In this document: positions 1 to 64,000 of the stretch, one piece after another | Position numbering within the stretch: the stretch's first letter is position 1 | How the letters are laid out: the number at the start of each line of letters is the position of its first letter | Origin: Candidatus Woesearchaeota archaeon CG10_big_fil_rev_8_21_14_0_10_45_16 | GTDB taxonomy: Archaea; Nanobdellota; Nanobdellia; Woesearchaeales; GW2011-AR9 | Reading direction: 5' to 3' | Length of the DNA: 64,000 nt | Assembly: GCA_002762785.1 (NCBI GenBank) | Contig: PCXY01000005.1 | Span: 188,796-252,795 of the forward strand | The notes under the pieces: model-generated | Databases searched by the model: none | Told to the model about the DNA's origin: nothing | The model's input: the letters and a program-made list of their open reading frames with translations, nothing else | Translations under genes and position numbers: made by a program

Positions 1-4
1 TGAG

Positions 5-2896
5 ATGTACAAAGATAATCTATTTAAACCTAAAAGGATAGCTTACAGCAGTGTTGTCGGCGACCTTTTCCATTACGGTCATCTTCAGTCTCTTCAATAT
101 GCAAAATCCATATCAGATTATTTTGTTGTTGGCGTGATCACCGACGAAGGGGTTGAATCATACCGGGCCAAGCCCGTAGCTAATTTTGAAGAAAGGAAAG
201 CCGTCATCGAGAACCTACGATGTGTCGACCGGGTGATGGTGCAGAAAACGCGTGATCATACAGAAAACCTGATGAAACTCCATAGCGAGTTTCCGGATGC
301 AGAACTGATCCTGGTGCACGGAGACGATATCGCTGACATCCATGGAAAAGATTATGCTCTTCAGATAGGAGGGAGGGTCGCAGTCCACCCCTATTATAAT
401 CGTCTCTCAACATTTAAGATTATCCAGCATATACTGGAACAGAAAGACAAGATAAAGGATCTTACGACGTTCTCAAGCCTAATACAAAATGAGAGCGCAA
501 GAAAGAATATCCAAAATAAGATCATCATCTCGACGAAAGCGAACACTCTTGACGCCCTCAGGCCTCTTCTCAAACTATCAAGGATAGAAGATCTTTATTT
601 TTTTACGACCAGCGACTGGATGAACAAGAAAGAAAGGATACTAAATACGATCAAGGGAAGGTTCGGGCCGGCGAAGATTGTCATACGGAGTTCAGCGACA
701 AACGAAGACACGTTAGAGTCCGCAAATGCCGGCTGTTATGAAAGTATCCTGAACATAGATTCAACGGACGAATCAGAGATAGAAAAGGGGATTGAAGAAG
801 TTCTTGACTCATACAGGTCAAAGGATGCACAAAGCTCTTTTAATCAGGTCTTGGTACAGAAACAGACGGAAGGTATTATCATGAGCGGAGTCGTCTTCAC
901 AAGAACGCTTGAGTGGAACGCACCATATTATGTCATCAACTATGATGACGTCTCTGGCAGCACCGATTCGGTGACAGCAGGAAGAGAGAGCCAAAGTGTC
1001 TGCATTTCGCATTTCTGTGAAGATGCACCTGATAACATGAAAGATCTCATAAAAGCAGTGAAAGAGATCGAAGAGATGATCCCGGGAATACCTCTCGATA
1101 TTGAGTTCGCTGTCACGCAAAATGGTGAAGTCATTATCTTCCAAGTAAGGCCGCTGGCCACCAATATCAGGAAGAAAAAGAACGATTTTCTGGTGCGCCA
1201 GAAGATTACAGCTTTAAAAGAGAAGTTCAGATCTTTGAGCGTACCTCTGACGCATGTTGAGGGAGAAAAAACTATCTTCGCTGATATGCCGGACTGGAAT
1301 CCTGCCGAAATAATTGGAGACAGGCCAAACCACCTTGATTTTTCTCTTTATGATTACATCATCACTAATAGATCGTGGCATCTGGCCAGGACGTCGCAGG
1401 GCTATTTTGACGTCAAGAAAGCCCCTTTAGTAGAACTCTTCGGTGTCAAGCCATATATTAACGTAAGGTACTCTTTCAACTCATTCACGCCCGCTTCTTT
1501 ACCGAAAAAGACGCGAGAGAAGCTCGTCCAATTTTATCTAGAAAAACTCAAAGAGAACCGTCATCTCCAAGACAAGATAGAATTCGAGATAGCTTTCACC
1601 TGTTACGATTGCTCTTTCCCAGAGAAAATACGAGAGCTTCGAGAACACGATTTCAGTGATGAAGAGATAGAGGAGATAAGGTCTTCTATCCTTGATCTGA
1701 CAAACAGATTAGTCTCCGATGGTTTGAAAGATATCAATGATGATCTTAAGACGGTCTTCTCATTGGAGAAGAGAAGAGAAGAGATTATATCCCCAGCCCC
1801 TAATGTTCCTAATCCTTCCGAGATCATAGGATATGCAAAATTGCTTCTTGACGAATGCCATGAGAAAGGCACCATCCAGTTTTCAAGGCTAGCTCGCCTT
1901 GGATTTATCGGGAAGATCATCCTAAATAGCCTGGTATCAAAAGGAGTGATTACATCCAATCTTTATGATAAAGCTTTTTCATCCATCGAAACTGTGGCGA
2001 CGGTCTTAAGCAATGATTTTGATGGTCTTTGTTCGGGAAATATTTCCAAGAGCGATTTCCTGCGTAAGTATAAACACCTCAGGCCAGGAACCTATGACGT
2101 AACGTCGCCTCGTTATGAAAACAATGACAAGTTACTATCGACATCGGTGGTCTTCAAGGATAATCATAGGAAAGAAAATTTTGTGTTGGATGGAGATGAC
2201 AAAAAGGCTATTGACCAAGAACTTCAACAACACGGTTTTACGTTTGATAGTAGGCATCTCTTCCGTTTCTTTGAGGAAGCGACCAAGGCGCGTGAACTGG
2301 CTAAATTTGAGTTTACAAAAAATCTTTCTGATGCCCTCGAACTGGTGGCTGATGCCGGAAAACTGATGGGTTTTACACGAAAAGAAGTCGCCATGCTTGA
2401 TATCAACGACATCTTCAAGATGAAAAATCAAGATATCACGAAGATGACGGCCGATTGGCAGGATCTGATAAAAGCCAGAGAACAGAAAAGAAATATTGAT
2501 ATGATGCTTGAACTTCCAGCCGTCATAAGAGACGAAGGGGATTTTGATATCGTTACACACTACCTAGCGAAACCAAACTTCATCACCCAAAAGACCATAA
2601 CATCTCCTATCATGAACATCGCCGAGATCGATCACCAGGATGTTCCTAATTTAGCTGGAAAAGTTGTTCTTATTGAGAACGGTGACCCAGGCTACGATTG
2701 GATCTTCACCAAAAATATCGGCGGTCTTATAACTAAGTATGGTGGTGTCGCCTCGCATATGTCTATCCGCTGTGCAGAGTTCGGCGTCCCTGCCGCCATC
2801 GGCTGCGGCAACGTCTTATTCAATAAATTAGTAAAAGCTAATACAGTTACTTTAGATTGCGCGAAACAGATGATAGATATCAGAGGCTTACGATGA
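5..2896 (+). CDS. Tri-domain fusion of an N-terminal TagD-like cytidylyltransferase with a PEP-synthase/PPDK-type ATP-binding domain and a C-terminal PEP-utilising phosphohistidine swivel domain. The PEP/pyruvate TIM-barrel domain is absent.
   Basis: The HxGH motif 'FHYGHL' with 'VVGVITDEG' lies near the N-terminus. The ATP-grasp-like block 'KIVIRSSATNEDTLESANAGCYESI' follows. The C-terminal mobile His domain reads 'GGLITKYGGVASHMSIRCAEFGVPAAIGCG'. The reading frame is continuous for 963 aa. Confidence 0.7.
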   Translation: MYKDNLFKPKRIAYSSVVGDLFHYGHLQSLQYAKSISDYFVVGVITDEGVESYRAKPVANFEERKAVIENLRCVDRVMVQKTRDHTENLMKLHSEFPDAELILVHGDDIADIHGKDYALQIGGRVAVHPYYNRLSTFKIIQHILEQKDKIKDLTTFSSLIQNESARKNIQNKIIISTKANTLDALRPLLKLSRIEDLYFFTTSDWMNKKERILNTIKGRFGPAKIVIRSSATNEDTLESANAGCYESILNIDSTDESEIEKGIEEVLDSYRSKDAQSSFNQVLVQKQTEGIIMSGVVFTRTLEWNAPYYVINYDDVSGSTDSVTAGRESQSVCISHFCEDAPDNMKDLIKAVKEIEEMIPGIPLDIEFAVTQNGEVIIFQVRPLATNIRKKKNDFLVRQKITALKEKFRSLSVPLTHVEGEKTIFADMPDWNPAEIIGDRPNHLDFSLYDYIITNRSWHLARTSQGYFDVKKAPLVELFGVKPYINVRYSFNSFTPASLPKKTREKLVQFYLEKLKENRHLQDKIEFEIAFTCYDCSFPEKIRELREHDFSDEEIEEIRSSILDLTNRLVSDGLKDINDDLKTVFSLEKRREEIISPAPNVPNPSEIIGYAKLLLDECHEKGTIQFSRLARLGFIGKIILNSLVSKGVITSNLYDKAFSSIETVATVLSNDFDGLCSGNISKSDFLRKYKHLRPGTYDVTSPRYENNDKLLSTSVVFKDNHRKENFVLDGDDKKAIDQELQQHGFTFDSRHLFRFFEEATKARELAKFEFTKNLSDALELVADAGKLMGFTRKEVAMLDINDIFKMKNQDITKMTADWQDLIKAREQKRNIDMMLELPAVIRDEGDFDIVTHYLAKPNFITQKTITSPIMNIAEIDHQDVPNLAGKVVLIENGDPGYDWIFTKNIGGLITKYGGVASHMSIRCAEFGVPAAIGCGNVLFNKLVKANTVTLDCAKQMIDIRGLR

Positions 2897-3570
2897 AGAT
2901 CGCTATTTCCCAAAGACAGGACCAGAACAGACACGGAGATTGGGTAGACAGCCTAGAACAAACATATGGAGTGTATTTTCAGCAGTTTGGAATTTCACTG
3001 ATACCGATACCAAATACGACTATCGACGTTGCGTCACTTTTGGATTCTTTAGAAATTGAAGGGATAATCCTTTCCGGCGGGAATGATATCAATCCTGAAA
3101 GTTATGGAGCAGCTAGGAAGGAAGGAATATCTTTAGCCTTAGGACGGGACGAGGTCGAAAGAGAGATGCTCAAGTATGCTCTCGACAAAAATCTCCCTGT
3201 TCTGGGAATCTGTAGAGGGATGCAGTTCATTAATGTTTATTTTAAAGGAAAATTGGTGGATTTTAAAGCGACCGGTTATGAACATCTCCCAAGAATGGAT
3301 CATACAGTGATGATAAAAGAATTCACCGAGTTGAGTGGTTCTAGAGTAAATTCTTTCCATAATTATGGTATCAGAATAAATGATCTGGGGAATGGTTTGA
3401 AGCCATTTGCAATTACAGAAGATGAAAAAACAGTTGAGGGGTTCTACCATTCCTCACGACCGATAGCAGGGATCGTCTGGCATCCTGAACGGCAAAGTCC
3501 TGATCCTGTTTTCAATGAGAAGATCATGAAAGCTTTTGTTTCAGGAGAATTATTCTGGAAGAAAAAGTAA
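2893..3570 (+). CDS. Class I glutamine amidotransferase-like protein of the peptidase C26 / gamma-glutamyl hydrolase family
   Basis: The Cys nucleophile motif 'GICRGMQ' is present, with 'VWHPE' near the C-terminus. The ATG at 2893 overlaps the upstream stop as ATGA; the track start at 2857 is a TTG. Confidence 0.65.
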   Translation: MKIAISQRQDQNRHGDWVDSLEQTYGVYFQQFGISLIPIPNTTIDVASLLDSLEIEGIILSGGNDINPESYGAARKEGISLALGRDEVEREMLKYALDKNLPVLGICRGMQFINVYFKGKLVDFKATGYEHLPRMDHTVMIKEFTELSGSRVNSFHNYGIRINDLGNGLKPFAITEDEKTVEGFYHSSRPIAGIVWHPERQSPDPVFNEKIMKAFVSGELFWKKK

Positions 3571-3581
3571 AAAAAGGAAAA

Positions 3582-4568
3582 CTAACGCAAAAAGCGTAGC
3601 AGAGTTCCTGACGGGATCTCTTGTGGTGAAAGAAGTTTCATCCCGTTGTAACCATCTGTTTCTTGTCTTCTATCAAAATCCATCGTCCGGGCTATCTGCA
3701 TCCTGTCTGCAAATTTTGTTTTATCTGCATCATATTGAACTCTTACTTCAAAGAAGCCGCCTTGGTCAAAGCTGCCCTCGGCATTGGCGTAAAGATCGTT
3801 ACCGTCGTTGCCCATCGGAACACCACGGACAGCGTTGAATAAAGCTTCGATACCAAAAGTGTGGGTTGCGCCCTGCACAACTCTTTGTCGTCCCTCAGAT
3901 AACTTTGGGACCAGATATGCGAGACCTCTCTGAGCAACCTGCTCTGGAGTTTCTTGGATCCTATCGTCTCCTTGATCCATAGCCACGGTCGCTTGATAAC
4001 GGAAACTTCCTGACGGGAATCTTCCTTTGTTTTCGGGGGTGCTTGATTCCACAAACAATTGATTGCCTTCATGATCCTCTACTAACTTACCATCAACATA
4101 GGCAAAAAAAGCAGGTTCTCCTAATGCCGGATGGCCGGCTTTGTCTCCAACAAACGTCAACCTGTATGGCGCGGCAGTAGCTTTGACAGCTGGCGCCATG
4201 GCATGAACACCGTTGATCTTAGCAACCGGAACGCCCCCTTTCAAAAGCTGGGCGTTATTCATCCCGATGTTTACATTACGTATAGTCTCAACGCAACGTA
4301 CTAAAGGAGAAGCAGTATAGAAAACTGTATCCTTTGCTGGATCAAATCCTTCAGGAAGGCTTAAATCTTGAGCATTAAGCCTGATCTCCAGCATAGATTG
4401 TGGTGAGATATGTGCTTCATCATCTGGACTTACACCAGCACCAGCCCAAGCTGTATATTGGCCATCTACTGAAGAAGTCTCCTCTCCAAAATTGACGAAA
4501 TCGCGAGCGCCGTGACGAAAGACACGAAGTACTCGTTCTTCCCAACGGTTAGTATTTACATTTGCCAT
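3582..4568 (-). CDS. Hypothetical protein of 328 aa with no recognisable family, no signal peptide and no TM segment
   Basis: This is a long ORF with coding-like composition. Its GC looks slightly higher than that of its neighbours. Confidence 0.5.
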   Translation of the reverse strand: MANVNTNRWEERVLRVFRHGARDFVNFGEETSSVDGQYTAWAGAGVSPDDEAHISPQSMLEIRLNAQDLSLPEGFDPAKDTVFYTASPLVRCVETIRNVNIGMNNAQLLKGGVPVAKINGVHAMAPAVKATAAPYRLTFVGDKAGHPALGEPAFFAYVDGKLVEDHEGNQLFVESSTPENKGRFPSGSFRYQATVAMDQGDDRIQETPEQVAQRGLAYLVPKLSEGRQRVVQGATHTFGIEALFNAVRGVPMGNDGNDLYANAEGSFDQGGFFEVRVQYDADKTKFADRMQIARTMDFDRRQETDGYNGMKLLSPQEIPSGTLLRFLR

Positions 4569-4698
4569 TTTATATTCCTCCTAAACACCTACCCTCTGCT
4601 CAGCTTGAATCACGAGGAACCATTTATAAACATGATGGAACTGTGGTCTAAGATGCTTCCATAATTTATATAAACGACAGACCTTAAAATTCTCACAG

Positions 4699-5487
4699 AT
4701 GAAAGCGATAATTCTCGCAGCCGGCATGGGCACCAGATTAGGGAAATATACTGAAAGCCTGCCAAAATGCATGCTCAATTTCAACGGCAAAACCCTTATC
4801 GAGAGACAGGTGGAGACTCTTAGAAAATGCGGAATAACTGATATCACCATTGTCAAAGGATATATGCCAGAGAAGATCGATATACCCAACACTAAAACGT
4901 ACCTCAATTCTGATTATCCAAACACCAACATGGTAGAAACCCTTTTCTGCGCGGAAGCGGAAATGGATGACGACATCCTGATCTGTTACGCTGATATCAT
5001 CTATGAAGAGAAGGTTCTCCAGACGATATTAGATAGTCCATCAGATGTCGGCGTCACCGTCGATGAAGATTATTGGGAATACTGGCAGTCACGAGCGGAT
5101 AACCCCGAGGACGACATGGAAAGCCTCATCATCGAAGATGGCAGGATAGTCGATCTGGGAAATACTAAGTGCACCAGGGAAGACGCGAAAGTGCGTTATG
5201 TTGGCCTTATCAAATTATCAAAAGCCGGCGTTCAAAAGCTACGGGAAGTCTATCATCAGAACAAGATAGATCATTTTCTTAAGAACAAGCCATGGCTGCG
5301 GTCAAAGTCTTTCAAGAAAGCTTATATGACCTGCCTGATCCAGGCCCTTATCAACAGCGGACAGGAAGTGAAGCCGATCACCATCAGAAGAGGCTGGCTG
5401 GAGTTTGATACTGTTGAAGATTATGAGAGATATGTTAGCTGGGCTGATGAAGGAAATCTAGGACGTTTCCTGAGTCTCGACAACTAG
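4699..5487 (+). CDS. LicC-like nucleotidyltransferase, probably a CTP:phospho-alcohol cytidylyltransferase
   Basis: The N-terminal 'MKAIILAAGMGTRLG' motif followed by 'PKCML' is typical of the LicC / sugar-phosphate nucleotidyltransferase fold. Confidence 0.7.
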   Translation: MKAIILAAGMGTRLGKYTESLPKCMLNFNGKTLIERQVETLRKCGITDITIVKGYMPEKIDIPNTKTYLNSDYPNTNMVETLFCAEAEMDDDILICYADIIYEEKVLQTILDSPSDVGVTVDEDYWEYWQSRADNPEDDMESLIIEDGRIVDLGNTKCTREDAKVRYVGLIKLSKAGVQKLREVYHQNKIDHFLKNKPWLRSKSFKKAYMTCLIQALINSGQEVKPITIRRGWLEFDTVEDYERYVSWADEGNLGRFLSLDN

Positions 5488-6234
5488 GGCTTTCTTGTCA
5501 AGTCTCTTCAGGCCGCGGACCGTCGAGTAAAGCTTTCTTAAGAATTCTAAGAAGAACAAGGCTGAGTAGATCAGTGCTAGTTCAACAGGACGGTTGAAGA
5601 TTATCAGGAAAAACAGAAGGTTGAACGGCTGACCCCTTCGCACGATCTCCACAAAAATACGGTTGATGATACTCTTGTTACGGAAAGAGACACTTTCGCT
5701 ATAGACCTTCATGACAACTTCCCGCTTCTCATCTTTGAACCAATAAGGGTTGATGCGTATCAGTTTTTCCAACAGCCAGAAAAGGACTCCTGTCAAAGTA
5801 ATGATCAAGTAGAAGACATTTCCGTTCATTGAAAAATTAGCGATCGCCAAAGCGATAAACACGATAGGCGTGCCGAAGAACAACGCTAACTGCTCCAGGT
5901 AGGAACCAAGCATGCTGAACCGCCCTGTCATCCTGGCAAGGTTACCGTCGACATGATCACCGATGTAGGCGACGAAATTGAATAATATGAGTGCTAGGAT
6001 ATTATACCAATAATCTCCTAATGAAAACAGATATGCTGCCACCAGTTGGAGCATAATCCAAGATGAGGTCACCATGTTAGGTGTTATCGGCGTGCGGGCT
6101 AGTAGAGCTGCCGGATAAAGACTGATCTCCATCCAGAAACGTTGCGAAGGGCTCCAACATTCTTTTCGGCCTTTGGCAAGCATTTCGCCGAAAGTTTTCT
6201 TACCGGTCATCATGGTCCGCAAACGATGGATCAT
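5458..6234 (-). CDS. CDP-alcohol phosphatidyltransferase family membrane protein
   Basis: The family motif 'DHVDGNLAR...G...D' is present along with multiple hydrophobic helices. Confidence 0.7.
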   Translation of the reverse strand: MIHRLRTMMTGKKTFGEMLAKGRKECWSPSQRFWMEISLYPAALLARTPITPNMVTSSWIMLQLVAAYLFSLGDYWYNILALILFNFVAYIGDHVDGNLARMTGRFSMLGSYLEQLALFFGTPIVFIALAIANFSMNGNVFYLIITLTGVLFWLLEKLIRINPYWFKDEKREVVMKVYSESVSFRNKSIINRIFVEIVRRGQPFNLLFFLIIFNRPVELALIYSALFFLEFLRKLYSTVRGLKRLDKKALVVETQETS

Positions 6235-6248
6235 TTATATATTTAACG

Positions 6249-6296
6249 AATTAGAGAATTAGAGAATTAGAGAATTAGAGAATTAGAGAATTAGAG
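6249..6296. repeat. Perfect tandem repeat (AATTAGAG)x6 ending 4 nt before the cmk ATG, in the divergent intergenic region
   Basis: The repeat is read directly from the sequence: 'aattagag' occurs six times with no mismatch. Confidence 0.95.
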
Positions 6297-6300
6297 AGAT

Positions 6301-7083
6301 ATGGCCCAAAACAACAGCTTCTTTTCCACAAGCATTTTAAAGACATCGACAGCACAACTGAGCATGGATATCTTTGATGTCATCACGATCGACGGCTCCT
6401 CATTCACCGGAAAGTCTACCACTGCTAGAGCTCTAGCCAGGATGACCGGCTACCAGCCTTTAAATACCGGAGCGATATATCGAGCTGTAGGGTTCCTGAA
6501 ACAACGGAACAACATCCCTGATGATGATATCCAGCAGATAGTCAAGATGGTGCAGGGTCTTAAAATAAGATATTCCTATGAAAATGAAGCTCCAAAACTG
6601 ATGGTCGATGATGAGGATCTTTCATTTGTCATCAAAGACAGCTCACTGGTGCCTTTAGCGGCGCAAGTAGCCGGGATTCCGGCTGTCCGCGAAGCCCTTC
6701 TACAAATCCAGCGCGACATAGCTGCCAAAGGGAAGTATATTGTCGAGGGACGAGACACTGGAACAATCGTATTCCCTAATGCTCGGTGGAAATTTTTCAT
6801 AGATGCCGATATTGATGTCAAAGTAGCCCGCTTTTTTAAGACACTCTCGGAAGAAGAAAAAAAGAACTATACTTTTGAGCAGGTCAAGAAAATGCTGATT
6901 GAAGTAGACGAGAAAGATCGAGCTAGGAAGGTTGCTCCTCTTCGGCAGGCTGAAGATGCCATCTTTTACGACAACTCAGAGAGTCCGACGCCAGAGCAGG
7001 ATGCGGTTGTTCTTTGGTATCATATAACCCATGCAGCTGAGATCAAGAAAAATTACCCGAATATACTTTCTAGATTGAAATAG
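6301..7083 (+). CDS. cmk: Cytidylate kinase (CMP kinase)
   Basis: The P-loop 'ITIDGSSFTGKST' and overall Cmk-like layout are present. At 260 aa it is somewhat long for this family. Confidence 0.6.
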   Translation: MAQNNSFFSTSILKTSTAQLSMDIFDVITIDGSSFTGKSTTARALARMTGYQPLNTGAIYRAVGFLKQRNNIPDDDIQQIVKMVQGLKIRYSYENEAPKLMVDDEDLSFVIKDSSLVPLAAQVAGIPAVREALLQIQRDIAAKGKYIVEGRDTGTIVFPNARWKFFIDADIDVKVARFFKTLSEEEKKNYTFEQVKKMLIEVDEKDRARKVAPLRQAEDAIFYDNSESPTPEQDAVVLWYHITHAAEIKKNYPNILSRLK

Positions 7084-7141
7084 ATCAATAGCCTGCCTGC
7101 TAAATTCTTTTTGATGGTTTGGTATCCCGCCAACTATCTCT

Positions 7142-8593
7142 TCAGAACTGGAAGTAGAAGAACTGTACTGTCTGGGTCGGGCTGAAGAAGTACAGCAGCA
7201 GACACATCCCCGTGAGATAGATGGTCCATTCAAAATAACCTTTCTGGGCGACGGAAGAGACAAAACCCCTCTTGAAATAAGTCAGAGTATGTATGATCAT
7301 AAATACGATGACGAAAAATAAAGGCACCTGAAACTGCGGCAGGAGGCTGCCAAGCTGGGCTGACCATCCCGAGAAGTCAACAAAGATAAACTTCTTGACC
7401 GCATAGAGGATGTAAGAAGGATCATAGAGGCGGAAGATAAGGAGCGACAACACGAAAAGGTATAATGTGAAGAGGGTCTTGATGAGATTATGAAAACGAG
7501 GGAATGAAGATAATTTAGTCTTTACAGCCAGACGCTGGCGCCAGTCCCGGGTAGCCATGCCGATCAGCAGGAAAACTCCATGTAAAGTTCCCCAAATCAC
7601 GAAGTTCCAGCCAGCGCCGTGCCAGAGGCCGCTAGTAAAATAGACGATAAGGACAGAAATATAAAGCCTAGTCTTGGTGAAACCTTTTCTCATCAGCGGC
7701 ATAAACAGATAATCACGGAACCAGGTTGAGAGAGAGATGTGCCAGCGCTTCCAGAACTCAGCGATCGTCTTGGAGAAGAACGGCTTGTCAAAGTTAAGAG
7801 GGAAATGGAAACCCATGATCCTGGCCAGGCCGATAGCGACGTCAGAATATCCTGAAAAATCGCAATAGACCTGGATGGTGAAAGCGATAGCGCCGACGAT
7901 GATGGGAATACTTCCCGGGTAGGCTGTCGGATCGGCAAAAAAGACGTTGACAAAAGCAGCGATATTGTCAGCGATAACCATCTTCTTGACCAGACCCCAC
8001 ATCACCAAAGCCATGCCGTGCTTGAAGTTTTCTTGGGTGATGGTGATCGGCTTGTCAAGCTGCGGCAGCAGGTCAGAAGCGCGGATGATCGGACCGGCTA
8101 CCAGCTGCGGGAAAAATGAGACGTACAAGGCAAATCTCAGGAAGGAGTCTGTCGGTTTCAGCTTGCGGAAATAGATATCCAGCGTGTAACTCATGGTCTG
8201 GAAGGTGAAGAACGATATCCCGATCGGCAGGATGATGTGGGCTAACGGCAGATGGGGATCATTGCCGAACCAGGAAGCGACCATATTTGTCGTCTTTATA
8301 GCAAAGTTAGTGTACTTAAAGAAAGCCAGGACTCCCAGGTTGCCGATGAGACTGACGGCAAGATACCACTTTCTGTTCTTATCGCTTTTCGAATCATGGA
8401 TAGCTTTCCCACAGAAAAAATCCAGCAAAGAAGAAAACAACAAGAGGACGACCAAAGGGCCGCTTGAAAAATAGTAGAAAAAGTAGCTGGCGAAGAGCAA
8501 GAACAGATACTGGTACTTCCTAGTTTTTACAATCAGAAGGAATAAAAGAACAACAACAGCAAAATAGAGGAAAGGAACGCTGTTAAATAACAT
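7142..8593 (-). CDS. MBOAT family membrane O-acyltransferase of the DltB/AlgI type
   Basis: The conserved His motif 'WHISLSTWFRDYLFMPL' is present in a polytopic protein. The start was trimmed to the 'MLFNSVPFLYF' Met so that it no longer overlaps the upstream gene. Confidence 0.8.
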   Translation of the reverse strand: MLFNSVPFLYFAVVVLLFLLIVKTRKYQYLFLLFASYFFYYFSSGPLVVLLLFSSLLDFFCGKAIHDSKSDKNRKWYLAVSLIGNLGVLAFFKYTNFAIKTTNMVASWFGNDPHLPLAHIILPIGISFFTFQTMSYTLDIYFRKLKPTDSFLRFALYVSFFPQLVAGPIIRASDLLPQLDKPITITQENFKHGMALVMWGLVKKMVIADNIAAFVNVFFADPTAYPGSIPIIVGAIAFTIQVYCDFSGYSDVAIGLARIMGFHFPLNFDKPFFSKTIAEFWKRWHISLSTWFRDYLFMPLMRKGFTKTRLYISVLIVYFTSGLWHGAGWNFVIWGTLHGVFLLIGMATRDWRQRLAVKTKLSSFPRFHNLIKTLFTLYLFVLSLLIFRLYDPSYILYAVKKFIFVDFSGWSAQLGSLLPQFQVPLFFVIVFMIIHTLTYFKRGFVSSVAQKGYFEWTIYLTGMCLLLYFFSPTQTVQFFYFQF

Positions 8594-9551
8594 CGTACTC
8601 ACCCCTGGCGATACGTTCCGATAACAGGCGTGAGCCTTCACGGTTTAGGTGTGTAAGGTCGGTGAAATATTCAGCAGAAAAATCGGTTTCGATGTTGACA
8701 AGCCTGAAGCCGATGATCTCTGACAATCCTTGGATGTAATCATTATACTGCTGAAGAGAATCGGCAGGAACAACGTTAAAGGTAATAGGATTCATCGGCA
8801 TCTGGACGACGACCACTTCGATACCTTCTGCTTTTAAAGAAGCGGTGAGATACGCAAATGCTTCCCTCTCTCTTCGCGGGTGATCACCAAAACTGAATAT
8901 GCCCAAGACTTTTGGATCCTGAAGCTTTTGTTCCAGTTCTTCCGCTGATTGGATATCCTCAAACTGATGGGGATTCTTTAGGTTGTTACCAGCAGGTACA
9001 ACAGCTTCCGAGGAAGAGGACCGGTGCAGGAAACTCAGGAAGTAAGGAAGGATGAATTTTCTTTTGTAAAGAAGACGCTGGAACCTGTTCATGGAGATCA
9101 GTTCCAGTTCGTCGCTATCTAGTCTCTCCAAAAGATAGGAAGAAGGGGTGACGGATGATGACATCAACATGAAGAAATCGTCGTTCTGGTTGATGGTCTC
9201 ATCAAATGATGCAGGAGTGATGCCGATCACGACCTTGCTTGGTCTAGCAGAGATTATCAAATCTTTCTGAAGAGCTACTTGGAACGGCCTCATGCCAGCT
9301 ACGCCTAGGTTGAAGCACGGCGGAGAATCTTTGAGAAGATCCTCGATGACCGTGCAGTCGACATCTTCCCTGATCTGGCTGTCCCCTACAAATAAGATAC
9401 TCCCGTCTGGAACTTCAGCATAAAGATGAAGAACCTCCACGAAATGATTGCCCTGAGCGCCGAACTGAGAGAAATTATAAGCGAAAGAGCAGTAGAGGCC
9501 GGTACTAAGAAGGACTGCCAACAATGGAAAAAACAGATACTTCAGGTTCAT
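8583..9551 (-). CDS. SGNH-hydrolase-like protein of the DltD/AlgX type
   Basis: An N-terminal hydrophobic anchor is followed by block I 'FVGDSQ' and block V 'DLTHLN'. Confidence 0.55.
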   Translation of the reverse strand: MNLKYLFFPLLAVLLSTGLYCSFAYNFSQFGAQGNHFVEVLHLYAEVPDGSILFVGDSQIREDVDCTVIEDLLKDSPPCFNLGVAGMRPFQVALQKDLIISARPSKVVIGITPASFDETINQNDDFFMLMSSSVTPSSYLLERLDSDELELISMNRFQRLLYKRKFILPYFLSFLHRSSSSEAVVPAGNNLKNPHQFEDIQSAEELEQKLQDPKVLGIFSFGDHPRREREAFAYLTASLKAEGIEVVVVQMPMNPITFNVVPADSLQQYNDYIQGLSEIIGFRLVNIETDFSAEYFTDLTHLNREGSRLLSERIARGEYDVI

Positions 9552-9659
9552 GCACCCTCAGGAATGGGGCCGATTTAAATATTTTTAGTTTTTAAAGGTA
9601 GTAACAAAAAAGGACCTTATTTCCTAAAGTTTAAAAAGGGCTGATCAGGTAAAGACAGT

Positions 9660-10103
9660 ATGCTTTTAGACCACATCAATAATCTTAAGAATTATTTTCA
9701 ACTAAACCCCAACCTGAAAGAAGCTCTGGCTTTTCTGCAAAGAGAAGATCTGGGTTCTTTAAGTCCAGGACGGCACGAGATCATGGACGACAAAGTTTTC
9801 GCCATCGTCATCGACTGTGACCAGATGCCGAAAGAGAACACGAAACCGGAAAGACACCGCAAGTATCTTGATCTTCATTACACTATCAAAGGGAATGATC
9901 TAGTCGGCTGGAAACCACTGCATCTCTGTTCTGCCAGCACCGAGTATGATGAACAGGACGACTACCAGCTGTTCAGCAATCTTCCAGAACAGTGGATAGA
10001 TGTGCCTGAAAATCATTTTATCCTTTTCTTCCCAGAAGATGTCCATGCCCCGCTCGCCGGAACTGGTCATCTTAAGAAAGTCGTCGTCAAAGTCAAGATT
10101 TAA
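9660..10103 (+). CDS. YhcH/YjgK/YiaL family protein (DUF386)
   Basis: The 147-aa protein has a YhcH-like beta-sandwich composition with motifs 'HRKYLDLHYTIKGND' and 'FPEDVHAP'. Confidence 0.55.
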   Translation: MLLDHINNLKNYFQLNPNLKEALAFLQREDLGSLSPGRHEIMDDKVFAIVIDCDQMPKENTKPERHRKYLDLHYTIKGNDLVGWKPLHLCSASTEYDEQDDYQLFSNLPEQWIDVPENHFILFFPEDVHAPLAGTGHLKKVVVKVKI

Positions 10104-10126
10104 ATTCATTTAATTTCGATACGCTG

Positions 10127-11227
10127 ATGTCATCAAGATCCAAAAAAATTCTTGGAAACCTGGCCATCTTTATAGTTGGAATTATCATCATCTTCAGTAT
10201 CGCGGAAATCACGGTCAGGGTCTTCAAACAGGATGAACTGGCTCCGGGCCTGTGGCCGGAAGAGAACACCAGATATGTTCCTGAGCTGAAGCGCAACCTT
10301 TACGTCAACATCAGCAATCTTACCAGGTCAACTTCTGAATACAGCTACCAAGTAAGTACTAATGAACAAGGTTTTCGGGACTTTCATCCAATCCTAAAAG
10401 ACGAAGAAACAACAAGGATACTAGGTCTGGGATCTTCTCAAACATTTGGCAACACCGTGGATGCGGACGATACTTACCTCAGCCTTCTAGGTAATGAGCT
10501 AGATGTCGAGACCATTAATCTCGGCCTGGGTGGGATCGGTCTGGATGAGATGAAGATTATCTTGCAGGAGTACGGCTTTTCTTATCAGCCGGACCTTATC
10601 ATCGTTGAGACTAGCTTGGGAAACTTCCAAAGCGGATCTGATTTTGCCCATAAGTCGGAGGCTTCGAGAGAAACTAAGAACAGCGCTTTTTTCTGGCTGT
10701 ATGAACATTCAAAACTGGTGAACCATCTTTATTGGCTGTCAAAGACCACCCATTTAGGAAGCAAGGTGGTAAACACTCTGAAACTAAACGAGCATACTCA
10801 AGACAGCGTCTCTTTTGAGCTCTCTCTTCTCAGGGGTGATGATGATCCCACTTTGTATGAAGCGAAGAAGAGCGTCTTCCGCAATCTTCAGGAGATCAAG
10901 AAGCTGGCTGATGAAAAAGAGGTTCCATTGATGGTTGTTTTTGTCTCTTCATCGTATCAGGTTGAACCAAAAAGGCTTCAAGCTCTCGTTGAAAAGTTTG
11001 GTCTTGCAGAAGAAGATGTCAATCCAGAAAACGCCGAAAATTTTTTCCGTGAAAGCTGTAAAAGGCTGAACATCCCCTTTTTCGAGACCACGGCAGCGCT
11101 CCAGGATCACCAGAAGGGGACTCCAGTTATCTGGAACTTTGACAATCATCTCACGCCAAGAGGTAATCAGATATATGCTTCAGAACTCGCAAAATTTATT
11201 AAAGAACATCATCTAATCGAAAGGTGA
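10127..11227 (+). CDS. Membrane-anchored SGNH/DltD-like protein
   Basis: An N-terminal TM helix is followed by 'ILGLGSSQTFG' and 'INLGLGGIG', which resemble SGNH motifs. Confidence 0.45.
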   Translation: MSSRSKKILGNLAIFIVGIIIIFSIAEITVRVFKQDELAPGLWPEENTRYVPELKRNLYVNISNLTRSTSEYSYQVSTNEQGFRDFHPILKDEETTRILGLGSSQTFGNTVDADDTYLSLLGNELDVETINLGLGGIGLDEMKIILQEYGFSYQPDLIIVETSLGNFQSGSDFAHKSEASRETKNSAFFWLYEHSKLVNHLYWLSKTTHLGSKVVNTLKLNEHTQDSVSFELSLLRGDDDPTLYEAKKSVFRNLQEIKKLADEKEVPLMVVFVSSSYQVEPKRLQALVEKFGLAEEDVNPENAENFFRESCKRLNIPFFETTAALQDHQKGTPVIWNFDNHLTPRGNQIYASELAKFIKEHHLIER

Positions 11228-11269
11228 ACCGATGATTTAGTGTCGGCAACAGGTTTAGAAAGATTTACC

Positions 11270-12196
11270 ATGGATAAAAAAGAACTATTGGAATATACTT
11301 TTCAAAAAATAGGTTCTCACATCGCGACGAGAGCCGTTCCAGCCAGACTGAACAACGATCCTGAATTTGATCCAGAAAAAGCAGCACAGATCTGCCATTG
11401 GCTGTACCGGCTAGGGGGCTGCGACCAGGCTCTTTATGATAAAGCTGTCAATGATTTCATAGACTATTCGCTGGAATTCCTAAAATTACAGGCGGAACTC
11501 GAGAGCGCCCAAAGATATCACTTTTCATCCTATAAAAAACTGCAGGAAGAGATCTATGAAAATCCAGAAGTGATGGAAAACCGGTATCTCAACGGGTTGT
11601 ATCTTACACAGGCCTTGTGGATAAACCACCACAAGATGCTGGCATTTTTCATCAAAAAGTTCTGCTCTGGTCTTGACGTTCAGGGAAAAGCAGTAGAAGT
11701 CCCGGTCGGTACCGGTATCTATGCAGCAGAATTCGCAGCAAGAAATAAAGATTGGCTGGTAGAAGGATATGATCTCAGCCCCAGTGCGGTTGATTATTCT
11801 AAAAAGATGATACCCATAATCTCGCCAGATAAAGAAGTCGCCGTATTTGAGAAGAATGTCTTTGACCTCCCTGACGACAAGAAGTATGACCGTATCATCT
11901 GCGGAGAATTGATGGAAAATTTTGAAGATCCCCATCCACTGCTAGAAAAGCTGGGAAAACTTCTCAACGAGGAAGGAAAGATCTTTCTCACCAGCTCCGT
12001 CTGGGCGGCGGCAATCGACCACATCTATCTCTTTACCAAAGTACAAGAACTGAGGGATGTCCTTTCTTCTCACTTTAAGATAGAGGAAGAACTGGCCCTC
12101 AATGTATTCCAAAACAAGAAGCCCGAAGATGAAAAGACACCGATAAATTATGCCTGTATCCTCAGCCGCCGGTCAGAAGAGCCATCTCAAGACTAA
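11270..12196 (+). CDS. Class I SAM-dependent methyltransferase
   Basis: The SAM-binding motif 'VEVPVGTGIYAAEFA' followed by 'EGYDLS' is present. The ATG start was chosen in place of the track's GTG at 11240. Confidence 0.65.
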   Translation: MDKKELLEYTFQKIGSHIATRAVPARLNNDPEFDPEKAAQICHWLYRLGGCDQALYDKAVNDFIDYSLEFLKLQAELESAQRYHFSSYKKLQEEIYENPEVMENRYLNGLYLTQALWINHHKMLAFFIKKFCSGLDVQGKAVEVPVGTGIYAAEFAARNKDWLVEGYDLSPSAVDYSKKMIPIISPDKEVAVFEKNVFDLPDDKKYDRIICGELMENFEDPHPLLEKLGKLLNEEGKIFLTSSVWAAAIDHIYLFTKVQELRDVLSSHFKIEEELALNVFQNKKPEDEKTPINYACILSRRSEEPSQD

Positions 12197-12228
12197 AAGA
12201 AAACTTCACAAGAGTTTCATCTATCAAA

Positions 12229-13773
12229 ATGATCAGATTAATCCAAGATTATTTCCAACTGTCAGCAGAACGCTCTCCAAAGAAAGTTGCAGTCGTCTAC
12301 GGTGAAGAGAAGATAACGTACAAAGATCTGGACAAAAAGAGCAACCAGTTGGCTCATCTTATCAGGTCGATCGGCGTGAAGAGAAACGACCGAGTAGCAT
12401 TCTGCCTGCATAAGTCGATCGATGCTATCGTTTCCATCCTTGCCATCTTAAGATCCGACTGCTGTTATGTTCCGATGGACGCTAAATCGCCGGAACAGCG
12501 GCTTCGGTATATCGTTGAAGACTGCCAGCCGGCAGTTATCATCTGCAGTCCCGAGACTCACGTTTCCGTGCAATCTTTAGTAGATGGTTGGATCTCAGGA
12601 AAAAGACCAATAGTGATCGTTCTCGGATCTGAGGAGATTGAGAGACAACAGGTGAGCCTGCCTCCAATAGGAAACATCCAGGATGACCTTGCCTACATCT
12701 TCTATACTTCTGGATCTACTGGGAAGCCGAAAGGAGTGATGATAACTCATGGCAATCTTATCAATTTTGTAGAGTGGGCTGCTGATTGTTTCCAGGTCGC
12801 TGAAGATGATATCATCGCCAACCATGCGCCGCTCCACTTTGACATTTCCGGGTTTGATATCTACGCATCGTTTAAGAAAGGGGCTACTCTAGTGTTAGTG
12901 CCGCCGGAACTTAGTCTATTTCCAGCAAAGATAGTCAACCTCATCGAACAAGAGAAGATCACTATCTGGCAGTCGGTTCCCAGCATCCTGGTGCATATGG
13001 CCAAGATGGGAGCGCTTCAAGAGAACACCATGCCCAGCCTGAAGAAGATCATCTTCATCGGCGAAGTCTTTCCCACACCCTTCCTTATCCGCTGGATGAA
13101 GACCTTCCCGAAGAAAGAATTCATCAACTTTTACGGTCCGACAGAATGCACCATCGGCTGTGCATATTATCCTATCAAAGAGGTTCCAGAGGATTCGACA
13201 ACCGCTATTCCTTTAGGAAGAGCAGCTAAAAACATGGAAATGTTCGCCCTGAAAGAAGATGACAGCCTGGCTAACGTTGGAGAAATAGGTGAGTTATGCA
13301 TCCGAGGGCCGACAGTGAGTCCCGGCTACTGGAACAATAAAGAGAAGACTGAGAAAGCGTTTGTGGTAGATCCGCTATTTCCCCATCTAAATGGAAAAAT
13401 CTATAAAACAGGAGACTTGGTAGAAGCCCTTCCTGAGGAGATGTTCACATTCAGAGGAAGAAAAGACAGCCAGATCAAGTTTATGGGATACCGGATCGAG
13501 CTGGGAGAGATAGAGTCAGCGTTATACTCCCTGGGATATGTTAAAGAAGCTGCAGTCATCTACTTGTCTTCAGATGAGAAAAGTGAGATTGTCGCCTTCG
13601 TGGCTCTAAATCGTGAGAGCAGCCCCGGACAGATAAAAGATGATCTGAAGAAGAAGATCCCTTCCTACATGATCCCCCGGACAATCACTATAAAAGATGC
13701 TCTTCCCCTCAACAGTTCAGGGAAGATAGACCGGGTAAAATTAAGACAGGAGTGCGAGAACGATGGAAACTAA
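12229..13773 (+). CDS. DltA-like adenylation enzyme (AMP-binding, carrier-protein ligase)
   Basis: The adenylation-domain motifs 'YTSGSTGKPKGV', 'YGPTE', 'YKTGD', 'GRKDSQIKFMGYRIELGEIE' and 'SGKIDR' are all present. Confidence 0.8.
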   Translation: MIRLIQDYFQLSAERSPKKVAVVYGEEKITYKDLDKKSNQLAHLIRSIGVKRNDRVAFCLHKSIDAIVSILAILRSDCCYVPMDAKSPEQRLRYIVEDCQPAVIICSPETHVSVQSLVDGWISGKRPIVIVLGSEEIERQQVSLPPIGNIQDDLAYIFYTSGSTGKPKGVMITHGNLINFVEWAADCFQVAEDDIIANHAPLHFDISGFDIYASFKKGATLVLVPPELSLFPAKIVNLIEQEKITIWQSVPSILVHMAKMGALQENTMPSLKKIIFIGEVFPTPFLIRWMKTFPKKEFINFYGPTECTIGCAYYPIKEVPEDSTTAIPLGRAAKNMEMFALKEDDSLANVGEIGELCIRGPTVSPGYWNNKEKTEKAFVVDPLFPHLNGKIYKTGDLVEALPEEMFTFRGRKDSQIKFMGYRIELGEIESALYSLGYVKEAAVIYLSSDEKSEIVAFVALNRESSPGQIKDDLKKKIPSYMIPRTITIKDALPLNSSGKIDRVKLRQECENDGN

Positions 13774-14020
13774 AGAGATAATAATTGATATCATCAAAGA
13801 ATTTAAGCAGAAAGACGAAATCCTGCATCCAGAGGAACTGATCAGCAGTGGTTTCTTTGATTCGTTTGATATCTTTTCATTGATCGAAAAGATTGAGAAG
13901 AGATTTTCTTTGAAACTGGATGGAAACGACATCACTATCGAGAATTTTGAAAACATCAGCACCATCTCGGCTATCGTTGAGAGATCCCTGAAAGGCAAAA
14001 GCGATGAGCAGCAGACCTAA
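13763..14020 (+). CDS. Small DltC-like carrier protein
   Basis: The 85-aa acidic protein carries a putative phosphopantetheine-attachment Ser in 'GFFDSFD'. Its start overlaps the upstream adenylase stop by 11 nt. Confidence 0.6.
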   Translation: METKEIIIDIIKEFKQKDEILHPEELISSGFFDSFDIFSLIEKIEKRFSLKLDGNDITIENFENISTISAIVERSLKGKSDEQQT

Positions 14021-14367
14021 TTGATGACCACGACAAAAGCCATGGCATTTTCATCAGTGTGAGAGATGCTGCAGAGAATATCTTTTCTCTCTTCTCCTTT
14101 TATGAAAACAGATGGTCTGCCAGTAGCATCATTGATGACTTCTATATCCAGTAGAGGGATTTTGGAGGAGATGTTTCTTGAAATGGCTTTTAACACTGCT
14201 TCTTTCACGCAGAACTTACCGGTAAGATGGATCGCAGGATCTACTTTGCTTCGGCAATAAGTGAGTTCCCTAGGCGTAAAAAGAAGAGAGAGGAAATGGT
14301 CGTCATCCAGTTTTTCTTTGAAGCGGCTGACTTTCTCGATATCTACTCCTATGTTTTGAAAAGACAT
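14017..14367 (-). CDS. acpS: Holo-ACP synthase (4'-phosphopantetheinyl transferase, AcpS type)
   Basis: The motifs 'GVDIEKVSRF' and 'KEAVLKA' match the AcpS pattern. The protein is 116 aa. Confidence 0.65.
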   Translation of the reverse strand: MSFQNIGVDIEKVSRFKEKLDDDHFLSLLFTPRELTYCRSKVDPAIHLTGKFCVKEAVLKAISRNISSKIPLLDIEVINDATGRPSVFIKGEERKDILCSISHTDENAMAFVVVIN

Positions 14368-14450
14368 ACCGCAGATATCTATGATCCCATTATAAAGATT
14401 GTTAAAGTAGGAACAAAAAATTTAAAAGGAACTTGGCAGACATAGGCAAT

Positions 14451-14588
14451 ATGGGAGCGATATGGGATTTCCTAAAAGTACGTAAGATCTGGTGGATAAC
14501 ACCGCTGGTTATTCTGGCGATTCTCTTAGCGTTTATGTTTCTGGCCGGAGGGAGCGCGCCGGTAACTGATGTCTACGCCCCCATTTAA
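14451..14588 (+). CDS. Putative 45-aa single-TM membrane peptide
   Basis: This is an ATG-started ORF, 'MGAIWDFLKVRKIWWITPLVILAILLAFMFLAGG', that is absent from the 60-aa ORF track. It is strongly hydrophobic. Confidence 0.3.
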   Translation: MGAIWDFLKVRKIWWITPLVILAILLAFMFLAGGSAPVTDVYAPI

Positions 14589-15445
14589 CTTACTCTATTT
14601 TTCTCCTGGATGAAACCGATCTGCTGTAGGATAAAGCTCATGCCCAAGAAGAAGATGATAAGAGGCAGACGCCAGTTGGTGATGTTGGCTTTGAGGATGT
14701 TTTTTGCTGACCAGAAACGTAACCTGATAAGACCGCCAACTTTCCCCACTTTTTTCTTAAACTGGTAATTAGCCTTGCCACGTCGCAGCTGCCATTTGAC
14801 AAAAGAAGAGAAGGTTGTTCTTGCTTCATGGAAAGCATAGCCTTCAGGAACATATTTTATTGGAATATGACTCTTTTCTATCCGCCATGACAACTCAGCA
14901 TCTTCCGCTCCTGATTTCATCGATTCATCGAAAAAGCCCACCTTCTCGAATAAAGATTTTCTTAAAGCGCAGTTTCCGGCTGCCAGATGGTTGGTGAAAC
15001 CTGACTTCGACACTTTCCACATCTTGCTGAAGCCGATACTGCCGCCGCCAGGAAATCCTAACGCAGAGATGCAGTCACCGATAAGGTTTGACTTTGGTAT
15101 CCTGGTGCCGCTGGTGACGGCCAATAGTGAAAGATCCTCCTCAAGAGGTTTTATCAAAGATGAAAGCCATCTTTCATGCACCCAACAGTCGTCATCGATA
15201 AAGACGATTATATCTCCCATCGCTCTTTTGATGCCTTGGTTTCGGTTGAAAGGGATCCCTCTTTTTGGCGGGACGTTGTAGTACTTTATGGGAAGCGGCA
15301 GCTGTGGAAGTGGCAGCGGTTCAACAGCTTCATGGATGAAGATGATCTCAGTATCAGGATTGACCTGTCCTTTCATCGAGTTCAACAACCTTCTGATCTT
15401 ACTCTCCCTGAACCTGTCAAAGATCACTACGATAGAAACTTTCAT
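14585..15445 (-). CDS. Family 2 glycosyltransferase (GT-A fold)
   Basis: The DxD motif 'IIVFIDDDCW' is present with a C-terminal TM segment. Confidence 0.7.
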   Translation of the reverse strand: MKVSIVVIFDRFRESKIRRLLNSMKGQVNPDTEIIFIHEAVEPLPLPQLPLPIKYYNVPPKRGIPFNRNQGIKRAMGDIIVFIDDDCWVHERWLSSLIKPLEEDLSLLAVTSGTRIPKSNLIGDCISALGFPGGGSIGFSKMWKVSKSGFTNHLAAGNCALRKSLFEKVGFFDESMKSGAEDAELSWRIEKSHIPIKYVPEGYAFHEARTTFSSFVKWQLRRGKANYQFKKKVGKVGGLIRLRFWSAKNILKANITNWRLPLIIFFLGMSFILQQIGFIQEKNRVS

Positions 15446-16731
15446 CTCCTTCCCATCCCGTGGTATTGGAACCCTTCTTCTTTGACCAGTTCAGGTTCAT
15501 AGATGTTGCGGCCGTCAAAGATACGCTTGGTTTTCATCTTGAGTTCTGAAAGGTTGACATTCCTGAACTCGTCCCATTCTGTTATGACCAAGATACCATC
15601 GCTGTCTTGGGCGGCTTCTTCCGCCGTGGCGCAGTAAGTTATAGAATCACCAAAAAAATGCTTGGCTTCTTCTACAGCTTTGGGATCATAGGCTCTTATC
15701 CTTGCGCCGTGTTTCAACAGTTCAGAGATGATGGTGATAGCAGGGGCTTCCCTCATGTCACTGGTATTGGGCTTGAACGCTAATCCCCAGACACAGAACG
15801 TTTTTCCGGTGATGTCGTTATTGGATGCAGCCAAGACCTTTTCGACAAGAACTGATTTCTGCCGATCATTGAGAGCCATCACTTCTTCAAATAATCTCGC
15901 TCTGTAGCCGACCTCTTTAGCCGTATGGGCCAGGGCCTTGACATCTTTGGGAAAACAGGATCCGCCGTAGCCCACGCCTGGATTAAGAAATCTCGGAGAG
16001 ATGCGGTAATCCATACCTAGAGCCATGGCCACCATCTTGACGTCAGCCCCAGTGCGGTCGCAGATGTTAGCTATCTCGTTGATGAATGAGATCTTTGTAG
16101 AAAGGAAACTGTTGTTGGCATATTTTATCAGCTCGGCGGTCTCCAAATCAGTCTCTACCACAGGAAGATAGGTCCTGAGCCGGCCGGAATAGACTTTTCT
16201 CATCAGATGGAAAGCTTGATCGTTGGCTGCGCCGACAACTATTTTATCAGGATAATTGAAAGCCCTGATTGCTAACCCTTCCCGCAAGAATTCTGGATTA
16301 GAGACAATATCGATATTTGCCGCAGGATTGATCTCTTTGATCATCTGCTGACATTTCCTGGCAGTTCCGGGAGGTACGGTGCTCTTGATGACCAGCAATT
16401 TTTTGCTGTCTGACCTGGCAGCAGCCTTGACGACCGAAAAGACGTACTCCAGATTAGCTGATCCGTCATCATTGCTTGGTGTGCCGACGCAGTTGAAGAT
16501 GACCTCTCCGAACGCAACGCCTTCATCGATGTTGGAGCTGAAATGAAGACGACTTTTGTTTCTGATGGTCAGCTCTTCCAGACCCGGCTCGTAGAAAGGG
16601 ATCTGACCTTCCTGCAGCGTCTTTATCTTTGCCGTATCTATATCGATGCAGAGAACCTGGTGGCCTAAATTGGCCAGGCAGGCACCGGTGACAAGACCGA
16701 CGTAACTGGTGCCGAAGATGCTTATTTTCAT
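15442..16731 (-). CDS. ugd: UDP-glucose 6-dehydrogenase
   Basis: The N-terminal Rossmann motif 'MKISIFGTSYVGLVTGACLA', the catalytic 'GGSCFPKD' and a full-length 429-aa architecture are present. Confidence 0.85.
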   Translation of the reverse strand: MKISIFGTSYVGLVTGACLANLGHQVLCIDIDTAKIKTLQEGQIPFYEPGLEELTIRNKSRLHFSSNIDEGVAFGEVIFNCVGTPSNDDGSANLEYVFSVVKAAARSDSKKLLVIKSTVPPGTARKCQQMIKEINPAANIDIVSNPEFLREGLAIRAFNYPDKIVVGAANDQAFHLMRKVYSGRLRTYLPVVETDLETAELIKYANNSFLSTKISFINEIANICDRTGADVKMVAMALGMDYRISPRFLNPGVGYGGSCFPKDVKALAHTAKEVGYRARLFEEVMALNDRQKSVLVEKVLAASNNDITGKTFCVWGLAFKPNTSDMREAPAITIISELLKHGARIRAYDPKAVEEAKHFFGDSITYCATAEEAAQDSDGILVITEWDEFRNVNLSELKMKTKRIFDGRNIYEPELVKEEGFQYHGMGRR

Positions 16732-16793
16732 GCTGTTTACCGTTAGAAGACCCCTTAAATACTTTGTGTAACAAAAATGACCAATCTAACCTC

Positions 16794-17525
16794 TTATTTT
16801 GCGTAGAAAAGATTAGCTTTTTCTAATGATTCAATGGTGCCAATGTCAAACCAATGTTCTGTGAAGATAAAACCATGTACTTCAGACACGTTTATTAGAT
16901 AGGGGATGATGTTGCCTGGAGCATCTCCGCCCTTTTCTTTTAATAAAATATCGATCTGTGGAAGATCCCCTTTAGTGAAGATGTAGCAAGCTGTAGACCC
17001 TAAGGCACTTTTTGGTTCAGACGGTTTTTCTTCAAAATTGATTACTTTGGTACCTTCGATGATACCGACTCCCAGACGACCTCTTACGATGTTAACATCA
17101 CCAAAGTCACGGAAAGCCACAATTGAAGTATTCTTTTCGTTGTAGAACTTAACAAAATTTTGTAAAGAGAAGCCAAAGAGATTGTCACCGGCGATGACCA
17201 ATAGATCATCATTGATGTTCTCAGTCTTTATGACATGATTGATGTCGCCAACGGAGCCGAGACGAGCTTCATTAGTCTTAGTATAATCGTTGATGATCTT
17301 GATCGGTTTGTCATAGGTGTAATGTTCTAACCAGTCCATGAAGTTGCTGTAGAACTTATCATTGGTCACTACATAGATGCTTTCCACATCATCAACTGCA
17401 GCTAATTTGTCCAAGATATATTCCATGAGAGGCTTATCAGCCACTTTTAGAAGTGGTTTAGGCGTGTTTTTTGTCAATGGATATAATCTGGTGGCGTATC
17501 CGGCTGCCAGGATCAATGCTTTCAT
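16794..17525 (-). CDS. Sugar-1-phosphate nucleotidyltransferase of the short glucose-1-P thymidylyl/uridylyltransferase form
   Basis: The N-terminal motif 'MKALILAAGYATRLYPLTKNTPKPLL' is characteristic of this family. Confidence 0.75.
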   Translation of the reverse strand: MKALILAAGYATRLYPLTKNTPKPLLKVADKPLMEYILDKLAAVDDVESIYVVTNDKFYSNFMDWLEHYTYDKPIKIINDYTKTNEARLGSVGDINHVIKTENINDDLLVIAGDNLFGFSLQNFVKFYNEKNTSIVAFRDFGDVNIVRGRLGVGIIEGTKVINFEEKPSEPKSALGSTACYIFTKGDLPQIDILLKEKGGDAPGNIIPYLINVSEVHGFIFTEHWFDIGTIESLEKANLFYAK

Positions 17526-17652
17526 GATCTCTAGGACTTAGAAAATGATTTAAAAGGCTTGTGGAAGAAAGGTGTATTGTAGGAGAGGAAGTTAAGGATC
17601 ATTATTTGTAACTAAACCATCTATCGAAAGAAATAAAACCTCTCGCCATTTA

Positions 17653-18636
17653 ATGATCAAGATGAAAGCAACAAAATTCCTGATGATTACATCCTTTATC
17701 TTGATACTTGTTCTCATGACCAGCTGTTTTCAAAACCAGCCAAAACAAAAGATAAAGCCGGCAAGCATCCCAGTTAAAGAGCAATGTCAAGGTGAATTCT
17801 GTAATGATGATGTTGAGATAATATGCCAAAGCAGTAATTGTGATGCAGAACTGTCACAACAATATCTCCAATTACAGACTAAAGTTGTCAAGTGTTTAGA
17901 TAACTACTTCCAGTTCTCTGCTCCAAGAGTTTCTTATAAGATATCATCAAAAGAAAAAACTGCTTGTGAGCAAGAAGGAGGATGCTGTTGCACTACCGGA
18001 GGAATGACTGATTGGTCAGGAGTTTCACAATCTTATCTCTATGGAAATACACCCTTTGGAGCGACAGGAGTGCAAAGTCCGAAAGATATCATTGCAGAAG
18101 AACATGAAACAACACATTTCTTCTTGTTCCAGATGCTTAAAGGTCATCCTGCTTGGTTTAGTGAAGCTATCGCTATCCAGACTAATGAACGGGCAGGATG
18201 TGATGTTTCTGCGATGGATCTGGAAGGAAATGCAAAAGAGTTTGCAAAAAAAGGAGATGCTTATCTTAGAGAGACTAACCTAGATCTACAATCCTCTGGA
18301 GGAGTAAAGATGAGTGATGGATCTATTCTTGATAATGATTATTATTTGAGATTAAAAAATGGTGAAAGTTCTCTTGAGACACGAGATTCACATACCATCG
18401 GTGCATTATGGGTTATCGGATTGAAAGAAGATTATGGATGTGAACAGCAATGCATATTGAGGATCGTCAAAGAATTGCAGAAGTATACTGAATCACAATG
18501 CCGACCAGGAACTTATTGTGGAGATAATCCATTGCAATACCCAGAAATCGTTACAGATGAAGTGATCAAAGAGAAGACCGATCTAATCACTGGTCGCGAT
18601 ACTAGAGAATTATTTGAGCTGTTAGGAATCTTGTGA
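17653..18636 (+). CDS. Secreted Cys-rich protein with an HExxH motif, a putative zincin-like metalloprotein
   Basis: A signal-peptide-like N-terminus is followed by many Cys residues and the motif 'HETTHFF'. Confidence 0.45.
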   Translation: MIKMKATKFLMITSFILILVLMTSCFQNQPKQKIKPASIPVKEQCQGEFCNDDVEIICQSSNCDAELSQQYLQLQTKVVKCLDNYFQFSAPRVSYKISSKEKTACEQEGGCCCTTGGMTDWSGVSQSYLYGNTPFGATGVQSPKDIIAEEHETTHFFLFQMLKGHPAWFSEAIAIQTNERAGCDVSAMDLEGNAKEFAKKGDAYLRETNLDLQSSGGVKMSDGSILDNDYYLRLKNGESSLETRDSHTIGALWVIGLKEDYGCEQQCILRIVKELQKYTESQCRPGTYCGDNPLQYPEIVTDEVIKEKTDLITGRDTRELFELLGIL

Positions 18637-18841
18637 ATAAATCATAAAGAAAAGGTGGACAGCTTACCTGGTTTCCCACGGAATGCAGTACACCCAAGTA
18701 CGGAAGCGGTCTTAATTTCTGTGTTCGAAATGGGAACAGATGAACCCCGCCCCTATGGCCGTCCAATAGGCTCGAGAAAGCCTCCCTTTATAAAGATTTT
18801 GATTATTTTTCCACAACGATTTAAAAAGGCAGTAGAATCAG

Positions 18842-20017
18842 ATGCTTATGAAAACGGTGGTCGTATCAGGATACTTTAACCCTATCCATAGAGGTCATGT
18901 CTCTTTATTCAAAGAAGCCCGTAAATTAGGCGAAAAGTTGATCGTCATCGTCAACAATGATAAACAGGTTCTGATAAAAGGTTCTCAAGCTTTCATGGAT
19001 GAAGAAGAGAGGAAATACATCCTCGAATCCATCCGTTATGTGGATGAAGTGGTCGTTTCCATCGATGAGGACGGCACCCAATGCAGGACTTTAGAGATGC
19101 TCAAGCCCGATATCTTTGCCAACGGCGGAGACAGGAAAAATACCAGTGATATCCCGGAAGCCAAGGTCTGCGAAAGATTAGGCATCCAGATGATCTTCAA
19201 CGTCGGCGGCGACAAGACCCAGAGCAGCAGCTGGCTGTTAGGCAGTGTCAAAGGACCTTCAATTCTCGATGAATACGATCAGACCAAGCATGGTGACAAA
19301 AAAGTCCTGATCGCGGATGTGGACGAGACCATCTGCGAGACCTGTCAGGAGATATCATCGGAGATGGCGGTCGAGATAGATCGGTTGGTAAAACAAGGCT
19401 ATACCTGGGCCTTCATCAGCGGCACCAAAGTTGATGACTTGCAGAAGATGATCTCCTCCAAAGTGAAAGAAGAACATCATCTATTAGCGACGACCGGCAC
19501 CAATTATGTGAAAGTAACTCCTCAAGGAAATGATCTTATCTATCAACAATCTTTCTCCACTGAACAAAAGCAAGAGATCATGGCAGCGTTAGACAAGGTG
19601 ATCACCCATTTCGACATAAGGGCCATGACCACCAAAGAAGACCAGGTCCAAGATAGGGATTCACAGATCACCTTATCTGCTATCGGCAGAAATGCGCCTA
19701 TAGAACTAAAGAAACAATATGATCCAGATGGTGAGAAACGAAAAGTCTGGATAGGATATCTGCAAGATCTTCTTGGAGATAGATATGATTACAAGATCGG
19801 CGGTACTACCTCTTTAGACATCACCCAGAAAGGCTTAGACAAAGAATGGGGTATCAAAGAGTTTGCTAAACAGAACAACATCCTTTTGAAAGAGATTTTA
19901 TTCTTTGGTGACAAGATCTATCCCGGCGGCAACGATTACCCTGCTTCCAAGATAGTTGATTGCATCGCTGTCAAGAATCCGGAAGATACGTTAAGAGAGT
20001 TGAGGAAGATACCATGA
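18842..20017 (+). CDS. Bifunctional protein with an N-terminal RfaE-II/TagD-like nucleotidyltransferase domain (HxGH) and a C-terminal HAD-superfamily phosphatase domain
   Basis: The nucleotidyltransferase motif is 'VVSGYFNPIHRGHV'. HAD motif I is 'LIADVDETICET'. Confidence 0.6.
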   Translation: MLMKTVVVSGYFNPIHRGHVSLFKEARKLGEKLIVIVNNDKQVLIKGSQAFMDEEERKYILESIRYVDEVVVSIDEDGTQCRTLEMLKPDIFANGGDRKNTSDIPEAKVCERLGIQMIFNVGGDKTQSSSWLLGSVKGPSILDEYDQTKHGDKKVLIADVDETICETCQEISSEMAVEIDRLVKQGYTWAFISGTKVDDLQKMISSKVKEEHHLLATTGTNYVKVTPQGNDLIYQQSFSTEQKQEIMAALDKVITHFDIRAMTTKEDQVQDRDSQITLSAIGRNAPIELKKQYDPDGEKRKVWIGYLQDLLGDRYDYKIGGTTSLDITQKGLDKEWGIKEFAKQNNILLKEILFFGDKIYPGGNDYPASKIVDCIAVKNPEDTLRELRKIP

Positions 20018-20826
20018 AAGCAGGAATAGATTTTGGAAGCACCCTTGTAAAAGCCGTATGGAAAAGAGAGGGAAAATATGAATTCTTATCGACGGCTGAT
20101 GTTCCTTTGGATGAACTTGCCAGAAAGTTAAACGAAGGCGGCGTCACGCGTGTCAACCGGGCTGGAATTGGTTATTCAGACGACCTCGCTGAGCGCTTTA
20201 AAGGTTTTGAAGTAAAAACAGTAGATGGCGACCCCATAACATTAGAGAAAAGACTGCAAGTTAAAGGAGCTAAAGAATTGATGGAAGATGGCCCATCTAA
20301 CTTTGCCCTTGTATCTATCGGCACAGGAACATCATACACCTTAAGAAAATGGTGCCTTACTATCCCCATCCCGATTGGAAATTCGTTAAGCGGTGGTTTC
20401 CTTGAAGGGATAGGGAAGTCTTTAGGACTTGAAGATTACCAGGAGATGTCAAGACTAGCTTCGAAAGGGACACCTCTTAACATTTATGTTAGAGATGCAT
20501 TGCCTCATACTGAAGGCACCGTGGTTGGGGACTACGTCATCGCTCATTTCGCCAAGGCAGATAAAGACTCAACACCTCAAGATGTCCTGGCCACTGCAAT
20601 TGATGTCATCGGCGCCACCACCGTCAAAGATCTCGCTTTGCTTTCAGCCGCTTCAAGACTATTTAAGTGGACTGACGATATAGTTTATGTAGGTTCAACT
20701 ATCTCTAGATTTCCTACATTACGGGATTCATTGACCAAATATACTGCAATGCTAGGCAGGAAACCGCACTTCCCAGAGCATGGAGAATTTGCGCTGGCAA
20801 TGGGCGCTTATCATATGATGGAGTAG
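20014..20826 (+). CDS. ASKHA-fold kinase resembling type II pantothenate kinase (fumble family)
   Basis: The motifs 'MKAGIDFGSTLVKAV', 'SIGTGTSYTL' and 'GNSLSGGFLEG' resemble fumble glycine-rich motifs. The ATG overlaps the upstream stop as ATGA. Confidence 0.5.
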   Translation: MKAGIDFGSTLVKAVWKREGKYEFLSTADVPLDELARKLNEGGVTRVNRAGIGYSDDLAERFKGFEVKTVDGDPITLEKRLQVKGAKELMEDGPSNFALVSIGTGTSYTLRKWCLTIPIPIGNSLSGGFLEGIGKSLGLEDYQEMSRLASKGTPLNIYVRDALPHTEGTVVGDYVIAHFAKADKDSTPQDVLATAIDVIGATTVKDLALLSAASRLFKWTDDIVYVGSTISRFPTLRDSLTKYTAMLGRKPHFPEHGEFALAMGAYHMME

Positions 20827-20863
20827 GAGCATCTTTTTATACTATCAGTTATTCCCAAGAAGC

Positions 20864-21772
20864 ATGGACGAGGAGACTCTCAAGAAATGTATCAAAGCGG
20901 GAAAGATCGCTGCTCAGGTGCGAAGGGAAGGCGCTGAGAAGCTGGCCAAGCCAGGAACATCGTTCCTGGAAGTGATGGACCATTGCGAAAAAAGGATCCT
21001 GCAGCTAGGCGGTCAGATTGCCTGGGCCCAGATGGCTCTTAACGACGTCGCTGCTCATTTCTGCCCGGAAGAAGATGATGCTCAAGTTTCTAGAGAAGGC
21101 GACCTGATCAAGATCGACATCGGTGTCCACCAAGAGGGTTATATCGCCGATAATGCCATGACCGTGCAGGTAAAGACCAAAGAACATTCCGAACTTATCA
21201 AAGCCGCACAGAACGCCTTGAGATCGGCCGTAAAATTAGTAGAACCAGGACGACAGCTCTGGGAGTTAGGCGAAGCGCAGTATTCTGAAGCGGAAGCGTT
21301 AGGCTTTACAACAGTAAAAAACTTATCTGGCCATACCCTTGAACAGTATAAAGTTCACGCCGGCGTGTCCATCCCTGCTTTTAACACCAAAGAAAAAACC
21401 CAGCTGAAAGCAGGCTGGCAGATCGCCATCGAACCATTCGTCACGCCTGGACAAGGTCTTATCAAAGAGAAAGGAAAAGCTACTATCTTTATGGTCCATA
21501 AACAAGGCGGCGCCAGGACACCTTATGCCCGCAAGATATTGGACGAAGTGAAATCCCAGAATGGATTGCCATTTACCACTAGATGGCTCACCAGGAAATT
21601 CGGCAAAGGACCGACGGCGTTAGGCTTGCGCGAACTGGAAAGGACAGGCATCCTGCATAGTTATCCACCATTGGCAGAAGTATCTTCCGGCTTAGTATCA
21701 CAGTTTGAACATTCTATGATAGTTTCTGAGAAGACGAAAGTGTATACCAGACATGAAGACGATACGTGGTAG
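20864..21772 (+). CDS. map: Methionine aminopeptidase, type 2 (archaeal)
   Basis: The layout 'KAGKIAAQV ... DVAAHF ... IKIDIGVHQEGYIADNA ... SGHTL' matches the MAP2 fold at 302 aa. Confidence 0.85.
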   Translation: MDEETLKKCIKAGKIAAQVRREGAEKLAKPGTSFLEVMDHCEKRILQLGGQIAWAQMALNDVAAHFCPEEDDAQVSREGDLIKIDIGVHQEGYIADNAMTVQVKTKEHSELIKAAQNALRSAVKLVEPGRQLWELGEAQYSEAEALGFTTVKNLSGHTLEQYKVHAGVSIPAFNTKEKTQLKAGWQIAIEPFVTPGQGLIKEKGKATIFMVHKQGGARTPYARKILDEVKSQNGLPFTTRWLTRKFGKGPTALGLRELERTGILHSYPPLAEVSSGLVSQFEHSMIVSEKTKVYTRHEDDTW

Positions 21773-21820
21773 ACGTGAGATATATTGAGGGGTGCTTAAT
21801 GATTACCCTTCATTAAAGAA

Positions 21821-22120
21821 CTAAACAAAAATAAGTATTGATTGAATTACTTTAAAAGCATTCTTTGTATTGACGCAATCAGTAAGATAAGATTTTCCAT
21901 CAGCAGACACCAATTTCAGTTGTCCGATTTTTGCGGACAACTCAAAACCTTCATCAGTAAGTCTATTTTTAAGATCAGACCAATACTTTCGAGCTCGATC
22001 GCTTTCGGTCAATGCCCCTACAATGTCAACTACAGAAAACCACCATTCATCATTAAACCAGGTTCTCCTAATAGCTTTATCTTGGAAAACAATTAACCCC
22101 TTTTTAGATTCCTCAACCAT
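21821..22120 (-). CDS. Bro-N domain protein, a truncated paralog of the DinD-like gene at 48089-48910
   Basis: The segment 'IRRTWFNDEWWFSVVDIVGALTESDRARKYW' closely matches 'IRKTWHKGEWWFSVVDVVGILSESDDARNYW' in the N-terminus of the 273-aa gene. Confidence 0.5.
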   Translation of the reverse strand: MVEESKKGLIVFQDKAIRRTWFNDEWWFSVVDIVGALTESDRARKYWSDLKNRLTDEGFELSAKIGQLKLVSADGKSYLTDCVNTKNAFKVIQSILIFV

Positions 22121-22206
22121 CTTTTATATTAAAATGACTTTGAATTTAAATAATTAGCTTTTATCTGGAGGTGAAACCAGACCATTCAATCTTGGCAGTA
22201 CCACTC

Positions 22207-23055
22207 TCAGAAAAAGAAAAACCTCTTACGGACAGCAGGAGGGATCTCTTCCTCTACCGCCAGCTCTAAACCGCCGGAGGCATCAGAGATTTTTGAAAGG
22301 CGACCTTCAGCAGATTCCGGCGCGACATGAAGACCTTGCGAGGATCTTTTACGCTTCGCGAACGCCTCCGGCGTATGGGCTGCCAGCAGGAAACGGCCGG
22401 AGATGCTAAGGTTGATATTGCCACCGGCGTTGGACCTGTTGCTAAGATCATTGACGCAGGCCGCCAAAACTGTATCTGTTTTAACTCTTGGGGGGGCAAA
22501 AAAAACCATCAGAGCGTCTGGCTTACCGCTCTCATGCCAAGTGATGTCACGAAATTGCCGCAATAGCGCCACGTCATCCTCCAACACAGCGCGCCAACCG
22601 GCATGGTCTTCAATCTTGGCGTATGGCAACGGCTCATTATAGATCCCTTCTGAACTATCAAGTGGAATGCCATCGACGGAAGAGTAAGGGATTTCAAAAA
22701 AAAAGCCTTTAAAATGCTTCGGAATCTTTATCAATGGGATACATTCTCGGGCAAATTGAAACTTTGTGCTATTCTCCTCATACGCAAAAGCACTGCACGT
22801 ATCGAGCCAGTCACCCCATAATCTCTTACGCTCTGCCTGGCTTTTATCGTAACGTTCATAATCATCGACCTTCGCTTCAACCGTCTCTTTGAAAGTCATA
22901 GCCCTGTAGATGCTGGAACCGTTAAGCAATTGCAATCTCGGCTGAGCAGTATTTTCATCTTTTATGCACTTCTCCCGCAAAGCATGAACCCCTAGGGCAT
23001 AGGTGCCCATCCTGGGAAGGGAGGTATATTCCTTGTCAAAGTCCGGAGTAACCAT
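22207..23055 (-). CDS. Hypothetical protein that looks GC-rich relative to its neighbours, with no recognised family
   Basis: This 282-aa ORF contains T8 and C7 homopolymer runs in the coding strand that encode 'FFAPP'. Confidence 0.5.
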   Translation of the reverse strand: MVTPDFDKEYTSLPRMGTYALGVHALREKCIKDENTAQPRLQLLNGSSIYRAMTFKETVEAKVDDYERYDKSQAERKRLWGDWLDTCSAFAYEENSTKFQFARECIPLIKIPKHFKGFFFEIPYSSVDGIPLDSSEGIYNEPLPYAKIEDHAGWRAVLEDDVALLRQFRDITWHESGKPDALMVFFAPPRVKTDTVLAACVNDLSNRSNAGGNINLSISGRFLLAAHTPEAFAKRKRSSQGLHVAPESAEGRLSKISDASGGLELAVEEEIPPAVRKRFFFF

Positions 23056-23117
23056 AATGAGCTTAATAGAATAGCTACTTTATAAATTTTGCCACTATTT
23101 AGTGACACTGCTCAGAG

Positions 23118-23279
23118 TTACGGTTTCTTCAATCTTGGCAGCACCCAATAGGCAAACACGGCAGCCACCACGATCACGCTCCAGAAGACGATATCTGGAA
23201 TCAAGCGTAATGCAAAAAGGATCAGATTAGCGATAATGACGATCAAAAAAAAGATGCCGATAACTTTAGCCGGTTTCAT
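23118..23279 (-). CDS. Putative 53-aa two-TM membrane peptide translationally coupled to hisS
   Basis: Its ATG overlaps the hisS stop as ATGA. The hydrophobic sequence is 'MKPAKVIGIFFLIVIIANLILFALRLIPDIVFWSVIVVAAVFAYWVLPRLKKP'. It is absent from the ORF track because it is shorter than 60 aa. Confidence 0.3.
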   Translation of the reverse strand: MKPAKVIGIFFLIVIIANLILFALRLIPDIVFWSVIVVAAVFAYWVLPRLKKP

Positions 23280-24607
23280 CCTAGTCTCTTGATAACGTCT
23301 TTAACGCTCAACACTTGTTCAGTGCCGTCAGTCATGTTCCGGAGTACAACTTTCTTCTTCTTCAGCTCGTCTTCACCGAGGATGAGGGCATAAGGGATGC
23401 CGACAGAACCGGCATATTCCAGATTCTTGCTGACGCCTTTCCTGAAGGCAAAGTCAACATTGATACCGGCTTCCCGTAGTTCCTTCGCCATCTTTAACGA
23501 TTCAGTCATCGTATTGATAGGGATCACATACACTTGAGCTGTTGTCCTTTTCTGAAAACCTTCCTTCTCCTTCAACACTTCCATCAGTGGAACCAGACCG
23601 AAAGCGATACCTACTGCCGGTGTATCTCGGCCGGAGAACTTGCCGATCATGTCATCCCATCTGCCGCCGGCTGCCAGAGAAGAGGTGATGGAACTCTTCT
23701 TGGCAAAGGCTTCATAGACCGTACCAGTGTAATAGGCTAATCCTCTAGCAAGAGAAACATCAAACTTGACAGTTGAAACTCCCATCACTTTCAGATACGA
23801 GAACAGTTCTTCCATCTCAGCAATACCTTGCTGCGCTTCTTCATTCTTGATCTTTTTTAAAGTCTTGAGAGTAGCTTTCTCGGTAACATAGGAAAACAGC
23901 GCATCGGTCTGTTTCTTAGAATAACCACGCTGTTTCAGCTCTTCAGAAACACCGCCCTTACCGATCTTGTCTAACTTGTCGATGGCGACGATGGCCGACC
24001 CTTTATCTTTTATCCCGGCTTCCTCAAGAATACCATTTAAGATCATTCTATTATTTACCTTGATGACAACATCCATGCTCAGATCATTGAAGACCTTTTC
24101 AGCTATCGCCAGCAGTTCCGCTTCCGCCAGCATCGACTTTACGCCGATAGTGTCAGCATCACACTGCCAGAACTGCCGCACCCGGCCTTTCTTGATCGGC
24201 CCGTCTCTGAAGACCGGACCCATCTCATACCTCTTGAACGGTAATTTCAGCATCGGATTAGCAGCCATATATCTTGCTAACGGAACCGTCAGGTCGAAAC
24301 GCAATCCTAATTTCCGGTTGCCTTGATCCTTCAGCTTGAAGATCTCTTTCAGAGCGTCGGAAGATTCACCGGCAGCAAATTTAGCAGCCAGGGTTTCATA
24401 GCGTTCGATGATCGGTGTCTCCAACGGCGCGAAGCCATACGATTCAAAAGCCGATCTGATGGTGTTCACTACTTTGTTCTGCATGATCTTCTCTTCCGGC
24501 GAGATGTCTGAAACCCCCTTAGCTGTCTGAAAGTCCATTTTCCTATCCTCGATGATTGTTTTGGTGTTTATAAGGTTTTTTCCGTCAAGTTTCATTTTTA
24601 CCTCCAT
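23276..24607 (-). CDS. hisS: Histidyl-tRNA synthetase
   Basis: Class II aaRS motifs with HisRS-specific 'AAGGRWD' are present, as is a C-terminal anticodon-binding domain. An alternative start lies 4 codons in at 24595. Confidence 0.85.
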   Translation of the reverse strand: MEVKMKLDGKNLINTKTIIEDRKMDFQTAKGVSDISPEEKIMQNKVVNTIRSAFESYGFAPLETPIIERYETLAAKFAAGESSDALKEIFKLKDQGNRKLGLRFDLTVPLARYMAANPMLKLPFKRYEMGPVFRDGPIKKGRVRQFWQCDADTIGVKSMLAEAELLAIAEKVFNDLSMDVVIKVNNRMILNGILEEAGIKDKGSAIVAIDKLDKIGKGGVSEELKQRGYSKKQTDALFSYVTEKATLKTLKKIKNEEAQQGIAEMEELFSYLKVMGVSTVKFDVSLARGLAYYTGTVYEAFAKKSSITSSLAAGGRWDDMIGKFSGRDTPAVGIAFGLVPLMEVLKEKEGFQKRTTAQVYVIPINTMTESLKMAKELREAGINVDFAFRKGVSKNLEYAGSVGIPYALILGEDELKKKKVVLRNMTDGTEQVLSVKDVIKRLG

Positions 24608-24832
24608 TTATACATCTCAACTATAGAACGATAGACCGCTCTCGCTGTATCTATATCTTCAGAAGAGATTACGCCCATCTTATAGGCTCTTTCCATCTCT
24701 AATAATTTTTCTAAGTTATCTTCGATAGGACTGCTGGCGATGAACACCCTGGCTGTTCCCGCTATAGCTAGTTTGACTTCCTCTTTGTATTACATTTTTA
24801 TTTTCCATCTTTCATATCTCCCTGCTTAGAGC

Positions 24833-24895
24833 CCAGGCGGCTTTGAAGGCCTGCCGAGGAGAATTGAACTCCTGTCTCTTGAGTCACAGTCAAGA
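24833..24895. other. Three consecutive perfect stem-loops in the hisS upstream region, with unknown function
   Basis: The hairpins are 'caggc...gcctg', 'aggag aattgaa ctcct' and 'tcttga gtcacag tcaaga', with stems of 5, 5 and 6 bp. Confidence 0.3.
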
Positions 24896-25072
24896 ATCTT
24901 ACCATTAGAAGACGGCAAGCATAAGAAACGATGTGTGGGCTTTCGCCTAACGATGATGCAGAGAACTATCTATACTTTTCAAGACAGAGCAATAACTAGA
25001 AAAATCACCGACAATGAATACAATCAACTCGTGTCATAAGTATCTAAAAATAGTATTTCATTAAAAATGTTT

Positions 25073-25756
25073 CTATAGATAACTGCGAAGATGCTTGCCC
25101 AAAGTCAAGAAACCGGCAGCGCTCATACCGTAAGCCACAGTATAAAGAATGTCCGCGACCACAAGGAATCCGATGTCGTAGATAACATCTCCCAAGAGGA
25201 TGCCCAAGCTGGCGAAAAAGAAGATAGACAGAGGCTTGCTGATCGGACCAAGCTCTTTTGAAAAGATGAACGAACAGCTGGCCAGGGCTACGATCAATGA
25301 ACTGACTATCGGATAGAGATACAAGAAGAACGATTCAAGCGGACTTACGACACTGAACAAGATATAGGCAGAGATACCCAACAATACGGCAGCGATGCCA
25401 AAGATAGCCAGGATCTTCTGAAAGTTAGACGTACGCCTGAACAAAACGATCACCAAAGCCAGGAAAGAGAGGATGATGAAAAACGCTCCTGCTGTCCAGT
25501 AGACGTCGCCGATACCGACAAGACCGGTGCTGTTAAGGACGTTGATGTCCAGGAAATACGAGACTTCACCCAAGGCGTAAAGGAAATATCCTGAGACCAA
25601 GAAAAACAAGATGAAATAATTGGCGTCATCAAAAAGAGTCTTTAGCTTGTTGTTGAAAAGATGGGCCAAAGTGACAACTCCAGCTACAGCGGCCAAGCCC
25701 GCAAGAATCACTGCCAGATAAGCAAATATAGTGCTTAGATCCATCACCATGAACAT
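25073..25756 (-). CDS. Polytopic membrane protein of unknown function
   Basis: This 227-aa protein has 6 or more hydrophobic helices and matches no recognisable family. Confidence 0.45.
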   Translation of the reverse strand: MFMVMDLSTIFAYLAVILAGLAAVAGVVTLAHLFNNKLKTLFDDANYFILFFLVSGYFLYALGEVSYFLDINVLNSTGLVGIGDVYWTAGAFFIILSFLALVIVLFRRTSNFQKILAIFGIAAVLLGISAYILFSVVSPLESFFLYLYPIVSSLIVALASCSFIFSKELGPISKPLSIFFFASLGILLGDVIYDIGFLVVADILYTVAYGMSAAGFLTLGKHLRSYL

Positions 25757-25810
25757 AAAGGAAAGAAAACCAGTATTTAAAACATTCGTTTACAGGATAG
25801 AGATAAAGAG

Positions 25811-25898
25811 GGCAGCTGGGGGGAATCGAACCCCCTCCACAGGTTTGCTGCAACCTAACTCCACAGACCCGTATACTAGCCGTTATACTACAGCCGCC
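25811..25898 (-). tRNA. tRNA-His (anticodon GUG) with a genomically encoded G-1 and a 15-nt intron after position 37
   Basis: The T-arm 'GGGGG TTCGATT CCCCC' is intact and the acceptor stem GCGGCTG pairs with CAGCTGC. G-1 opposes the C73 discriminator, which is the His identity element. The anticodon loop reads 'CTGTGGA', and the 3' half 'ACCTG' pairs with 'CGGGT' after removal of 'AGTTAGGTTGCAGCA' (about 25846-25860). CCA is not encoded. Confidence 0.65.
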
Positions 25899-25943
25899 AT
25901 AGGAACATTTTTCAGATAAACTTATTTAAATCTTTCGTGGGAG

Positions 25944-27377
25944 TCAGATCACCAGCACTTTCTGCTCTCTGACCACTTTCAGGCTCAGTCTCTTAGTATA
26001 ACCAAGGAACTCGCCACCAGCCTGCAAAGGAAACGGCTTCTTGGCAGTGATCTCGATCTTCCTGCCGTGGACCAACACCAGCGGGGCTATCTTTAGACCG
26101 AAACTAGGCAGTATCAATGACCAAAGGCGCACCAGCTTGTTGGACACAGAAAGGTGAGTATTGATGCAGGCTGCCGCATAGATCTGCTTCTCAGCAGGCC
26201 GCATTCGCCCAGGATACCAACGCAGACCGAAACCGTAATAGGGATGGGTGCCCAGGATGACATTGACTACATTGTTCCAATTCTGCTTCCTGCCATCGAC
26301 CTTACAGACAAAATCATATCTCCCCGGAGCGTGCCACAAAGCTTTCCAGCTGCCACGCATGTAATCAAGGAACCCGTTCTGCGACCTTCTGACCCCGAAG
26401 CGGATGACGTCAGCATCGATGCCGATGGAAAGGAACGTCGTCTGTCTTTTGCCACGATCCCATTCGATCTCAGCGACGTTAAGAACATCTTCTTGGAACC
26501 TGAAACGAGAGCGAAGGTATTCGAAACGCTTTCCTTTATAGAAGTAAGAATAATAGGCATTTCCTGCCCCTAGAGGAAAGAAACCCAGAAAATTCTTCTG
26601 CAGCGGCTTATGGTTAAGAGCGCTTTCAAACGAACCGTCGCCGCCAGCGATGATCACATGCGGTGTCGTCTTTTTCTCAACACCTTTGAACATATCACTT
26701 TTTTTAGACAGGAACAATAAAGAAGCATTCCTTCTCCGTGAGAACAGGTAAAGAAGCCTTCTCCGATACCCGTCATGGAAACCGCGGGAACGGTTGTTGG
26801 CCAGGATCGTCAACGGCACTTTAAGAGCAACTTTTCCATGACGTCTTTGACTCAGAGCTTTACCATAACCATGAAAGTAATAGATGATCGATGAAAGAGC
26901 GACTATCAGGGCGACGATGATCACGATGTCTTGCAGCAGTATCAAAAAGGAAAGAGCCGGCCTTTGATCTTGCATCAAGTACTGGTTAAAGAAAATCAGT
27001 ATCAGTATCAAGTATTGAAAACCCACTAAAACTTTCCCATAGATCTCTCCAGGAACCTCTACATCTTCCTGGCCGGCCAGCCAGCGGATGACACCGACAA
27101 AAACGTCGCGGAAAGCGAAGAACAACAGAAAATATACTGAAAAATGTCCTAAAGCCGTGAACGTTGTCAGTAGACCGATCACCAGCAGCTTATCGGCAAA
27201 CGGATCGTAGAAAGAACCTACATCATGGGTAAAGATGAGGTTATCGATGACATCGGACAGGACGGCTAGGAGCATGATAGCCAAAGCCAGCAAAGAAGAC
27301 AGTGGCGTCTGTTGCAGCACCAGATATATCAATAAAGGCAAGGCCAGGAAACGGAATGCCGTGATGATCGATGCCAT
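25944..27377 (-). CDS. Fusion of an N-terminal divergent CDP-alcohol phosphatidyltransferase-like membrane domain with a C-terminal diacylglycerol/lipid kinase catalytic domain
   Basis: The N-terminal TM region carries 'SDVIDN...DPFADK'. The C-terminal DAGK_cat motif is 'VIIAGGDGSFESALN'. Confidence 0.55.
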   Translation of the reverse strand: MASIITAFRFLALPLLIYLVLQQTPLSSLLALAIMLLAVLSDVIDNLIFTHDVGSFYDPFADKLLVIGLLTTFTALGHFSVYFLLFFAFRDVFVGVIRWLAGQEDVEVPGEIYGKVLVGFQYLILILIFFNQYLMQDQRPALSFLILLQDIVIIVALIVALSSIIYYFHGYGKALSQRRHGKVALKVPLTILANNRSRGFHDGYRRRLLYLFSRRRNASLLFLSKKSDMFKGVEKKTTPHVIIAGGDGSFESALNHKPLQKNFLGFFPLGAGNAYYSYFYKGKRFEYLRSRFRFQEDVLNVAEIEWDRGKRQTTFLSIGIDADVIRFGVRRSQNGFLDYMRGSWKALWHAPGRYDFVCKVDGRKQNWNNVVNVILGTHPYYGFGLRWYPGRMRPAEKQIYAAACINTHLSVSNKLVRLWSLILPSFGLKIAPLVLVHGRKIEITAKKPFPLQAGGEFLGYTKRLSLKVVREQKVLVI

Positions 27378-27418
27378 GACATCTCAGAAAATAATCTTGC
27401 TTAAAAATGTTTCAGTTC

Positions 27419-29038
27419 TCACATCATGTCAGCCGGTGATCTTCTTTCCAGCTTTTTCTCAGGAGAACCGCCTAGGATGACGTCATCTATCCGCAGGATC
27501 ATCTCGGCCACGGCAGTGGCACTGGACAAAGCCTGCGTCTTTATTTTAAGAGGTTCGATGACACCAGAAAGCCAAGCGTCCATGGTCTTGCCGCTGAAGA
27601 CATCGATGCCGATCCAGCGCTGCTGCTGGTCATGGGCTGAACGGAGCATCGTCAGGACATCGATCGGATCAAGGCCGGCGTTCTCGGCCAAGGTTCTGGG
27701 GATAACTTCCACCGCTTCAGCATACGCCTGCACGGCCAACTGCTCACGGCCTTGCAATGAGGCAGCATATGACCGCAGCCCTTTAGCCAGTTCCATCTCG
27801 ACGGAACCTGCTCCGCCGACGACAAACCCGTCTTTGACAGCGGCAGCGATATCACCAAGAGCATCAGTCACGGCCCGCTTCACTTCATCAGCGACGTGTT
27901 CAGTGCCACCGCGAACCAACAAAGTGACCGCTTTAGGATTCTTGCAGCGTTTGACGAAGATCATCTCTTCATCACCGATCTTCTCTTCATAGACAGAGCC
28001 GGCAAAGCCCAGATCCAAAGATGATAACTCTTTCCAGTTGCTGACGATCCTGGCTCCAGTGGCCCGGTTCAGCTTTTCCATGTCGCTTTTCTTTACCCGA
28101 CGGACGGCAAGGATGCCTGCTTTAGAAAGAAAATGCTGGGCCATGTCGTCGATGCCCCGCTGGCAGAATACAACCTTGGCTCCGCTGGCGATAATCTTGT
28201 CTGCGATCATCTTCAATGTCCTTTCCTCCTGATCGAGAAAAGCGTTAAGCTGCGAAGGATCGGTGATCTGGATCTTGGCATCGATCTCTGTATTGCGGAT
28301 CTCCAACGGACAATCCAATAAAGCGATGCCTGCATCATTGACAGTTTCCGGCATGGAAGGATGGACCCGTTCCTTGTCCAAGACAATTCCGTCGACAAGC
28401 TCGCTCTTGTCAGAACTTTCACCGACGATCCGCTCTACTTTGATATCAGCCAGGTCGACGATGATCTTACCATCTTTCCGTTCAGCGATACTGCTGACGG
28501 CTTTTACAGCGAGAGAAGCAAGATGATCCCGATTTGCTTCTGCTCCTTTGCCAGTCATGGCGGTGACTGCGATACTGTTCAATAAGTCAGGCTGATCCAA
28601 TGAAACTTTTTCAGCGATGTTCTTAAGGATCCTTTGAGCTTCCGCTTCGGCTAACCTGTATCCTTTGGCCAGCACCGTCGGATGGATCTCCTGATCAAGA
28701 AGATCCTCAGCTTTCTTCAGAAGTTCGCCGGCCAGGACTACAGCAGTCGTCGTGCCGTCACCGACAGCCGCTTCCTGCGTCTTTGCTATCTCTACCACCA
28801 TCTTGGCAGCAGGATGCTCGATCTGCATCTCTTCCAGGATGGTCACGCCGTCGTTGGTCACGATGACATCACCGCTTTGATCGACGATCATCTTGTCCAT
28901 GCCCTTTGGCCCCAGAGTTGTACGTACGGTCTGAGCCACCGCTTTCGCCGCGGCGATGTTGTTGCGCTGAGCATCCCTTCCAGTAGTTCTCTTGGTATCT
29001 TCCGGCAGAATGTATATAGGTTGGACGTTATTAGACAT
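27419..29038 (-). CDS. ths: Thermosome subunit (group II chaperonin)
   Basis: The 'GPKGMDKM' and 'NDGVTIL' motifs and the full chaperonin architecture are present. The ATG start at 29038 is preceded by GGTGGGGG, whereas the track start at 29050 is a GTG. Confidence 0.9.
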
Positions 29039-29087
29039 ATTTACCCCCACCTCCTCCGGGAGAAAACGATTTTATAAAGATTATGGT

Positions 29088-29109
29088 GATTAAGACTTTG
29101 TAGAAAAAG
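29088..29109. repeat. Direct repeat copy A, 'gattaagactttgtagaaaaag'
   Basis: This 22-nt copy is identical to the one at 29262-29283. Confidence 0.9.
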
Positions 29110-29111
29110 AA

Positions 29112-29235
29112 GGGTCACCGCCTCTGTGCAAGCGGTACCGACAATTTGTGGGGGTAGTTTGCGACAGGGGGAGCGCCCCTAGGGGGATGTCGCATTCTTA
29201 TCGCATCAACTCAAGAGCGAGCTGGCTGTGACCCC
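29112..29235. other. GC-rich structured non-coding element with terminal inverted repeats GGGTCAC and GTGACCC, which could be an ncRNA or a MITE-like insertion
   Basis: It contains nested perfect stems ('ccgc...gcgg', 'gcgaca...tgtcgc', 'gggg agcg cccc'). Its GC content is much higher than that of the flanking AT-rich intergenic DNA. Confidence 0.4.
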
Positions 29236-29261
29236 TCGAAGAGATTTTCTACAGAATCGGC

Positions 29262-29283
29262 GATTAAGACTTTGTAGAAAAAG
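29262..29283. repeat. Direct repeat copy B, 'gattaagactttgtagaaaaag'
   Basis: This copy is a perfect 22/22 match to copy A, which lies 174 nt upstream. Confidence 0.9.
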
Positions 29284-29370
29284 CCAGCACCGTCATCTGT
29301 TGCAGAATGGAATCTCACTATCCCACCACAACAATCTTTATTAAGAAAAATTCTCCAGACAACCGTATCC

Positions 29371-30174
29371 ATGGTGGCCATCACATTCTTAGGGACAGCC
29401 GGAACATCTGCTGTTGTCAGCAAGCAGTTCCGCAGCTCTGGCGGGATCGTCCTCCAGCAAGGCGATTTCCAGCTCCATCTTGATCCAGGTCCAGGCTCAT
29501 TGAACAGGGCTAAGGAGTTCGGCATCAACGTCCATCATACTACCGCCATATTAGTCAGCAATAATACTCTTCTTTCCTGCAACGATCTTAACGTGATGAT
29601 CGATGCCATGACCCACGGCGGCATCGAACAGCGCGGCTTGGTCCTAGGCAGCAAGACTGTCTTGCAGGGAGCAGGGGAGATTCCATCGTATCTGACTCCA
29701 TATCATAGAAAACTGGTGGAACGCATCATCCCGTTCGACAAAAGCCATAAGCTCGGCCTTGATTCGGTAGAGATCAGCGCGCTTCCAGCCAAGCATGCTG
29801 ATGCTAATGCTACTGGGTTTAAGATCCAGTTCCCTCGTGTGACCGTCAGCTATACCGGCGACACCGCGCTTTCAGAAGAGCTGCTGGAAAACCTAGGCGG
29901 TTCTGACGTTATCGTCCTTAGTGTACCATTTCCCGGCAATAAAGGGCAGGGCTCTCATCTTGATACGGAAACAGCCATCAAGATAATCTCCAGAACCCAG
30001 CCCAAACTGGTGATTATCAGTAATTTCGGTATGGAGATGTTGAAAGCCGACCCGATCCAGGAAGCAAGAGAGATACAAAGGATCACCGGCATCCAGACTA
30101 TCGCGGCCTACGACGGATTGAAAGTAGCATCAGACGGCTTCGGCATGCATCAAAGTCCGGTCAAAGGGTTTTGA
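29371..30174 (+). CDS. Metallo-beta-lactamase-fold hydrolase
   Basis: 'FLGTAGT', an 'HxHxDH'-like segment 'HLDPGPG' and downstream His/Asp residues are present in a 267-aa protein. Confidence 0.55.
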   Translation: MVAITFLGTAGTSAVVSKQFRSSGGIVLQQGDFQLHLDPGPGSLNRAKEFGINVHHTTAILVSNNTLLSCNDLNVMIDAMTHGGIEQRGLVLGSKTVLQGAGEIPSYLTPYHRKLVERIIPFDKSHKLGLDSVEISALPAKHADANATGFKIQFPRVTVSYTGDTALSEELLENLGGSDVIVLSVPFPGNKGQGSHLDTETAIKIISRTQPKLVIISNFGMEMLKADPIQEAREIQRITGIQTIAAYDGLKVASDGFGMHQSPVKGF

Positions 30175-30205
30175 GAACTTTTCTTATCAGCTTCTATAAA
30201 ATTTC

Positions 30206-31099
30206 CTATAGAAGATACTGCACCAGCCAGATCACGCCCAATCCTACGAAACAGCCGGCACCGATGAACGGCATCGCCGGATAGAACTTGTCTTTTTCTC
30301 CCAACCACAACAAGTAGGCTAGACCAGCCATAGCAAAGAAAGGTAACACCAAACTCTGCCAAAGCCCCATCTCTTTCAACAAGACACCGGCGAAGATCAA
30401 AGGAAATCCGATATCGCCGCCGCCCAGGATGGCCGTGCGGACCTTGATCGGAGCTGGCGTCTTGGTCCGGGACGTTTTCTTTACTTTCGAGACCGTCTTT
30501 TTGGGAAGCTCGTAGGGGATGACCAAGCCGGCAAAGACTTTGGCTTTGGTCTGTTCTTGAGCAAGTGTGATCATGTGTTTTGATTTCCAGACGGCATAAG
30601 CGTCGTAGATAGCGATCAGTACGAGCAGGATGCTTACCGACAATACGTTGAGCAAAGGGACCATGATGGCCGCAAGACCGCCATAGATGAACAGTTCTGT
30701 CAGGTTCTGCACCCAGAAATTCGGCCTAAATATTTTCCAGAAACCGAAAAAGACAGCGCCGATACCCGCAAAGAGCACCGGGATGAAAGCTCCGAAAGCC
30801 ACTGTCAGGGAAAGGACCACGGCCAGCAAGAACCAGACCTTCCAGAGGATCATGAAACGATGTTTCATCAGGAACAGCATCAGGATCGTGCCGACGATGA
30901 TGGTGATGATGATCGGGATGTATGATGTTTTTTCTTCCAACGGCGGCCGTTCGCCGATAGGCAGATCACGGAACTCCGTCTGCCCGGTCTCTTCCGACTT
31001 ACTTACGTCAATATAATTGTAGATGATAGCCAGGCCGATGAACTGGGCCAGCATAAAGAATAATAACAGCAGACCGGTGACTTTGTAAGAATGTTTCAT
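30206..31099 (-). CDS. Presenilin/signal-peptide-peptidase-like intramembrane aspartyl protease (A22 family)
   Basis: The YD motif 'IAIYDAYAV', the GxGD motif 'LGGGDIGFP' and a PAL-like 'PAMP' occur in a polytopic protein. Confidence 0.55.
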   Translation of the reverse strand: MKHSYKVTGLLLLFFMLAQFIGLAIIYNYIDVSKSEETGQTEFRDLPIGERPPLEEKTSYIPIIITIIVGTILMLFLMKHRFMILWKVWFLLAVVLSLTVAFGAFIPVLFAGIGAVFFGFWKIFRPNFWVQNLTELFIYGGLAAIMVPLLNVLSVSILLVLIAIYDAYAVWKSKHMITLAQEQTKAKVFAGLVIPYELPKKTVSKVKKTSRTKTPAPIKVRTAILGGGDIGFPLIFAGVLLKEMGLWQSLVLPFFAMAGLAYLLWLGEKDKFYPAMPFIGAGCFVGLGVIWLVQYLL

Positions 31100-31144
31100 G
31101 ATCTATCTTATTTCATCGATCGTTTTAAAATATCCTCACCACTT

Positions 31145-32656
31145 CTAAGAGAGAAAACTATCATCCATGGTGTAAGTCTCTTTCTGGACTTTAGCAAAAT
31201 CTTTGAACAAAGGTACTTTGATCGGCACGGCTAGTCTGGTGAATGTCGATGTGACCAAAGCTTCTCCTTTGTCTAACGAAGCGATAGTGCGGCTGTCCTG
31301 GCTTAAATCTTGAGGAGAGGATTCGATGACAGCCAATCGTTCCGAATTCATCTCCATACCCAGTAGGATCTTAGTGTTCATGTTAGCAAGGATATTCTTC
31401 GGTATCTCTGAAGGTAATTGAGTTATAGCGATAAGGCCGATCTTGAACTTACGGCCTTCTCTGGCGATCGAATCAAAGACGTTGCTGCCTTGTTCCAGCA
31501 CTTTCTTTCCCAATACCCGGGGGGCTTCTTCCAGGACGATAGAAATTACTGGTTTCTCTTCCAGCTGGCCTAGCCTTTTGTAATATTTATACAATGAAAA
31601 CATTTCAGTGGTGATGATACTGCCGATCATGATCTCTAAAGCTCCTGAGAAATAGCTGGTGTCGATGATGACAGTCTTGCTTCTTTCTAACTCCTGACAG
31701 ATCTCGCTGATGGTATTCTCGCCGGCAACATTGTCAAAGATGCCTTTGCAGTTGATCTCCGAACCTTCCAGCTCCAGGTCCAGCAAAGAGATCAGTTTCC
31801 GCTTGACGACGGCGATGGTATCTTCATGGAAATGAACTCCTTCGATCTTTTTTTCTTCCAATAGGAATCTTATCCAATTATTTTTAAATTTCTTGTAATA
31901 AACATGAAGACACTGACGTTGCGGATCAGATAAAGAGACCGCTCCTTGAAAATGTTCAGGTTTTAGTTTGGTGAGGTTGATCTTCATAGTCCTGGCTCCC
32001 GGCGGCGGGTTGTGGGGCGTGTAATAGACAACTTTATTTTTTTGAGGATGGTCTTTCAACCCCAATCCGGAACGGCCGTAGTATTCGTCGTGAGGATCGA
32101 GAACTAACATGCCGGCATAATCTTTCTCGGTGATGTCCCAGAGGATGCAGGACATCAAGTTACTTTTCCCTTTTCCGGTACTGGCTGGGATAAGCACGTG
32201 GTGAGATAAGACATCTTTTCCCGGCAGGAAGACGTTGAAATCAAGGACTTGGCTGCCGCTCCTGACGTTTCCTAAGAATAAAGGGGTGCTCGGTTTGGTG
32301 ATGAAGAATAGGTCTTCCTTTTGGATGGCTCTTACTTTGGTGAAGAATGAAGGCAGTTTTTTACAAGTCTTACTGCTGTCGGTGATAGTCAAGATTGGCT
32401 TTAAGAAAGCCAATTGATAATTTCGTAAAGATTCGTCCATGATCTGGAAACTGCCTTCCTCCAGGTTCATCCCGGAGACCATCTCTAGGTTCTGCTGCGA
32501 GATCTGGCTGCCGTAAGTGAGATCATAGACCTGCAGGATGAACTTCTCTTGCGCATCTTCGATGACCATCAGCTCGCCTAGTTCCACCTGCTGATCGGCT
32601 TTAATCCGCATGACAATCTTGCCAAAATCTCCGGAGACGACTTGTCCTTTTAACAT
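31145..32656 (-). CDS. HerA/FtsK-superfamily ATPase (DUF87-like)
   Basis: The Walker A motif '[11 protein letters not shown]' is present. The start was moved to 'MLKGQVV', because the upstream 114 codons of the track ORF look non-coding. Confidence 0.6.
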
Positions 32657-32756
32657 GAGAAGAAAAAGAGAGGTTTCTTTTTTAATTATTCTCGTGCTTG
32701 AAGATACAGGAGATTGAATGAAATATTTATATATCAGTGTATGTTTATGTTTAAAC

Positions 32757-33011
32757 ATGGTTACCAAAACGATTACCGTTACAGAAGAAGCATATAATTC
32801 ACTGAAAGGACTTAAAGGAGAAAACGAAAGTTTCAGTGATGTTTTATTAAGAATAGGAAAGAAGAGATCCACCGTAAGTAATTTCTTAGGAATTCTGAAA
32901 GGAGGAGATATCAGCGAAGCCAGAAGAGCTCTTAAGAGATCACGAGATGATTTTTCAAGAGATGCTGAAAAAAGATACAATGCACTGTTTGGACACAAGC
33001 GCAGTACTTGA
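32757..33011 (+). CDS. vapB: VapB-type antitoxin
   Basis: '[33 protein letters not shown]' matches the archaeal small antitoxin pattern. A TATA-like 'aaatatttatatat' lies about 25 nt upstream. Confidence 0.55.
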
Positions 33012-33351
33012 GATGCTCTATGAAACTGAGAAAGGTAAAGAAATAGAGAGTATTACAAAAGGTGGGCAGATCAGGATAACATCTCTCACTATCCAGGAAC
33101 TTCTTATAGGAATGAAAGAAAAAGAAGTCAAGATGCTAGAAGCATTTTTTGGTGAAGTTCTTGTAACTGATTTTTCTAAAGAGTGTGCCACCCATAGTGC
33201 TGTATTAGAAAGATATCTCAGAAAAAGTGGTAAGCTGATAAATAAAGTAGATATTCTTATAGCCGGTATCTGTTTCAATCATAACTACCACCTGATTACT
33301 TGTGATAGAGATTTTGAAAAGATAAAAGGACTTAGAATTACCATCCTATAG
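32962..33351 (+). CDS. vapC: PIN-domain toxin VapC
   Basis: The conserved acidic residues of a PIN fold appear in 'CLDTSAV' and 'ITCDRDF'. The start is ambiguous, with candidate Met codons at 32962 and 32980, and the gene overlaps vapB. Confidence 0.6.
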
Positions 33352-33360
33352 CCGATATCT

Positions 33361-33370
33361 TTATAAATAA
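33361..33370 (+). promoter_or_regulatory. TATA box about 25 nt upstream of the rpl35ae ATG, implying a leaderless transcript
   Basis: The sequence is 'ttataaataa'. Confidence 0.4.
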
Positions 33371-33390
33371 CCACCTGTTCGAAGCATTCT

Positions 33391-33645
33391 ATGGAAGCAA
33401 CAGTCATGCATTTCCGCCAAGGACGGCATCATCAGAACACCGGACAGATGATCATCAAGGTAGCTGATACCGCTGACGCTGCTGCTAAAGTTATCGGCAA
33501 AGAAGTCGTCTGGACCTCTCCTGCCGGTGCTGAGATCAAAGGCAAGATTTCTGCTCTGCATGGCCGTAAAGGTAATGTTCGGGCTATTTTCGCTGAGAAA
33601 GGATTACCTGGGCAGAGTTTAGGCCAGAAGATTAAGGTTAAATAA
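33391..33645 (+). CDS. rpl35ae: Ribosomal protein L35Ae
   Basis: The 84-aa protein carries an 'RQGRHHQNTGQMIIKV' pattern typical of L35Ae. Confidence 0.7.
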   Translation: MEATVMHFRQGRHHQNTGQMIIKVADTADAAAKVIGKEVVWTSPAGAEIKGKISALHGRKGNVRAIFAEKGLPGQSLGQKIKVK

Positions 33646-33675
33646 GAGATTTAAGTTAATAATTCTAAGAATTAG

Positions 33676-34965
33676 TTAATTAACTGGAATTTTCTGTTCT
33701 AAGGCTAATAGACCATTAAGATCTTTTTGTATCTCCTGAACAATAATCAGAGCGGCATTGAACTTATTTTCTAAGATTTGCCACTCGGCAGAATCGGCAG
33801 GAGCTACATTTTTGTAAATTTTACCAAGGGTTGGCGTAATGGTACTATTCAATCTCTTGAAAAGGACAAGAACATTCTTCGACAAAGTCTCCATTTGATT
33901 AATTACAGCAGGATTTACGGGAAGAGGATTAATATTTCTCAATTCTCCTACCAAATTATCTACTATCCCAAGATAACCTCCAATCTCGGACTGAAGCAAA
34001 TCTACCTCGCGAAGTTTTTTAATATTCTTTTTATCAACCATCGCCGACCAAAGTTCGCCTGAAGCTAGTGTTCCATACTCGCTTAGAACACCAGCAATGG
34101 TTTTCAATCGAGGAAGCAGTCCGCGACGCCCACCCCGACGCCAAATACTTCCACCGATGGCATTTCTCAGATTGTTCCGTAAATTTTTAGCTCGTTTAGC
34201 CGTGTCTGCTGTCTCTTCAGCTGCTAGGACTCCAGGTTTTGCAGCAGCTTTTTGGCTTCTTAGATCCATCTTATTTCTGGTTTTCAGAGCTTTCTCTGTA
34301 AATTTTCCCTGGATATCCCGCTGCCTATCTGCCTCCTGTTGTGCTGTAAGAGCCACCTTAGGTTTTCTCCTGAGACTATACGTAGTCACAAAACTGAATA
34401 ATTCCCATATCAGGAAACCGGCACATAACCACAAACCAGCTGTTATGAACCAGCCGAAAAGACCTAACTTATCAGTCCAGTCAGGAACGATGAAATCAAT
34501 GATGAAATAAAGAGCGACGTAAACGAGAGGAATCAAGAAAGGCATAGCACGACTAGGGCCGCCTTGCTTCCAAGCTAACATCACCAATAACCCTATCACT
34601 ACACAAAAAATGAAGACCGCAATAATTTTTGCGCCGAAATTCTCAGAGAAACTTTTGATGGTATAATCAGACACCCATACCGCCCACGCTGCTGATAACC
34701 CTAAGATCAGAGAGAGTACCAATCGTCCGTTACGGGTCTTTCCTTCATCCCACCCGAGAGCAGCAGTAGCTTTTATCGACCCAAACCAGAAAGCGATGGT
34801 GGCCACAAACCAGACCACTAAAGCAGTAGCCATCTTCGGTTCTGATGTCACAAAGTCGAGGATTCCTTTAAAAAAAGCTTTAGCGTCATCTCCCGTAGCG
34901 CCTAAAGCCATAGGTACAACAAACAGGCTCAGCACAAATAATAAGAGTAACAGCTTCTTCCTCAA
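33676..34965 (-). CDS. Membrane protein with a signal peptide, 4-5 TM helices and a Lys/Arg-rich cytoplasmic coiled segment; function unknown
   Basis: The assignment rests on composition and hydropathy, and no family was recognised. Confidence 0.45.
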   Translation of the reverse strand: MRKKLLLLLFVLSLFVVPMALGATGDDAKAFFKGILDFVTSEPKMATALVVWFVATIAFWFGSIKATAALGWDEGKTRNGRLVLSLILGLSAAWAVWVSDYTIKSFSENFGAKIIAVFIFCVVIGLLVMLAWKQGGPSRAMPFLIPLVYVALYFIIDFIVPDWTDKLGLFGWFITAGLWLCAGFLIWELFSFVTTYSLRRKPKVALTAQQEADRQRDIQGKFTEKALKTRNKMDLRSQKAAAKPGVLAAEETADTAKRAKNLRNNLRNAIGGSIWRRGGRRGLLPRLKTIAGVLSEYGTLASGELWSAMVDKKNIKKLREVDLLQSEIGGYLGIVDNLVGELRNINPLPVNPAVINQMETLSKNVLVLFKRLNSTITPTLGKIYKNVAPADSAEWQILENKFNAALIIVQEIQKDLNGLLALEQKIPVN

Positions 34966-35068
34966 ATCAGATCACCTTTTTATATCCAGAAAATACCACC
35001 ACGATATATAAAGATTTCTTATTTGCAATCTCAGGAAAGGAAGCGTTCTCCCTCTTCCCAACAATAAA

Positions 35069-35080
35069 CTTTATAAATAG
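35069..35080 (+). promoter_or_regulatory. TATA box for the rps19e-rpl39e-rpl31e operon (leaderless)
   Basis: 'ctttataaatag' is centred about 25 nt upstream of the ATG at 35100. Confidence 0.5.
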
Positions 35081-35099
35081 GCCGTCATCCCATGCCCCT

Positions 35100-35531
35100 A
35101 TGACGCATATCTTACGTGTAAATCCTAATGAACTGGTCAACCAGGCAGCTGGAGAACTTAAGAAACAAAACCTGGTCAAGCCGACCGAATGGTCCAAGTT
35201 CGTCAAGACCGGCCATCACAAGCAGCGCCTGCCTGACGATGCTGACTGGTGGTATCACCGATCCGCAGCTATCTTACGGAGCATCGCTAAACTAGGTCCG
35301 GTCGGTACTGAAAAATTACGCACCAAATACGGCGGCAAGAAGAACCGCGGCCATAAACCTGAAAAATTCTATCCTGCATCAGGATCCATCATCAGAAAAA
35401 TATTACAACAGCTGGAAAAAGCAGAACTTATCAAACAGGCTGAGAAAGGCGTCCACAAAGGAAGGATCTTAACTCCAAAAGGAATATCCTTCTTAGACAA
35501 GATCGCTGTACAGCTGGCAAAACAGAGATAA
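35100..35531 (+). CDS. rps19e: Ribosomal protein S19e
   Basis: 'VKTGHHKQRLPDDADWWYHRSAAILR' is typical of S19e. Confidence 0.85.
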   Translation: MTHILRVNPNELVNQAAGELKKQNLVKPTEWSKFVKTGHHKQRLPDDADWWYHRSAAILRSIAKLGPVGTEKLRTKYGGKKNRGHKPEKFYPASGSIIRKILQQLEKAELIKQAEKGVHKGRILTPKGISFLDKIAVQLAKQR

Positions 35532-35532
35532 A

Positions 35533-35706
35533 ATGGCTACCAATAAACACCCATCACGAAAGAAAAGGCTTATCAAACTGAACGGACAGACCAAATGGGC
35601 TCCATTCTGGACAGTCTTCAAGATCTATGGAAAAGGGAGAAGAGTTCATCCATCCAGGCATACGGAAGTAAAACGTAACTGGCGGAGAACCAAGACAAAA
35701 GCATGA
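35533..35706 (+). CDS. rpl39e: Ribosomal protein L39e
   Basis: The 57-aa basic protein 'MATNKHPSRKKRLIKLNGQTKWAPFWTVFKIYGKGRRVHPSRHTEVKRNWRRTKTKA' matches L39e. It is absent from the 60-aa ORF track. It starts 2 nt after the S19e stop and overlaps the L31e start as ATGA. Confidence 0.7.
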   Translation: MATNKHPSRKKRLIKLNGQTKWAPFWTVFKIYGKGRRVHPSRHTEVKRNWRRTKTKA

Positions 35707-36005
35707 GCACTGAAAGAACCTATAACGTCCCATTGAGGAGAGAATATCAGAAAGTTCCTCGTTGGAGAAGGACCAAGAAAGCCGTCAAGGCGTTGAAAGA
35801 GTTCCTCCAGAAGCACATGAAATCTGAAGATGTCAAGCTCAGCAAAGATCTTAACGAAGAGATCTGGAAGCACGGCATCAGGAACCCGCCGCATCACGTC
35901 AAAGTAACTGTCACCAAAGATGATAAAGGTGTCGTGACCGCTGACCTGTTCGGCAAGAAAGAAGTTGCTCCAAAGCCAGCTAAGAAGACCAAAGCAAAAG
36001 CATAA
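35703..36005 (+). CDS. rpl31e: Ribosomal protein L31e
   Basis: 'YNVPLRREYQKVPRWRRTKKAVKALKEF' is typical of L31e. Confidence 0.85.
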   Translation: MSTERTYNVPLRREYQKVPRWRRTKKAVKALKEFLQKHMKSEDVKLSKDLNEEIWKHGIRNPPHHVKVTVTKDDKGVVTADLFGKKEVAPKPAKKTKAKA

Positions 36006-36058
36006 TTTTTCTTATTCTATAGAAAACCTTTTATTATAACCCCCTTAGCAGTCATCTT

Positions 36059-36991
36059 ATGAACAAACAGATCTTCATCAAGAGGGAAGCCCAAGGAGAG
36101 TTCGGAAAGGCGCCGGAAGAACGGACGGCCGAAGAACGCATCCAGTTCGGCATCATCAACATCGACAAACCGAAAGGGCCGACGTCGCATCAGGTTTCTG
36201 ATTATGTCAAGAAGATACTGAAAGTCAGTAAGGCCGGACATTCCGGCACTTTGGATCCGCAGGTTTCGGGCGTCCAGCCGGTGGCCGTCGGCAACGCTAC
36301 CAGGATCACTTTATTTCTATTGACTGCTCCTAAAGAATACGTCTGCCTGATGCATCTCCATAAAGATATCAGCCAAGAAGAACTGCTGGAGAAGAGCAAG
36401 GAATTTATCGGCAAGATCAGGCAGCTGCCTCCTGTAAAAAGCGCCGTCAAACGTGAAGAACGAACACGAGAGATCTATGAACTTGAAATAATCGAGAAGA
36501 AAGATCGAGAAGTTCTTTTCCGAGTAAAATGTCAAGCCGGGACTTATATCAGAAAACTTTGCCATGATCTTGGACAAGCCCTGGGAACAGGAGCGCATAT
36601 GGCCGAATTACGGCGAACCCAAGCCGGACCATTTAGAGAAGAAGATAATCTAGTCACTTTAAACGATCTGCAGGATGCTCTTAAGTTCCATGAAGAAGGT
36701 AATGACAAATTTTTACTGCATTGCATCCAACCAGTGGAGAATGCTTTGAAATACCTCTCAAAATGCTGGATCCTTGACAATAGCATCCAGAGCCTCACTC
36801 ACGGAAGAGACTTAGCCATACCCGGTATCAGCAAACTGGAAAATTTCCGTAAAGGCGAAATTGTCGCTATCCTTACCTTGAAAGGAGAGCTGGTGGCTGT
36901 CGGTGAAGCTGCTATGTCTGCCGTGGAGATAAATACAAAAGAAAAAGGGATAGCCGTAACGGTATCCAAAGTATTCATGCCGGCAGTCTAA
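36059..36991 (+). CDS. cbf5: tRNA/rRNA pseudouridine synthase Cbf5 (H/ACA RNP catalytic subunit)
   Basis: The TruB catalytic motif 'GHSGTLD' and a C-terminal PUA domain are present in a 310-aa protein. Confidence 0.85.
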   Translation: MNKQIFIKREAQGEFGKAPEERTAEERIQFGIINIDKPKGPTSHQVSDYVKKILKVSKAGHSGTLDPQVSGVQPVAVGNATRITLFLLTAPKEYVCLMHLHKDISQEELLEKSKEFIGKIRQLPPVKSAVKREERTREIYELEIIEKKDREVLFRVKCQAGTYIRKLCHDLGQALGTGAHMAELRRTQAGPFREEDNLVTLNDLQDALKFHEEGNDKFLLHCIQPVENALKYLSKCWILDNSIQSLTHGRDLAIPGISKLENFRKGEIVAILTLKGELVAVGEAAMSAVEINTKEKGIAVTVSKVFMPAV

Positions 36992-37761
36992 TCTTGTTTC
37001 TCGTATCCTACTGGAAGAGTCGTCTCTGACTTCTTGGTGTTGGCGGCGGAAAACTGTCCGAAGATAAACTCTTTAAGTACCAGCTCATCACCGTCATTGA
37101 CCTCAAAGATCGTATGTTTAAGGGGCATGCCGTAAAACTGGTCGACCCAGATTCGCTCCTCATTACCGTCGCTGTCGGTAAACCTCAAGACGGACGACTT
37201 CCTGTTCTGGAAGACACCCTGCTGTTCGATCTCAGCACTGGACAGGACAGATTCTTTGACGGTGAACGGAGTGATCCGCAGCCGTTCGAAGTTGTATTCG
37301 ACCTTGTACGCTTTATTTTCTAAACCAGTACATTTTATACTTCTTGCGGTACAGATGCCGTAAGCAGTCATCGCATCGCTGTCCAAGAATACTTCATTAT
37401 AATGGATGTTGTCGCGTAGTTTCTGAGGAGCAGCATAGACCTTCTTGATGTTGTTGCCGTTGACATAGACTGAGAACGCAGCAGTGTCATAGTTCTCAAA
37501 CTGGTTCCTGACCCTTGAACTGTAAGCGTAACCGTAGCTGTCGATCTCATCGCTCTTGGCCAGCAAGGAAGCGATCTCCGGATCTAAAGGCTGCTGTTTA
37601 ACCTGCGGCTCTTCGGGCTGCGTCTCTACCGGCGCTGAAGGGACTGCTGCCGGTTCTACTGCCGGCTGTTGGACAGGTTCAGGCTGCGGTAACTCTTCTG
37701 CAGGAGAGCAGGATACCAACAGCATCGTAGCGATCAATAATACGATTATAACGGTTTTCAT
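36988..37761 (-). CDS. Secreted or lipid-anchored protein with a Pro/Gln-rich linker; function unknown
   Basis: A signal peptide with 'LLVSCSP' is followed by 'PQPEPVQQPAVEPAAVP' and then a globular domain. Confidence 0.45.
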   Translation of the reverse strand: MKTVIIVLLIATMLLVSCSPAEELPQPEPVQQPAVEPAAVPSAPVETQPEEPQVKQQPLDPEIASLLAKSDEIDSYGYAYSSRVRNQFENYDTAAFSVYVNGNNIKKVYAAPQKLRDNIHYNEVFLDSDAMTAYGICTARSIKCTGLENKAYKVEYNFERLRITPFTVKESVLSSAEIEQQGVFQNRKSSVLRFTDSDGNEERIWVDQFYGMPLKHTIFEVNDGDELVLKEFIFGQFSAANTKKSETTLPVGYEKQD

Positions 37762-37798
37762 AACAGTAAGAAAGAATTTATGATATAAAAAGGTTGCC

Positions 37799-38398
37799 TC
37801 ATTTCAGTTCTACAACCTTCCCTTCCCAGCCCGGGTTGATCAGCAGCATCTTGCCGATCTTCTGGCTTTGGCCGGCCGTCTCATGGAGGTGGCCGCATAA
37901 CACCAGCTTCGGTTCGACCCGTTCGATAAACTTCTGATAGTCTTTGTTGCCGACGTGTTTCTCATGCAACAGGTCAAGATTACAGCCAAACGGCGGACCA
38001 TGGGTCAGCAGGACAATCTTCTTACCTTTGTGGCGGCCGTACCAGTCTCTCGCAACCTTTCTGAACATCTTATCTTCCTGTGCGAAACCGCCGCCCCCAT
38101 AACCGAGGAAGACATAGCTGCCTACTTCTTTATCTTTACAATGAAGATTTTCAACATGAGAAAAAGGTTTGACGGCGTCATCAAGCATTGTCCCCGATTC
38201 TTCGTGGTTGCCAGGAATAACATAGAACGGCTTGCCGACCTTATTGAAAGCGTTCAGGACATTTTTCAGTCCACGGCCAAAATTAGAGATGTCACCCAGA
38301 GAGATGACAAAATCAACATCATCTTTTTCCGCCCTTGAGACCAGCTCTTTAAGCTGTTTCTTGTTCTCATGCAGGTCCGTAAACACCAAAAATTTCAT
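37799..38398 (-). CDS. Calcineurin-like metallophosphoesterase
   Basis: 'FTDLHEN', 'GDISNFG', 'GNHE' and 'GHLH' are all present. Confidence 0.7.
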   Translation of the reverse strand: MKFLVFTDLHENKKQLKELVSRAEKDDVDFVISLGDISNFGRGLKNVLNAFNKVGKPFYVIPGNHEESGTMLDDAVKPFSHVENLHCKDKEVGSYVFLGYGGGGFAQEDKMFRKVARDWYGRHKGKKIVLLTHGPPFGCNLDLLHEKHVGNKDYQKFIERVEPKLVLCGHLHETAGQSQKIGKMLLINPGWEGKVVELK

Positions 38399-38419
38399 GG
38401 GAAAAGGAAAAAGAAAAAT

Positions 38420-39139
38420 TTAATCCTCTTGAGGCTCTTCGTCAGAATCTTCGTCTTCTGCATCCTGATCTTCTTCAGAGGATTCTTCAACGGAAGCTTC
38501 TTCTTCAGCCATCTCCGGTTCTTCTTCCATCACTTCTTCATCAGTAGATGACGGAGACTCGCCCTGAAGCTTGACCACACGGACGGAAACTTCTTTCACG
38601 GGAAAGATCTTGTGCAGCCCTTTCTTGAAGGTGCCCTGAACCTTTCTGGTGACGATGGCATTGACAAGGCTTTCAAAAGAATTTCTACTCAGTTCTTCCT
38701 GCATCAGTTCACGCAATTTTTCGCGCAGAGCCGTACGGACAGACCGCTGGGACCGATAACGGGTGACGATGAACGTCTTGACGACAGCTTTCTTGCCGTC
38801 TTTGGTCGTTCCCAGGACGTAATCATCGATCCTGGCCGTGTTCTTCCTGACAGCCCTCTTGACATAAGAAGCAGACAGCTCGTAGCCGGTGGTGTAAGTC
38901 CTCAAGACGCTGCCGTCTGCCGTTCCGATACGGAAGAAGACGTTGGCGTTCTGATCCTTGATGTTGCCGGTGATATCTTTCAGGTTCGCTTTCATAGACC
39001 GGCCTAGAGCGCTTTCGGGCGAAGTCAAGTATGCTTCGCCGACTTCTCGCTGACCAAAGATCTTAGGAGCGGTGATAGTGTACCATAATTTTTTCTTGGA
39101 TTTTATCCTGCTAACTTGTTTTTTTTCGGTTTTTGCCAT
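38420..39139 (-). CDS. rps3ae: Ribosomal protein S3Ae (S1e) with an acidic C-terminal extension
   Basis: The N-terminal 'KKKLWYTITAPKIFG' is typical of S3Ae. The last ~40 residues are a Glu/Asp/Ser-rich tail. Confidence 0.85.
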   Translation of the reverse strand: MAKTEKKQVSRIKSKKKLWYTITAPKIFGQREVGEAYLTSPESALGRSMKANLKDITGNIKDQNANVFFRIGTADGSVLRTYTTGYELSASYVKRAVRKNTARIDDYVLGTTKDGKKAVVKTFIVTRYRSQRSVRTALREKLRELMQEELSRNSFESLVNAIVTRKVQGTFKKGLHKIFPVKEVSVRVVKLQGESPSSTDEEVMEEEPEMAEEEASVEESSEEDQDAEDEDSDEEPQED

Positions 39140-39359
39140 TGTGCTAGGGTTTTTTATAAGCCCGGAGTTTGTTTTTAGATACCCGAATACCTCTGGAGAA
39201 GGGGGTTATTTAAAAATGTTTTGGGAAGATAAGAAAGAAATTGCCAGTAAAATGCAGGCAGGAACAGAGAATTATCTCTTCAATCTTGATATGAAGCCCA
39301 AAAAAGAAGTTATTAAAGACTAGAAATGAATTTAAGCAAATGAAAATGCCCAGAACACT

Positions 39360-40661
39360 ATGGACATCCAACCAGGACAGGTAGCCCGATACATTGCCGA
39401 GCATGATCAAATTTTGGACCCTCATGGGACCAGAGTCCCTAAGATCCCACTTACTCCTTATTTCATAGAGCAGCCTTTTCTGGAAGAAGTGGCCGTGATG
39501 GTTGGAGCTTTCACCAGGCTTCATGAACATGTCGCCCAAAAGTACGGCACCTTCCGAGAGATCCTAGGGTATGAAGAATACCTGGACCGACTATTACAAG
39601 GTTCACCAACGTTTGCACTCAATACGGCGCTGACACGCCTTGATGTTTTTCCTACAGACGAAGGTCTCAAAGTGGTTGAGGTCAATTGCCAATCGCCTGG
39701 CGGCAACGAGGATTCAGCTGCTTTAGAGACACTCTTCAAGAAGCATTTTGCAATAGAAGGCGAACAGCTTCCTGACAGGATAGGCACAGCTCTTGACGCT
39801 ATTGTAGGTTGCTACCATGAACAGATTTCTTTGAAAGGAGGAGCGGAAATAGATAAACCCTCCATAGCCCTGATAGAAAAGAGGAAAGACATCAGCAGCC
39901 TGATGGGGCGTTTTGCCGTATTTATAGACAGGGCGCGGGAATTAGGACACCCCTGCGAGATCGCCGCTCCCGAAGATCTGACGTTTCACGGCAAGGAAGT
40001 CCGTCTTGACGGAAAAGCAGTCGATATTATCTACAATCGCCTGATAACCGACGAGATCGCCCACGAACCAAAGGTGGGCGGTTACGACTTCGCCAGGCGG
40101 CTGAATGACAGCGAAGCAGCAGTAGTGCTGCCCTTCAGCGCAAAACGCGCAGATTCCAAGAGGATGTTGACCTTCCTATCTGACCCCAGATACCGCTCCC
40201 TCTTCCCGACGGAGCTGCAAAAAGATCTGCACATCACCAGCAAATATATCCCAGAGACAGTGATTTTAGCAACGCCAGATGATGCAGACGGATTGATTAG
40301 AAGATTAAAAAGAGAACAAGACGGATGGGTATTGAAAGCAGCTAATTCCGTAGCGAGCCAGGCCGTCTACCTCGGGAGCGACATGACACCAGCAGACTGG
40401 CAACTGGCCATCGACAGAGCTGTCGGAAAGGATTGGGTCGCCCAGAGAAGGATCCCCTTGCCAAGGATGCCCGTAACTTTCTACGATCAGAGAACCAAAT
40501 CACAAAGAACGACGCAGATGGTCTACAACGTCTGCCCATTCACTTTTGGTGGCAAGTTTACAGGAGCATTTTATGTCCGTGCTTCCCAAGATAACCTGAC
40601 TTCAGCCAAGAGCGGCACTGCTTACACCATACTTCCCTGCTTTGAAAAGAGAAAGGATTAA
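39360..40661 (+). CDS. ATP-grasp-type amide ligase, glutathionylspermidine-synthase-like or circularly-permuted ATP-grasp
   Basis: The protein is 433 aa. The C-terminal 'KAANSVASQAVYLG...VYNVCPFTFGGKF' resembles the GspS/YgiC synthetase region. Confidence 0.45.
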   Translation: MDIQPGQVARYIAEHDQILDPHGTRVPKIPLTPYFIEQPFLEEVAVMVGAFTRLHEHVAQKYGTFREILGYEEYLDRLLQGSPTFALNTALTRLDVFPTDEGLKVVEVNCQSPGGNEDSAALETLFKKHFAIEGEQLPDRIGTALDAIVGCYHEQISLKGGAEIDKPSIALIEKRKDISSLMGRFAVFIDRARELGHPCEIAAPEDLTFHGKEVRLDGKAVDIIYNRLITDEIAHEPKVGGYDFARRLNDSEAAVVLPFSAKRADSKRMLTFLSDPRYRSLFPTELQKDLHITSKYIPETVILATPDDADGLIRRLKREQDGWVLKAANSVASQAVYLGSDMTPADWQLAIDRAVGKDWVAQRRIPLPRMPVTFYDQRTKSQRTTQMVYNVCPFTFGGKFTGAFYVRASQDNLTSAKSGTAYTILPCFEKRKD

Positions 40662-40686
40662 ATCAACATTCCAACATCCACAGAAC

Positions 40687-41286
40687 ATGGAGCCACATTT
40701 CCAGAGCACACCGTTCACTACCGCTGCTTCTAGTCTCCTTGCCGTGTTGCATCACTTCAAGCCGGAGATCGCATTGTCCAGGGAAAATGAATTTGACATC
40801 TGGCAGAAGACAGCCACCTTGCCGACGAGAGCCTCATCAATCTATGCTTTGGCCACCTACGCAGCAGCGAGAGGCATAAAACCTAAAGTTGTCGTCGAGA
40901 AAAAAGAGTATGATTTCCCAGATTATCGTTTCTACAGATACACTAAAAAGGACATCGAACATGCCGCGTTCACATCCAATTTGCACTTGCAAGCCGCAGA
41001 ACGAGATTGCGTGGAAATCGTCGAAGAAGAGATCACGTTCAAGAGGATAAAAAAAGAGCTTGGCGATGGAAAGATCCTCATCGCCCGGCTAAATACAAAA
41101 CCATTCCGCAATGATAAGAGGAATACTTCTAATTTCCTGGTTCTTCATGGTTTTTCAGAAGGATATTTTCACATCATTGATCCGGCTTTCAGGGCTTACT
41201 CCATTCCGGAAAAAATCCTGGAGGATTCTTTTGAATCATTAGAAACAAGGAAATTCAGAGACCACCGGGTCTTGATATTCTATTAA
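40687..41286 (+). CDS. Hypothetical protein of about 200 aa, co-operonic with the ligases
   Basis: The start was set at 'MEPHFQ' to avoid overlapping the upstream gene. The 'HxxxxxG'-type motif 'FLVLHGFSEGYFHIIDP' is present but no catalytic Cys was found, so the family is unclear. Confidence 0.4.
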   Translation: MEPHFQSTPFTTAASSLLAVLHHFKPEIALSRENEFDIWQKTATLPTRASSIYALATYAAARGIKPKVVVEKKEYDFPDYRFYRYTKKDIEHAAFTSNLHLQAAERDCVEIVEEEITFKRIKKELGDGKILIARLNTKPFRNDKRNTSNFLVLHGFSEGYFHIIDPAFRAYSIPEKILEDSFESLETRKFRDHRVLIFY

Positions 41287-41491
41287 ATTAGCTTATTTTC
41301 CATAAAAAGACCAATATCTTGCTTTTTTTCTTGAATGATTACATTTTATTCATTCTCTTTTCGAATATGCACCAACAAAACACCCAAAATTGACTAAAAA
41401 GGCAAATATAGTTTATAGAATCAAAATATTTATATATAGGTGCCACCTTTGAAAATATACAAAAAATGACCGTAGTATACAAAAGAGGCAA

Positions 41492-42841
41492 ATGGTGTCG
41501 AAAATTGGTAATGAATATGAATTCCTACTTCTGGATAAAGAGGGTTATGTCGCCAACCAAGCTGACAGAATTTTAAATGATCCCCGAAATCTGAGACTGG
41601 CAGAACCGATAGTGCCAGAGATCAGTCTGGCGCAAGTAGAGATCAACTCTAAACCTGTCGAGACAATTGCGGAACTTCATCACGATCTTTTGCCGCGCCT
41701 CGCTCTTTTGGAGGATATCTGCCAAGATCATGGCCTTTTGGCAACACCTATCAGCGAGTTAGGTGCGGGAAGAGGCGAGCGACGCAATGGGAAGGCCAGA
41801 TACGAATTATACACTGACATCCTTAGTGCAAGAGGAAATGATCTATTACATAGGATTACCGGAATCCACGCCCATCTTGATCAAGAGCCAGATAGAATTC
41901 TTGACCAGCTAAGACTCATCGTCGCTTTAGACCCTTTGAGTGCGGCAGTGACTGCAAATAGTCCCATAACTCCTGGATATTTAGCCACCCCCGAATCGCC
42001 TCTCAGAGAAGGCGGATTCAATTCGGCTAACAACTGGCGCATCGTCAACATGAGAACATTTATGTTCGCAGAATATCCACTGCATGCCCAGCTCTTGGGA
42101 TATCCTTCTTCCTTACAAGAGATTGGTCAGCAGAACCAGCAGCGCTGGGAGGAATGGCTTGACGTAGCCAGGAAAAAAGGTAAAGAAGATGAATATAGGG
42201 CCGGCTTCCAACCAGATAACACCGGATTTTTGCCATACCGTCTCCGGCCTTTCGGACCAAAAGGGACTATAGAGATCAGGGCATTTGGATCCGTGCCGCT
42301 GGATATAGATCTCGCCACATTAGCTTTTCTCAAAGGCAGCAACGACAGGATGATCGAACGTAATATACCAGTCAGGATCAGTGAGGTCGATGGAGAGTAT
42401 TCGTTTACCGACAAAGAGATAGTACTACCTCCTTTCAGGACAGTCCAGAGATTTGCCAAACTACAAGCCAATTACGGATTGGAAAAAAAGCCCTCCCCAC
42501 AACTTGCTGAGTATCTTTCTCAGGTTTTGACTTTCGCTGAAGAAGGTCTGCCACAAGAAGACAGACCATACCAGCAACCTCTCTGGGAGATGGCAGCAAC
42601 AGGAAAAAATCATTCCAGCCTAATCCTAGAATATCTCCACCAACAGAGAAAAGAAAGACAGTTTGAAGGCCCGATCTATGCCGAAGGCAGGATTCCCCAG
42701 ATTACAGCATCGAATATTCACCGCTTCAGCGAACCAGAAGTTGCTCAAGCCCAGCTCTTCGCCCGCAAGCTTTATGTAGATAGCCTTTCTCTCCCTATCG
42801 GTGGAAGGCAGCCTTATGAGCCTCTCCAACTTGCCAGTTGA
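41492..42841 (+). CDS. Glutamate-cysteine ligase family 2 carboxylate-amine ligase (YbdK/EgtA-like)
   Basis: 'NEYEFLLLD', 'LAQVEINSKP' and 'ITGIHAHLD' match GCS2 motifs. The RBS 'aagagg' lies 4 nt upstream of the ATG. Confidence 0.75.
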   Translation: MVSKIGNEYEFLLLDKEGYVANQADRILNDPRNLRLAEPIVPEISLAQVEINSKPVETIAELHHDLLPRLALLEDICQDHGLLATPISELGAGRGERRNGKARYELYTDILSARGNDLLHRITGIHAHLDQEPDRILDQLRLIVALDPLSAAVTANSPITPGYLATPESPLREGGFNSANNWRIVNMRTFMFAEYPLHAQLLGYPSSLQEIGQQNQQRWEEWLDVARKKGKEDEYRAGFQPDNTGFLPYRLRPFGPKGTIEIRAFGSVPLDIDLATLAFLKGSNDRMIERNIPVRISEVDGEYSFTDKEIVLPPFRTVQRFAKLQANYGLEKKPSPQLAEYLSQVLTFAEEGLPQEDRPYQQPLWEMAATGKNHSSLILEYLHQQRKERQFEGPIYAEGRIPQITASNIHRFSEPEVAQAQLFARKLYVDSLSLPIGGRQPYEPLQLAS

Positions 42842-42843
42842 AA

Positions 42844-43542
42844 ATGTGTCGGATGTTAGCAGCTGCGGGGAATCTTGACCTCAAGAGATTGCTAGCAGGC
42901 GCTGTGTGTATGGCCAAGGACGAAAACGAACGCCACGAAAGGAACGCGGCGGAAGTCTGGCGCCATGATGGCGGCTGGGGCATCGCCTATCTTCAAGACG
43001 GGGAATGGCAGATATACAGATCAGTAAAACCGATATTTGAAGATAATCTTAGCAAATTTGACGGTGTCAAGACTTCTGTCGCTATCATCCATGCCCGAAA
43101 GGTTACCAAAGGCGAGATCGCCTTGAAAAACACCCATCCTTTCAGCAAAAGAGATTATGTTTTCTGCCATAACGGCACCGTCTTTGACAACATCTCTTTT
43201 TCACAGGATTTTAAAGTGAAAGGCAATACTGATTCAGAGCAGATATTTTATTCATTACTTACAGATCACAAAGATGAGATGAGTTCTACCATCAGAAACA
43301 ACATGAAAAAGTATAAAGATTTTACTGGAATAAATATAATCCTAGCGAATCCTAAAAAAACTTTTGTAAGTATCCACCATAACGAATGCCCGCTGTATTA
43401 CACCATGAAAATGCTGAAAAGCAAAGATGCCGTCGTCATCAGTTCTGAGAAACTGCCGCAGCTCGAAGGAGAATGGCAGGAGATCAGCATGGGCAAGATC
43501 GTTGAAATCGATAATGAGAAGCTGGATGTAATGGTTGTGTAG
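42844..43542 (+). CDS. Class II (Ntn-type) glutamine amidotransferase-like hydrolase (EgtC-like)
   Basis: The N-terminal 'MCRMLA' leaves Cys1 after Met removal. 'HARKVTKGEIALKNTHPF' is also present. The gene starts 2 nt after the GCS2 stop. Confidence 0.7.
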   Translation: MCRMLAAAGNLDLKRLLAGAVCMAKDENERHERNAAEVWRHDGGWGIAYLQDGEWQIYRSVKPIFEDNLSKFDGVKTSVAIIHARKVTKGEIALKNTHPFSKRDYVFCHNGTVFDNISFSQDFKVKGNTDSEQIFYSLLTDHKDEMSSTIRNNMKKYKDFTGINIILANPKKTFVSIHHNECPLYYTMKMLKSKDAVVISSEKLPQLEGEWQEISMGKIVEIDNEKLDVMVV

Positions 43543-43566
43543 GGAAGACTTGCTTACGCAGTAACA

Positions 43567-44658
43567 TCACTCTACCTTAAACCCTTTCGCGGTCAATATC
43601 TTCCTTACTGAAGCGTCGATCTGCTCTTCAGATATCTCTCCCCGTTCGACCGCAGCCGAAACTACCTGGATCATCCGGTAGATCTCCAAAGGATCTTCAT
43701 CGAAATTGATGATCAGGTCATTGCCTGCCCTGAATACAGCGACATACAGCTCATCCACCGAATCATAGAAGTTACGTAGTCCCAGCATCATCGTGTCATC
43801 TGATATTATCAGACCACCATACTGTTCCTTCAGATTCCCAACTACCGGAAGAGAGACTACAGAAGGGACACCGGAAGAATCTACCGCACCAGAGACGATG
43901 ATGTGGCTAACCATAATACTGCCGACATCTTCTCCAGGGATCAGCTGTTCATACGGCAGGAGATCCTGAGATGATATTTCGGCGGAAACTAAGACCTTGT
44001 GAGGATCGTTCACCACTAAAGTCTTTCCTGGATAATGTTTAGCGGTGGCCAGGATCCCTTCACCCTGCAACCCTTCCGAATATGAACGGGCTAGTTCAGT
44101 GATGTGTTCAGCATTTCCAGGAAAAGAACGACAGCGCCAGATCTGGTCATCAAGATCGACTACCGGTGCAAAGTTAAGGCTAAATCCTAACTCTTTGAGG
44201 AAAGCGCCGTCGGTCTTGCCTTTCTCAAAAGCCTGTTCAATGGTGCTGATGGACCTGGCTGCCGGCGAAGAAAAGAAGTTAGAGAATGGATTGAGACAAC
44301 CTTCAAGATCTGACGAGACGAAGAACGGGATCTGCATATCTGTTTGAAACTGATTTATTGTGTCTTTATACAATTCGCCGTCCTGCAAAGCAAAGAGATG
44401 GATACCGCCGATCTGCATCGACTTAAAAGCCTCTTTATTATACAAGCCGCCATGCACAATAACCATTTGAGCAATTTTTTGCTCCAAAGTAAGATCAGCT
44501 AAATGAATTACATTATTTTCAATCGCCAACGCAGGCTGTTCCGGGATCAGCAACCCTTTAGCTTTAGCGATATTCAGGCTGCCTAATACTAAGACGAGAA
44601 CTGCCAACACTACAAAGACTCGCTGTTGTACACTTCTTTTTTTCTGTTTTCGTCTCAT
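43567..44658 (-). CDS. Glycoside hydrolase family 3 N-terminal domain protein (NagZ/beta-hexosaminidase-like), membrane-anchored
   Basis: 'KHYPGKTLVVNDPHKV' is the GH3 KHFPG/DSH signature. An N-terminal hydrophobic segment is also present. Confidence 0.65.
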   Translation of the reverse strand: MRRKQKKRSVQQRVFVVLAVLVLVLGSLNIAKAKGLLIPEQPALAIENNVIHLADLTLEQKIAQMVIVHGGLYNKEAFKSMQIGGIHLFALQDGELYKDTINQFQTDMQIPFFVSSDLEGCLNPFSNFFSSPAARSISTIEQAFEKGKTDGAFLKELGFSLNFAPVVDLDDQIWRCRSFPGNAEHITELARSYSEGLQGEGILATAKHYPGKTLVVNDPHKVLVSAEISSQDLLPYEQLIPGEDVGSIMVSHIIVSGAVDSSGVPSVVSLPVVGNLKEQYGGLIISDDTMMLGLRNFYDSVDELYVAVFRAGNDLIINFDEDPLEIYRMIQVVSAAVERGEISEEQIDASVRKILTAKGFKVE

Positions 44659-44984
44659 GGCCAGAATGATTGTCGTTGACAGTAGCGGTAAGCTTTATCG
44701 TTCAAAACATAATGGACAGTATCGGAACCGGCACCGCAGTCCCATCCGCCAACTTCAGGCTCGCAGGATAATTGTTTCCTGGCTTGCAGGCAGCAGCTGT
44801 CCAGATCGTACCATTGCGTCTGTTCACCTTGCCAGTCTACCAGGCAGCTAGGTTCTTCCGTATCGAAGAAAGACTGAGCCTGACCGACACTGGGAAGATG
44901 GATATTGAACAGGTTTAACGCCAACAAGACGGCTGCCAGGATCAAGGCGACGTTGAAGATCGCATACCTTCTCTCTGAGAACAT
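44655..44984 (-). CDS. Small secreted Cys-rich protein
   Basis: An N-terminal TM/signal segment and 8 Cys residues are present. The gene overlaps the GH3 start as ATGA. Confidence 0.4.
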   Translation of the reverse strand: MFSERRYAIFNVALILAAVLLALNLFNIHLPSVGQAQSFFDTEEPSCLVDWQGEQTQWYDLDSCCLQARKQLSCEPEVGGWDCGAGSDTVHYVLNDKAYRYCQRQSFWP

Positions 44985-45036
44985 GAGTAAAAATAAAGAA
45001 AAAGTATATATAAACCTATCTTTTTAACAGCTTAAC

Positions 45037-45264
45037 ATGAACATTATCATCTATACCAGCCCCTCTGACCAATGGTCAGCTGAACTAAAAACTTTCCTCA
45101 AGAAGAAAAAGCTCCAATTTGAAGAGAGGGAAGTCATGGAAGAACATCCTTTCTGGGGCGAAGTTTTGCAGAAGACCGACCAGTTAAGCACCCCGGTCAT
45201 CGATATTGACGGCACCATCATCGTCGGCTTCGATAAAGAACGGATTGAGAAAGCCCTTAGTTGA
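45037..45264 (+). CDS. Glutaredoxin-fold protein lacking the CxxC active site
   Basis: 'IIIYTSPSDQWS' sits where a CPxC motif is expected, and the thioredoxin-fold spacing with 'TPVIDIDG' is retained. A TATA box 'aaagtatatataaac' lies about 25 nt upstream. Confidence 0.5.
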   Translation: MNIIIYTSPSDQWSAELKTFLKKKKLQFEEREVMEEHPFWGEVLQKTDQLSTPVIDIDGTIIVGFDKERIEKALS

Positions 45265-46147
45265 AAGCTCTTCCCGTCTTCTGGATACGTAGAGTCCGCT
45301 GTTCCGTCACTTCATAATCGTATTCTAACTCTACCGACAGTGGTGTCAGGAACGAAGCTCTGGAACGAAGATCAGACAAACAGATGACAGTAGTATCTTT
45401 CTTATCGGCCTCAAAGACCATCTGCTTCGCTCCTGGATCTTCTGAATCAGGAAGGATGCAGTTCAGCTCATCATTTCCCAACTTAGATTTTAGCAATCGC
45501 AGATTCTTGATGATACCCTTCCCGCGGTTGCTTACCTGCATCCGAAATTCCATGCGAGGATTATCAAAACCGAGGGAGACAGCCTCCAGTTTACTGATAG
45601 CCACTGGCGCCCCCTGCCCCGAATACGACAGCGAACCAGTCGGGACCTTACAGCCGCCGTCCTCTACCTCCAGGTACAGACCGCCAACACAGACCGTCGG
45701 ATCGAAGATGACCGACGAAGTATAGGTAAGATGGACACGATAGTTCAGATCCTGTGAATCTGCTCCAGAACGCAGCAGATGTAATTTTCCTTCAAACGGC
45801 ACGTCAGCGATAGCCGGAGCTGGATTGAACTGGTCTAGGGCAGGCATCTGGTTGCCGCTGAAATCACGGCATGGTTCCTGCGACTGCGTATTGTACAATT
45901 CTACGAACGCCGGATCGATAAGCAGGTCCATCTTGCAGTTTTTCACCGGATACGCAGCTTTGTTCGACAACTGCAGTGGCAGGTAGAAATCGCTGCCCTC
46001 GTATAAAGCCGGACTGCTAGGCGGCATGGTGATAGATAACTCTTTGATACCAGTGTGATAATTTATCGGACCTTGGTCTTTAGGAGTACCGCAAGCGACC
46101 AAAAAGACGCAGATCAGCAGCAGGACTAATACTTTTTTCTGTATCAT
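45257..46147 (-). CDS. Secreted lipoprotein-like protein of unknown function
   Basis: A lipobox-like 'FLVACGTP' is present. The C-terminal beta-rich domain resembles the C-terminus of the next gene. Confidence 0.45.
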   Translation of the reverse strand: MIQKKVLVLLLICVFLVACGTPKDQGPINYHTGIKELSITMPPSSPALYEGSDFYLPLQLSNKAAYPVKNCKMDLLIDPAFVELYNTQSQEPCRDFSGNQMPALDQFNPAPAIADVPFEGKLHLLRSGADSQDLNYRVHLTYTSSVIFDPTVCVGGLYLEVEDGGCKVPTGSLSYSGQGAPVAISKLEAVSLGFDNPRMEFRMQVSNRGKGIIKNLRLLKSKLGNDELNCILPDSEDPGAKQMVFEADKKDTTVICLSDLRSRASFLTPLSVELEYDYEVTEQRTLRIQKTGRAFN

Positions 46148-48042
46148 GAGAACACCGCCAACAATTTAACCTCGACTTTGGTCTTCTCTTCCAATACATA
46201 ATCATAGTTCAATGTTGCAAAGAAGGTCTCGACTTTATATGATCCCTCAAATGAAGTATAATCAAACGGCAGATCAAGAAGACAAGTCTGAGTATAGATC
46301 TTCTCCGTCTTACGCTGGGCTTTATCAGCCGGAAGGAGTATGTTCTCATCACCAAGGCAGCGGTCGTTGCCGGCGCGTACTGAAAAGCCGTTCTCATCGA
46401 GAGTATCCATGTAAAAAGAGTTGATCTTGCTTACCTTGCCGCCCTGCCGATTTTCCACGGAAACGGTCAGTAAAGCATTATCACTTGACAAGATGAACGG
46501 ATCTTTTGAAGCCCGGCCAAACTCGAAATTAAGGCGGGCGAACTCCTCCGGAGATTGCGATAAAATATCCGCCTGTGAACGGAAATTATCCTGCTTGACG
46601 TCATCCTGCCAGCGTTCCAGGTCAAGCTCGTCCTTGAAGAAAGCTCTTTTCAACGTCGTGGTGGACTGCAAGTTGCCGATACCGGCTTTTAGGTTAAGAT
46701 CATAGACGCCTTCCAGATCTCCCGGGAAATTGCATAAGACTCTTATCAACTCATCTTTCTTGACGACAAAGCTAGGGTATTCCGGCCCGAGGATGATATG
46801 TGATGACGGCGGGGCTGAGGTAAGGCCGATCACCGTATCCCCTTTGATCTCCTGCGACCCTTTCTTGAGAGTACAGCCGATCTGCACGTCCAGTTCCTGG
46901 TTACGAGGATTTTTCAGGTCCAGGACAGCCGAAACGACAACCTTATCGCCTATCGAAGGAGATTTTTGGATATCGATAAATTTAGCTGAAGTAACCTCAT
47001 CAAAATTGCGGGCAACGCCGCCGGAAGCAGCCAGCTTCTCTTCCTGCTTGCGTTTTTTCTCAGCATCAAAACAGACCGCCTCATCAGAATACTGCCCTTG
47101 TTGTATCAGCTCATCGCAAAGATTACGGATCTCCGAATCCTCCTGCTGCTGAGAGACACAGTTTTCAACATCAGTAGGAGCTGAGAGGACACACTTCAAG
47201 TTTGACCAGACCGGGTTCTCTCTTTTGACCGACTGCTGCAGCCGCTGCTGAGCCTGCTCAAACTCAGCCGCCACTGGAGAAGAGACCTTCTCATAACCCA
47301 GATTCGGTACGACAGGAACTAGAAAGACAAAAACGATATAGACGATGCCGGCAATCTTCATAAGCCCGACGATGTTGCTTAATGTAGGACTTTCTATCTC
47401 CGGGATCAGGTATAAGCCAAAGAGAGCCCACCAGGGCATGAACACGACCATGTTCTCCAGCAGCGGCGTGATGTTCCACTGCACTTTCTCCAGCAGCCAC
47501 GGCAGCATGCCGATGTCCAGAAACAGGAAGATGACCGGAATGAAGCCCAGCATCTGCGCCTGCAGGCTTTCCCCTTTGGTGTAAAACATAGGAAGGACAA
47601 AGACTGCTGCAAATATAGATAAGAAACGCACTAGGAAACTGGCTGAATAATTGCCTTCAAAGACGAAATACCACAAGACAAAAGCCAGCATCGGCACCAG
47701 GATCAATAACCTATCTTTCTCTAATTTCTGAGCAAGAGCATAGCCGGATATGACGAAGAGGATCAGTGATAGAGTAAACGTAAATTCCGGCGCAGCCAAC
47801 GACCGCCGTAGAAAGTATTGGATGATCCCGCCGATGACGACCATGAAACTTAATGATTTCATCAGACGGATGGACGCTTCGGGAGATACCTTTGGCAGAG
47901 AGCGTTCCTTGGTCATGGCTTCCTTGACCACCGTAATCTGCTGCTGGCTGCGTTCTTTATCGTACGTTGTAGCCCAGTTCCAGATCGAGCCGGCAGCCCT
48001 GCGAACCTTTCCCGGCTTTTTATCTACTTCATCCTCTGCCAT
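46144..48042 (-). CDS. Polytopic membrane protein with a large extracytoplasmic C-terminal domain
   Basis: Six or more TM helices are followed by a ~380-aa soluble domain. The C-terminal 'LNYDYVLEEKTKVEV' resembles 'LEYDYEVTEQRTLRI' in the 45257 gene. Confidence 0.5.
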   Translation of the reverse strand: MAEDEVDKKPGKVRRAAGSIWNWATTYDKERSQQQITVVKEAMTKERSLPKVSPEASIRLMKSLSFMVVIGGIIQYFLRRSLAAPEFTFTLSLILFVISGYALAQKLEKDRLLILVPMLAFVLWYFVFEGNYSASFLVRFLSIFAAVFVLPMFYTKGESLQAQMLGFIPVIFLFLDIGMLPWLLEKVQWNITPLLENMVVFMPWWALFGLYLIPEIESPTLSNIVGLMKIAGIVYIVFVFLVPVVPNLGYEKVSSPVAAEFEQAQQRLQQSVKRENPVWSNLKCVLSAPTDVENCVSQQQEDSEIRNLCDELIQQGQYSDEAVCFDAEKKRKQEEKLAASGGVARNFDEVTSAKFIDIQKSPSIGDKVVVSAVLDLKNPRNQELDVQIGCTLKKGSQEIKGDTVIGLTSAPPSSHIILGPEYPSFVVKKDELIRVLCNFPGDLEGVYDLNLKAGIGNLQSTTTLKRAFFKDELDLERWQDDVKQDNFRSQADILSQSPEEFARLNFEFGRASKDPFILSSDNALLTVSVENRQGGKVSKINSFYMDTLDENGFSVRAGNDRCLGDENILLPADKAQRKTEKIYTQTCLLDLPFDYTSFEGSYKVETFFATLNYDYVLEEKTKVEVKLLAVFS

Positions 48043-48088
48043 TATCGCCTCTTTTTAAGAAAATAGAATACGCTGGTATATAAAAAGC

Positions 48089-48910
48089 TTACTTAAGGAG
48101 TCTACTTCTTTTAAGATGTAAATAATTTTTGCCGGAAACTACTTTTTCGCCCGTTTCTGCTTCGAGCTGCTTCCTAGCGACGCCAGCAACAGCCCCACCT
48201 TTTCGTGCAGCATCTCGATTCTCAGAAAAACCTTGCGCATCATTTTTACGGGCTATCTTTGTCGTTGAAGCCTCGCCCAGCATCGTGAATATCAATTCTA
48301 GATCATCCATGTGGTCGCGCAGATTCTCATGTTGAAGATTCTTAATTTCTTTATGTTCTCGAGGACTAAGATCAAAAGTAGCTTTAGATATTTCTGATGT
48401 TAGGATGGCAAATTCCTTTTTCCTTTCCACGCCCCTCTTATCCCATTCATCCGTCAATTCGTCTCTGATGGCGATGCCTCTCACCCTTCTTTCGATCCAA
48501 TCGTTGGGGTAACCTTTAGCTTTGTAGAGCTCTTTCATCCGTTTTTGAGCTAGTTCAGGATTTTCAATCTCTTTGACACGTTCGTAACCCACTTTAGCCA
48601 GCCACAACTTAAATGGCTCCGCTTTCTTGGAGGGGATAGACTGGATTAACCTAAAAGCGCCTTCAGTGTTGATGCAGTCTGTTAACCTCATCTTACTGTC
48701 GTTGGCCACCATCTTCAACCGGTTACAATTTGTAACCGTTTCAACCGATCCCTCCTGAAGAAGCCTATGCTTCAAAACTTTCCAGTAATTCCGAGCATCA
48801 TCACTTTCAGACAAGATACCAACGACATCAACGACAGAAAACCACCACTCTCCCTTATGCCAAGTCTTCCGTATGCTCTTACCTTCAAAGACAGCGATCG
48901 TGTTTTCCAT
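48089..48910 (-). CDS. DinD-like protein (Bro-N domain plus a DNA-damage-inducible protein D-like C-terminal domain)
   Basis: The N-terminal Bro-N segment is 'KTWHKGEWWFSVVDVVGIL'. The C-terminal 'HKEIKNLQHENLRDHMDDLELIFTMLGEASTTKIA' resembles DinD/KilA-C. Confidence 0.6.
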   Translation of the reverse strand: MENTIAVFEGKSIRKTWHKGEWWFSVVDVVGILSESDDARNYWKVLKHRLLQEGSVETVTNCNRLKMVANDSKMRLTDCINTEGAFRLIQSIPSKKAEPFKLWLAKVGYERVKEIENPELAQKRMKELYKAKGYPNDWIERRVRGIAIRDELTDEWDKRGVERKKEFAILTSEISKATFDLSPREHKEIKNLQHENLRDHMDDLELIFTMLGEASTTKIARKNDAQGFSENRDAARKGGAVAGVARKQLEAETGEKVVSGKNYLHLKRSRLLK

Positions 48911-49031
48911 GGGATTGATTATTGATTTGCCACTATATAAAGCCTACCCCAACTTGACCAGTGCGTCCAGTGCTTTATAAATAACCGTCTGAAACTAAAG
49001 AATTTGGAAGATAGAAGCCCTCTAGCACTGG

Positions 49032-50234
49032 TCACTTCAACAGCTCTATCTTCAGCTCACGGACTTCCATCGTCCTTTTGGGCTTGATCTTGATAGCATT
49101 GTTACCGCGGACGATATCATCACTGATGTCCATGGTATAAGAAACTTCTTTGGTATCAAACTGGTTGATATGGCCATTGACCAGCACGTCAGCTTCTTTA
49201 TCCGCAGTGACATCAACAAAGTCCAAGCGCAGACGCACTCTCCTGCGGTCACTGGTAACATCAAGATAATCCTCATGTGATATCTCAAAATAGAATGTCG
49301 GGAAATCAACTTCACGCAGTTTCGATTCCGCTACTACGTGGCTTAAGAGATAAGTGCCACTCTCGGCTCTGAAAGTGATGCGGTTCTCGCCTTTATTGAC
49401 AATCTCTGAAGAGAATTCGATCGGCACTGTCTCCAGTCCGCAGTCAGGAATCGCTTTGTAGATCTCGTTGCCGTTGACAGTCACGGTCAGAAGGCCGACT
49501 TGTCCATACTGGCAGTCAGGCTGGAACTTTAATGTGACCTTCTCCAGATTGTCTTTCTCAGTCTCTGATACCAGGAAGACGTTACGCGACACTTGCGCAT
49601 CCAGGTTCTGGACATCGCCGACAACTTTGACATTCTGAAGGATCGCTTCATTGGTGCGCCAGAAAGCCAGGCCGGGAGAAGAGACACTGAATACTACCGT
49701 GTTGTCTTCCGTAAGCATGTTCTTAGGCACACGGATGGGTTCTACAGCTCCGCCGGTGGCTGAACCTCTGAACAACTCTTGACCGTTAAGGGTGACGAAT
49801 AATTCTCCGACAAGCGATTCCACGTTGAAGCTGAGGAGAACATCGTCAGTGTTAGGAAGATCAGCGACAGGGAAACGGAACTCACTGGTCTGATCAGTAA
49901 AGACCGCCCGTTTGACTGAAACAACACTCTTCTCTGCTAAAATTTTGCTTTCGGTTGTGGTAAAGATGTTGACGACCGGCAGAGGATGTTCAATCTCCCT
50001 CTGGGCGAGATAATCTATACGGCCCGGTGATGTTTCCAGCAATACTTCCACTGACTTATCAACGGTAGAAGATCTGGTTCCTGAAGAGGTTCCAGACGTA
50101 TAATTTTGATCTAGTAATTCCGCACGTTCCTGCGGTGGCAGAAGGATGATAAATAATACCATGAGGCCTGCAATGATCAATAATAATACGGCTGCGCCCG
50201 CAGCTGCTCCTTGCTGACCTCTTTTTGAATCCAT
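49032..50234 (-). CDS. Single-pass membrane-anchored protein with a large beta-rich ectodomain; function unknown
   Basis: The start was trimmed to 'MDSKRGQQ' and followed by a TM helix. The track's 5' extension looks non-coding. Confidence 0.5.
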   Translation of the reverse strand: MDSKRGQQGAAAGAAVLLLIIAGLMVLFIILLPPQERAELLDQNYTSGTSSGTRSSTVDKSVEVLLETSPGRIDYLAQREIEHPLPVVNIFTTTESKILAEKSVVSVKRAVFTDQTSEFRFPVADLPNTDDVLLSFNVESLVGELFVTLNGQELFRGSATGGAVEPIRVPKNMLTEDNTVVFSVSSPGLAFWRTNEAILQNVKVVGDVQNLDAQVSRNVFLVSETEKDNLEKVTLKFQPDCQYGQVGLLTVTVNGNEIYKAIPDCGLETVPIEFSSEIVNKGENRITFRAESGTYLLSHVVAESKLREVDFPTFYFEISHEDYLDVTSDRRRVRLRLDFVDVTADKEADVLVNGHINQFDTKEVSYTMDISDDIVRGNNAIKIKPKRTMEVRELKIELLK

Positions 50235-50290
50235 CTCTTTCTTACAAAATATTGTTATATATAAAATATTCTGTTTTCGTGAAGACAAAT

Positions 50291-50298
50291 TTTTATAG
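50291..50298 (+). promoter_or_regulatory. TATA box for pelota (leaderless)
   Basis: 'ttttatag' is centred about 25 nt upstream of the ATG at 50320. Confidence 0.45.
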
Positions 50299-50319
50299 TC
50301 TGCTCTTTTCAGTCTAGAT

Positions 50320-51372
50320 ATGGACCTCATAAAACATAATTTCAAGACCGGCATCGTGCAGCTGCGGGTGACCGACCTGGACGACCTCTGGTATCTGCGG
50401 CAGATCATCGACCCCGGCGACTTGATAACTGGCAAGACTACCCGGAAGGTCAAGATCGGCGATAGTGAGAACGCCAAAGTTGTCAAAAAGACCCTTACCC
50501 TTAAGGTTGAAGCAGAGACCATCGAGTTTGGGGAAGACAATTCCAGCCTCCGCGTCAACGGCCGTATCCGGGAAGGGCCTGAAGACATTCCCCGAGACAG
50601 TTATCATGCTATTACTTTAAGCGAAGGGACTGAGTTCACGATACAGAAGACACAATGGCTTTCCTATCAGCGGCAAAAGCTCGAAGAAGCAGCAGAGAAA
50701 AGGTTCAGCTACTTGTTATGCCTTTTCGACAGGGAAGAAGCTTTATTTGCTCTTACAAAAAAATACGGATTTGAAGTCTTGGTCAAGATCAAAGGTGAAG
50801 TGCCTAAGAAAGACAAAGCGCAGCAGATCACCAAAGACTTTCAGCAAGAGATCATCAAAGCCCTGGATGTCTACGCCGGCCGCTATAACCCAGAACATAT
50901 CATCCTGGCTTCTCCCGCGTTCTATAAAGAAGATCTGGTAAAGAAGATAAAAGATAAAGAACTGCTGAAGAAGATAGTCCTTGGCGTCTGTTCAGAAGTA
51001 GACGAAAGCGCGTTAAATGAAGTCATGCGCCGGCCGGAACTGGCAGCAACCTTAAAAGATAGTAAAGCCCGGGAAGAACAGTTATTAGTAGAAGAGCTGC
51101 TTACCGAGATAAATAAACAAGGTAAAGCAGTCTACGGCTGGCAGGACGTGAAAAATGCAGCCGCATCTGGAGCCATCCAAAGTCTGCTGATAACGGATGC
51201 GTTTATCCAGAAAAAAAGAGAAGAAGGAAAGTTTGCCGAAGTGGACGAACTATTGAAAGTGATAGATACTTTGCAGGCGCCGATCCACATAATATCCACG
51301 GAACACGACGGCGGACAGAGGTTGTCAGGCCTCTCGGGCATCGCCGCTCTTCTTCGCTACAAGCTCTCTTGA
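50320..51372 (+). CDS. pelA: Pelota (Dom34) mRNA surveillance factor
   Basis: An eRF1-like three-domain layout and 'LLITD' are present in a 350-aa protein. Confidence 0.85.
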   Translation: MDLIKHNFKTGIVQLRVTDLDDLWYLRQIIDPGDLITGKTTRKVKIGDSENAKVVKKTLTLKVEAETIEFGEDNSSLRVNGRIREGPEDIPRDSYHAITLSEGTEFTIQKTQWLSYQRQKLEEAAEKRFSYLLCLFDREEALFALTKKYGFEVLVKIKGEVPKKDKAQQITKDFQQEIIKALDVYAGRYNPEHIILASPAFYKEDLVKKIKDKELLKKIVLGVCSEVDESALNEVMRRPELAATLKDSKAREEQLLVEELLTEINKQGKAVYGWQDVKNAAASGAIQSLLITDAFIQKKREEGKFAEVDELLKVIDTLQAPIHIISTEHDGGQRLSGLSGIAALLRYKLS

Positions 51373-51472
51373 AACGCTATCGTTGTAAAACCACAACCTT
51401 TTAATAGTAGTTTGTTTTACTGATGGACAAGTAACAAAAAAAGAGTTTGTGAAAAAAGGAGGGGTTTTGAAA

Positions 51473-52267
51473 ATGATCGTTAAAGACGAATTATTAGGTA
51501 CACTTCGGCGCCATTTTGATCTTAATCTTTACGAAGTGAAATTGTGGACAGCACTGCTGAGCCGCGGCGTTTCCACCGCTGGTGAATTATCTGACATCGC
51601 TGATGTTCCAAGAAGCAGAAGTTATGATGTTCTTGAATCATTGGAGAAAAAAGGTTTTGTAGTCATGAAGTTAGGAAAACCTATCAAGTATATCGCAATC
51701 CCGCCGGGAGAAGTTGTCGATAGAGTGAGAAAAAACATGAACGTGGAAGCGCAGGAAAAAGTAAAGCGCTTAGAGAGTGTCAAAGGCTCCACATTGATGG
51801 AAGAACTGGAAACCCTTCATACCCAAGGTATCGCTTTGATCGATCCAGCAGAGATGAGCGGCTGCCTGCGCGGCAGGAACAACCTCTATAACCATCTTGA
51901 TCTTCTTATCAAAGATGCCAAGAAGAGTGTTAACATCATGACTTCTGACACCGGTTTCATGCGAAAAGCAGAGGGTCTGCGCCCTAGTTTAGAGAAAGCA
52001 AAGAAGCGCGGCGTCGCGGTCAAGATCATGGCTCCGATCACCAAAGAAAACAAAATGGTGGCTGACAGTCTTAAAGCGATAGCCCAGATCAAGCATACTG
52101 ACAAAATAAAATCGCGGTTTGTCACTGTCGACAGTAAAGACATGGTCTTCATGACTCTAGACGACAAGCAAGTACATCCCTCCTATGATCTGGGAGTATG
52201 GGTAAAGACGCCTTACTTCACGACGGCGATGGACCAGATGTTCAACAGCTTGTGGATGCAGAAGTAA
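51473..52267 (+). CDS. TrmB-family transcriptional regulator
   Basis: An N-terminal wHTH 'ELSDIADVPRSRSYDVLESLEKKGFV' is present. A GGAGG RBS lies 7 nt upstream of the ATG, whereas the track start is a GTG. Confidence 0.65.
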   Translation: MIVKDELLGTLRRHFDLNLYEVKLWTALLSRGVSTAGELSDIADVPRSRSYDVLESLEKKGFVVMKLGKPIKYIAIPPGEVVDRVRKNMNVEAQEKVKRLESVKGSTLMEELETLHTQGIALIDPAEMSGCLRGRNNLYNHLDLLIKDAKKSVNIMTSDTGFMRKAEGLRPSLEKAKKRGVAVKIMAPITKENKMVADSLKAIAQIKHTDKIKSRFVTVDSKDMVFMTLDDKQVHPSYDLGVWVKTPYFTTAMDQMFNSLWMQK

Positions 52268-52344
52268 TTTTTTATCTCTCTTTTTTTCTCTGTTTTAGTT
52301 TGATATGGGAAACTTTTATAATCATCGATGGGATTGATAGATTG

Positions 52345-52746
52345 ATGGAAAATAAAGACCTGAATAAAGTGATAAAGTCAAGCCCAGTAGTAATCCATAA
52401 GGGAAGATACGCTTATCTTAAGAGTAAAGAGAAAGGCTTGAATGACCATTTTCTGATAAGTCAGGATAAAGATGAGATAACGATCGTGACAGAAGAGGGA
52501 AATCTTCATTCTTTAAGATATGAAGAGGAAGTGAAATGGTTCAAACTATTTGAATTTAAAGTGTCGATGCCGTTCCTTGCTCCTGGATTCCTGGCTAAGA
52601 TTACGGAAACAGTCGCTGACAAAGGATTGAATATCTTGATCGTGTCTACATTTTCTAAAGATTACGCTTTGATCAAAGAAGAAAACTTTAAGACGGCGAT
52701 GGAAGCTCTTGAAACTGTCGGTTTTAAGATTGAAGTTGAAAAATGA
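52345..52746 (+). CDS. Small conserved hypothetical protein with a possible ACT-like regulatory domain
   Basis: The 133-aa protein starts at the 'MENKD' ATG. The track's 5' extension overlaps trmB and is unlikely to be real. Confidence 0.4.
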   Translation: MENKDLNKVIKSSPVVIHKGRYAYLKSKEKGLNDHFLISQDKDEITIVTEEGNLHSLRYEEEVKWFKLFEFKVSMPFLAPGFLAKITETVADKGLNILIVSTFSKDYALIKEENFKTAMEALETVGFKIEVEK

Positions 52747-52763
52747 TCTTATTTCGTCTTCAA

Positions 52764-54986
52764 CTATTTCACTTTCAACTTATTCTTAAATTCTTCTAAA
52801 GAAGCATAACCCTTCTGTTTCATGATCTCTTGCAGTTCTTTGACGATCCTCTCAAATGCCGGCGTGTCTTCCTGCATGAACACCGTCCCGAGCTGCACCG
52901 CATCCGCCCCTGCCAAAATATACTCAAAGACATCTTTGCCGGAAGTGATGCCGCCGACACCGATAACCTGGATCTCTGGTCTCAACAATTCTCTAAACTT
53001 GCGGACGTTGGAAAGGCCGAACGGCTTTATGGAAGTTCCGCCGACACCGCCGAAGCCGCCTTTGGGCTTGATGACCGCTTCTTCCGTCTCTGGATCGATA
53101 ACCAGACCGTTTCCGAGACTGTTGACACAGGTGACGAAACTGACGCTGCTTTGGTTAAGGATGTCAGCCATCTCCTGGAAATGAGCAAAGTCAAAATACG
53201 GCGGCAGCTTGACACCAAATGGTTTGGTACAGACTTCGGAAACTTGTTTAAGAACTTCTTTTGACTGTTCAAAGTCGTAGCCAACCTGCGGTTTGCCGAT
53301 GACGTTGGGACAAGAAAGGTTAAGTTCGATGAGATCGATCTCTTCCACGGCAGACAGTTCTTTCAGCATCACCAGGTTATCAGCAAGAGAAAGGCCGGAG
53401 ACGCTGACGATGCAAGGTTTTCCATGCTGCTTCAATCCAGGGATGGTCTCGGCATATCTCTGGTAGCCAAGGTTGCACAAGCCGTTGGAGTTGATTGAGT
53501 TTTGAGAAAAATCATGATACCGTGGTTCAGGATTACCATCCCTCGGTTCCAGAGTGCAGGACTTGGTCATGATCGCCGATGAGACTGAGGCTCCCAAGAG
53601 TTCTAATTCTTCCTCCGTCGTGCATCTGGGACCAGCCGCATTGAAGATAGGATGCTGGAAAGGGACGCCTCCTATCATGGTAGAAAGATCAAGGTTCTGC
53701 GCGAAATGTACTTCTTGTCCTTTGGCCTCTTCATAGATCCGGCCTCTTTCAAAAGCTACTTGTCCGTTGACGATAGTCATCACCGGCCAGCCTTTGATGG
53801 TCATGCCATGAAATGGCGTCCAGCCGCACTTAGAGAACTGCGCCTCGTCAGAGATTATGCCTTCCCGTTCCAGGTCGATGACGCAGATATCAGCGTGATA
53901 GCCTTCTTTCAGTTCGCCGCGGTTTTCGATGTAGAATATCCTGGCGGGATTGGTCGAAGTCAGTCTTATGACATCAAGAAGCGTCAGCTTATTCTCATGG
54001 ACAGCATTCAGAAGGAGAGGCAGCATCGTCTGCACGCCAGGGACACCGCACGGCGCCTGCTGGAATTCACGGTTCTTTTCCTCTTTGGTATGTGGAGCGT
54101 GATCAGTCGCTATCATGTCCACGACACCGTCACGGATACCAGTCCAGAGGGCTTCCTGATCTTCCACATAGCGAAGAGGGGGATTCATCTTGCCCAAATT
54201 TTTTTTCTGAATGAAGAAAGCCTCAGTTAAGAACAGATGATGCGGACAGACTTCGCAAGTCACTTTAGTTGTCTTGTTCTTCTGCAGGAATTCCATCTCT
54301 GCTTTGGTGCTGCAATGAGCGATATGGAGCGGTCTGTCAAGATACGAGGAGATGGTTATCGCTTCGGCCAGGCTAGTTACTGCGCAGAGAGCGTCCCGCA
54401 TCTTGTGGTGAAGCTGTGAGTTTCCATGAAGATGATTGAAGTGACGGATGAGCTGTTCGTTCTCAGCGTGGACGACCACAGGTCTTCTGGAATTTTGTAG
54501 AATTTCCGCAAAGACGCCAAGATCATCAGTCAGATAGTTTCCGGTGCTGCTGCCCAGATATACTTTGATACCGGCGATATTCTTCTGGCGGAGATTATCT
54601 TTGTTTTCGACACAGCCCAGCAGATAAAAACCGTAATTGACAATGCTCTTCATGGCCAGCTCTCTTTTTTCTTTAAGCTGTTCTTCGAAGACTGTGGGAG
54701 GGTTATTGTTAGGCATGTCCAGGATAGTCGTGACGCCGCCGGCAGCAGCCGCTTTCGAACCGGAAAGGAAATCTTCTTTATGGGTCGCACCCGGCTCACG
54801 GAAATGGACATGCGCGTCGATGAGGCCAGGGATGACATGCTTGCCGGCACAGTCGACGACAGTCTCATATTGCTCTGGAAGAAGATTAGGCTTGATCTCA
54901 GCGATAAGACCGTCTTTGATGCGAAGGTCGGCGGCGATGAAACCACCTTTCTCTACAGAATGGACCTTGCCGTTTTTAAGAAGCAT
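52764..54986 (-). CDS. Fusion protein with an N-terminal dihydroorotase and a C-terminal class 1A dihydroorotate dehydrogenase
   Basis: The N-terminal 'IDAHVHFREPG' is the cyclic amidohydrolase motif. The C-terminal half aligns along its length with L. lactis PyrDa-type DHODH, including 'NLSCPN' with the catalytic Cys and 'GGFGGVGG'. The frame is continuous for 740 aa. Confidence 0.75.
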   Translation of the reverse strand: MLLKNGKVHSVEKGGFIAADLRIKDGLIAEIKPNLLPEQYETVVDCAGKHVIPGLIDAHVHFREPGATHKEDFLSGSKAAAAGGVTTILDMPNNNPPTVFEEQLKEKRELAMKSIVNYGFYLLGCVENKDNLRQKNIAGIKVYLGSSTGNYLTDDLGVFAEILQNSRRPVVVHAENEQLIRHFNHLHGNSQLHHKMRDALCAVTSLAEAITISSYLDRPLHIAHCSTKAEMEFLQKNKTTKVTCEVCPHHLFLTEAFFIQKKNLGKMNPPLRYVEDQEALWTGIRDGVVDMIATDHAPHTKEEKNREFQQAPCGVPGVQTMLPLLLNAVHENKLTLLDVIRLTSTNPARIFYIENRGELKEGYHADICVIDLEREGIISDEAQFSKCGWTPFHGMTIKGWPVMTIVNGQVAFERGRIYEEAKGQEVHFAQNLDLSTMIGGVPFQHPIFNAAGPRCTTEEELELLGASVSSAIMTKSCTLEPRDGNPEPRYHDFSQNSINSNGLCNLGYQRYAETIPGLKQHGKPCIVSVSGLSLADNLVMLKELSAVEEIDLIELNLSCPNVIGKPQVGYDFEQSKEVLKQVSEVCTKPFGVKLPPYFDFAHFQEMADILNQSSVSFVTCVNSLGNGLVIDPETEEAVIKPKGGFGGVGGTSIKPFGLSNVRKFRELLRPEIQVIGVGGITSGKDVFEYILAGADAVQLGTVFMQEDTPAFERIVKELQEIMKQKGYASLEEFKNKLKVK

Positions 54987-55068
54987 GATTGTTTTCTATG
55001 ACGATCGTATAAAAAGATTTGGATGGTGGAAGAGATAGGCTCTTTAGTTATTGTCCACTTCCCATAAA

Positions 55069-55080
55069 TTTATATAAAAA
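55069..55080 (+). promoter_or_regulatory. TATA box for pyrE
   Basis: 'tttatataaaaa' is centred about 25 nt upstream of the ATG at 55099. Confidence 0.4.
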
Positions 55081-55098
55081 ATGTTTCTACTCAAAACC

Positions 55099-55740
55099 AT
55101 GGATTACAAAGAGGCGATAGCATTGGAGCTGTTGAGCATAAAAGCTGTTTCTTTGCGCACCAATCCGCCGTATACCTGGACTTCAGGTATCAAGGCGCCG
55201 ATCTATACTGACAATAGATTGATAATCTCTTTCCCTGATGTGCGGGAGAAAGTCATCGATGGTTTCAAAAGGATGATAAAAGATAATGATCTAGAGTTTG
55301 ATGTGATCGCCGGCACGGCTACGGCAGCGGTGCCGTTCGCCAGTTTTCTAGCCTGGGAATTGAAGAAGCCGCTGGTGTACATCCGCCATAAAGCCAAAGA
55401 GTATGGCGCCAGCAAACAGATCGAAGGGACGATGCCGGAAGGGGCGAGGGTACTTATTGTAGAAGACCTGATCTCCACCGGAGGCAGTGCCATCAGGTCG
55501 GTGGAAGCCTGCCGTAACGAGTATAAAGCAGATGTGGTCGGCGTGATAGCCGTGTTCAACTATCAGATGCATGAAGCTGTGAGCAATTTCTCAAAAGCTG
55601 AATGTTCTCTTCATACTTTAAGCAACTTTTCAACATTGGTGGAAGTCGCTGCCGAGCAGAACTATTTACGGACTGAAGATAAAGAGAAGGTCCTGCAATG
55701 GGCGGCTGATCCGGAAGGCTGGTATAATGCAACCTACTGA
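55099..55740 (+). CDS. pyrE: Orotate phosphoribosyltransferase
   Basis: The PRPP-binding motif 'VLIVEDLISTGGS' is present. The start was moved to the second ATG because the first abuts the TATA box. Confidence 0.8.
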   Translation: MDYKEAIALELLSIKAVSLRTNPPYTWTSGIKAPIYTDNRLIISFPDVREKVIDGFKRMIKDNDLEFDVIAGTATAAVPFASFLAWELKKPLVYIRHKAKEYGASKQIEGTMPEGARVLIVEDLISTGGSAIRSVEACRNEYKADVVGVIAVFNYQMHEAVSNFSKAECSLHTLSNFSTLVEVAAEQNYLRTEDKEKVLQWAADPEGWYNATY

Positions 55741-55747
55741 AAAAGAG

Positions 55748-56473
55748 ATGGAAGCGAGGAAGAGGCTGTGCTTGCCTTTAGATAATCTAGATTCATTAGA
55801 TACTGTAAAAGAGAGAGTTGAAGAATTATCCCCTTATGTAGGTTTATTTAAAGTTGGGAAAGGGTCGTATACGCGATTCGGACCATCAGTCGTAGATTTA
55901 GTGCACGAATCTGGAAGCAGCGTCTTTCTTGATCTTAAATATCACGATATTCCTGCCACCGTCAGAGATGCCTGCAAAGCAGCAGCTTCATTAGGTGTCT
56001 ATATGCTTAATGTCCATGCTTCCGGCGGTATGGAGATGATGAAAGCGGCCATGGCGGGAGCTGTAGAAGGGACGCTTCCCGGCTATCAGCGACCGAAGGT
56101 CATCGCCGTCACGGTATTGACAAGTATTGATGAAGAAACTCTTAATGGAGAATTGAATGTTCCCGGAAAACTAGAAGAGCACGTGTTACGTCTAGCCACT
56201 TTAGCACAGAAAGCTGGATTGGACGGCATCGTCTGTTCCGCTAATGATCTTGGTTACATCAAGCCGCATCTTCCAGAAGATTTTATGTACGTGACACCTG
56301 GTATCAAAGGAGTTACGAGTGAGGCTGGTTCAGATCAGGCCCGGGTGAGTTCTCCTAGTGGTGCTATGGCAGCTGGTTCTTCTATATTAGTTGTTGGGAG
56401 AGCAATTACTGGTGCTCCCGATCGAAAGGAAGCTGCGTATGAAATATTGCAGGATATGGCGAAGGGTTTATGA
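55748..56473 (+). CDS. pyrF: Orotidine-5'-phosphate decarboxylase
   Basis: 'LDLKYHDIPATV' and 'VVGRAI' are present. The ATG lies just after the pyrE stop. Confidence 0.8.
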   Translation: MEARKRLCLPLDNLDSLDTVKERVEELSPYVGLFKVGKGSYTRFGPSVVDLVHESGSSVFLDLKYHDIPATVRDACKAAASLGVYMLNVHASGGMEMMKAAMAGAVEGTLPGYQRPKVIAVTVLTSIDEETLNGELNVPGKLEEHVLRLATLAQKAGLDGIVCSANDLGYIKPHLPEDFMYVTPGIKGVTSEAGSDQARVSSPSGAMAAGSSILVVGRAITGAPDRKEAAYEILQDMAKGL

Positions 56474-57688
56474 TAACCTGCCGTAAGATTTCCGCAGTTC
56501 TGCTTCAAGTTTAGGCCAGTCCTGTGGAGAAGTTATGTTTCTGTTCGCAGTCAGGATAGCCTGAAATTGTTCTTCGTTGATTTCCGATGGAGCCGGTGGA
56601 ACGTCTGAAATTTTCGGCGCCGCGCTCAGCGCCTCTCCCTGCCGTACCCCACGAAGGCGGTCATGACTGTAGACGTCGTAACCACCGGCGGAGAAGCTGG
56701 AACTGTCGAAATTACCCAGCAAAGACGCCCGCCAGAGACTCTGGCCGCGCTGCGTGTTCTCTCGTACGTAATCAGGATGAAGAACGAGGATTCTAGTCTC
56801 TTTAATGTTGCTGTCACGCAGCAGTTGAAGGTACTCAGGGGTAAAGCCTAACCGATCTATGGCTCTGTGTTCATCCTCGTTTGCTTCCTGAAAGCCATCG
56901 GCAGTTGCAATGTATCCATCAGCTGTCCGGATCACCAGAGAACGGTATTCCGCTCCATCGCCGGATAAGCGAAGATTTTTCAGAGGGATGACGACGGAAC
57001 TGGCAGCGTTCCTGGCAGCTTCGGCTTCTTCAACAGCCGGCCGGAAATTGTGAGTCTGGATCAATTGGCCAAATGAATTGTTCTCGGGACCATACAGATG
57101 TCGCAGGACAAGGTTCTCTGGCTGTCTGGTGATGATCCATTCAACATTATCATTTTCTCTTCTCAAATAACCATGGCCGTCAGCAGTGTAGAACATACTG
57201 CCTCGGGATCCCTTATCCACCAATCGATGTTGGGTCAATTCATCGACATGGCAAAATGTGCCTGGTCCCAGTTTATTATAATCTAAGAGAGTGCCGGTGA
57301 TGTCTTCCAGGACGGTGAAGGGATGATCTATTCCAACTTGCGCCATCATTTCACCGAGATCAGTAACAAGAGAATGGAATCTTTCCCGTTTCTTAGGATT
57401 CCTCAACAGAACCTCAGCAGGAAGACCCATCCGCTGTCGGAGGATAGTAGCGCCGTATTTCTTTCTCAGTACCTTGGCGAGATCCCGTTGGCATCGGGCG
57501 CTGGCTTCATACAATGAGCCATCGTCGGAACCAGGATGCATGAAACGAGATTGAAAAACTATCGCTTCACCGAAAAGGCCATAGATACCGCCGGCTGCCT
57601 GCATCCCATCAGCGGCGATTACATATTCTTCAACTGCGCCCCCGTCTATCCCACGATAATCCCTAGCTACCCGGTCTATAAGTTTCAT
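56468..57688 (-). CDS. Hypothetical protein of 406 aa that looks GC-rich and has no recognised family
   Basis: This long ORF has coding composition. It sits between pyrF and pheS with converging orientation. Confidence 0.5.
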   Translation of the reverse strand: MKLIDRVARDYRGIDGGAVEEYVIAADGMQAAGGIYGLFGEAIVFQSRFMHPGSDDGSLYEASARCQRDLAKVLRKKYGATILRQRMGLPAEVLLRNPKKRERFHSLVTDLGEMMAQVGIDHPFTVLEDITGTLLDYNKLGPGTFCHVDELTQHRLVDKGSRGSMFYTADGHGYLRRENDNVEWIITRQPENLVLRHLYGPENNSFGQLIQTHNFRPAVEEAEAARNAASSVVIPLKNLRLSGDGAEYRSLVIRTADGYIATADGFQEANEDEHRAIDRLGFTPEYLQLLRDSNIKETRILVLHPDYVRENTQRGQSLWRASLLGNFDSSSFSAGGYDVYSHDRLRGVRQGEALSAAPKISDVPPAPSEINEEQFQAILTANRNITSPQDWPKLEAELRKSYGRLS

Positions 57689-57783
57689 CAGAACTATCGA
57701 AAATGACGGGTTTTTATAAACCTTGTGGAAGTTTAGTTACTGTTTAGTGACAATCATTTGGTGTCCAGGCAGGTGTAATTAAC

Positions 57784-57792
57784 TTTATAAAG
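57784..57792 (+). promoter_or_regulatory. TATA box for pheS (leaderless)
   Basis: 'tttataaag' is centred about 25 nt upstream of the ATG at 57814. Confidence 0.45.
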
Positions 57793-57813
57793 AACAGCCC
57801 TCTCAAACTGAGT

Positions 57814-59328
57814 ATGGACCTGCAGCCCTTGATCGCAAAATTGCACCCATTAGAAAGGCAAGTTCTTCCAGCTTTGAAGACAGAAACCGAACTTACGGCT
57901 ATCTGCAAGAAAGCCGGGATGCAGGAAGTGGAAGTCATCCGTTCTCTGCAATGGTTAGAGAACAAAGAAGTTCTCAAGATCAACAGTAAGAAGATACGGA
58001 TCATCTCACTAGACAAAGACGGAAAGACCTACAAGGAACACGGTCTGCCGGAAAAGATATTCCTTTCTACTTTAACGGAAGAGTTCAAAGGATTGAACAT
58101 CATCACCAAAAAATCCAAGCTCAGCCGAGCAGAAGTCAACGCCTGCATCGGCCTGCTGAAAAGAAAAGAAGCCATCGACATCCAGAAAGAGAAAGACGAG
58201 CTTTCCATAAAGATAAACGATAAAGGAAAAGAACTTCTTAAAGCTGCCTCACCTGAAGAAGATTTTCTTAAGCTTGATTTCCCCTTGGAAGAAAGTGAGA
58301 TCAAAGATCGCACCCTCATAAGAGACCTCAGCAAGAGAGGCATCCTCAAAATTGAAGAAAGAAAGATCATCACTGTCGGACTGACGCCATTAGGACATGA
58401 ACTGGTCGCCAAAGATATTGTCGGAGAGGTTGTCAACAGGCTTACTTCAAAGATGCTCAAAGACGGTTCCTGGAAGAAGAAAGAGTTCCGCTCATACGAC
58501 GTAGAGATCAACGTCCCTAAAGTCTATCCAGGAAAGAAACATTTCGTCAATGAAGCTGTCGAATACATCCGCAGCATCTGGCTGGAGATGGGTTTCAAAG
58601 AGATGACCGGCAACTATGTGCAGTCTGCTTTCTGGGATCTTGATGCGTTATTCGTACCGCAGGATCATCCCGCAAGGGAGATGCAGGATACGTTCTATCT
58701 AAAAGGGAAAGCAGAATTGCCTGAACTGTGGAAGAAAGTGAAAGCCGCCCATGAGAATGGTGGTGACACCGGCAGTAAAGGCTGGCAGTATACATTCTCA
58801 GAAGATGAAACTAAAAAAATATTGCTGCGGACGCACACCACCGTCTTGTCAGCGCAGACCATCTCCCACTTAAAGAAAGAGGATCTGCCGGCCAAGTTTT
58901 TCGCTGTCGGCAAAGTTTTTAGAAACGAAGCATTAGACTGGAAACATCTGTTTGAATTTTACCAGGTGGAAGGCATCGTCATTGACCCTGATGCCAACCT
59001 CAAACACCTCAAAGGCTATCTCACGCAATTTTATAAGAAGATGGGGTACAGCAAGGTCAGGATGCGGCCCGCCCATTTCCCCTACACGGAGCCATCTTTA
59101 GAAGTAGACGTCTTCCACCCAGTGAAGAAAGAATGGATCGAACTAGGCGGCGCGGGAATCTTCCGCCCGGAAGTGATCAAACCATTACTTGGCTTTGATT
59201 GTCCGGTCCTGGCCTGGGGACAAGGTATGGGAAGAATAATTTCAGAATACTGGAAGATCACCGATATCAGAGATCTCTACAAGAACGACCTGAAACAATT
59301 GAGAGAAGCGAAAACGTGGTTACGATAA
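57814..59328 (+). CDS. pheS: Phenylalanyl-tRNA synthetase alpha subunit (archaeal type)
   Basis: N-terminal wHTH repeats are followed by class II motifs 'FRNEALDWKHLFEFYQVEG' and 'GAGIFRPEV'. Confidence 0.85.
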   Translation: MDLQPLIAKLHPLERQVLPALKTETELTAICKKAGMQEVEVIRSLQWLENKEVLKINSKKIRIISLDKDGKTYKEHGLPEKIFLSTLTEEFKGLNIITKKSKLSRAEVNACIGLLKRKEAIDIQKEKDELSIKINDKGKELLKAASPEEDFLKLDFPLEESEIKDRTLIRDLSKRGILKIEERKIITVGLTPLGHELVAKDIVGEVVNRLTSKMLKDGSWKKKEFRSYDVEINVPKVYPGKKHFVNEAVEYIRSIWLEMGFKEMTGNYVQSAFWDLDALFVPQDHPAREMQDTFYLKGKAELPELWKKVKAAHENGGDTGSKGWQYTFSEDETKKILLRTHTTVLSAQTISHLKKEDLPAKFFAVGKVFRNEALDWKHLFEFYQVEGIVIDPDANLKHLKGYLTQFYKKMGYSKVRMRPAHFPYTEPSLEVDVFHPVKKEWIELGGAGIFRPEVIKPLLGFDCPVLAWGQGMGRIISEYWKITDIRDLYKNDLKQLREAKTWLR

Positions 59329-59329
59329 G

Positions 59330-60970
59330 ATGCCGACAATAACACTAAACAAGACCGTATTCGAGAAACTGGTGGGCAAAGAATTGCCGTTAGAACAGCT
59401 GAAAGACCGTATCAGCATGCTCGGGACGGATCTAGAGAAAATTGAAGGTAACGAGATCCACGTAGAGATCTTCCCTAACCGGCCTGATCTTCTTTCAGAG
59501 CAGGGCTTTGCCAGGGCTTTCAGCAGTTTCATCGGTGTCAAGACCGGATTACGGAAATATGAAGTAAAGAAGAGCGGGGAAAAGATCATCGTCGATCCTT
59601 CCGTCAGCATGCGCCCTTATACTGCCTGCGCTATCGTCAAGAACCTGACCTTCTCAGAAGAGAGGATCAAAGAGATCATGCAAGTTCAGGAAAAACTAGC
59701 CGTCACCTTTGGCCGGAACCGTAAGAAATCGGCGTATGGCATCTATCCAATCGATAAGATAACTTTCCCCGTAACCTATATCGCCAAAGATCCTTCTACC
59801 GTAACTTTCTGGCCGTTGGGTATGGAAGGAAATATGAACGCTTCAGAAGTACTGGAGAAACATCCTAAAGGTCAAACCTATAAGCATCTTACAGAAAGCT
59901 GGAAGAAATATCCGTTCTTCATCGACGCCAAACAGAAAGTCATGTGTATGCTGCCGTTCACCAATTCACATGATACAGGAAAAGTTGACGACGATACTAA
60001 AGATGTTTTCGTCGAATGCACCGGTAATGATCTGCAAAATGTCCAGCTGGCCCTTAACATTATCACAACGGTCTTGGCTGACATGGGCGGGCAGATCTAC
60101 AGCCTTGACATCGAGTACCCTGACAAGACCATCACCACTCCTGATCTTACGCCGAAGAAGATGGATCTTGATCTATCGTACATCAACAAGCTTCTGGGAT
60201 TGAAACTAGGTGAGAACAAAGTTAAAGATCTTCTGGAAAAGATGGGTTTCGGCTATGAGAAAGGCGAAGTGTTGATTCCAGCATACCGGGCTGATATCCT
60301 CCATCAGGCTGATCTTGTTGAAGATATCGCCATCGCCTACGGTTATGAGAACTTTGAAGAAGAGATACCGAACGTAGCAACGATCGGTGAAGAATCTCAG
60401 CTAGAGAAATTAAGCCGGAAGATCCGTGATATTCTCATCGGCCTGCGCCTGTTAGAAGTTAAGAACTACCATCTTACGACAAGGGAAGATCTCAATGAGA
60501 AATTGAACGTTGAGGAAGACGTCATCCCTTTGCAGAACGCTCTTGGAGAGCATAACCATCTGCGGAACAAGATATTATCAAGTCTCTTGAAGAATCTTGC
60601 CGATAACCAGCACCATGAATATCCACAGAACCTCTTTGAGATCGGCCGGGTGTTCACTTCCGGGAAATCAGAGACAGGAATCGTCGAAAAAGAACACCTA
60701 GCGGTAGTCTTATGTCATGAGAAAACTGATTTCACAGAAGTGAAACAAGTCTTGGATACGCTGATGCAGTCCTTCGGGATCGAATATGAAGTCAAGGAAA
60801 GTTCTCATCCCAGTTATATTAAAGGAAGGGTCGGCGAAATCATCCTCGATGGAAAGAAAGTCGGTGTGATCGGCGAACTTCATCCGACTGTGATAGAGAA
60901 GTGGGGGATGCTGATGCCTATCGTCTGTCTGGAGATGGATGTTGATTTACTTCTTAAAGTTACTCTTTAA
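59330..60970 (+). CDS. pheT: Phenylalanyl-tRNA synthetase beta subunit (archaeal type)
   Basis: The 546-aa protein has B3/B4 and B5 domains. Its start lies 2 nt after the pheS stop. Confidence 0.85.
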   Translation: MPTITLNKTVFEKLVGKELPLEQLKDRISMLGTDLEKIEGNEIHVEIFPNRPDLLSEQGFARAFSSFIGVKTGLRKYEVKKSGEKIIVDPSVSMRPYTACAIVKNLTFSEERIKEIMQVQEKLAVTFGRNRKKSAYGIYPIDKITFPVTYIAKDPSTVTFWPLGMEGNMNASEVLEKHPKGQTYKHLTESWKKYPFFIDAKQKVMCMLPFTNSHDTGKVDDDTKDVFVECTGNDLQNVQLALNIITTVLADMGGQIYSLDIEYPDKTITTPDLTPKKMDLDLSYINKLLGLKLGENKVKDLLEKMGFGYEKGEVLIPAYRADILHQADLVEDIAIAYGYENFEEEIPNVATIGEESQLEKLSRKIRDILIGLRLLEVKNYHLTTREDLNEKLNVEEDVIPLQNALGEHNHLRNKILSSLLKNLADNQHHEYPQNLFEIGRVFTSGKSETGIVEKEHLAVVLCHEKTDFTEVKQVLDTLMQSFGIEYEVKESSHPSYIKGRVGEIILDGKKVGVIGELHPTVIEKWGMLMPIVCLEMDVDLLLKVTL

Positions 60971-62297
60971 AATATAGGATCTCATCTAATCTGTCTTCAG
61001 CTTTTAACTTTGAATAGATGCGGCTGTTGGGCAGTCCCGCTTCACTCCAGATCTTGGAGATCGTTCTTCTTGGCTTCCCTAATCCTTTTGCTGCGGTTAC
61101 AGCATTACCTTCAAAATGTTTGTGGAAGACGACGATCCAGTCTCGTTCGTATTGAGTGTACCCGCGAAAGTCAGGGATGGCTTCATCCAGCTGGCCGTAT
61201 CGCAGCAGAGCACGATGAAGGGAAGGGTCGATCTTTTTTAGTTCCCTTCTAGTCAGTCCTTCCCAAGAACCATATACTTTTGTATAGAATGCCGAAGGGT
61301 TTTCAGCATAATCCCGGTTATGGCCTTCTTTAGCGACTTTAAATCCCTGATTCCGCCAGATCCCAGAAAGAAAAGAATCCGGCAAGTTTAAGCGGCGAGA
61401 TGCATCTAAGATGGTCTGAATGTCACCCACATCAATTCTGCCTATATCCGGCGCATTGGACTTCTTGCGGTGTTTCCTTGTTCTTGGTCTCAAATTATTA
61501 TTGTTCCAAAAGTTCCAAACTTTCCGCCACGGAAGAGACATAGCAGCAGCAGCAGTAGTCACGTCTCCTTGACAGAGATAATAAGAACCGATGATAGTCA
61601 TCCGTTCTTCATCTGTATGTCCAAATCTTTGCGGGATAGCTGTTGAAATGAGACCGGCATCGTATAAAGCATCATGCAGACCACGATCATGTTGCCGAAG
61701 CCGATATCGTGAATCAACTCCATTAGGATATTTCTCATGGAAGAAAGTCAAAGGATCAGGAGCATATTTGGTCGAAAACTGAATATCAAACCCACTTTCC
61801 AGGGGAGTGATAGAAACTATCTTCCGGGGAATGACTACTTTTCCATCATACGTAAGAGCCTCCATCAGCCGCCGGACATTATCTTCTGCTGTTGCATCAG
61901 CAGGTAAGCCACGTAGAGCGTCAATGATTGTCGGGGAAGCTCTGGAGATCAATCTTTCCACGAATTCCTGTAATTTTTTATCCGAGAAAGTGGGCAACGC
62001 ATCTGTAAGGTGAACTGATTCTTCTGGAGCACTAAGAGTATCTCCTAAAAACAGAGGTTTTCCGTCAGCAGAGCCTATAACCCTTTCAAGGGAAGTTCTT
62101 CTTTTGGGATTGATCTGCTCAAGAGCATAGAACTGGAGCAGTGCCCTCTCTTCGTCAATAGCAGCTAGAGCTAAAATCATCCGTTGATGATACGGAGTAA
62201 GATCAGACGCTTCCAGAAGATAATCTATCGCTCTCCTCTCTAGACCCTCTGTCTCTTTTACCAGCCGAGCAAGATTGAAATCAGTCATAATAATCAT
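60960..62297 (-). CDS. Protein with an internally duplicated HTH-like module, possibly derived from a mobile element
   Basis: The repeat segments are 'GDVTTAAAAMSLPWRKVWNFW' and 'GNAVTAAKGLGKPRRTISKIWSEAG'. The start was trimmed to 'MIIMTD' (62297) to avoid overlapping the L14e stop. Confidence 0.45.
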   Translation of the reverse strand: MIIMTDFNLARLVKETEGLERRAIDYLLEASDLTPYHQRMILALAAIDEERALLQFYALEQINPKRRTSLERVIGSADGKPLFLGDTLSAPEESVHLTDALPTFSDKKLQEFVERLISRASPTIIDALRGLPADATAEDNVRRLMEALTYDGKVVIPRKIVSITPLESGFDIQFSTKYAPDPLTFFHEKYPNGVDSRYRLRQHDRGLHDALYDAGLISTAIPQRFGHTDEERMTIIGSYYLCQGDVTTAAAAMSLPWRKVWNFWNNNNLRPRTRKHRKKSNAPDIGRIDVGDIQTILDASRRLNLPDSFLSGIWRNQGFKVAKEGHNRDYAENPSAFYTKVYGSWEGLTRRELKKIDPSLHRALLRYGQLDEAIPDFRGYTQYERDWIVVFHKHFEGNAVTAAKGLGKPRRTISKIWSEAGLPNSRIYSKLKAEDRLDEILYFKE

Positions 62298-62319
62298 CAA
62301 AAAAAGTAATAAAAAAAAA

Positions 62320-62739
62320 TTATTGAGCAGCTGCTTCGACTTTAACCGGTTCTTTCTCAACAGGAGCTTCTTTCTTAGCCGGTTCTTCAGCAGTCGATTT
62401 CTTTTCAGCTTTTGGAGCTTTCTTCTTAGCTTCTTTCACTGGCTTTGCTGCTTTCTTCTTCTGCTTCTTAGGTCTCTCAGCCGTTTTTCTTGGCTTGCTT
62501 TCTTTTACAGCGACACCGAGTTTGCTGAAAGCGGCTTTGACCTCAGCCGAAGATGCTTTCTCTTTGATATCAAGCGTCTGAGCCAGCGGTTCCAGGTGGC
62601 GGACATTAACTTTCTTCCTTCTGGTAGCCCCATCGACAACAACGAACCGTTCATCAACAGCTTCGACGACAACACATTTCTTCCCAGCATCTCTTCCTGC
62701 CAGCTTCACACAGACCTTTCCTACGTGATAGATACTCAT
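62320..62739 (-). CDS. rpl14e: Ribosomal protein L14e with a Lys/Ala-rich C-terminal extension
   Basis: The KOW-like 'GKVCVKLAGRDAGKKCVVV' is followed by a ~60-aa KKxAxK tail. Confidence 0.8.
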   Translation of the reverse strand: MSIYHVGKVCVKLAGRDAGKKCVVVEAVDERFVVVDGATRRKKVNVRHLEPLAQTLDIKEKASSAEVKAAFSKLGVAVKESKPRKTAERPKKQKKKAAKPVKEAKKKAPKAEKKSTAEEPAKKEAPVEKEPVKVEAAAQ

Positions 62740-63026
62740 TGTGACTCACCTCGGGCTTTTTGCTGTAAGAGTTTCCTGGTACAGGCTGAGCACAAGACTC
62801 CTCCGTACGGTCTCTCCGGTCTCCTGGCAGTCTTCGGCATCTTCCCTAAGATAGCCGGACGTTCTCTAGGAACGCCTAGAAGCGGTTTCTTACAAGTACC
62901 GCAGACAGCTTTGCTTGGCTTCCGCTCTCGTAGATGGACTTTCGTATCTCCACCAGGTGTCTTGACGAACACTTTTCGGAAACGTCCTGATTTTTCTCTT
63001 CCTTTTGGCATTGTTTTTTCCTCCAA
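62736..63026 (-). CDS. rpl34e: Ribosomal protein L34e
   Basis: Zn-ribbon Cys pairs 'CGTC...CSAC' occur in a basic 96-aa protein. The gene overlaps L14e as ATGA. Confidence 0.8.
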   Translation of the reverse strand: MEEKTMPKGREKSGRFRKVFVKTPGGDTKVHLRERKPSKAVCGTCKKPLLGVPRERPAILGKMPKTARRPERPYGGVLCSACTRKLLQQKARGESQ

Positions 63027-63131
63027 AGGAACCCGATAGAAGTAGAATGATTCTACGACCCGAGTTGCCTCAATTGGTCACCCATGTAGGGTATTCGTAA
63101 CTAATTATGAGGGTGATTTATAAAAGTTTGC

Positions 63132-63902
63132 TCAATAAACTTTCATCAGCTTCCTTAGGATCAGACTAAACACTAATGAAGCGATGACATAGATGCCCAG
63201 CCAGCCGGGCTGCCAGCCGAAGATGGAAGTCGTCCCCAACGGCTTTAACTTGTTATAGTTTATCTGGATATTGCTGATAGCAGAACCTTTTTCATATTGG
63301 GCAACTGGTTCTTCATAGCGAAGATCTTTAGTGATCAAAACATTCTTAGACTGCTGTTCTTCAGCAGCTTCAACAACTACAGTATGGCTGCCTTCCGTGC
63401 TTTTAAGACGCCAGGTGAGAGCGCCAGTTATCGATTGCGTGGCATCGCTGAGGAGTTCCGTCCCTTCATCTACCGCCAGCATAGCATCGCCGGTAACACC
63501 TTCAGAGAATGAAGCAGTGATGGTATAAACTTCTCCCGGATAGATCGGCTCATAGGCTAGAGAACCGGCCATCCAGCCGAAAATCAATAAAGCAGGCAGC
63601 ATGGTTGCCAGCATCACTTTCGGCTTGAAAGAAGCGTTCATCATGTAATCCTTGTTGACGCTCATGGCTTCCTTCTGGACCTTCATCATCTCTTCTGGAT
63701 TGGAACGTAATTCTTTCATCCGTCTCTGAAACTCTTTCTGCTTGCTCTTGATCTCTTTCAGCTTCGGCTGGTCGGTCATCTTCTTATAGACGAAGGTGGC
63801 GTAAAGAGCATAGGCTAAAGAGATGATAACGATAGCCAGAAAAGGGCTTAGGTCGATCAACGGACGCAGTACAGGCCCCAACACTGGTTCTAAAAATGCC
63901 AT
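63132..63902 (-). CDS. DUF106-family membrane protein (archaeal YidC/Oxa1/EMC3-like insertase) with a C-terminal extension
   Basis: 'LEPVLGPVL', a TM helix, the coiled 'KEIKSKQKEFQRRMKELR' and a second TM helix match the DUF106 layout. Confidence 0.6.
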   Translation of the reverse strand: MAFLEPVLGPVLRPLIDLSPFLAIVIISLAYALYATFVYKKMTDQPKLKEIKSKQKEFQRRMKELRSNPEEMMKVQKEAMSVNKDYMMNASFKPKVMLATMLPALLIFGWMAGSLAYEPIYPGEVYTITASFSEGVTGDAMLAVDEGTELLSDATQSITGALTWRLKSTEGSHTVVVEAAEEQQSKNVLITKDLRYEEPVAQYEKGSAISNIQINYNKLKPLGTTSIFGWQPGWLGIYVIASLVFSLILRKLMKVY

Positions 63903-64000
63903 GGTAAAGAGATTTTATCAATGGTTTAAAAAGGTTGTGCTCAAATGTCACGCCATTTGAAAGGCGGGCGTATTACTCACTAAAGATCGTAATACACTAA

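Follow-up and report, generated by a model that had tools for sequence, protein, structure and literature searches.

The thermosome gene and the gene for an MBL-fold hydrolase diverge from a 332-bp spacer, and this spacer is the home of the element described here. All coordinates refer to the window, the stretch of 64,000 nucleotides that was analysed, and the features of the locus are collected in Table 1. The original prediction, made from the letters and open reading frames of the DNA, had named these two neighbours and had placed the element in AT-rich DNA between divergent genes. Annotation of both flanking genes agrees with it, and the intergenic flanks are 38% GC. The two flanking proteins match proteins of the MAG Candidatus Woesearchaeota archaeon CG10_big_fil_rev_8_21_14_0_10_45_16, a DPANN archaeon, at 100% identity. 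The closest matches in the protein database were 78% identical for the thermosome and 63% identical for the MBL protein, with no close relative found there. Many homologues of the MBL protein (P0002-P0120) carry a precomputed match to PF23023 (Anti-Pycsar Apyc1-like), and the name that JGI gives is ‘ribonuclease BN’.

Table 1. Genes, promoters and sequence features at the thermosome-MBL locus (window coordinates).
Feature	Position	Strand	Remarks
Thermosome gene	27419-29038	-	Cpn60_TCP1
Thermosome core promoter	29069-29085	-	Palindromic TATA TTTATAAA and upstream block CATAATC; matches ATCTTTATWAA
Direct repeat copy 1 (GGTGATTAAGACTTTGTAGAAAAAG)	29085-29109	+	First base is the last one of the conserved promoter block
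Outer block, left arm A (GACTTTGTAGAAAA)	29094-29107	+	Inside repeat copy 1; pairs with 29245-29258
T5 tract	29104-29108	-	Directly after the closing stem; candidate archaeal oligo-T terminator
Inner block, left arm (GAAGGGTCACCGCC)	29109-29122	+	12/14; A.C mismatch becomes G.U on the minus strand
GC-rich core	29110-29238		129 nt, 60% GC, non-coding; stops in all six reading frames
Inner block, right arm (GGCTGTGACCCCTC)	29224-29237	+	Partner of the inner left arm
Outer block, right arm B (GATTCTGTAGAAAA on the minus strand)	29245-29258	-	Inverted copy of A
Direct repeat copy 2 (GGCGATTAAGACTTTGTAGAAAAAG)	29259-29283	+	Holds A' (29268-29281) and a minus-strand T5 (29278-29282)
MBL promoter (ATCTTTATTAAG)	29334-29346	+	Start codon 25 nt downstream; outside the element
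MBL-fold hydrolase gene	29371-30174	+	Own protein reaches only Lactamase_B_2

Direct repeats, inverted ends and core

The element is flanked by two perfect copies of the 22-mer GATTAAGACTTTGTAGAAAAAG, at 29088-29109 and 29262-29283, and these are the only two copies in the 64 kb. The sequences and coordinates of this 22-bp repeat, with its start-to-start distance of 174 nt, are as originally described, and the repeat extends further, to 25 nt with 24/25 positions identical. No other match to the 22-mer with up to three mismatches was found in the window, and 100 shuffles gave none. The right edge of the repeat is sharp: the sequences beyond the two copies are dissimilar (p~0.3), and a tandem duplication running past the 22-mer was rejected. 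To the left, a weak and diverged similarity continues for about 25 nt (GAAAACGATTTTATAAAGATTATGGT versus GAAGAGATTTTCTACAGAATCGGC; p~0.014), and at copy 1 this continuation is the TATA region of the thermosome gene. That the 22-mer stayed perfect beside a diverged left tract hints that it is under selection and is no neutral scar, and none of the readings weighed below fully explains the pairing of a perfect 22-nt tract with a diverged one.

The terminal inverted repeats GGGTCAC (29112-18) and GTGACCC (29228-34) were likewise recovered, as parts of 14-nt arms that are complementary at 12 of 14 positions. The inverted ends are longer than the original prediction had seen, comprising two collinear blocks over ~30 nt. 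The inner block is the pair GGGTCACCGCC/GGCTGTGACCC. The outer block involves the 14-mer GACTTTGTAGAAAA (A), which lies within the direct repeat and has a third, inverted copy, B, at 29245-29258 (12/14); a stretch of 190 nt thus contains three copies, whereas the expectation for the window as a whole is 0.59. B can pair with A, or with A', the copy of A in the right-hand repeat, as a 14-bp hairpin with a 9-nt loop, and together B, the 9-nt spacer and A' form a 14+9+14 palindrome. The full layout reads GGTGATTAA-A-AGAA-GGGTCACCGCC...core...GGCTGTGACCC-CTCGAAGAGA-B (inverted A)-GGCGATTAA-A'-AG. Five inverted pairs of 12/14 were observed; when the intergenic sequence underwent dinucleotide shuffling, just 2 of 200 shuffles gave three or more.

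The GC-rich segment that these arms enclose was also present as claimed, its composition contrasting both with the flanks and with the window mean of 45.6% GC, and its stop codons in every frame agree with the earlier view that the element lies outside the annotated ORFs. The description ‘highly structured’ holds for part of what it covered. Folding of the whole element is significant (z = -2.5 to -3.4), but for the interior (29123-29223) neither strand folds more stably than its shuffles (z = -0.5 and -1.2), indicating that the predicted structure comes mainly from the inverted ends. The predicted minus-strand fold is a four-arm junction with a 10-bp closing stem followed by U5, and it is the same in two sequence contexts. 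At three positions, the minus strand forms G.U pairs where the plus strand has A.C mismatches. The plus strand, for its part, has an alternative hairpin with G.U pairs of its own and the lower MFE, so the strand argument is not one-sided.

Both junctions of the element also occur in independently assembled Logan contigs, so the arrangement was not created by a single assembler. Logan's assembly of SRR6240789 has a break within the element, at 29182-29206, and its two contigs (L001 and L002) overlap by only 25 nt. Because both contigs extend deep into the core, this break more probably reflects low coverage than a repeat signal. The coverage of the MAG, taken from the ‘_45_16’ suffix of its name, is ~16x. 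The locus was also not recovered in scans of JGI metagenome contigs, though other parts of the genome are present in JGI assemblies. Low coverage over GC-rich hairpins, or unresolved heterogeneity, could account for the break and for the missing JGI locus.

Promoters and the variable slot

The promoter consensus of this genome, ATCTTTATWAA, matches 14 times in the window where 4.3 matches are expected. It is found upstream of the 5S rRNA gene, the thermosome gene, the MBL gene and several ribosomal-protein genes, with examples at 18787-18797, 29071-29081, 29334-29344 and 33357-33367. Its position 25-33 nt before start codons or mature RNA 5' ends implies that transcripts here are mostly leaderless or have short leaders, and the spacing at the MBL gene implies an mRNA that is leaderless or nearly so. 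Distant Woesearchaeota have kept the block in front of both their thermosome and their MBL genes. Inside the element there is no match to the consensus.

The core promoter of the thermosome gene, ATTTTATAAAGATTATG, is identical at 17/17 positions in three relatives (L008, L009 and L011), and repeat copy 1 begins with the final base of this conserved 17-nt stretch. It is ancestral DNA and lies outside the insertion. On the other side, the sequence ATTCTCCAGACA, downstream of the MBL promoter, is shared with a further relative (L014). Two routes could carry transcription across the element, neither of them compelling. On the plus strand, it would start at the palindromic thermosome TATA and meet a T4 tract at 29245-29248; on the minus strand, it would start at a weak TCTTAATC box and meet T5 tracts at 29278-29282 and 29104-29108. 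We rejected a riboswitch or leader for either neighbour, as the thermosome and MBL genes are each served by a consensus promoter of their own, 25-33 nt from the start codon.

Gene order around the element is conserved as CDP-alcohol transferase, thermosome, slot, MBL hydrolase, signal-peptide peptidase and HerA. This synteny block (27419-33000 here) holds in six relatives (L005, L008, L011, L012, L014 and L015) even though their thermosomes are only ~75% identical. In five of them (all except L014), the slot is filled by a different gene or genes, mutually unrelated; the junction is a hotspot whose cargo ranges from three trypsin-like genes to small ORFs without a family match to nothing. In L014, it is an empty AT-rich spacer of 224 bp with no GC-rich element. 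Comparison of the thermosome promoter regions of relatives had been proposed as a check on insertion, and it came out in that direction, with the element missing from the syntenic slot of all six relatives and one of the slots empty. A fuzzy search of the relatives' loci for the 14-mer or the inner box found neither. We also considered a relic of a former slot gene, and tblastn of the relatives' slot proteins against the intergenic region gave no match. Deletion of one repeat copy together with the core would leave an ordinary divergent promoter region of 158 bp. Taken together, the variable slot, the intact promoter abutting the repeat and this 158-bp remainder favour insertion beside an ancestral promoter.

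Searches for copies and known families

The original prediction had suggested a search for further copies of the 22-mer and of the GC-rich core, and none came to light in the ~70 kb of this genome that was searched. Within the window, blastn-short of the element returned only self-matches and the two repeat copies, and no matching ends were found elsewhere; the ~6 kb of extra DNA from the same genome held no second copy. A covariance model built from the single sequence was run with cmsearch over the window, the loci of 11 relatives and the extra own-genome DNA (180 kb in all) and returned only self-matches.

The public collections did not return this locus, a limit that applies to each of the collection scans that follow. 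A 20-mer from the core gave two chance matches in a Paludibacteraceae coding region among GTDB genomes and missed the locus itself, so the source genome appears to be absent from that collection. JGI metagenome contigs gave 0 matches each for the core-left 20-mer and the 22-mer, so that the locus was again missed. Five patterns run against IMG/VR found nothing except two chance coding matches of the degenerate palindrome, and blastn against phage and plasmid collections gave weak AT-rich chance matches or none. No transposase or integrase gene lies within ~7-10 kb, and none of the Pfam domains within 22-40 kb of the window is that of a transposase.

As for known RNAs, a run of Rfam had been suggested as a check. 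Rfam 15 run on both strands of 28900-29500 returned no known family even at E<=10, and over the whole window at the gathering threshold it reported one 5S rRNA and two tRNAs, all away from the locus. ARAGORN found no tRNA at its default settings, and with relaxed settings and introns allowed it produced only junk models outside or across the core. A BHB processing motif in the closing stem was rejected on geometry, its bulges being 7 and 1 nt rather than 3 and 3 across 4 bp.

The 5S rRNA gene (18654-18766, minus strand) stands alone, with its own consensus promoter and a T-rich terminator, and the window shows no 16S or 23S gene linked to it. Beside the HisRS gene (23276-24607, minus strand) lie two tRNA-His(GTG) genes that differ greatly from each other, both on the minus strand, at 24848-24919 and 25810-25897; one is 72 nt and relatively AT-rich, and the other is 88 nt and apparently intron-bearing. 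Between them is a 227-aa ORF without a Pfam match.

Two further candidates were set aside. CRISPR arrays have repeats of 23-50 bp and spacers of ~30-40 bp, usually at least three repeats, and cas genes or a leader. A mini-array would here consist of two repeats only around a 149-nt ‘spacer’, and the neighbouring genes have no cas domains. Replication origins are built of ORB boxes flanking an unwinding element. The centre of this element is GC-rich, with no orc1/cdc6 gene nearby.

Origin of the element and comparison with known systems

The repeat anatomy, the composition contrast, the absence of the element from relatives' slots and the intact promoter abutting the repeat are all observed directly. 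The element is larger and richer in anatomy than first described. It is real and statistically supported, it is no known RNA, and its membership in any family is not demonstrable. Most simply, it is a lineage-specific insertion in a variable slot. Our working explanation, which we put forward tentatively, is a MITE-like or miniature integrative insertion that is present in single copy or as a relic. Such an insertion, with a 60% GC non-coding core, imperfect terminal inverted repeats in two blocks and flanking direct repeats of 25 bp, would have come to lie directly upstream of the thermosome core promoter, itself conserved, within a slot that varies among Woesearchaeota, and the apparent RNA structure would be mostly a by-product of the inverted ends. 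That mobility made the element we infer, as we do the enzyme responsible.

This explanation could take two forms. The element may be a MITE mobilised in trans by a transposase, in which case it would span 29094-29258 (165 bp), with ends GACTTTGTAGAAAA...GGGTCACCGCC and a 9-bp target duplication GGYGATTAA. GGTGATTAA and GGCGATTAA (8/9) do flank this interval, but the true repeat, of 25 bp, itself contains a terminal inverted repeat copy, and a 9-bp duplication leaves the extra 16-nt end copy (A') unaccounted for. Alternatively, it may be a miniature element integrated site-specifically, with the 22-25-bp repeat as the putative attP/attB identity segment and the right-hand site, B-GGCGATTAA-A', as a 14+9+14 core of the kind that recombinases use; this form would account for the palindromic right-hand site and for outer arms that differ between left and right. 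Direct repeats do stand at both junctions, as expected of an integrated element. The element has no room for an integrase, however, and the neighbouring genes have no recombinase Pfam domain. The 22-mer and the core, looked for as signs of a free attP-carrying replicon, were missing from viral, plasmid and phage collections. An integrated element of 174 bp is without known precedent for an insert so small.

The original prediction had suggested a MITE-type insertion, and part of that suggestion stands. The slot is variable or empty, the conserved promoter stops at the left repeat, the composition of the core looks foreign, and the inverted ends are longer than first seen. The 165-175 bp of non-coding DNA fall within the size of MITEs (<500-800 bp), and the outer and inner inverted repeats, 14-mers that are each 12/14 and collinear, agree with MITE ends of at least 10-15 bp. 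Size, TIR length and the hairpin behaviour of a transcript all fit prokaryotic MITEs (PMC10969869), and at least one Woesearchaeota genome has a high MITE density that places it among the most MITE-dense archaeal genomes (PMC11602168). Membership among the MITEs is the part that is not established, as no second copy or partner IS was found and the repeat, at 25 bp, is longer than the 2-10 bp that target-site duplications usually have (PMC11602168). Prokaryotic MITEs are also typically, though not strictly, AT-rich (PMC10969869), whereas the core is 60% GC in a genome of ~45% GC.

An inserted gene for a structured RNA was the second possibility raised originally, and we consider it unlikely, though it is the main rival. 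The locus would then be an orphan ncRNA gene on the minus strand, ~129-165 nt long and ending at U5 in repeat copy 1, whose 10-bp closing stem, extendable by a second helix of 14 bp, would close a four-arm junction and which the repeat copies would flank as terminator or insulator cassettes. A GC-rich island within an AT-rich intergenic region is consistent with such a gene, as are the minus-strand fold that is identical in two contexts, the three G.U pairs on that strand, the T5 tract right after the closing stem and the whole-element z of ~-3. The H/ACA protein Cbf5 is encoded ~7 kb away, and guide-RNA genes must therefore exist somewhere in this genome. Against this reading are the lack of any Rfam or tRNA match, the absence of C/D, H/ACA and K-turn signatures on inspection by eye, and an interior whose stability is not above that of shuffles. 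No consensus promoter lies inside the element, and nothing upstream on the minus strand fits the consensus, TCTTAATC being the best candidate and a weak one. The G.U-containing hairpin and lower MFE of the plus strand, the slots of six relatives that lack the element and the cmsearch over 180 kb that found no homologue also count against it. Less likely again is a non-functional local rearrangement, either a one-off duplication or filler DNA at a repaired break, in which AT-rich, low-complexity sequence would by chance supply part of the inverted similarity. Such an origin agrees with a sequence that is single-copy wherever searched and whose interior structure is not significant, and a single 12/14 inverted pair arises in 7.5% of shuffles. 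Chance is unlikely to produce two collinear inverted blocks and the 14-mer a third time, however, a substitution-free 22-nt tract beside a diverged one is not what this origin leads one to expect, and a core of 60% GC is hard to obtain from local AT-rich DNA.

Paired regulator sites, the third possibility of the original prediction, retain the palindrome geometry in their favour, and we regard them as improbable. The two sites would be directly repeated palindromic operators of ~37 bp for a dimeric regulator of the thermosome gene, the MBL gene or both, with the 137-bp core possibly looped out between them; the right site would be TTTTCTACAGAATC-N9-GACTTTGTAGAAAA, and the outer arm of the left site would overlap the thermosome TATA. 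The 14+9+14 geometry, the overlap or abutment of the left site with the TATA/BRE of a heat-shock-type gene and a 22-mer that is perfect while its neighbouring sequence has diverged are all in keeping with operators. The motif, though, is absent upstream of the thermosome genes of all relatives examined and occurs nowhere else in the window, the spacing of 174 bp is a non-integral number of helical turns, and the GC-rich core and inner inverted repeat are left unexplained. To an undescribed DPANN cassette we give the least credence: a GC-rich four-arm RNA or DNA module of ~150 nt between lox-like 14+9+14 sites, which a site-specific recombinase encoded by the host would insert near strong promoters and cut out again, the T5-bearing repeats serving as portable terminators or insulators.

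Returning to the insertion that we tentatively favour, the element, if mobile, would be a documented small non-autonomous one that inserted beside, and not into, the essential chaperonin promoter of a reduced DPANN genome, and insertions would then have a hotspot at the thermosome-MBL junction. Were it an ncRNA gene, it would encode a lineage-specific structured RNA without a known family. With one copy in one MAG, its general significance is limited at present, and we regard it as a modest curiosity that looks most like a small non-autonomous insertion.

Among known systems, the small archaeal ncRNAs (5S rRNA, tRNA, H/ACA and C/D sRNAs) resemble the element in being GC-rich islands of 125-165 nt with paired 5' and 3' ends, a multi-branch junction and a following oligo-U tract. 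They differ from it in that the element has no covariance-model match, conserved boxes, consensus promoter or homologue. The archaeal dif site used by XerA is 28 bp long, with inverted arms of 11 bp and a spacer of 6 bp, and is similar to ATTGGATATAATCGGCCTTATATCTAAA (PMC2958812). Identity with dif was rejected: the element has a 14+9+14 arrangement as against 11+6+11, and by hand alignment it agrees with the centre of the P. abyssi dif at 10/16 positions, AATCGGC and a few bases. From elements integrated by tyrosine recombinases, and from the CIME- or IMEX-like derivatives that have lost the integrase, the element differs in that its insert is only ~150 bp, carries no integrase and involves no tRNA target; they share with it direct repeats of 20-50 bp flanking an insert, inverted arms around a short spacer, seen here at the right-hand site, and outer arms that differ as they do in attL and attR. 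Prokaryotic MITEs, such as SM1-SM4 of Sulfolobus (PMC10969869, PMC11602168), differ from the element in its GC-richness, in the one copy and no partner IS that were found, and in its 25-bp repeat. The likeness to them is in a non-coding, intergenic element of 165 bp that ends in inverted repeats of 14 nt or more, has direct repeats on both sides and would give a transcript that folds into a long stem.

Follow-up and report, generated by a model that had tools for sequence, protein, structure and literature searches.

A Woesearchaeota gene island that combines amide ligases, an Ntn amidohydrolase and a C39-like protein without its Cys/His dyad, and that may make and trim a small peptide

The window analyzed here, a 64,000-nucleotide stretch of the Candidatus Woesearchaeota CG10 genome, carries four genes of interest on the + strand, g1 to g4. 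The first, g1 (39360..40661), is a 433 aa open reading frame for a predicted circularly permuted ATP-grasp amidoligase. It is followed by g2 (40687..41286), which encodes a C39-like papain-fold protein of the DUF3335 family, an AT-rich spacer (41287..41491), and g3 (41492..42841, 449 aa), a GCS2-family ATP-dependent carboxylate-amine ligase of the YbdK/glutamate-cysteine-ligase type. The last gene, g4 (42844..43542, with an alternative ORF start at 42838), encodes a stand-alone class-II (Ntn) amidohydrolase of the YafJ/EgtC type. The open reading frames, Pfam matches and predicted folds confirmed the four genes that a sequence-only reading had placed here, and three of them (g2, g3 and g4) had Pfam matches above the gathering score. 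The tight spacing claimed in that reading was found for g1-g2 (25 nt) and g3-g4 (2 nt) but not for g2-g3 (205 nt). The neighbors of g1-g4 in the window are S3Ae, a metallophosphatase, GH3, a glutaredoxin (Grx)-like protein and unknowns; the S3Ae gene, whose product has a Glu-rich tail, adjoins the island in divergent orientation. The PADLOC anti-phage defence models gave no match among g1-g4.

g3 proved to be a GCS2-family ligase, as had been proposed. It matched PF04107 (GCS2) with 51 bits against a gathering score of 21 (E 1.8e-13), and the profile of its family (positions 47-369) matched YbdK (1r8g, 1.4e-8) and plant glutamate-cysteine ligases. The GhExE signature that defines GCS2-like ligases (PMC2588565) is intact as G6-N-E8-Y-E10, the other metal/ATP ligands are present, and E8, E10, E43, E50, H126, R183, N243, R250, E261 and R263 are invariant. 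The proposed N-terminal-Cys Ntn amidohydrolase was also found in g4, which matched Pfam GATase_4 (PF13230) with 74.5 bits (E 8.5e-21, gathering score 23), has its Cys directly after Met (MCRM, from ATG 42844, 2 nt past the g3 stop) and has 3mdn and 1te5 as PDB relatives. Its sequence contains HARK, HNG and TDSE motifs, whose roles (oxyanion, glutamine binding) are presumably those of the GlmS and PurF motifs. In 10 other loci, g3 and g4 are spaced by -32 to +66 nt, and g4 is predicted from the gene positions to be translationally coupled to g3 both there and in the window.

Such tight coupling would suit a two-subunit amidotransferase, in which g4 acts as a glutaminase that feeds ammonia to g3, and perhaps to g1, so that a carboxylate is amidated as in MurT/GatD or asparagine synthetase. 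The Ntn domain of class-II amidotransferases is normally paired with a synthase partner, and at two loci without g4 (L093 and L094) a class-I GATase lies directly upstream of g2. However, g4 occurs without g3 at several loci (L029, L040 and L050), and EgtC, the only stand-alone GATase_4 enzyme known to us to have been characterized, hydrolyzes its substrate instead of donating ammonia. We regard an amidotransferase as rather improbable.

EgtC (TIGR03442) was also the closest curated family of g4, matched over the full length (E 3e-16), which supports the earlier comparison of the GCS2 and GAT-II pairing with mycobacterial EgtA/EgtC. Both systems combine a GCS2 ligase with a stand-alone Ntn class-II amidohydrolase, and the hydrolase of the Egt pair removes a γ-glutamyl group. 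However, the scores in the cluster were far below the cutoffs (59.5 bits versus 218.65 for EgtC and 20.8 versus 370.8 for EgtA), and more generally the best scores of g3 against the NCBIfam equivalogs of glutamate-cysteine ligase and EgtA were 20-36 bits, with cutoffs of 176-463. Profile matches of the flanking genes included no EgtB or EgtD types, and g4 and its neighbors do not form a cluster with EgtB, EgtD and EgtE. The view that this is not an ergothioneine cluster thus stands.

The g2 product had been described as a small unknown protein, but it matched DUF3335 (PF11814) with 56.7 bits (gathering score 25) and has a C39 papain-like fold. All 120 of its homologues start with M-x-P-[YH]-x-Q, so the start of g2 is most likely ATG 40687, 25 nt past the g1 stop, giving 199 aa, rather than the longer ORF start at 40642. 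The active-site alignment, checked with hhalign and by visual comparison with the Tistrella GNAT-DUF3335 sequence, showed Thr12 and Asn149 at the positions of the catalytic Cys and His, with Gln6 and Asp165 retained. Among the 120 homologues, the Cys position is occupied by T in 92 and C in 24, and the His position by N in 105 and H in 4. Judged by these residues, g2 is probably non-catalytic or non-canonical. Many Arg and Lys residues are invariant in the same homologues, and g2 is the most conserved and most widespread member of the cluster. It represents a clear case of an archaeal branch of a papain-fold peptidase family in which Cys/His became Thr/Asn, yet the protein is very conserved.

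For g1, no match was obtained in Pfam (E up to 1), NCBIfam or PDB sequence searches, and g1 itself falls below the family-HMM threshold of CP_ATPgrasp_2 (PF14403). Of its 44 profile-linked relatives, however, 38 matched PF14403, 16 CP_ATPgrasp_1 and 7 GSP_synth, and its predicted fold is the permuted ATP-grasp fold common to GspS, YgiC and eukaryotic glutathione synthetase. Residues R93, D95, E107, N109, R227, K267, K326, Q362 and R407 are invariant in the 44 sequences, and g1 has the conserved Mg/ATP-binding pattern of R-x-D and E-x-N near the N-terminus with later Lys and Arg residues. We take R93, D95, E107 and N109 to correspond to R316, D318, E330 and N332 of GspS. Despite the lack of a direct sequence match, g1 is, by its predicted fold and profile homology, a divergent branch of the CP_ATPgrasp_2/GspS/eukaryotic glutathione-synthetase fold, in line with the first guess of a GspS-like or circularly permuted ATP-grasp enzyme.

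The spacer between g2 and g3 contains an oligo-T run at about 41323-41329, a BRE/TATA-like AAAATATTTATATAT at about 41423-41437, and AGAGG at 41484-41488, ahead of the g3 ATG. Most of 10 aligned g2-to-g3 spacers from related loci, with lengths of 160-360 nt, share the oligo-T and AAATATTTA[AT]ATAT elements. The spacer in the window has no ORF of at least 60 aa, only short ones of up to 50 aa, and Rfam gave no match. These elements probably constitute a terminator and a promoter that divide the cluster into two transcription units, g1-g2 and g3-g4. The single four-gene operon of the sequence-only reading is therefore replaced by a predicted split.

We compared 25 well-flanked g2 loci, each with at least 3 kb on either side. 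g3 lay near g2 in 12 of them and g4 in 15, including 11 with both; 9 had none of g1, g3 and g4. The gene orders in Woesearchaeota loci were g2-g3-g4, g3-g2-g4, g3-g2-x-g4, g1-g3-g4-g2, g3-EamA-g1-g2-g4 (locus L001, with an EamA transporter inside the cluster) and g4-g2-g3-g4. The recurrent core is g2, g3 and g4, whose linkage survives in no fewer than five different orders. g1 lies outside this conserved core, since it is present in 2 of the 25 loci and a search of 5.8 billion proteins yielded only 6 close relatives; it is a rare addition that occupies a variable slot, and it stands alone at locus L011. Elsewhere, this slot holds other ATP-grasp ligases, racemases, class-I amidotransferases, amino-acid-modifying enzymes and amidohydrolases. 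Co-conservation thus applies to g2, g3 and g4, which are linked in many Woesearchaeota loci in rearranged order, but not to g1.

Because the S3Ae, metallophosphatase and GH3 flanks are common to most loci, part of the co-occurrence reflects synteny by descent, and the loci do not count as independent samples. The four genes might then have no joint function and be neighbors merely through chromosomal synteny in Woesearchaeota; the placement of g2 in its own predicted transcription unit and the occurrence of every gene without the others agree with this. However, g3 and g4 appear coupled, the genes stay linked although their order takes at least five forms, and further amide ligases and amidohydrolases have repeatedly entered the slot. 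A bacterial (Selenomonas) plasmid also pairs the two ligase families; there a GCS-family ligase is followed by a MATE exporter and then by a g1-like ligase, the same order as g3, EamA and g1 in L001, with an α/β hydrolase nearby. Synteny alone is very unlikely in our estimation. Bacterial relatives of g1 are found amid ATP-grasp ligases, racemases, an M20 peptidase and exporters.

The best structural matches of g1 were all glutathione-handling enzymes. The two-ligase logic of glutathione and glutathionylspermidine synthesis (GshA with eukaryotic-type glutathione synthetase; GspS), in which a GS-fold ligase is followed by a permuted ATP-grasp ligase, resembles the g3 and g1 combination. GspS pairs its ligase with a papain-like amidase domain, and g1 is likewise paired with a papain-fold protein, g2, but an amidase role cannot be assumed for g2 because it has no nucleophile. 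The sequence identities, moreover, are 10-16%, the cluster genes have no equivalog match in these systems, and a glutathione pathway was not demonstrable in the cluster. A glutaredoxin-like ORF (45037..45264, + strand, PF00462, E 1.6e-7) occurs in the window, and a CPWC glutaredoxin-like gene directly follows g4 in 8 loci, with a spacing of -11 to +160 nt and one overlap, so this gene may be associated with the cluster. It is conceivable that g3 is a γ-glutamylcysteine ligase and g1 a glutathione-synthetase/GspS analogue, together making a low-molecular-weight thiol for the neighboring glutaredoxin, with g4 recycling it. The characterized relatives of g3 are glutamate-cysteine ligases, and a cysteine-synthase-type PALP enzyme lies within the island at locus L033. 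However, the GshA, EgtA and GshB equivalog scores were all far below the cutoffs, g1 is absent at most loci, and the glutaredoxin-like protein of the window has no cysteine, with SDQWS where its orthologues carry CPWC. The glutaredoxin-like proteins may also be of a thioredoxin-reductase-dependent type. We consider a thiol product unlikely.

Another route from these genes leads to protein modification. The Pfam family of g2 also occurs beside an ATP-dependent amide ligase in bacteria, where GNAT-DUF3335 is paired with an RLAN-RimK ATP-grasp (PMC10318531). The bacterial protein, however, retains Cys, His and Asp and is fused to GNAT, whereas the archaeal g2 is stand-alone, has Thr/Asn and is partnered with GCS2 and GAT-II. 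The structural matches of g2 included the C39-like domain of HlyB. This domain of HlyB-type ABC transporters is fused to the transporter and has lost a different residue, whereas g2 has no fused transporter; catalytically dead C39-like domains such as that of HlyB bind substrates. The ligases could work like RimK on ribosomal protein S6 and attach amino acids to a carboxylate of a protein, with g2 as a substrate-holding adaptor and the acidic tail of the adjoining S3Ae as a candidate target. The numerous invariant Arg and Lys residues of g2 would fit this role. However, the substrates of characterized GCS2 and GspS-type ligases are small molecules, transporters lie within the cluster (L001 and the Selenomonas plasmid), and the S3Ae tail is variable and uncorrelated with the presence of g3 or g4. 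In the window spacer, no conserved small ORF was detected, which likewise speaks against tagging, and we place little credence in this reading. A broader version, which seems equally remote to us, makes g2 the hub of a variable Woesearchaeota island of amide ligases (GCS2, permuted ATP-grasp, Ddl-like, RimK-like and YheCD-like) with racemases and amidohydrolases, which would build and edit a peptide modification of a protein, such as the S3Ae tail, or of a cell-envelope component. If true, archaea would have a new system for peptide tagging or editing, with a pseudo-peptidase adaptor.

The reading that we prefer, to which we give about an even chance, is that this lineage-specific Woesearchaeota (DPANN) island non-ribosomally makes and trims a small γ-glutamyl-type peptide or amide. 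g3 would convert a carboxylate, by family precedent the γ-carboxylate of glutamate, to an acyl-phosphate and couple it with an amine. Where present, g1 could act as a second ligase that attaches another amino acid or amine to the free carboxylate of the first product. g4 would re-cleave the γ-glutamyl amide, for turnover or to unmask an intermediate; its retained residues would hold free glutamine or the γ-glutamyl head group, as in this enzyme class. Without the Cys/His dyad, g2 would most likely bind the peptide or one of the enzymes instead of cutting, which leaves trimming to g4 alone. The EamA transporter in L001 and the MATE exporter on the Selenomonas plasmid fit an exported small molecule. 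Further points in favor are the enzyme identities, the intact catalytic residues of g1, g3 and g4, the g3-g4 coupling, the linkage across rearranged orders, the bacterial neighborhoods of g1 relatives, and the ligases and amino-acid-modifying enzymes of the variable slot. The analysis shows the gene identities, folds, active-site motifs, lost g2 dyad and linkage pattern, and from there the substrate class, the sequence of steps, the role of g2 and a free small molecule as product are inferred. On the other side, no cluster member attains any NCBIfam equivalog threshold, g2 and g3-g4 have separate predicted promoters, and the g2 loci without any partner gene also weigh against this reading. Two ligases are not the conserved state, since most loci lack g1, which sometimes occurs alone.

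Iyer, Abhiman, Burroughs and Aravind reportedly predicted in 2009 an association of CP_ATPgrasp_2, a GCS2-like ligase and a GAT-II-like amidohydrolase in small-peptide synthesis. The same three enzyme families are linked here, and the Selenomonas plasmid provides a bacterial example; seen against that prediction, the cluster is an uncharacterized archaeal version of an association already predicted in bacteria. It differs in being archaeal (DPANN), with a g1 too divergent for PF14403, and in its peptidase partner, which is C39-like without Cys/His and not an α/β hydrolase or M20 peptidase. The ATP-grasp ligase is also optional here, the core being g2, g3 and g4. GCS2-like ligases beside amidotransferase-like peptidases have been predicted to make glutathione-like peptides (PMC2588565).

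In Woesearchaeota, DPANN archaea whose small genomes encode very few biosynthetic pathways, a ligase/hydrolase module that is retained across the group probably makes something needed. Candidate products include a redox thiol, an osmolyte, a peptide for signaling or for the envelope, and a protein modification. We know of no characterized archaeal member in any of the four families, and to our knowledge the stand-alone GATase_4 and CP_ATPgrasp_2 families are biochemically almost untouched. Identification of the product would provide a function for several large families of unknown function together.

The four forward-strand ORFs proposed by the sequence-only reading were confirmed at the locus, although the start codons of two of them had to be corrected. 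The products of the first two genes, g1 (39360-40661) and g2 (40687-41286), correspond at 100% identity to COV20_04205 and COV20_04210 of Candidatus Woesearchaeota archaeon CG10_big_fil_rev_8_21_14_0, respectively, and they are followed by g3 (41492-42841) and g4 (42844-43542). The corrected start of g2 is the ATG at 40687, and the motif M-x-P-[YH]-x-Q opens 120 of 120 homologues. The corrected start of g4 is the ATG at 42844, two bases past the g3 stop codon, and yields a protein beginning with MCRM. Ribosomal protein S3Ae and metallophosphatase genes lie upstream on the reverse strand, and a secreted GH3 glycosidase, a 109-aa ORF and a glutaredoxin-like ORF lie downstream. The GC content was flat over the region (0.45-0.47), which speaks against a foreign island. 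A defence system was also rejected, with no PADLOC match for g1 to g4.

Several features of the surroundings were recorded separately. A few kb past the downstream end of the cluster, a reverse-strand ORF (48089-48910) encodes a BRO-N domain, which belongs to a family typically found in viruses and mobile elements. A 5S rRNA gene (18654-18766) and two tRNA genes (24849-24919 and 25811-25897) are all on the reverse strand; the match to the second tRNA is 87 nt long, whereas the model has 71 positions, and this gene may carry an intron or have a long variable arm. The S3Ae protein (38420-39139, reverse strand) has a C-terminal tail of ~50 residues, almost all Glu, Asp and Ser; variable Glu-rich tails, often ending in Glu, occur in most related loci and showed no clear correlation with the presence of g3 or g4. 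The glutaredoxin-like ORF (45037-45264, forward strand) has SDQWS in place of the CPWC of its orthologues and no cysteine at all. The corresponding protein of L033 also lacks both cysteines (DPWS), and those of L004 and L068 are monothiol (CPFS and CEFS, respectively).

The gaps between g1 and g2 (25 nt) and between g3 and g4 (2 nt) agree with the tight spacing claimed earlier, but g2 and g3 are separated by an AT-rich spacer of 205 nt. An oligo-T run directly follows g2 in this spacer, a AAAATATTTATATAT box is found ~55-70 nt 5' of the g3 start codon, and AGAGG is located just 5' of that codon. The oligo-T run and the AAAATATTTATATAT-type box recur among 10 aligned g2-to-g3 spacers of related loci, though not in all. 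Judged from these signals, the cluster most likely comprises two transcription units and not the single operon proposed before. No small ORF stood out as a RiPP precursor in the window's g2-g3 spacer and no Rfam element was found, and we regard a RiPP-type system with a precursor peptide as unlikely.

We searched Pfam, NCBIfam and the PDB with the g1 sequence alone and found no match; its assignment was reached through structure prediction and profile searches. Only five other relatives were present among 5.8 billion clustered proteins, one of which carries PF14403. A six-sequence profile retrieved 5281 representatives, and 44 sampled relatives matched CP_ATPgrasp_2 (38), CP_ATPgrasp_1 (16) and GSP_synth (7) in Pfam. 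The PDB matches of the family profile were 3n6x, Cp1B, YgiC and GspS, with E values of 7e-14 to 1e-7. g1 is a circularly permuted ATP-grasp ligase. Our literature search found no mention of CP_ATPgrasp_2 or PF14403. Iyer et al. in 2009, and Pfam, reportedly placed CP_ATPgrasp_2 in the synthesis of small peptides, together with peptidases, a GCS2-like ligase and a GAT-II-like amidohydrolase. The surroundings of distant g1 relatives on bacterial plasmids agree with this description and resemble clusters for small-molecule biosynthesis. In Selenomonas, a GCS-family ligase is accompanied by a MATE exporter and a g1-like ligase, and an alpha/beta hydrolase is encoded close by; Bacillus has GspS-family paralogues and a MATE exporter. 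Streptomyces combines ATP-grasp ligases with MFS transporters, the M20 peptidase ArgE and a racemase, and Pantoea has ATP-grasp genes together with EctB, ThiF, TauD and GNAT.

g3 matched the GCS2 carboxylate-amine ligases in Pfam, and the alignment of its family profile with YbdK and with glutamate-cysteine ligases of plants covered the entire catalytic domain. The GhExE signature, as defined for GCS2-type ligases (PMC2588565), was invariant, as were the remaining acidic, His and Arg ligands. g4, with its N-terminal Cys and its HNG and TDSE motifs, is amidotransferase-like (class-II Ntn) and stand-alone, and its best curated match, over the full length, was EgtC. Neither g3 nor g4 reached an NCBIfam equivalog cutoff, and thus the names GshA, EgtA and EgtC are not justified. 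On the equivalog scores we also reject membership in the canonical glutathione pathway, which we keep only as a mechanistic analogy. No EgtB/EgtD-type neighbour was found among the flanking genes, all scores being below threshold, in line with the earlier view that this is not a canonical ergothioneine cluster. The coupled g3 and g4 might act together as a glutamine-dependent amidotransferase, which we consider quite unlikely. GCS2-like ligases beside amidotransferase-like peptidases have been predicted, in an earlier paper from the group of Iyer et al., to make glutathione-like peptide metabolites (PMC2588565).

g2 matched DUF3335, described as Peptidase_C39-like, and its structure was predicted with high confidence (pLDDT of 95.8). 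The model matched the double-glycine peptidase domains of PCAT1 and ComA, PeiR (a pseudomurein endoisopeptidase) and amide-forming enzymes with a papain fold. The protein lacks the catalytic dyad, having Thr12 at the Cys position and Asn149 at the His position; the oxyanion Gln6 and Asp165 are kept. In 120 homologues from Woesearchaeota, T (92) outnumbers C (24) at the Cys position, and N (105) outnumbers H (4) at the His position. The residue mapping was checked through an hhalign comparison with a C39_2 paralogue of locus L039 that bears Cys and His, and by reading the motifs in a bacterial GNAT-DUF3335 protein of Tistrella (family confirmed by Pfam), which retains FTCGPAAL and PHWVVVV...HDP. 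g2 is nevertheless the best conserved of the four genes (45-66% identity, >145 clusters), with many invariant charged residues (E35, R48, D79, R81, R134, N136 and K189). In our reading, this C39-like domain is non-catalytic or non-canonical. The L039 paralogue (5277-5993), with Cys and His intact, lies between g1 and the degenerate g2. L039 further encodes two GCS2 paralogues, of which one overlaps the g1 start.

DUF3335 can be fused to GNAT domains (PMC10318531), and a bacterial DUF3335 protein was found adjoining an RLAN-RimK ligase. RimK-like protein tagging with g2 as an adaptor would be one reading of the cluster, and we regard it as very unlikely. RimB was rejected as a g2 homologue, being a retropepsin-like protease.

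Related loci were gathered through g1, g3 and g2 family searches. The window and ~10 other loci share the order S3Ae (reverse) followed by g2 and g3-g4. Other orders were g3-g2-g4 (L017, L031), g3-g2-x-g4 (L022, L057, L063, L104), g1-g3-g4-g2 (L008), g3-EamA-g1-g2-g4 (L001), g4-g2-g3-g4 (L084) and g3'-g1-C39_2-g2-g3-g4 (L039). L004 has g1-g2 without g3 or g4, L011 g1 alone, L012 g3 with a Ddl-like ATP-grasp and L015 g3 alone. Of the 25 g2 loci that had flanks of 3 kb or more in both directions, 12 had g3 within 4.5 kb, 15 had g4 within that distance and 11 had both; g1 was present in 2.

The slot between S3Ae and g2 varies and is repeatedly filled by other amide-bond enzymes. It holds a Ddl-like ATP-grasp, an Asp/Glu racemase and a class-I GATase in L029; a racemase, RimK-like and GSH-S-like ATP-grasps and an M55 D-aminopeptidase in L049; and a YheCD-like ATP-grasp and a GATase in L094. 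Further contents are lysine-2,3-aminomutase and two AlaDh_PNT proteins (L069), a PALP enzyme, DUF2334 and an amidohydrolase (L033), and a GT4 glycosyltransferase with two PIG-L proteins (L078). These lineage-specific contents hint at peptides with D-amino acids or modified amino acids. The linkage, the counts and the varied slot enzymes therefore define g2, g3 and g4 as the conserved core and g1 as one of several alternative accessory ligases, so that co-conservation extends to three of the four genes.

Upstream of g2 in L004 (5384-6889), L067 and L068, a 501-aa protein without a Pfam match is paired with a divergent AstE_AspA-type carboxypeptidase. Its ETNSCPGG motif recalls EVNCQSPGG of g1; hhalign gave no link to the permuted ATP-grasp family for the L004 and L068 proteins. 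L004 also carries a MazE/ParE-type toxin-antitoxin pair (9997-10626) where the window has g3-g4. The locus L009 (CAYFJV010000001.1), labelled 'uncultured Methanosarcinales archaeon', has the same g1-g2 genes in synteny with Woesearchaeota loci, and thus its taxonomic label or bin is probably wrong.

That the linkage has outlasted several rearrangements speaks for a common function, although the flanks are syntenic too and the related loci are not independent samples. Synteny alone, with no joint function, has a very low probability in our estimate. We give about an even chance to the most likely reading, in which the island synthesises a small gamma-glutamyl-type peptide or amide and trims it. 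g3 would form the first amide bond via an acyl-phosphate, g1, where present, would extend a free carboxylate in the manner of glutathione synthetase and GspS, g4 would hydrolyse the gamma-glutamyl amide, and g2 may bind the peptide or the enzymes. EamA and MATE genes within some clusters suggest export. A CPWC glutaredoxin-like gene directly follows g4 in 8 loci, where GH3 is absent. A thiol-specific form of the mechanism seems unlikely. The interpretation of the sequence-only reading is supported in part, and the system is an archaeal variant of the computationally predicted ligase-peptidase association. Its less expected points are a hub protein that is C39-like and degenerate yet highly conserved, and a variable ligase slot beside g2.

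Follow-up and report, generated by a model that had tools for sequence, protein, structure and literature searches.

A single reading frame joins dihydroorotase to dihydroorotate dehydrogenase

A dihydroorotase (DHOase, PyrC) and a class 1A dihydroorotate dehydrogenase (DHODH, PyrD) are encoded as one protein in Candidatus Woesearchaeota archaeon CG10_big_fil_rev_8_21_14_0_10_45_16, and this PyrC-PyrD fusion is confirmed as real. The explanation that we favor as a whole, with a probability of roughly 0.8, is that the protein is a bifunctional enzyme that originated in place from an adjacent gene pair, with fumarate most likely as its electron acceptor. The fusion is rare and is composed of otherwise ordinary enzymes. 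It lies in a stretch of 64,000 nucleotides, the whole of which was analyzed and is called the window here.

52764..54986, minus strand: fused pyrC-pyrD open reading frame, 740 amino acids plus a TAG stop (52764-52766), from the open reading frame list
53697..54986, minus strand: PyrC domain, residues 1-430, a long-form dihydroorotase with a TIM barrel and adjacent beta-sandwich (NCBIfam, PDB, Foldseek)
52767..53696, minus strand: class 1A PyrD domain, residues 431-740 (NCBIfam, PDB, Foldseek)
53691..53699, minus strand: fusion junction Gln430-Asn431-Leu432 (CAG AAC CTT), from comparison with the unfused loci L011 and L013

The frame opens with an ATG and is uninterrupted, and both halves share this one frame; the two other frames are rich in stops around the junction. 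Pfam places Amidohydro_1 at residues 51-410 (E 8e-30) and DHO_dh at residues 434-722 (E 6.5e-74); these are the only domains in the protein, with no CPSase, OTCace, PRTase, or OMPdecase domain. The first-pass annotation had described an in-frame fusion of 740 residues, with 'IDAHVHFREPG' in its dihydroorotase half and 'NLSCPN' in its DHODH half. One reading frame matched by both profiles bears this out, and the motifs are found at residues 56-66 and 556-561, respectively.

Over window positions 51611-64000, the Logan assembly from run SRR6240789 (L001, 12,455 bp) matches at 100% identity without a gap. It was made with a different assembler, possibly from the same reads as the window's contig, so it rules out an assembler artifact and not a rare population variant. 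The identical protein is present on three assembled contigs in public collections and has already been deposited as PIN73417.1, for which the NCBI name is only "dihydroorotate oxidase".

The fusion derives from an overlapping gene pair

At the junction, the PyrC end '...EVHFAQ(N)' abuts the PyrD start '(N)LDLSTMIGG...' with neither a stop nor a start codon, and the PyrD start Met has been lost, with Leu or Asn in its place. Direct in-frame joining thus stands as first annotated, but the linker of about five residues suggested at that time does not, its length being 0 residues by comparison with L011 and L013. In L011, pyrC is followed by pyrD with a 1-nt overlap (TAATG; '...EVEVN*' then 'MDISTSFAG...'), and in L013 the overlap is 4 nt (ATGA; '...EVSFTEG*' then 'MKMDVTTRIGG...'). 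To these pairs, the two halves of the fusion show 63-64% and 66% identity. A third locus, L012, is syntenic with the window, yet its pyrC is unfused.

Because the closest unfused relatives keep overlapping pyrC and pyrD and both halves are 63-66% identical, the fusion is placed as having arisen where it now stands, and these comparisons indicate that it formed by loss of the stop/start overlap. Its ancestor was a pair of neighboring, translationally coupled genes, pyrC and pyrD, in which the stop codon of one overlapped the start codon of the other; a small change erased both codons and left the genes in frame without a linker. When species-representative genomes were searched with the fusion alignment, at least nine loci matched both halves; the nine among the 600 stretches listed all have separate reading frames, in the order pyrC then pyrD, pyrD then pyrC, or pyrD, an open reading frame of about 270 amino acids, and pyrC. 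This confirms that pyrC/pyrD adjacency is common, and fusion rare, among the scan matches listed.

The same relatives show exactly the arrangement expected if the true state were separate, overlapping genes and the in-frame junction had come from a rare variant or from a mistake in sequencing or assembly; that the fusion occurs in one population only also points this way. This reading is very improbable in light of the 100% identical DNA from a different assembler and the protein on three contigs. In addition, the junction holds no remnant of a stop in the pyrC frame, no pyrD start codon, and no long homopolymer, and a single indel would not remove both stop and start. It is also very unlikely that internal initiation at Met437 (ATG at 53676-53678) yields PyrD as a separate product, whether alongside the fusion or in its place. 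This in-frame ATG is found 6 codons into the PyrD part, but the sequence ahead of it ('CTTGATCTTTCTACCATG') has no purine run resembling a Shine-Dalgarno site, its product would miss N-terminal residues kept by unfused homologs, and the upstream frame is open regardless.

The AF2 model of the fusion has a mean pLDDT of 92 and a pTM of 0.76. The DHOase domain is mostly above 90, and junction residues 421-440 range from 87 to 90. The low-confidence loops are active-site loops of DHODH, including the Cys559 loop.

The N-terminal half is a long-form dihydroorotase

The DHOase binuclear site consists of four His, one Asp, and one Lys that can be carbamylated (PMC11818841). Each has a counterpart in the PyrC half:

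54804..54812, minus strand: HxH metal-binding motif, His59 and His61 in 'IDAHVHFREPG', aligned to the HxH of solved DHOases
54564..54566, minus strand: Lys141, position of the carbamylated bridging lysine, 'GIKVYLGSSTGN', aligned with 'GLKLFLGSSTGN' of 2gwn
54468-54470, minus strand: His173, metal-site His, conserved relative to 2gwn and 3mpg
54315-54317, minus strand: His224, metal-site His, conserved relative to 2gwn and 3mpg
54102..54104, minus strand: Asp295 ('ATDHAPH'), catalytic Asp and metal ligand, conserved relative to 2gwn and 3mpg

Alignment with 2gwn and 3mpg therefore gives the complete metal-site set (H59, H61, K141, H173, H224, and D295), and all of these positions are invariant in six of six fusion proteins. 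The dihydroorotase profile TIGR00857 (pyrC_multi) was passed over residues 17-413, at 371.5 bits against a cutoff of 279.05. Two NCBIfam equivalog models scored below their cutoffs: PRK07575 covers residues 4-430 at 457 bits, under a strict curated cutoff of 529, and PRK09060 is full-length over the PyrC half at 441 bits against a cutoff of 482. The top PDB sequence matches are 2gwn (278 bits) and 3mpg (256 bits), and target-normalized Foldseek TM-scores are 0.88 to 2gwn and 0.90 to 7uof. By profile and metal-site residues, then, residues 1-430 are identified as a complete long-form dihydroorotase. The half shares its length class, its TIM barrel with adjacent domain, and its His/Lys/Asp metal site with the long-form enzymes of Porphyromonas gingivalis (2gwn), Methanocaldococcus jannaschii (7uof), and Bacillus anthracis (3mpg), all of which are monofunctional, unlike the fused protein.

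The C-terminal half is a class 1A dihydroorotate dehydrogenase

PRK02506, the model for class 1A "dihydroorotate oxidase", was passed over residues 433-739 (427.4 bits, cutoff 301), whereas the 1B-type model PRK07259 reached 213 bits, below its cutoff of 269. Against PDB sequences, the PyrD half scores 338 bits to Lactococcus lactis DHODA and 295-316 bits to the fumarate-dependent DHODHs of Trypanosoma cruzi and Leishmania, compared with 113-119 bits to class 1B and about 55 bits to class 2. The PyrDa-like assignment made at first annotation is upheld by this difference (338 bits to DHODA versus about 119 to class 1B). The C-terminal half likewise passes the profile check proposed for it as a DHODH, and PDB comparison, catalytic residues, and fold prediction agree.

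53304..53321, minus strand: 'NLSCPN' active-site loop with Asn556, Cys559, and Asn561, from residue-by-residue alignment to 1dor

Cys559 is the equivalent of the catalytic base Cys130 of L. lactis, the Cys of class 1 and not the Ser of class 2, and the loop is invariant across the fusion proteins. Residues K43, N53, P56, R57, N67, N127, C130, and N132 of L. lactis DHODA are all conserved, as are K136, K164, N193, and K213. Foldseek gave a target-normalized TM-score of 0.93 to 1jrc at 50% identity. From these comparisons, residues 431-740 are assigned as a complete class 1A DHODH, far closer to that class than to 1B or class 2. The nearest homologs are stand-alone class 1A enzymes from Woesearchaeota and other DPANN archaea.

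L. lactis DHODA and the trypanosomatid enzymes (1dor, 2e68, and 3w1a) align end to end with the C-terminal 310 residues; the FMN- and orotate-binding residues and catalytic Cys of DHODA are shared, and the predicted fold matches. Unlike the window's fusion, these class 1A enzymes are stand-alone homodimers of about 311 amino acids, and where DHODA has its N-terminal Met the window's PyrD has a covalently joined dihydroorotase of 430 residues. The class 1B DHODH (1ep1), a PyrD-PyrK heterotetramer, has the DHO_dh fold and catalytic Cys in common with the window's PyrD, but the latter scores as 1A and the window yielded no PyrK.

pyrE and pyrF lie next to the fusion

The two neighboring genes on the opposite strand encode PyrE, which catalyzes the next step of the pathway, and PyrF:

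54987..55080: divergent intergenic region of 94 bp between the fusion and pyrE, from sequence reading
55081..55740, plus strand: pyrE, orotate phosphoribosyltransferase, divergent (TIGR00336, 137 bits, cutoff 107; Pfam Pribosyltran)
55727..56473, plus strand: pyrF, OMP decarboxylase, with a 14-nt overlap with pyrE (PRK00230, 246 bits, cutoff 193; OMPdecase, E 1e-51)

These genes had been annotated as immediately downstream on the other strand. Adjacency and strand are correct, but both genes sit beside the fusion's 5' end and are transcribed away from it, so that they are not downstream in terms of transcription. A TATA-like 'TTTTTATA' lies on the minus strand within 55010-55018, 22-29 nt ahead of the fusion's ATG, and 'TTTATATAAAAA' at 55069-55080 precedes pyrE. 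From archaeal TATA spacing, both are putative promoter elements.

When the PyrK domain from the C terminus of another fusion, P0002, was used as a tblastn query, no match was found in the 64-kb window, in agreement with the earlier statement that pyrK is absent near the fusion. Searches of the same window for pyrB, pyrI, carA, and carB found none, the sole exception being a weak GATase-like match at 2977-3543, and no second pyrC or pyrD was found there. Some long-form dihydroorotases, the Aquifex enzyme among them, depend on association with ATCase, and no pyrB was found in the window.

The fusion could also be read as a catabolic pair, a dihydropyrimidinase or hydantoinase joined to a dihydropyrimidine dehydrogenase (PreA)-like domain, which are homologous families that also act consecutively. 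They belong to the same superfamilies, and allantoinase and hydantoinase profiles are secondary matches to the PyrC half (273 and 254 bits, respectively, versus 457 for DHOase). Both the profile scores and the neighboring genes speak against this identity, which was rejected and is extremely improbable. Dihydroorotase models score 457 and 371.5 bits, while TIGR02033 reaches 254.5, below its cutoff of 393; the C-terminal half exceeds the class 1A cutoff, is about 50% identical to DHODA, and conserves all orotate-binding residues; and the neighbors are pyrE and pyrF. The profile ranking and this adjacency suggest that the PyrC half acts on carbamoyl-aspartate/dihydroorotate and not on hydantoins or allantoin.

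PyrC-PyrD fusions are rare and of several origins

A search for the fusion elsewhere, proposed at first annotation, gave a divided answer: its exact form is a singleton (the only member of its cluster at 90% identity, found in a single Crystal Geyser population), and other, independent PyrC-PyrD fusions were found in metagenomic data (P0002, P0014, P0030, P0040, and P0132). The last four share the order PyrC then PyrD and the conserved catalytic residues with the window's fusion. P0002 carries PyrC, PyrD(1B), and PyrK on one chain (63% PyrC and 27% PyrD identity to the window's fusion). A truncated DHOase is joined to PyrD in P0030 (29% and 62%), and P0014 is a PyrC-PyrD-PyrE protein with a linker of about 60 amino acids (42% and 45%). 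In P0040, PyrC-PyrD-PyrF-PyrE places steps 3-6 on a single chain (42% and 26%). Fusion of PyrC to PyrD thus recurred independently at least four times, with differing PyrD classes and linkers, and some of the independent fusions are present in several samples. A protein search spanning the junction (residues 340-520) gave no match covering both sides; it also missed P0001 itself, and its silence is therefore not evidence. The same caveat holds for a homolog search with the DHODH half, which returned no fusions. The same lineages also carry PyrE-PyrF, PyrC-PyrE, NUDIX-PyrC, and PurB-PurA-HAD fusions.

A real and bifunctional fusion may still be selectively neutral, an accidental by-product of overlap loss in a compact genome, with neither channeling nor a kinetic benefit. 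We consider this a possible though less favored reading. With an ancestral stop/start overlap, a tiny change suffices to fuse the genes; the exact fusion is a singleton, close relatives have separate genes, and the many other fusion combinations in the same lineages suggest a general fusing tendency. Against neutrality stand the at least four independent fusions of PyrC to PyrD, with different PyrD classes and linkers, and the persistence of some over several samples. Such recurrence and persistence fit a selective benefit but do not prove one.

No description of a PyrC-PyrD fusion was found in full-text searches of papers readable without subscription, and a 2025 review of DHOases names only CAD, URA2, and monofunctional enzymes, with no union of steps 3 and 4 (PMC11818841). 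Both agree with the earlier remark that the arrangement was not known as described. In the papers searched, 'pyrCD' serves only as shorthand for two genes. CAD (CPSase-DHOase-ATCase) and UMPS (OPRT-OMPDC) also place consecutive steps of UMP synthesis on one chain, and the DHOase domain of CAD scores 205-208 bits to the window's DHOase half. However, CAD covers steps 1-3 and UMPS steps 5-6, both without DHODH (step 4), whereas the window's fusion covers steps 3 and 4. Judged by domain composition, it resembles CAD, URA2, and UMPS in principle and belongs to neither CAD nor UMPS.

Proposed function of the fused enzyme

Both halves are predicted to be active, with a putative kinetic benefit. The DHOase domain would use its binuclear site (His59, His61, carbamylated Lys141, His173, His224, and Asp295) to convert N-carbamoyl-L-aspartate to L-dihydroorotate, which the class 1A FMN dehydrogenase domain would oxidize to orotate with Cys559 as catalytic base. 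Electrons would then most likely reduce fumarate at that same site, without a PyrK partner; homology with the class 1A enzymes of L. lactis and T. cruzi makes fumarate the most likely acceptor and suggests that the DHODH half forms a homodimer. The parent enzymes of both halves are dimeric. Orotate would next go to PyrE and PyrF, encoded divergently next door. The DHOase equilibrium at neutral pH favors carbamoyl-aspartate. Candidate benefits of the fusion are a fixed 1:1 stoichiometry and a proximity that may help to pull this equilibrium, and hypothetical substrate channeling between the halves is plausible.

A stronger proposal, which we regard as unlikely, is that DHOase-DHODH fusion has been selected as a convergent metabolon, both in DPANN archaea with small genomes and in some bacteria that carry replication genes of bacterial type, with dihydroorotate handed over directly. 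Its forms would range from the two-enzyme chain to PyrC-PyrD(1B)-PyrK and the four-enzyme PyrC-PyrD-PyrF-PyrE, and the zero-length junction would fix both active sites for direct hand-over. If true, prokaryotes would have in it a counterpart to CAD and UMPS that bridges step 4, the one step absent from both.

Implications for pyrimidine synthesis

Both enzymes are textbook, but their covalent union is absent from the pyrimidine fusions (CAD, URA2, and UMPS) in the searchable literature. If both halves are active, the protein would be a natural single-chain catalyst that takes carbamoyl-aspartate to orotate, and it would allow a clean test of whether fusion helps to pull the unfavorable DHOase equilibrium. 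Under its present NCBI name, pyrC could be mistaken for absent when the metabolism is reconstructed. These observations suggest that pathway genes fuse repeatedly in the sampled lineages and that such proteins are hidden by automatic annotation.

A single reading frame encodes dihydroorotase and dihydroorotate dehydrogenase

One ORF of 740 codons (window 52764-54986, minus strand) encodes both a dihydroorotase (DHOase, PyrC) and a dihydroorotate dehydrogenase (DHODH, PyrD), as the first-pass annotation had claimed in describing a single in-frame polypeptide of 740 aa. Pfam assigns residues 51-410 to Amidohydro_1 and residues 434-722 to DHO_dh, and the two halves share one frame, with stop codons closing the other two around the junction. 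The motifs quoted earlier, IDAHVHFREPG and NLSCPN, are both present (residues 56-66 and 556-561). NCBI lists the same protein as PIN73417.1, with Candidatus Woesearchaeota archaeon CG10_big_fil_rev_8_21_14_0_10_45_16 as its source. An identical protein is found on three assembled contigs in public collections, and a Logan assembly of run SRR6240789, whose reads are possibly those behind the MAG, matches window 51611-64000 at 100% identity with no gap, so an assembler artefact is very unlikely. PIN73417.1 is named "dihydroorotate oxidase" only; this name hides the DHOase half, and pathway reconstructions could wrongly call pyrC absent in this genome.

Both halves are ordinary members of their enzyme families

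By profile scores and predicted structure, the PyrC half is an ordinary DHOase. NCBIfam DHOase models align end to end (residues 4-430; PRK07575, 457 bits), and the subfamily model TIGR00857, whose cut-off is 279, matches at 371.5 bits. Closest among solved structures are two long-form DHOases, 2gwn from P. gingivalis at 278 bits and 3mpg from B. anthracis at 256 bits; the score to the DHOase domain of CAD (CPSase-DHOase-ATCase) is approximately 205 bits. Four His residues, a Lys and an Asp define the metal site of cyclic amidohydrolases (PMC11818841), and the metal-site residues of this half are all kept (H59, H61, K141, H173, H224, D295).

The PyrD half is an ordinary class 1A DHODH, and the earlier assignment to this class was borne out. 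Along with Pfam DHO_dh, residues 433-739 match PRK02506, the class 1A "dihydroorotate oxidase" model, above its cut-off (427 bits versus 301), whereas PRK07259, a model of the class 1B type, stays under its own (213 bits versus 269). Compared with solved structures, this half scores 338 bits to L. lactis DHODA, and its scores to the fumarate-dependent T. cruzi and Leishmania enzymes are 295-316 bits, versus 113-119 bits to class 1B and approximately 55 bits to class 2. In the alignment to 1dor all key residues are kept (L. lactis numbering: K43, N53, P56, R57, N67, N127, C130, N132, K136, K164, N193, K213), K43 and C130 corresponding to K475 and C559 of the fusion. Its nearest homologues are stand-alone class 1A enzymes of approximately 310 aa from Woesearchaeota, Diapherotrites, Aenigmarchaeota and Nanoarchaeota, which indicates that class 1A is the usual type in these groups and the fusion a derived state.

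An AlphaFold2 model of the whole chain, built on a 57-sequence alignment, has a mean pLDDT of 92 and a pTM of 0.76, with 87-90 at the junction. It is weak only around residues 491-496, 560-570 and 641-645, loops, that of Cys559 among them, which hold active-site residues of the DHODH. In Foldseek searches no solved chain spanned both domains (query-normalised TM-score at most 0.55); matched separately, the first domain reached target-normalised TM-scores of 0.88-0.90 with DHOases and the second 0.93 with DHODA.

The fusion gene is divergent from pyrE and pyrF

The following features accompany the fusion gene in the window:

18654-18766: 5S rRNA gene
52198-52746, plus strand: ACT-domain ORF (PF13840), convergent on the fusion's 3' end, stop codons 17 bp apart
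22-29 nt ahead of the fusion's ATG, in the 94-bp spacer: TATA-like TTTTTATA
55069-55101 region: TATA-like TTTATATAAAAA, abutting the first pyrE ATG (55081)
55081-55740, plus strand: pyrE
55727-56473, plus strand: pyrF, separate from pyrE, with a 14-nt overlap

As first described, pyrE and pyrF adjoin the fusion on the other strand; they are not downstream of it, being transcribed divergently across the 94-bp spacer. We infer that TTTTTATA is a promoter element, its spacing fitting a leaderless archaeal transcript. pyrE may be six codons shorter, since a second in-frame ATG (55099) suits a leaderless start better. No pyrB, pyrI, carB, second pyrC or second pyrD lies within the 64-kb window, nor, in agreement with the earlier observation, does pyrK. 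A functional link of the ACT-domain ORF to pyrimidine synthesis is doubtful, as a NUDIX gene occupies the equivalent position in L012, a syntenic Woesearchaeota locus.

Between pyrF and PheRS-alpha is a 406-aa ORF (56468-57688, minus strand) that matches neither Pfam nor NCBIfam; gene calling on the Logan contig predicts it too. The minus strand also carries two tRNA-His(GTG) genes approximately 0.9 kb apart (24848-24919 and 25810-25897), the second unusually long at 88 nt.

The junction points to fusion of adjacent genes in place

In L011 and L013, which are among the closest Woesearchaeota loci without the fusion, pyrD directly follows pyrC:

L011: TAA stop and ATG start overlap by 1 base, AACTAATGG; junction ...KGREVEVN* then MDISTSFAGIQLAHPIFNSAGP
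L013: stop and start overlap by 4 bases, ATGA; junction ...KGEEVSFTEG* then MKMDVTTRIGGINLENPIFNASGP
Window fusion: junction ...KGQEVHFAQNLDLSTMIGGVPFQHPIFNAAGP

This three-way alignment leaves a linker of zero residues, where approximately five had been proposed; a full PyrC abuts a full PyrD in which another residue takes the place of the initiator Met. The two halves are similarly close to their L011 and L013 counterparts (63-64% identity for PyrC, 66% for PyrD), so that both share one history with an adjacent pair. The most economical explanation is that the two genes fused where they stood, when the stop/start overlap was lost.

The gene order of the window recurs in L012, a locus of a different Woesearchaeota genome (PheRS ... 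pyrF/E - pyrC - X - TrmB - Pelota), but there pyrC is unfused with no adjacent pyrD, and pyrE/F form one 502-aa gene, with an OMPdecase match only. Within this group, genes of the UMP pathway evidently switch quickly between fused and separate states. Related Woesearchaeota contigs commonly carry pyrE and pyrF as one fused gene of 469-502 aa (L011 10439-11902, L012 4418-5926, L009 6477-7886).

PyrC-PyrD fusions are rare and recurrent

The exact window fusion forms a cluster of one. In an exhaustive HMMER search of 1.84 billion cluster representatives, the best 150 matches all score at least 276 bits, and only three of them join PyrC and PyrD (P0002, P0014, P0132); a search of 5.8 billion proteins added P0030 and P0040.

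P0002, L008 7590-10496: 968 aa, PyrC-PyrD(class 1B)-PyrK tri-fusion; identity to window PyrC/PyrD halves 63%/27%
P0014: PyrC, approximately 60-aa linker, PyrD(1A), PyrE; 42%/45%
P0030, L009 8001-9968: DHOase core and PyrD(1A); 29%/62%
P0040, L002 8001-11684 (also L003, L004): 1227 aa, PyrC-PyrD(1B)-PyrF-PyrE, UMP synthesis steps 3-6 on one chain; 42%/26%
P0132: PyrC and a divergent DHO_dh-like domain

The discordant identities of the two halves in P0002, P0014, P0030 and P0040 argue that the PyrC-then-PyrD order arose independently at least four times. Both P0014 and P0040 were seen in several samples, on contigs where they sit within pyr operons. The P0040 gene, present in three assemblies, lies in an operon behind two OTCace-family genes and pyrI, with bacterial-type neighbours (DnaB, DnaX, UvrD). 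The P0030 gene has archaeal neighbours (diphthamide synthase) and runs divergently from the gene for a 469-aa PyrE-PyrF fusion. Its DHOase core matches profile positions 42-353 of 412, without the beta-sandwich segments of either terminus, and its PyrD domain might structurally stand in for the missing adjacent domain.

Among the matches listed in a scan of species-representative genomes, at least nine loci match both halves, in Woesearchaeota, other uncultured archaea, Peregrinibacteria, Peribacteria and Gracilibacteria; pyrC and pyrD are separate ORFs in 9/9. Adjacent genes are common, fused ones rare.

Other fusions were also seen. The P0002 contig carries a 1209-aa PurB-PurA-HAD protein (L008 2317-5946; adenylosuccinate lyase, adenylosuccinate synthetase, HAD hydrolase). 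P0265 and P0387 (UniRef A0A6C0EBQ2) are PyrE-PyrF-PyrD(1A) fusions, 751-758 aa long; the label of one cluster member is "viral metagenome", and this type may belong to a giant virus.

Possible function of the fused enzyme

Sequence and model together show one chain with two catalytic domains, each complete and apparently competent. Characterised class 1A enzymes re-oxidise FMN with fumarate at the same site. In the fusion, the DHOase domain would cyclise carbamoyl-aspartate, and the class 1A domain would oxidise dihydroorotate through Cys559 and FMN, the FMN then being re-oxidised by fumarate as in those enzymes; the enzyme would work without PyrK. The fusion guarantees 1:1 stoichiometry and proximity. 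The DHOase equilibrium at neutral pH favours carbamoyl-aspartate, so flux through DHOase could be helped along by an attached oxidase that is effectively irreversible. Direct channelling of dihydroorotate, as first proposed, is a plausible hypothesis. There is also a substantial possibility that the fusion is a neutral accident.

As a multifunctional protein, the fusion works like CAD and UMPS (OPRT-OMPDC). However, CAD joins steps 1-3 and UMPS steps 5-6, neither with DHODH, and the fusion is a member of neither. That it is not a described arrangement, as first noted, is consistent with full-text searches of the literature open without subscription, in which no DHOase-DHODH fusion was found, and with a 2025 DHOase review whose discussion of gene-fusion patterns covers CAD, URA2 and monofunctional enzymes only (PMC11818841). 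The fusion belongs to a wider set of pyrimidine-pathway fusions, for which no description was found either, and combines familiar parts by a familiar evolutionary route. We regard it as a real, tidy and testable case of joined pathway enzymes.
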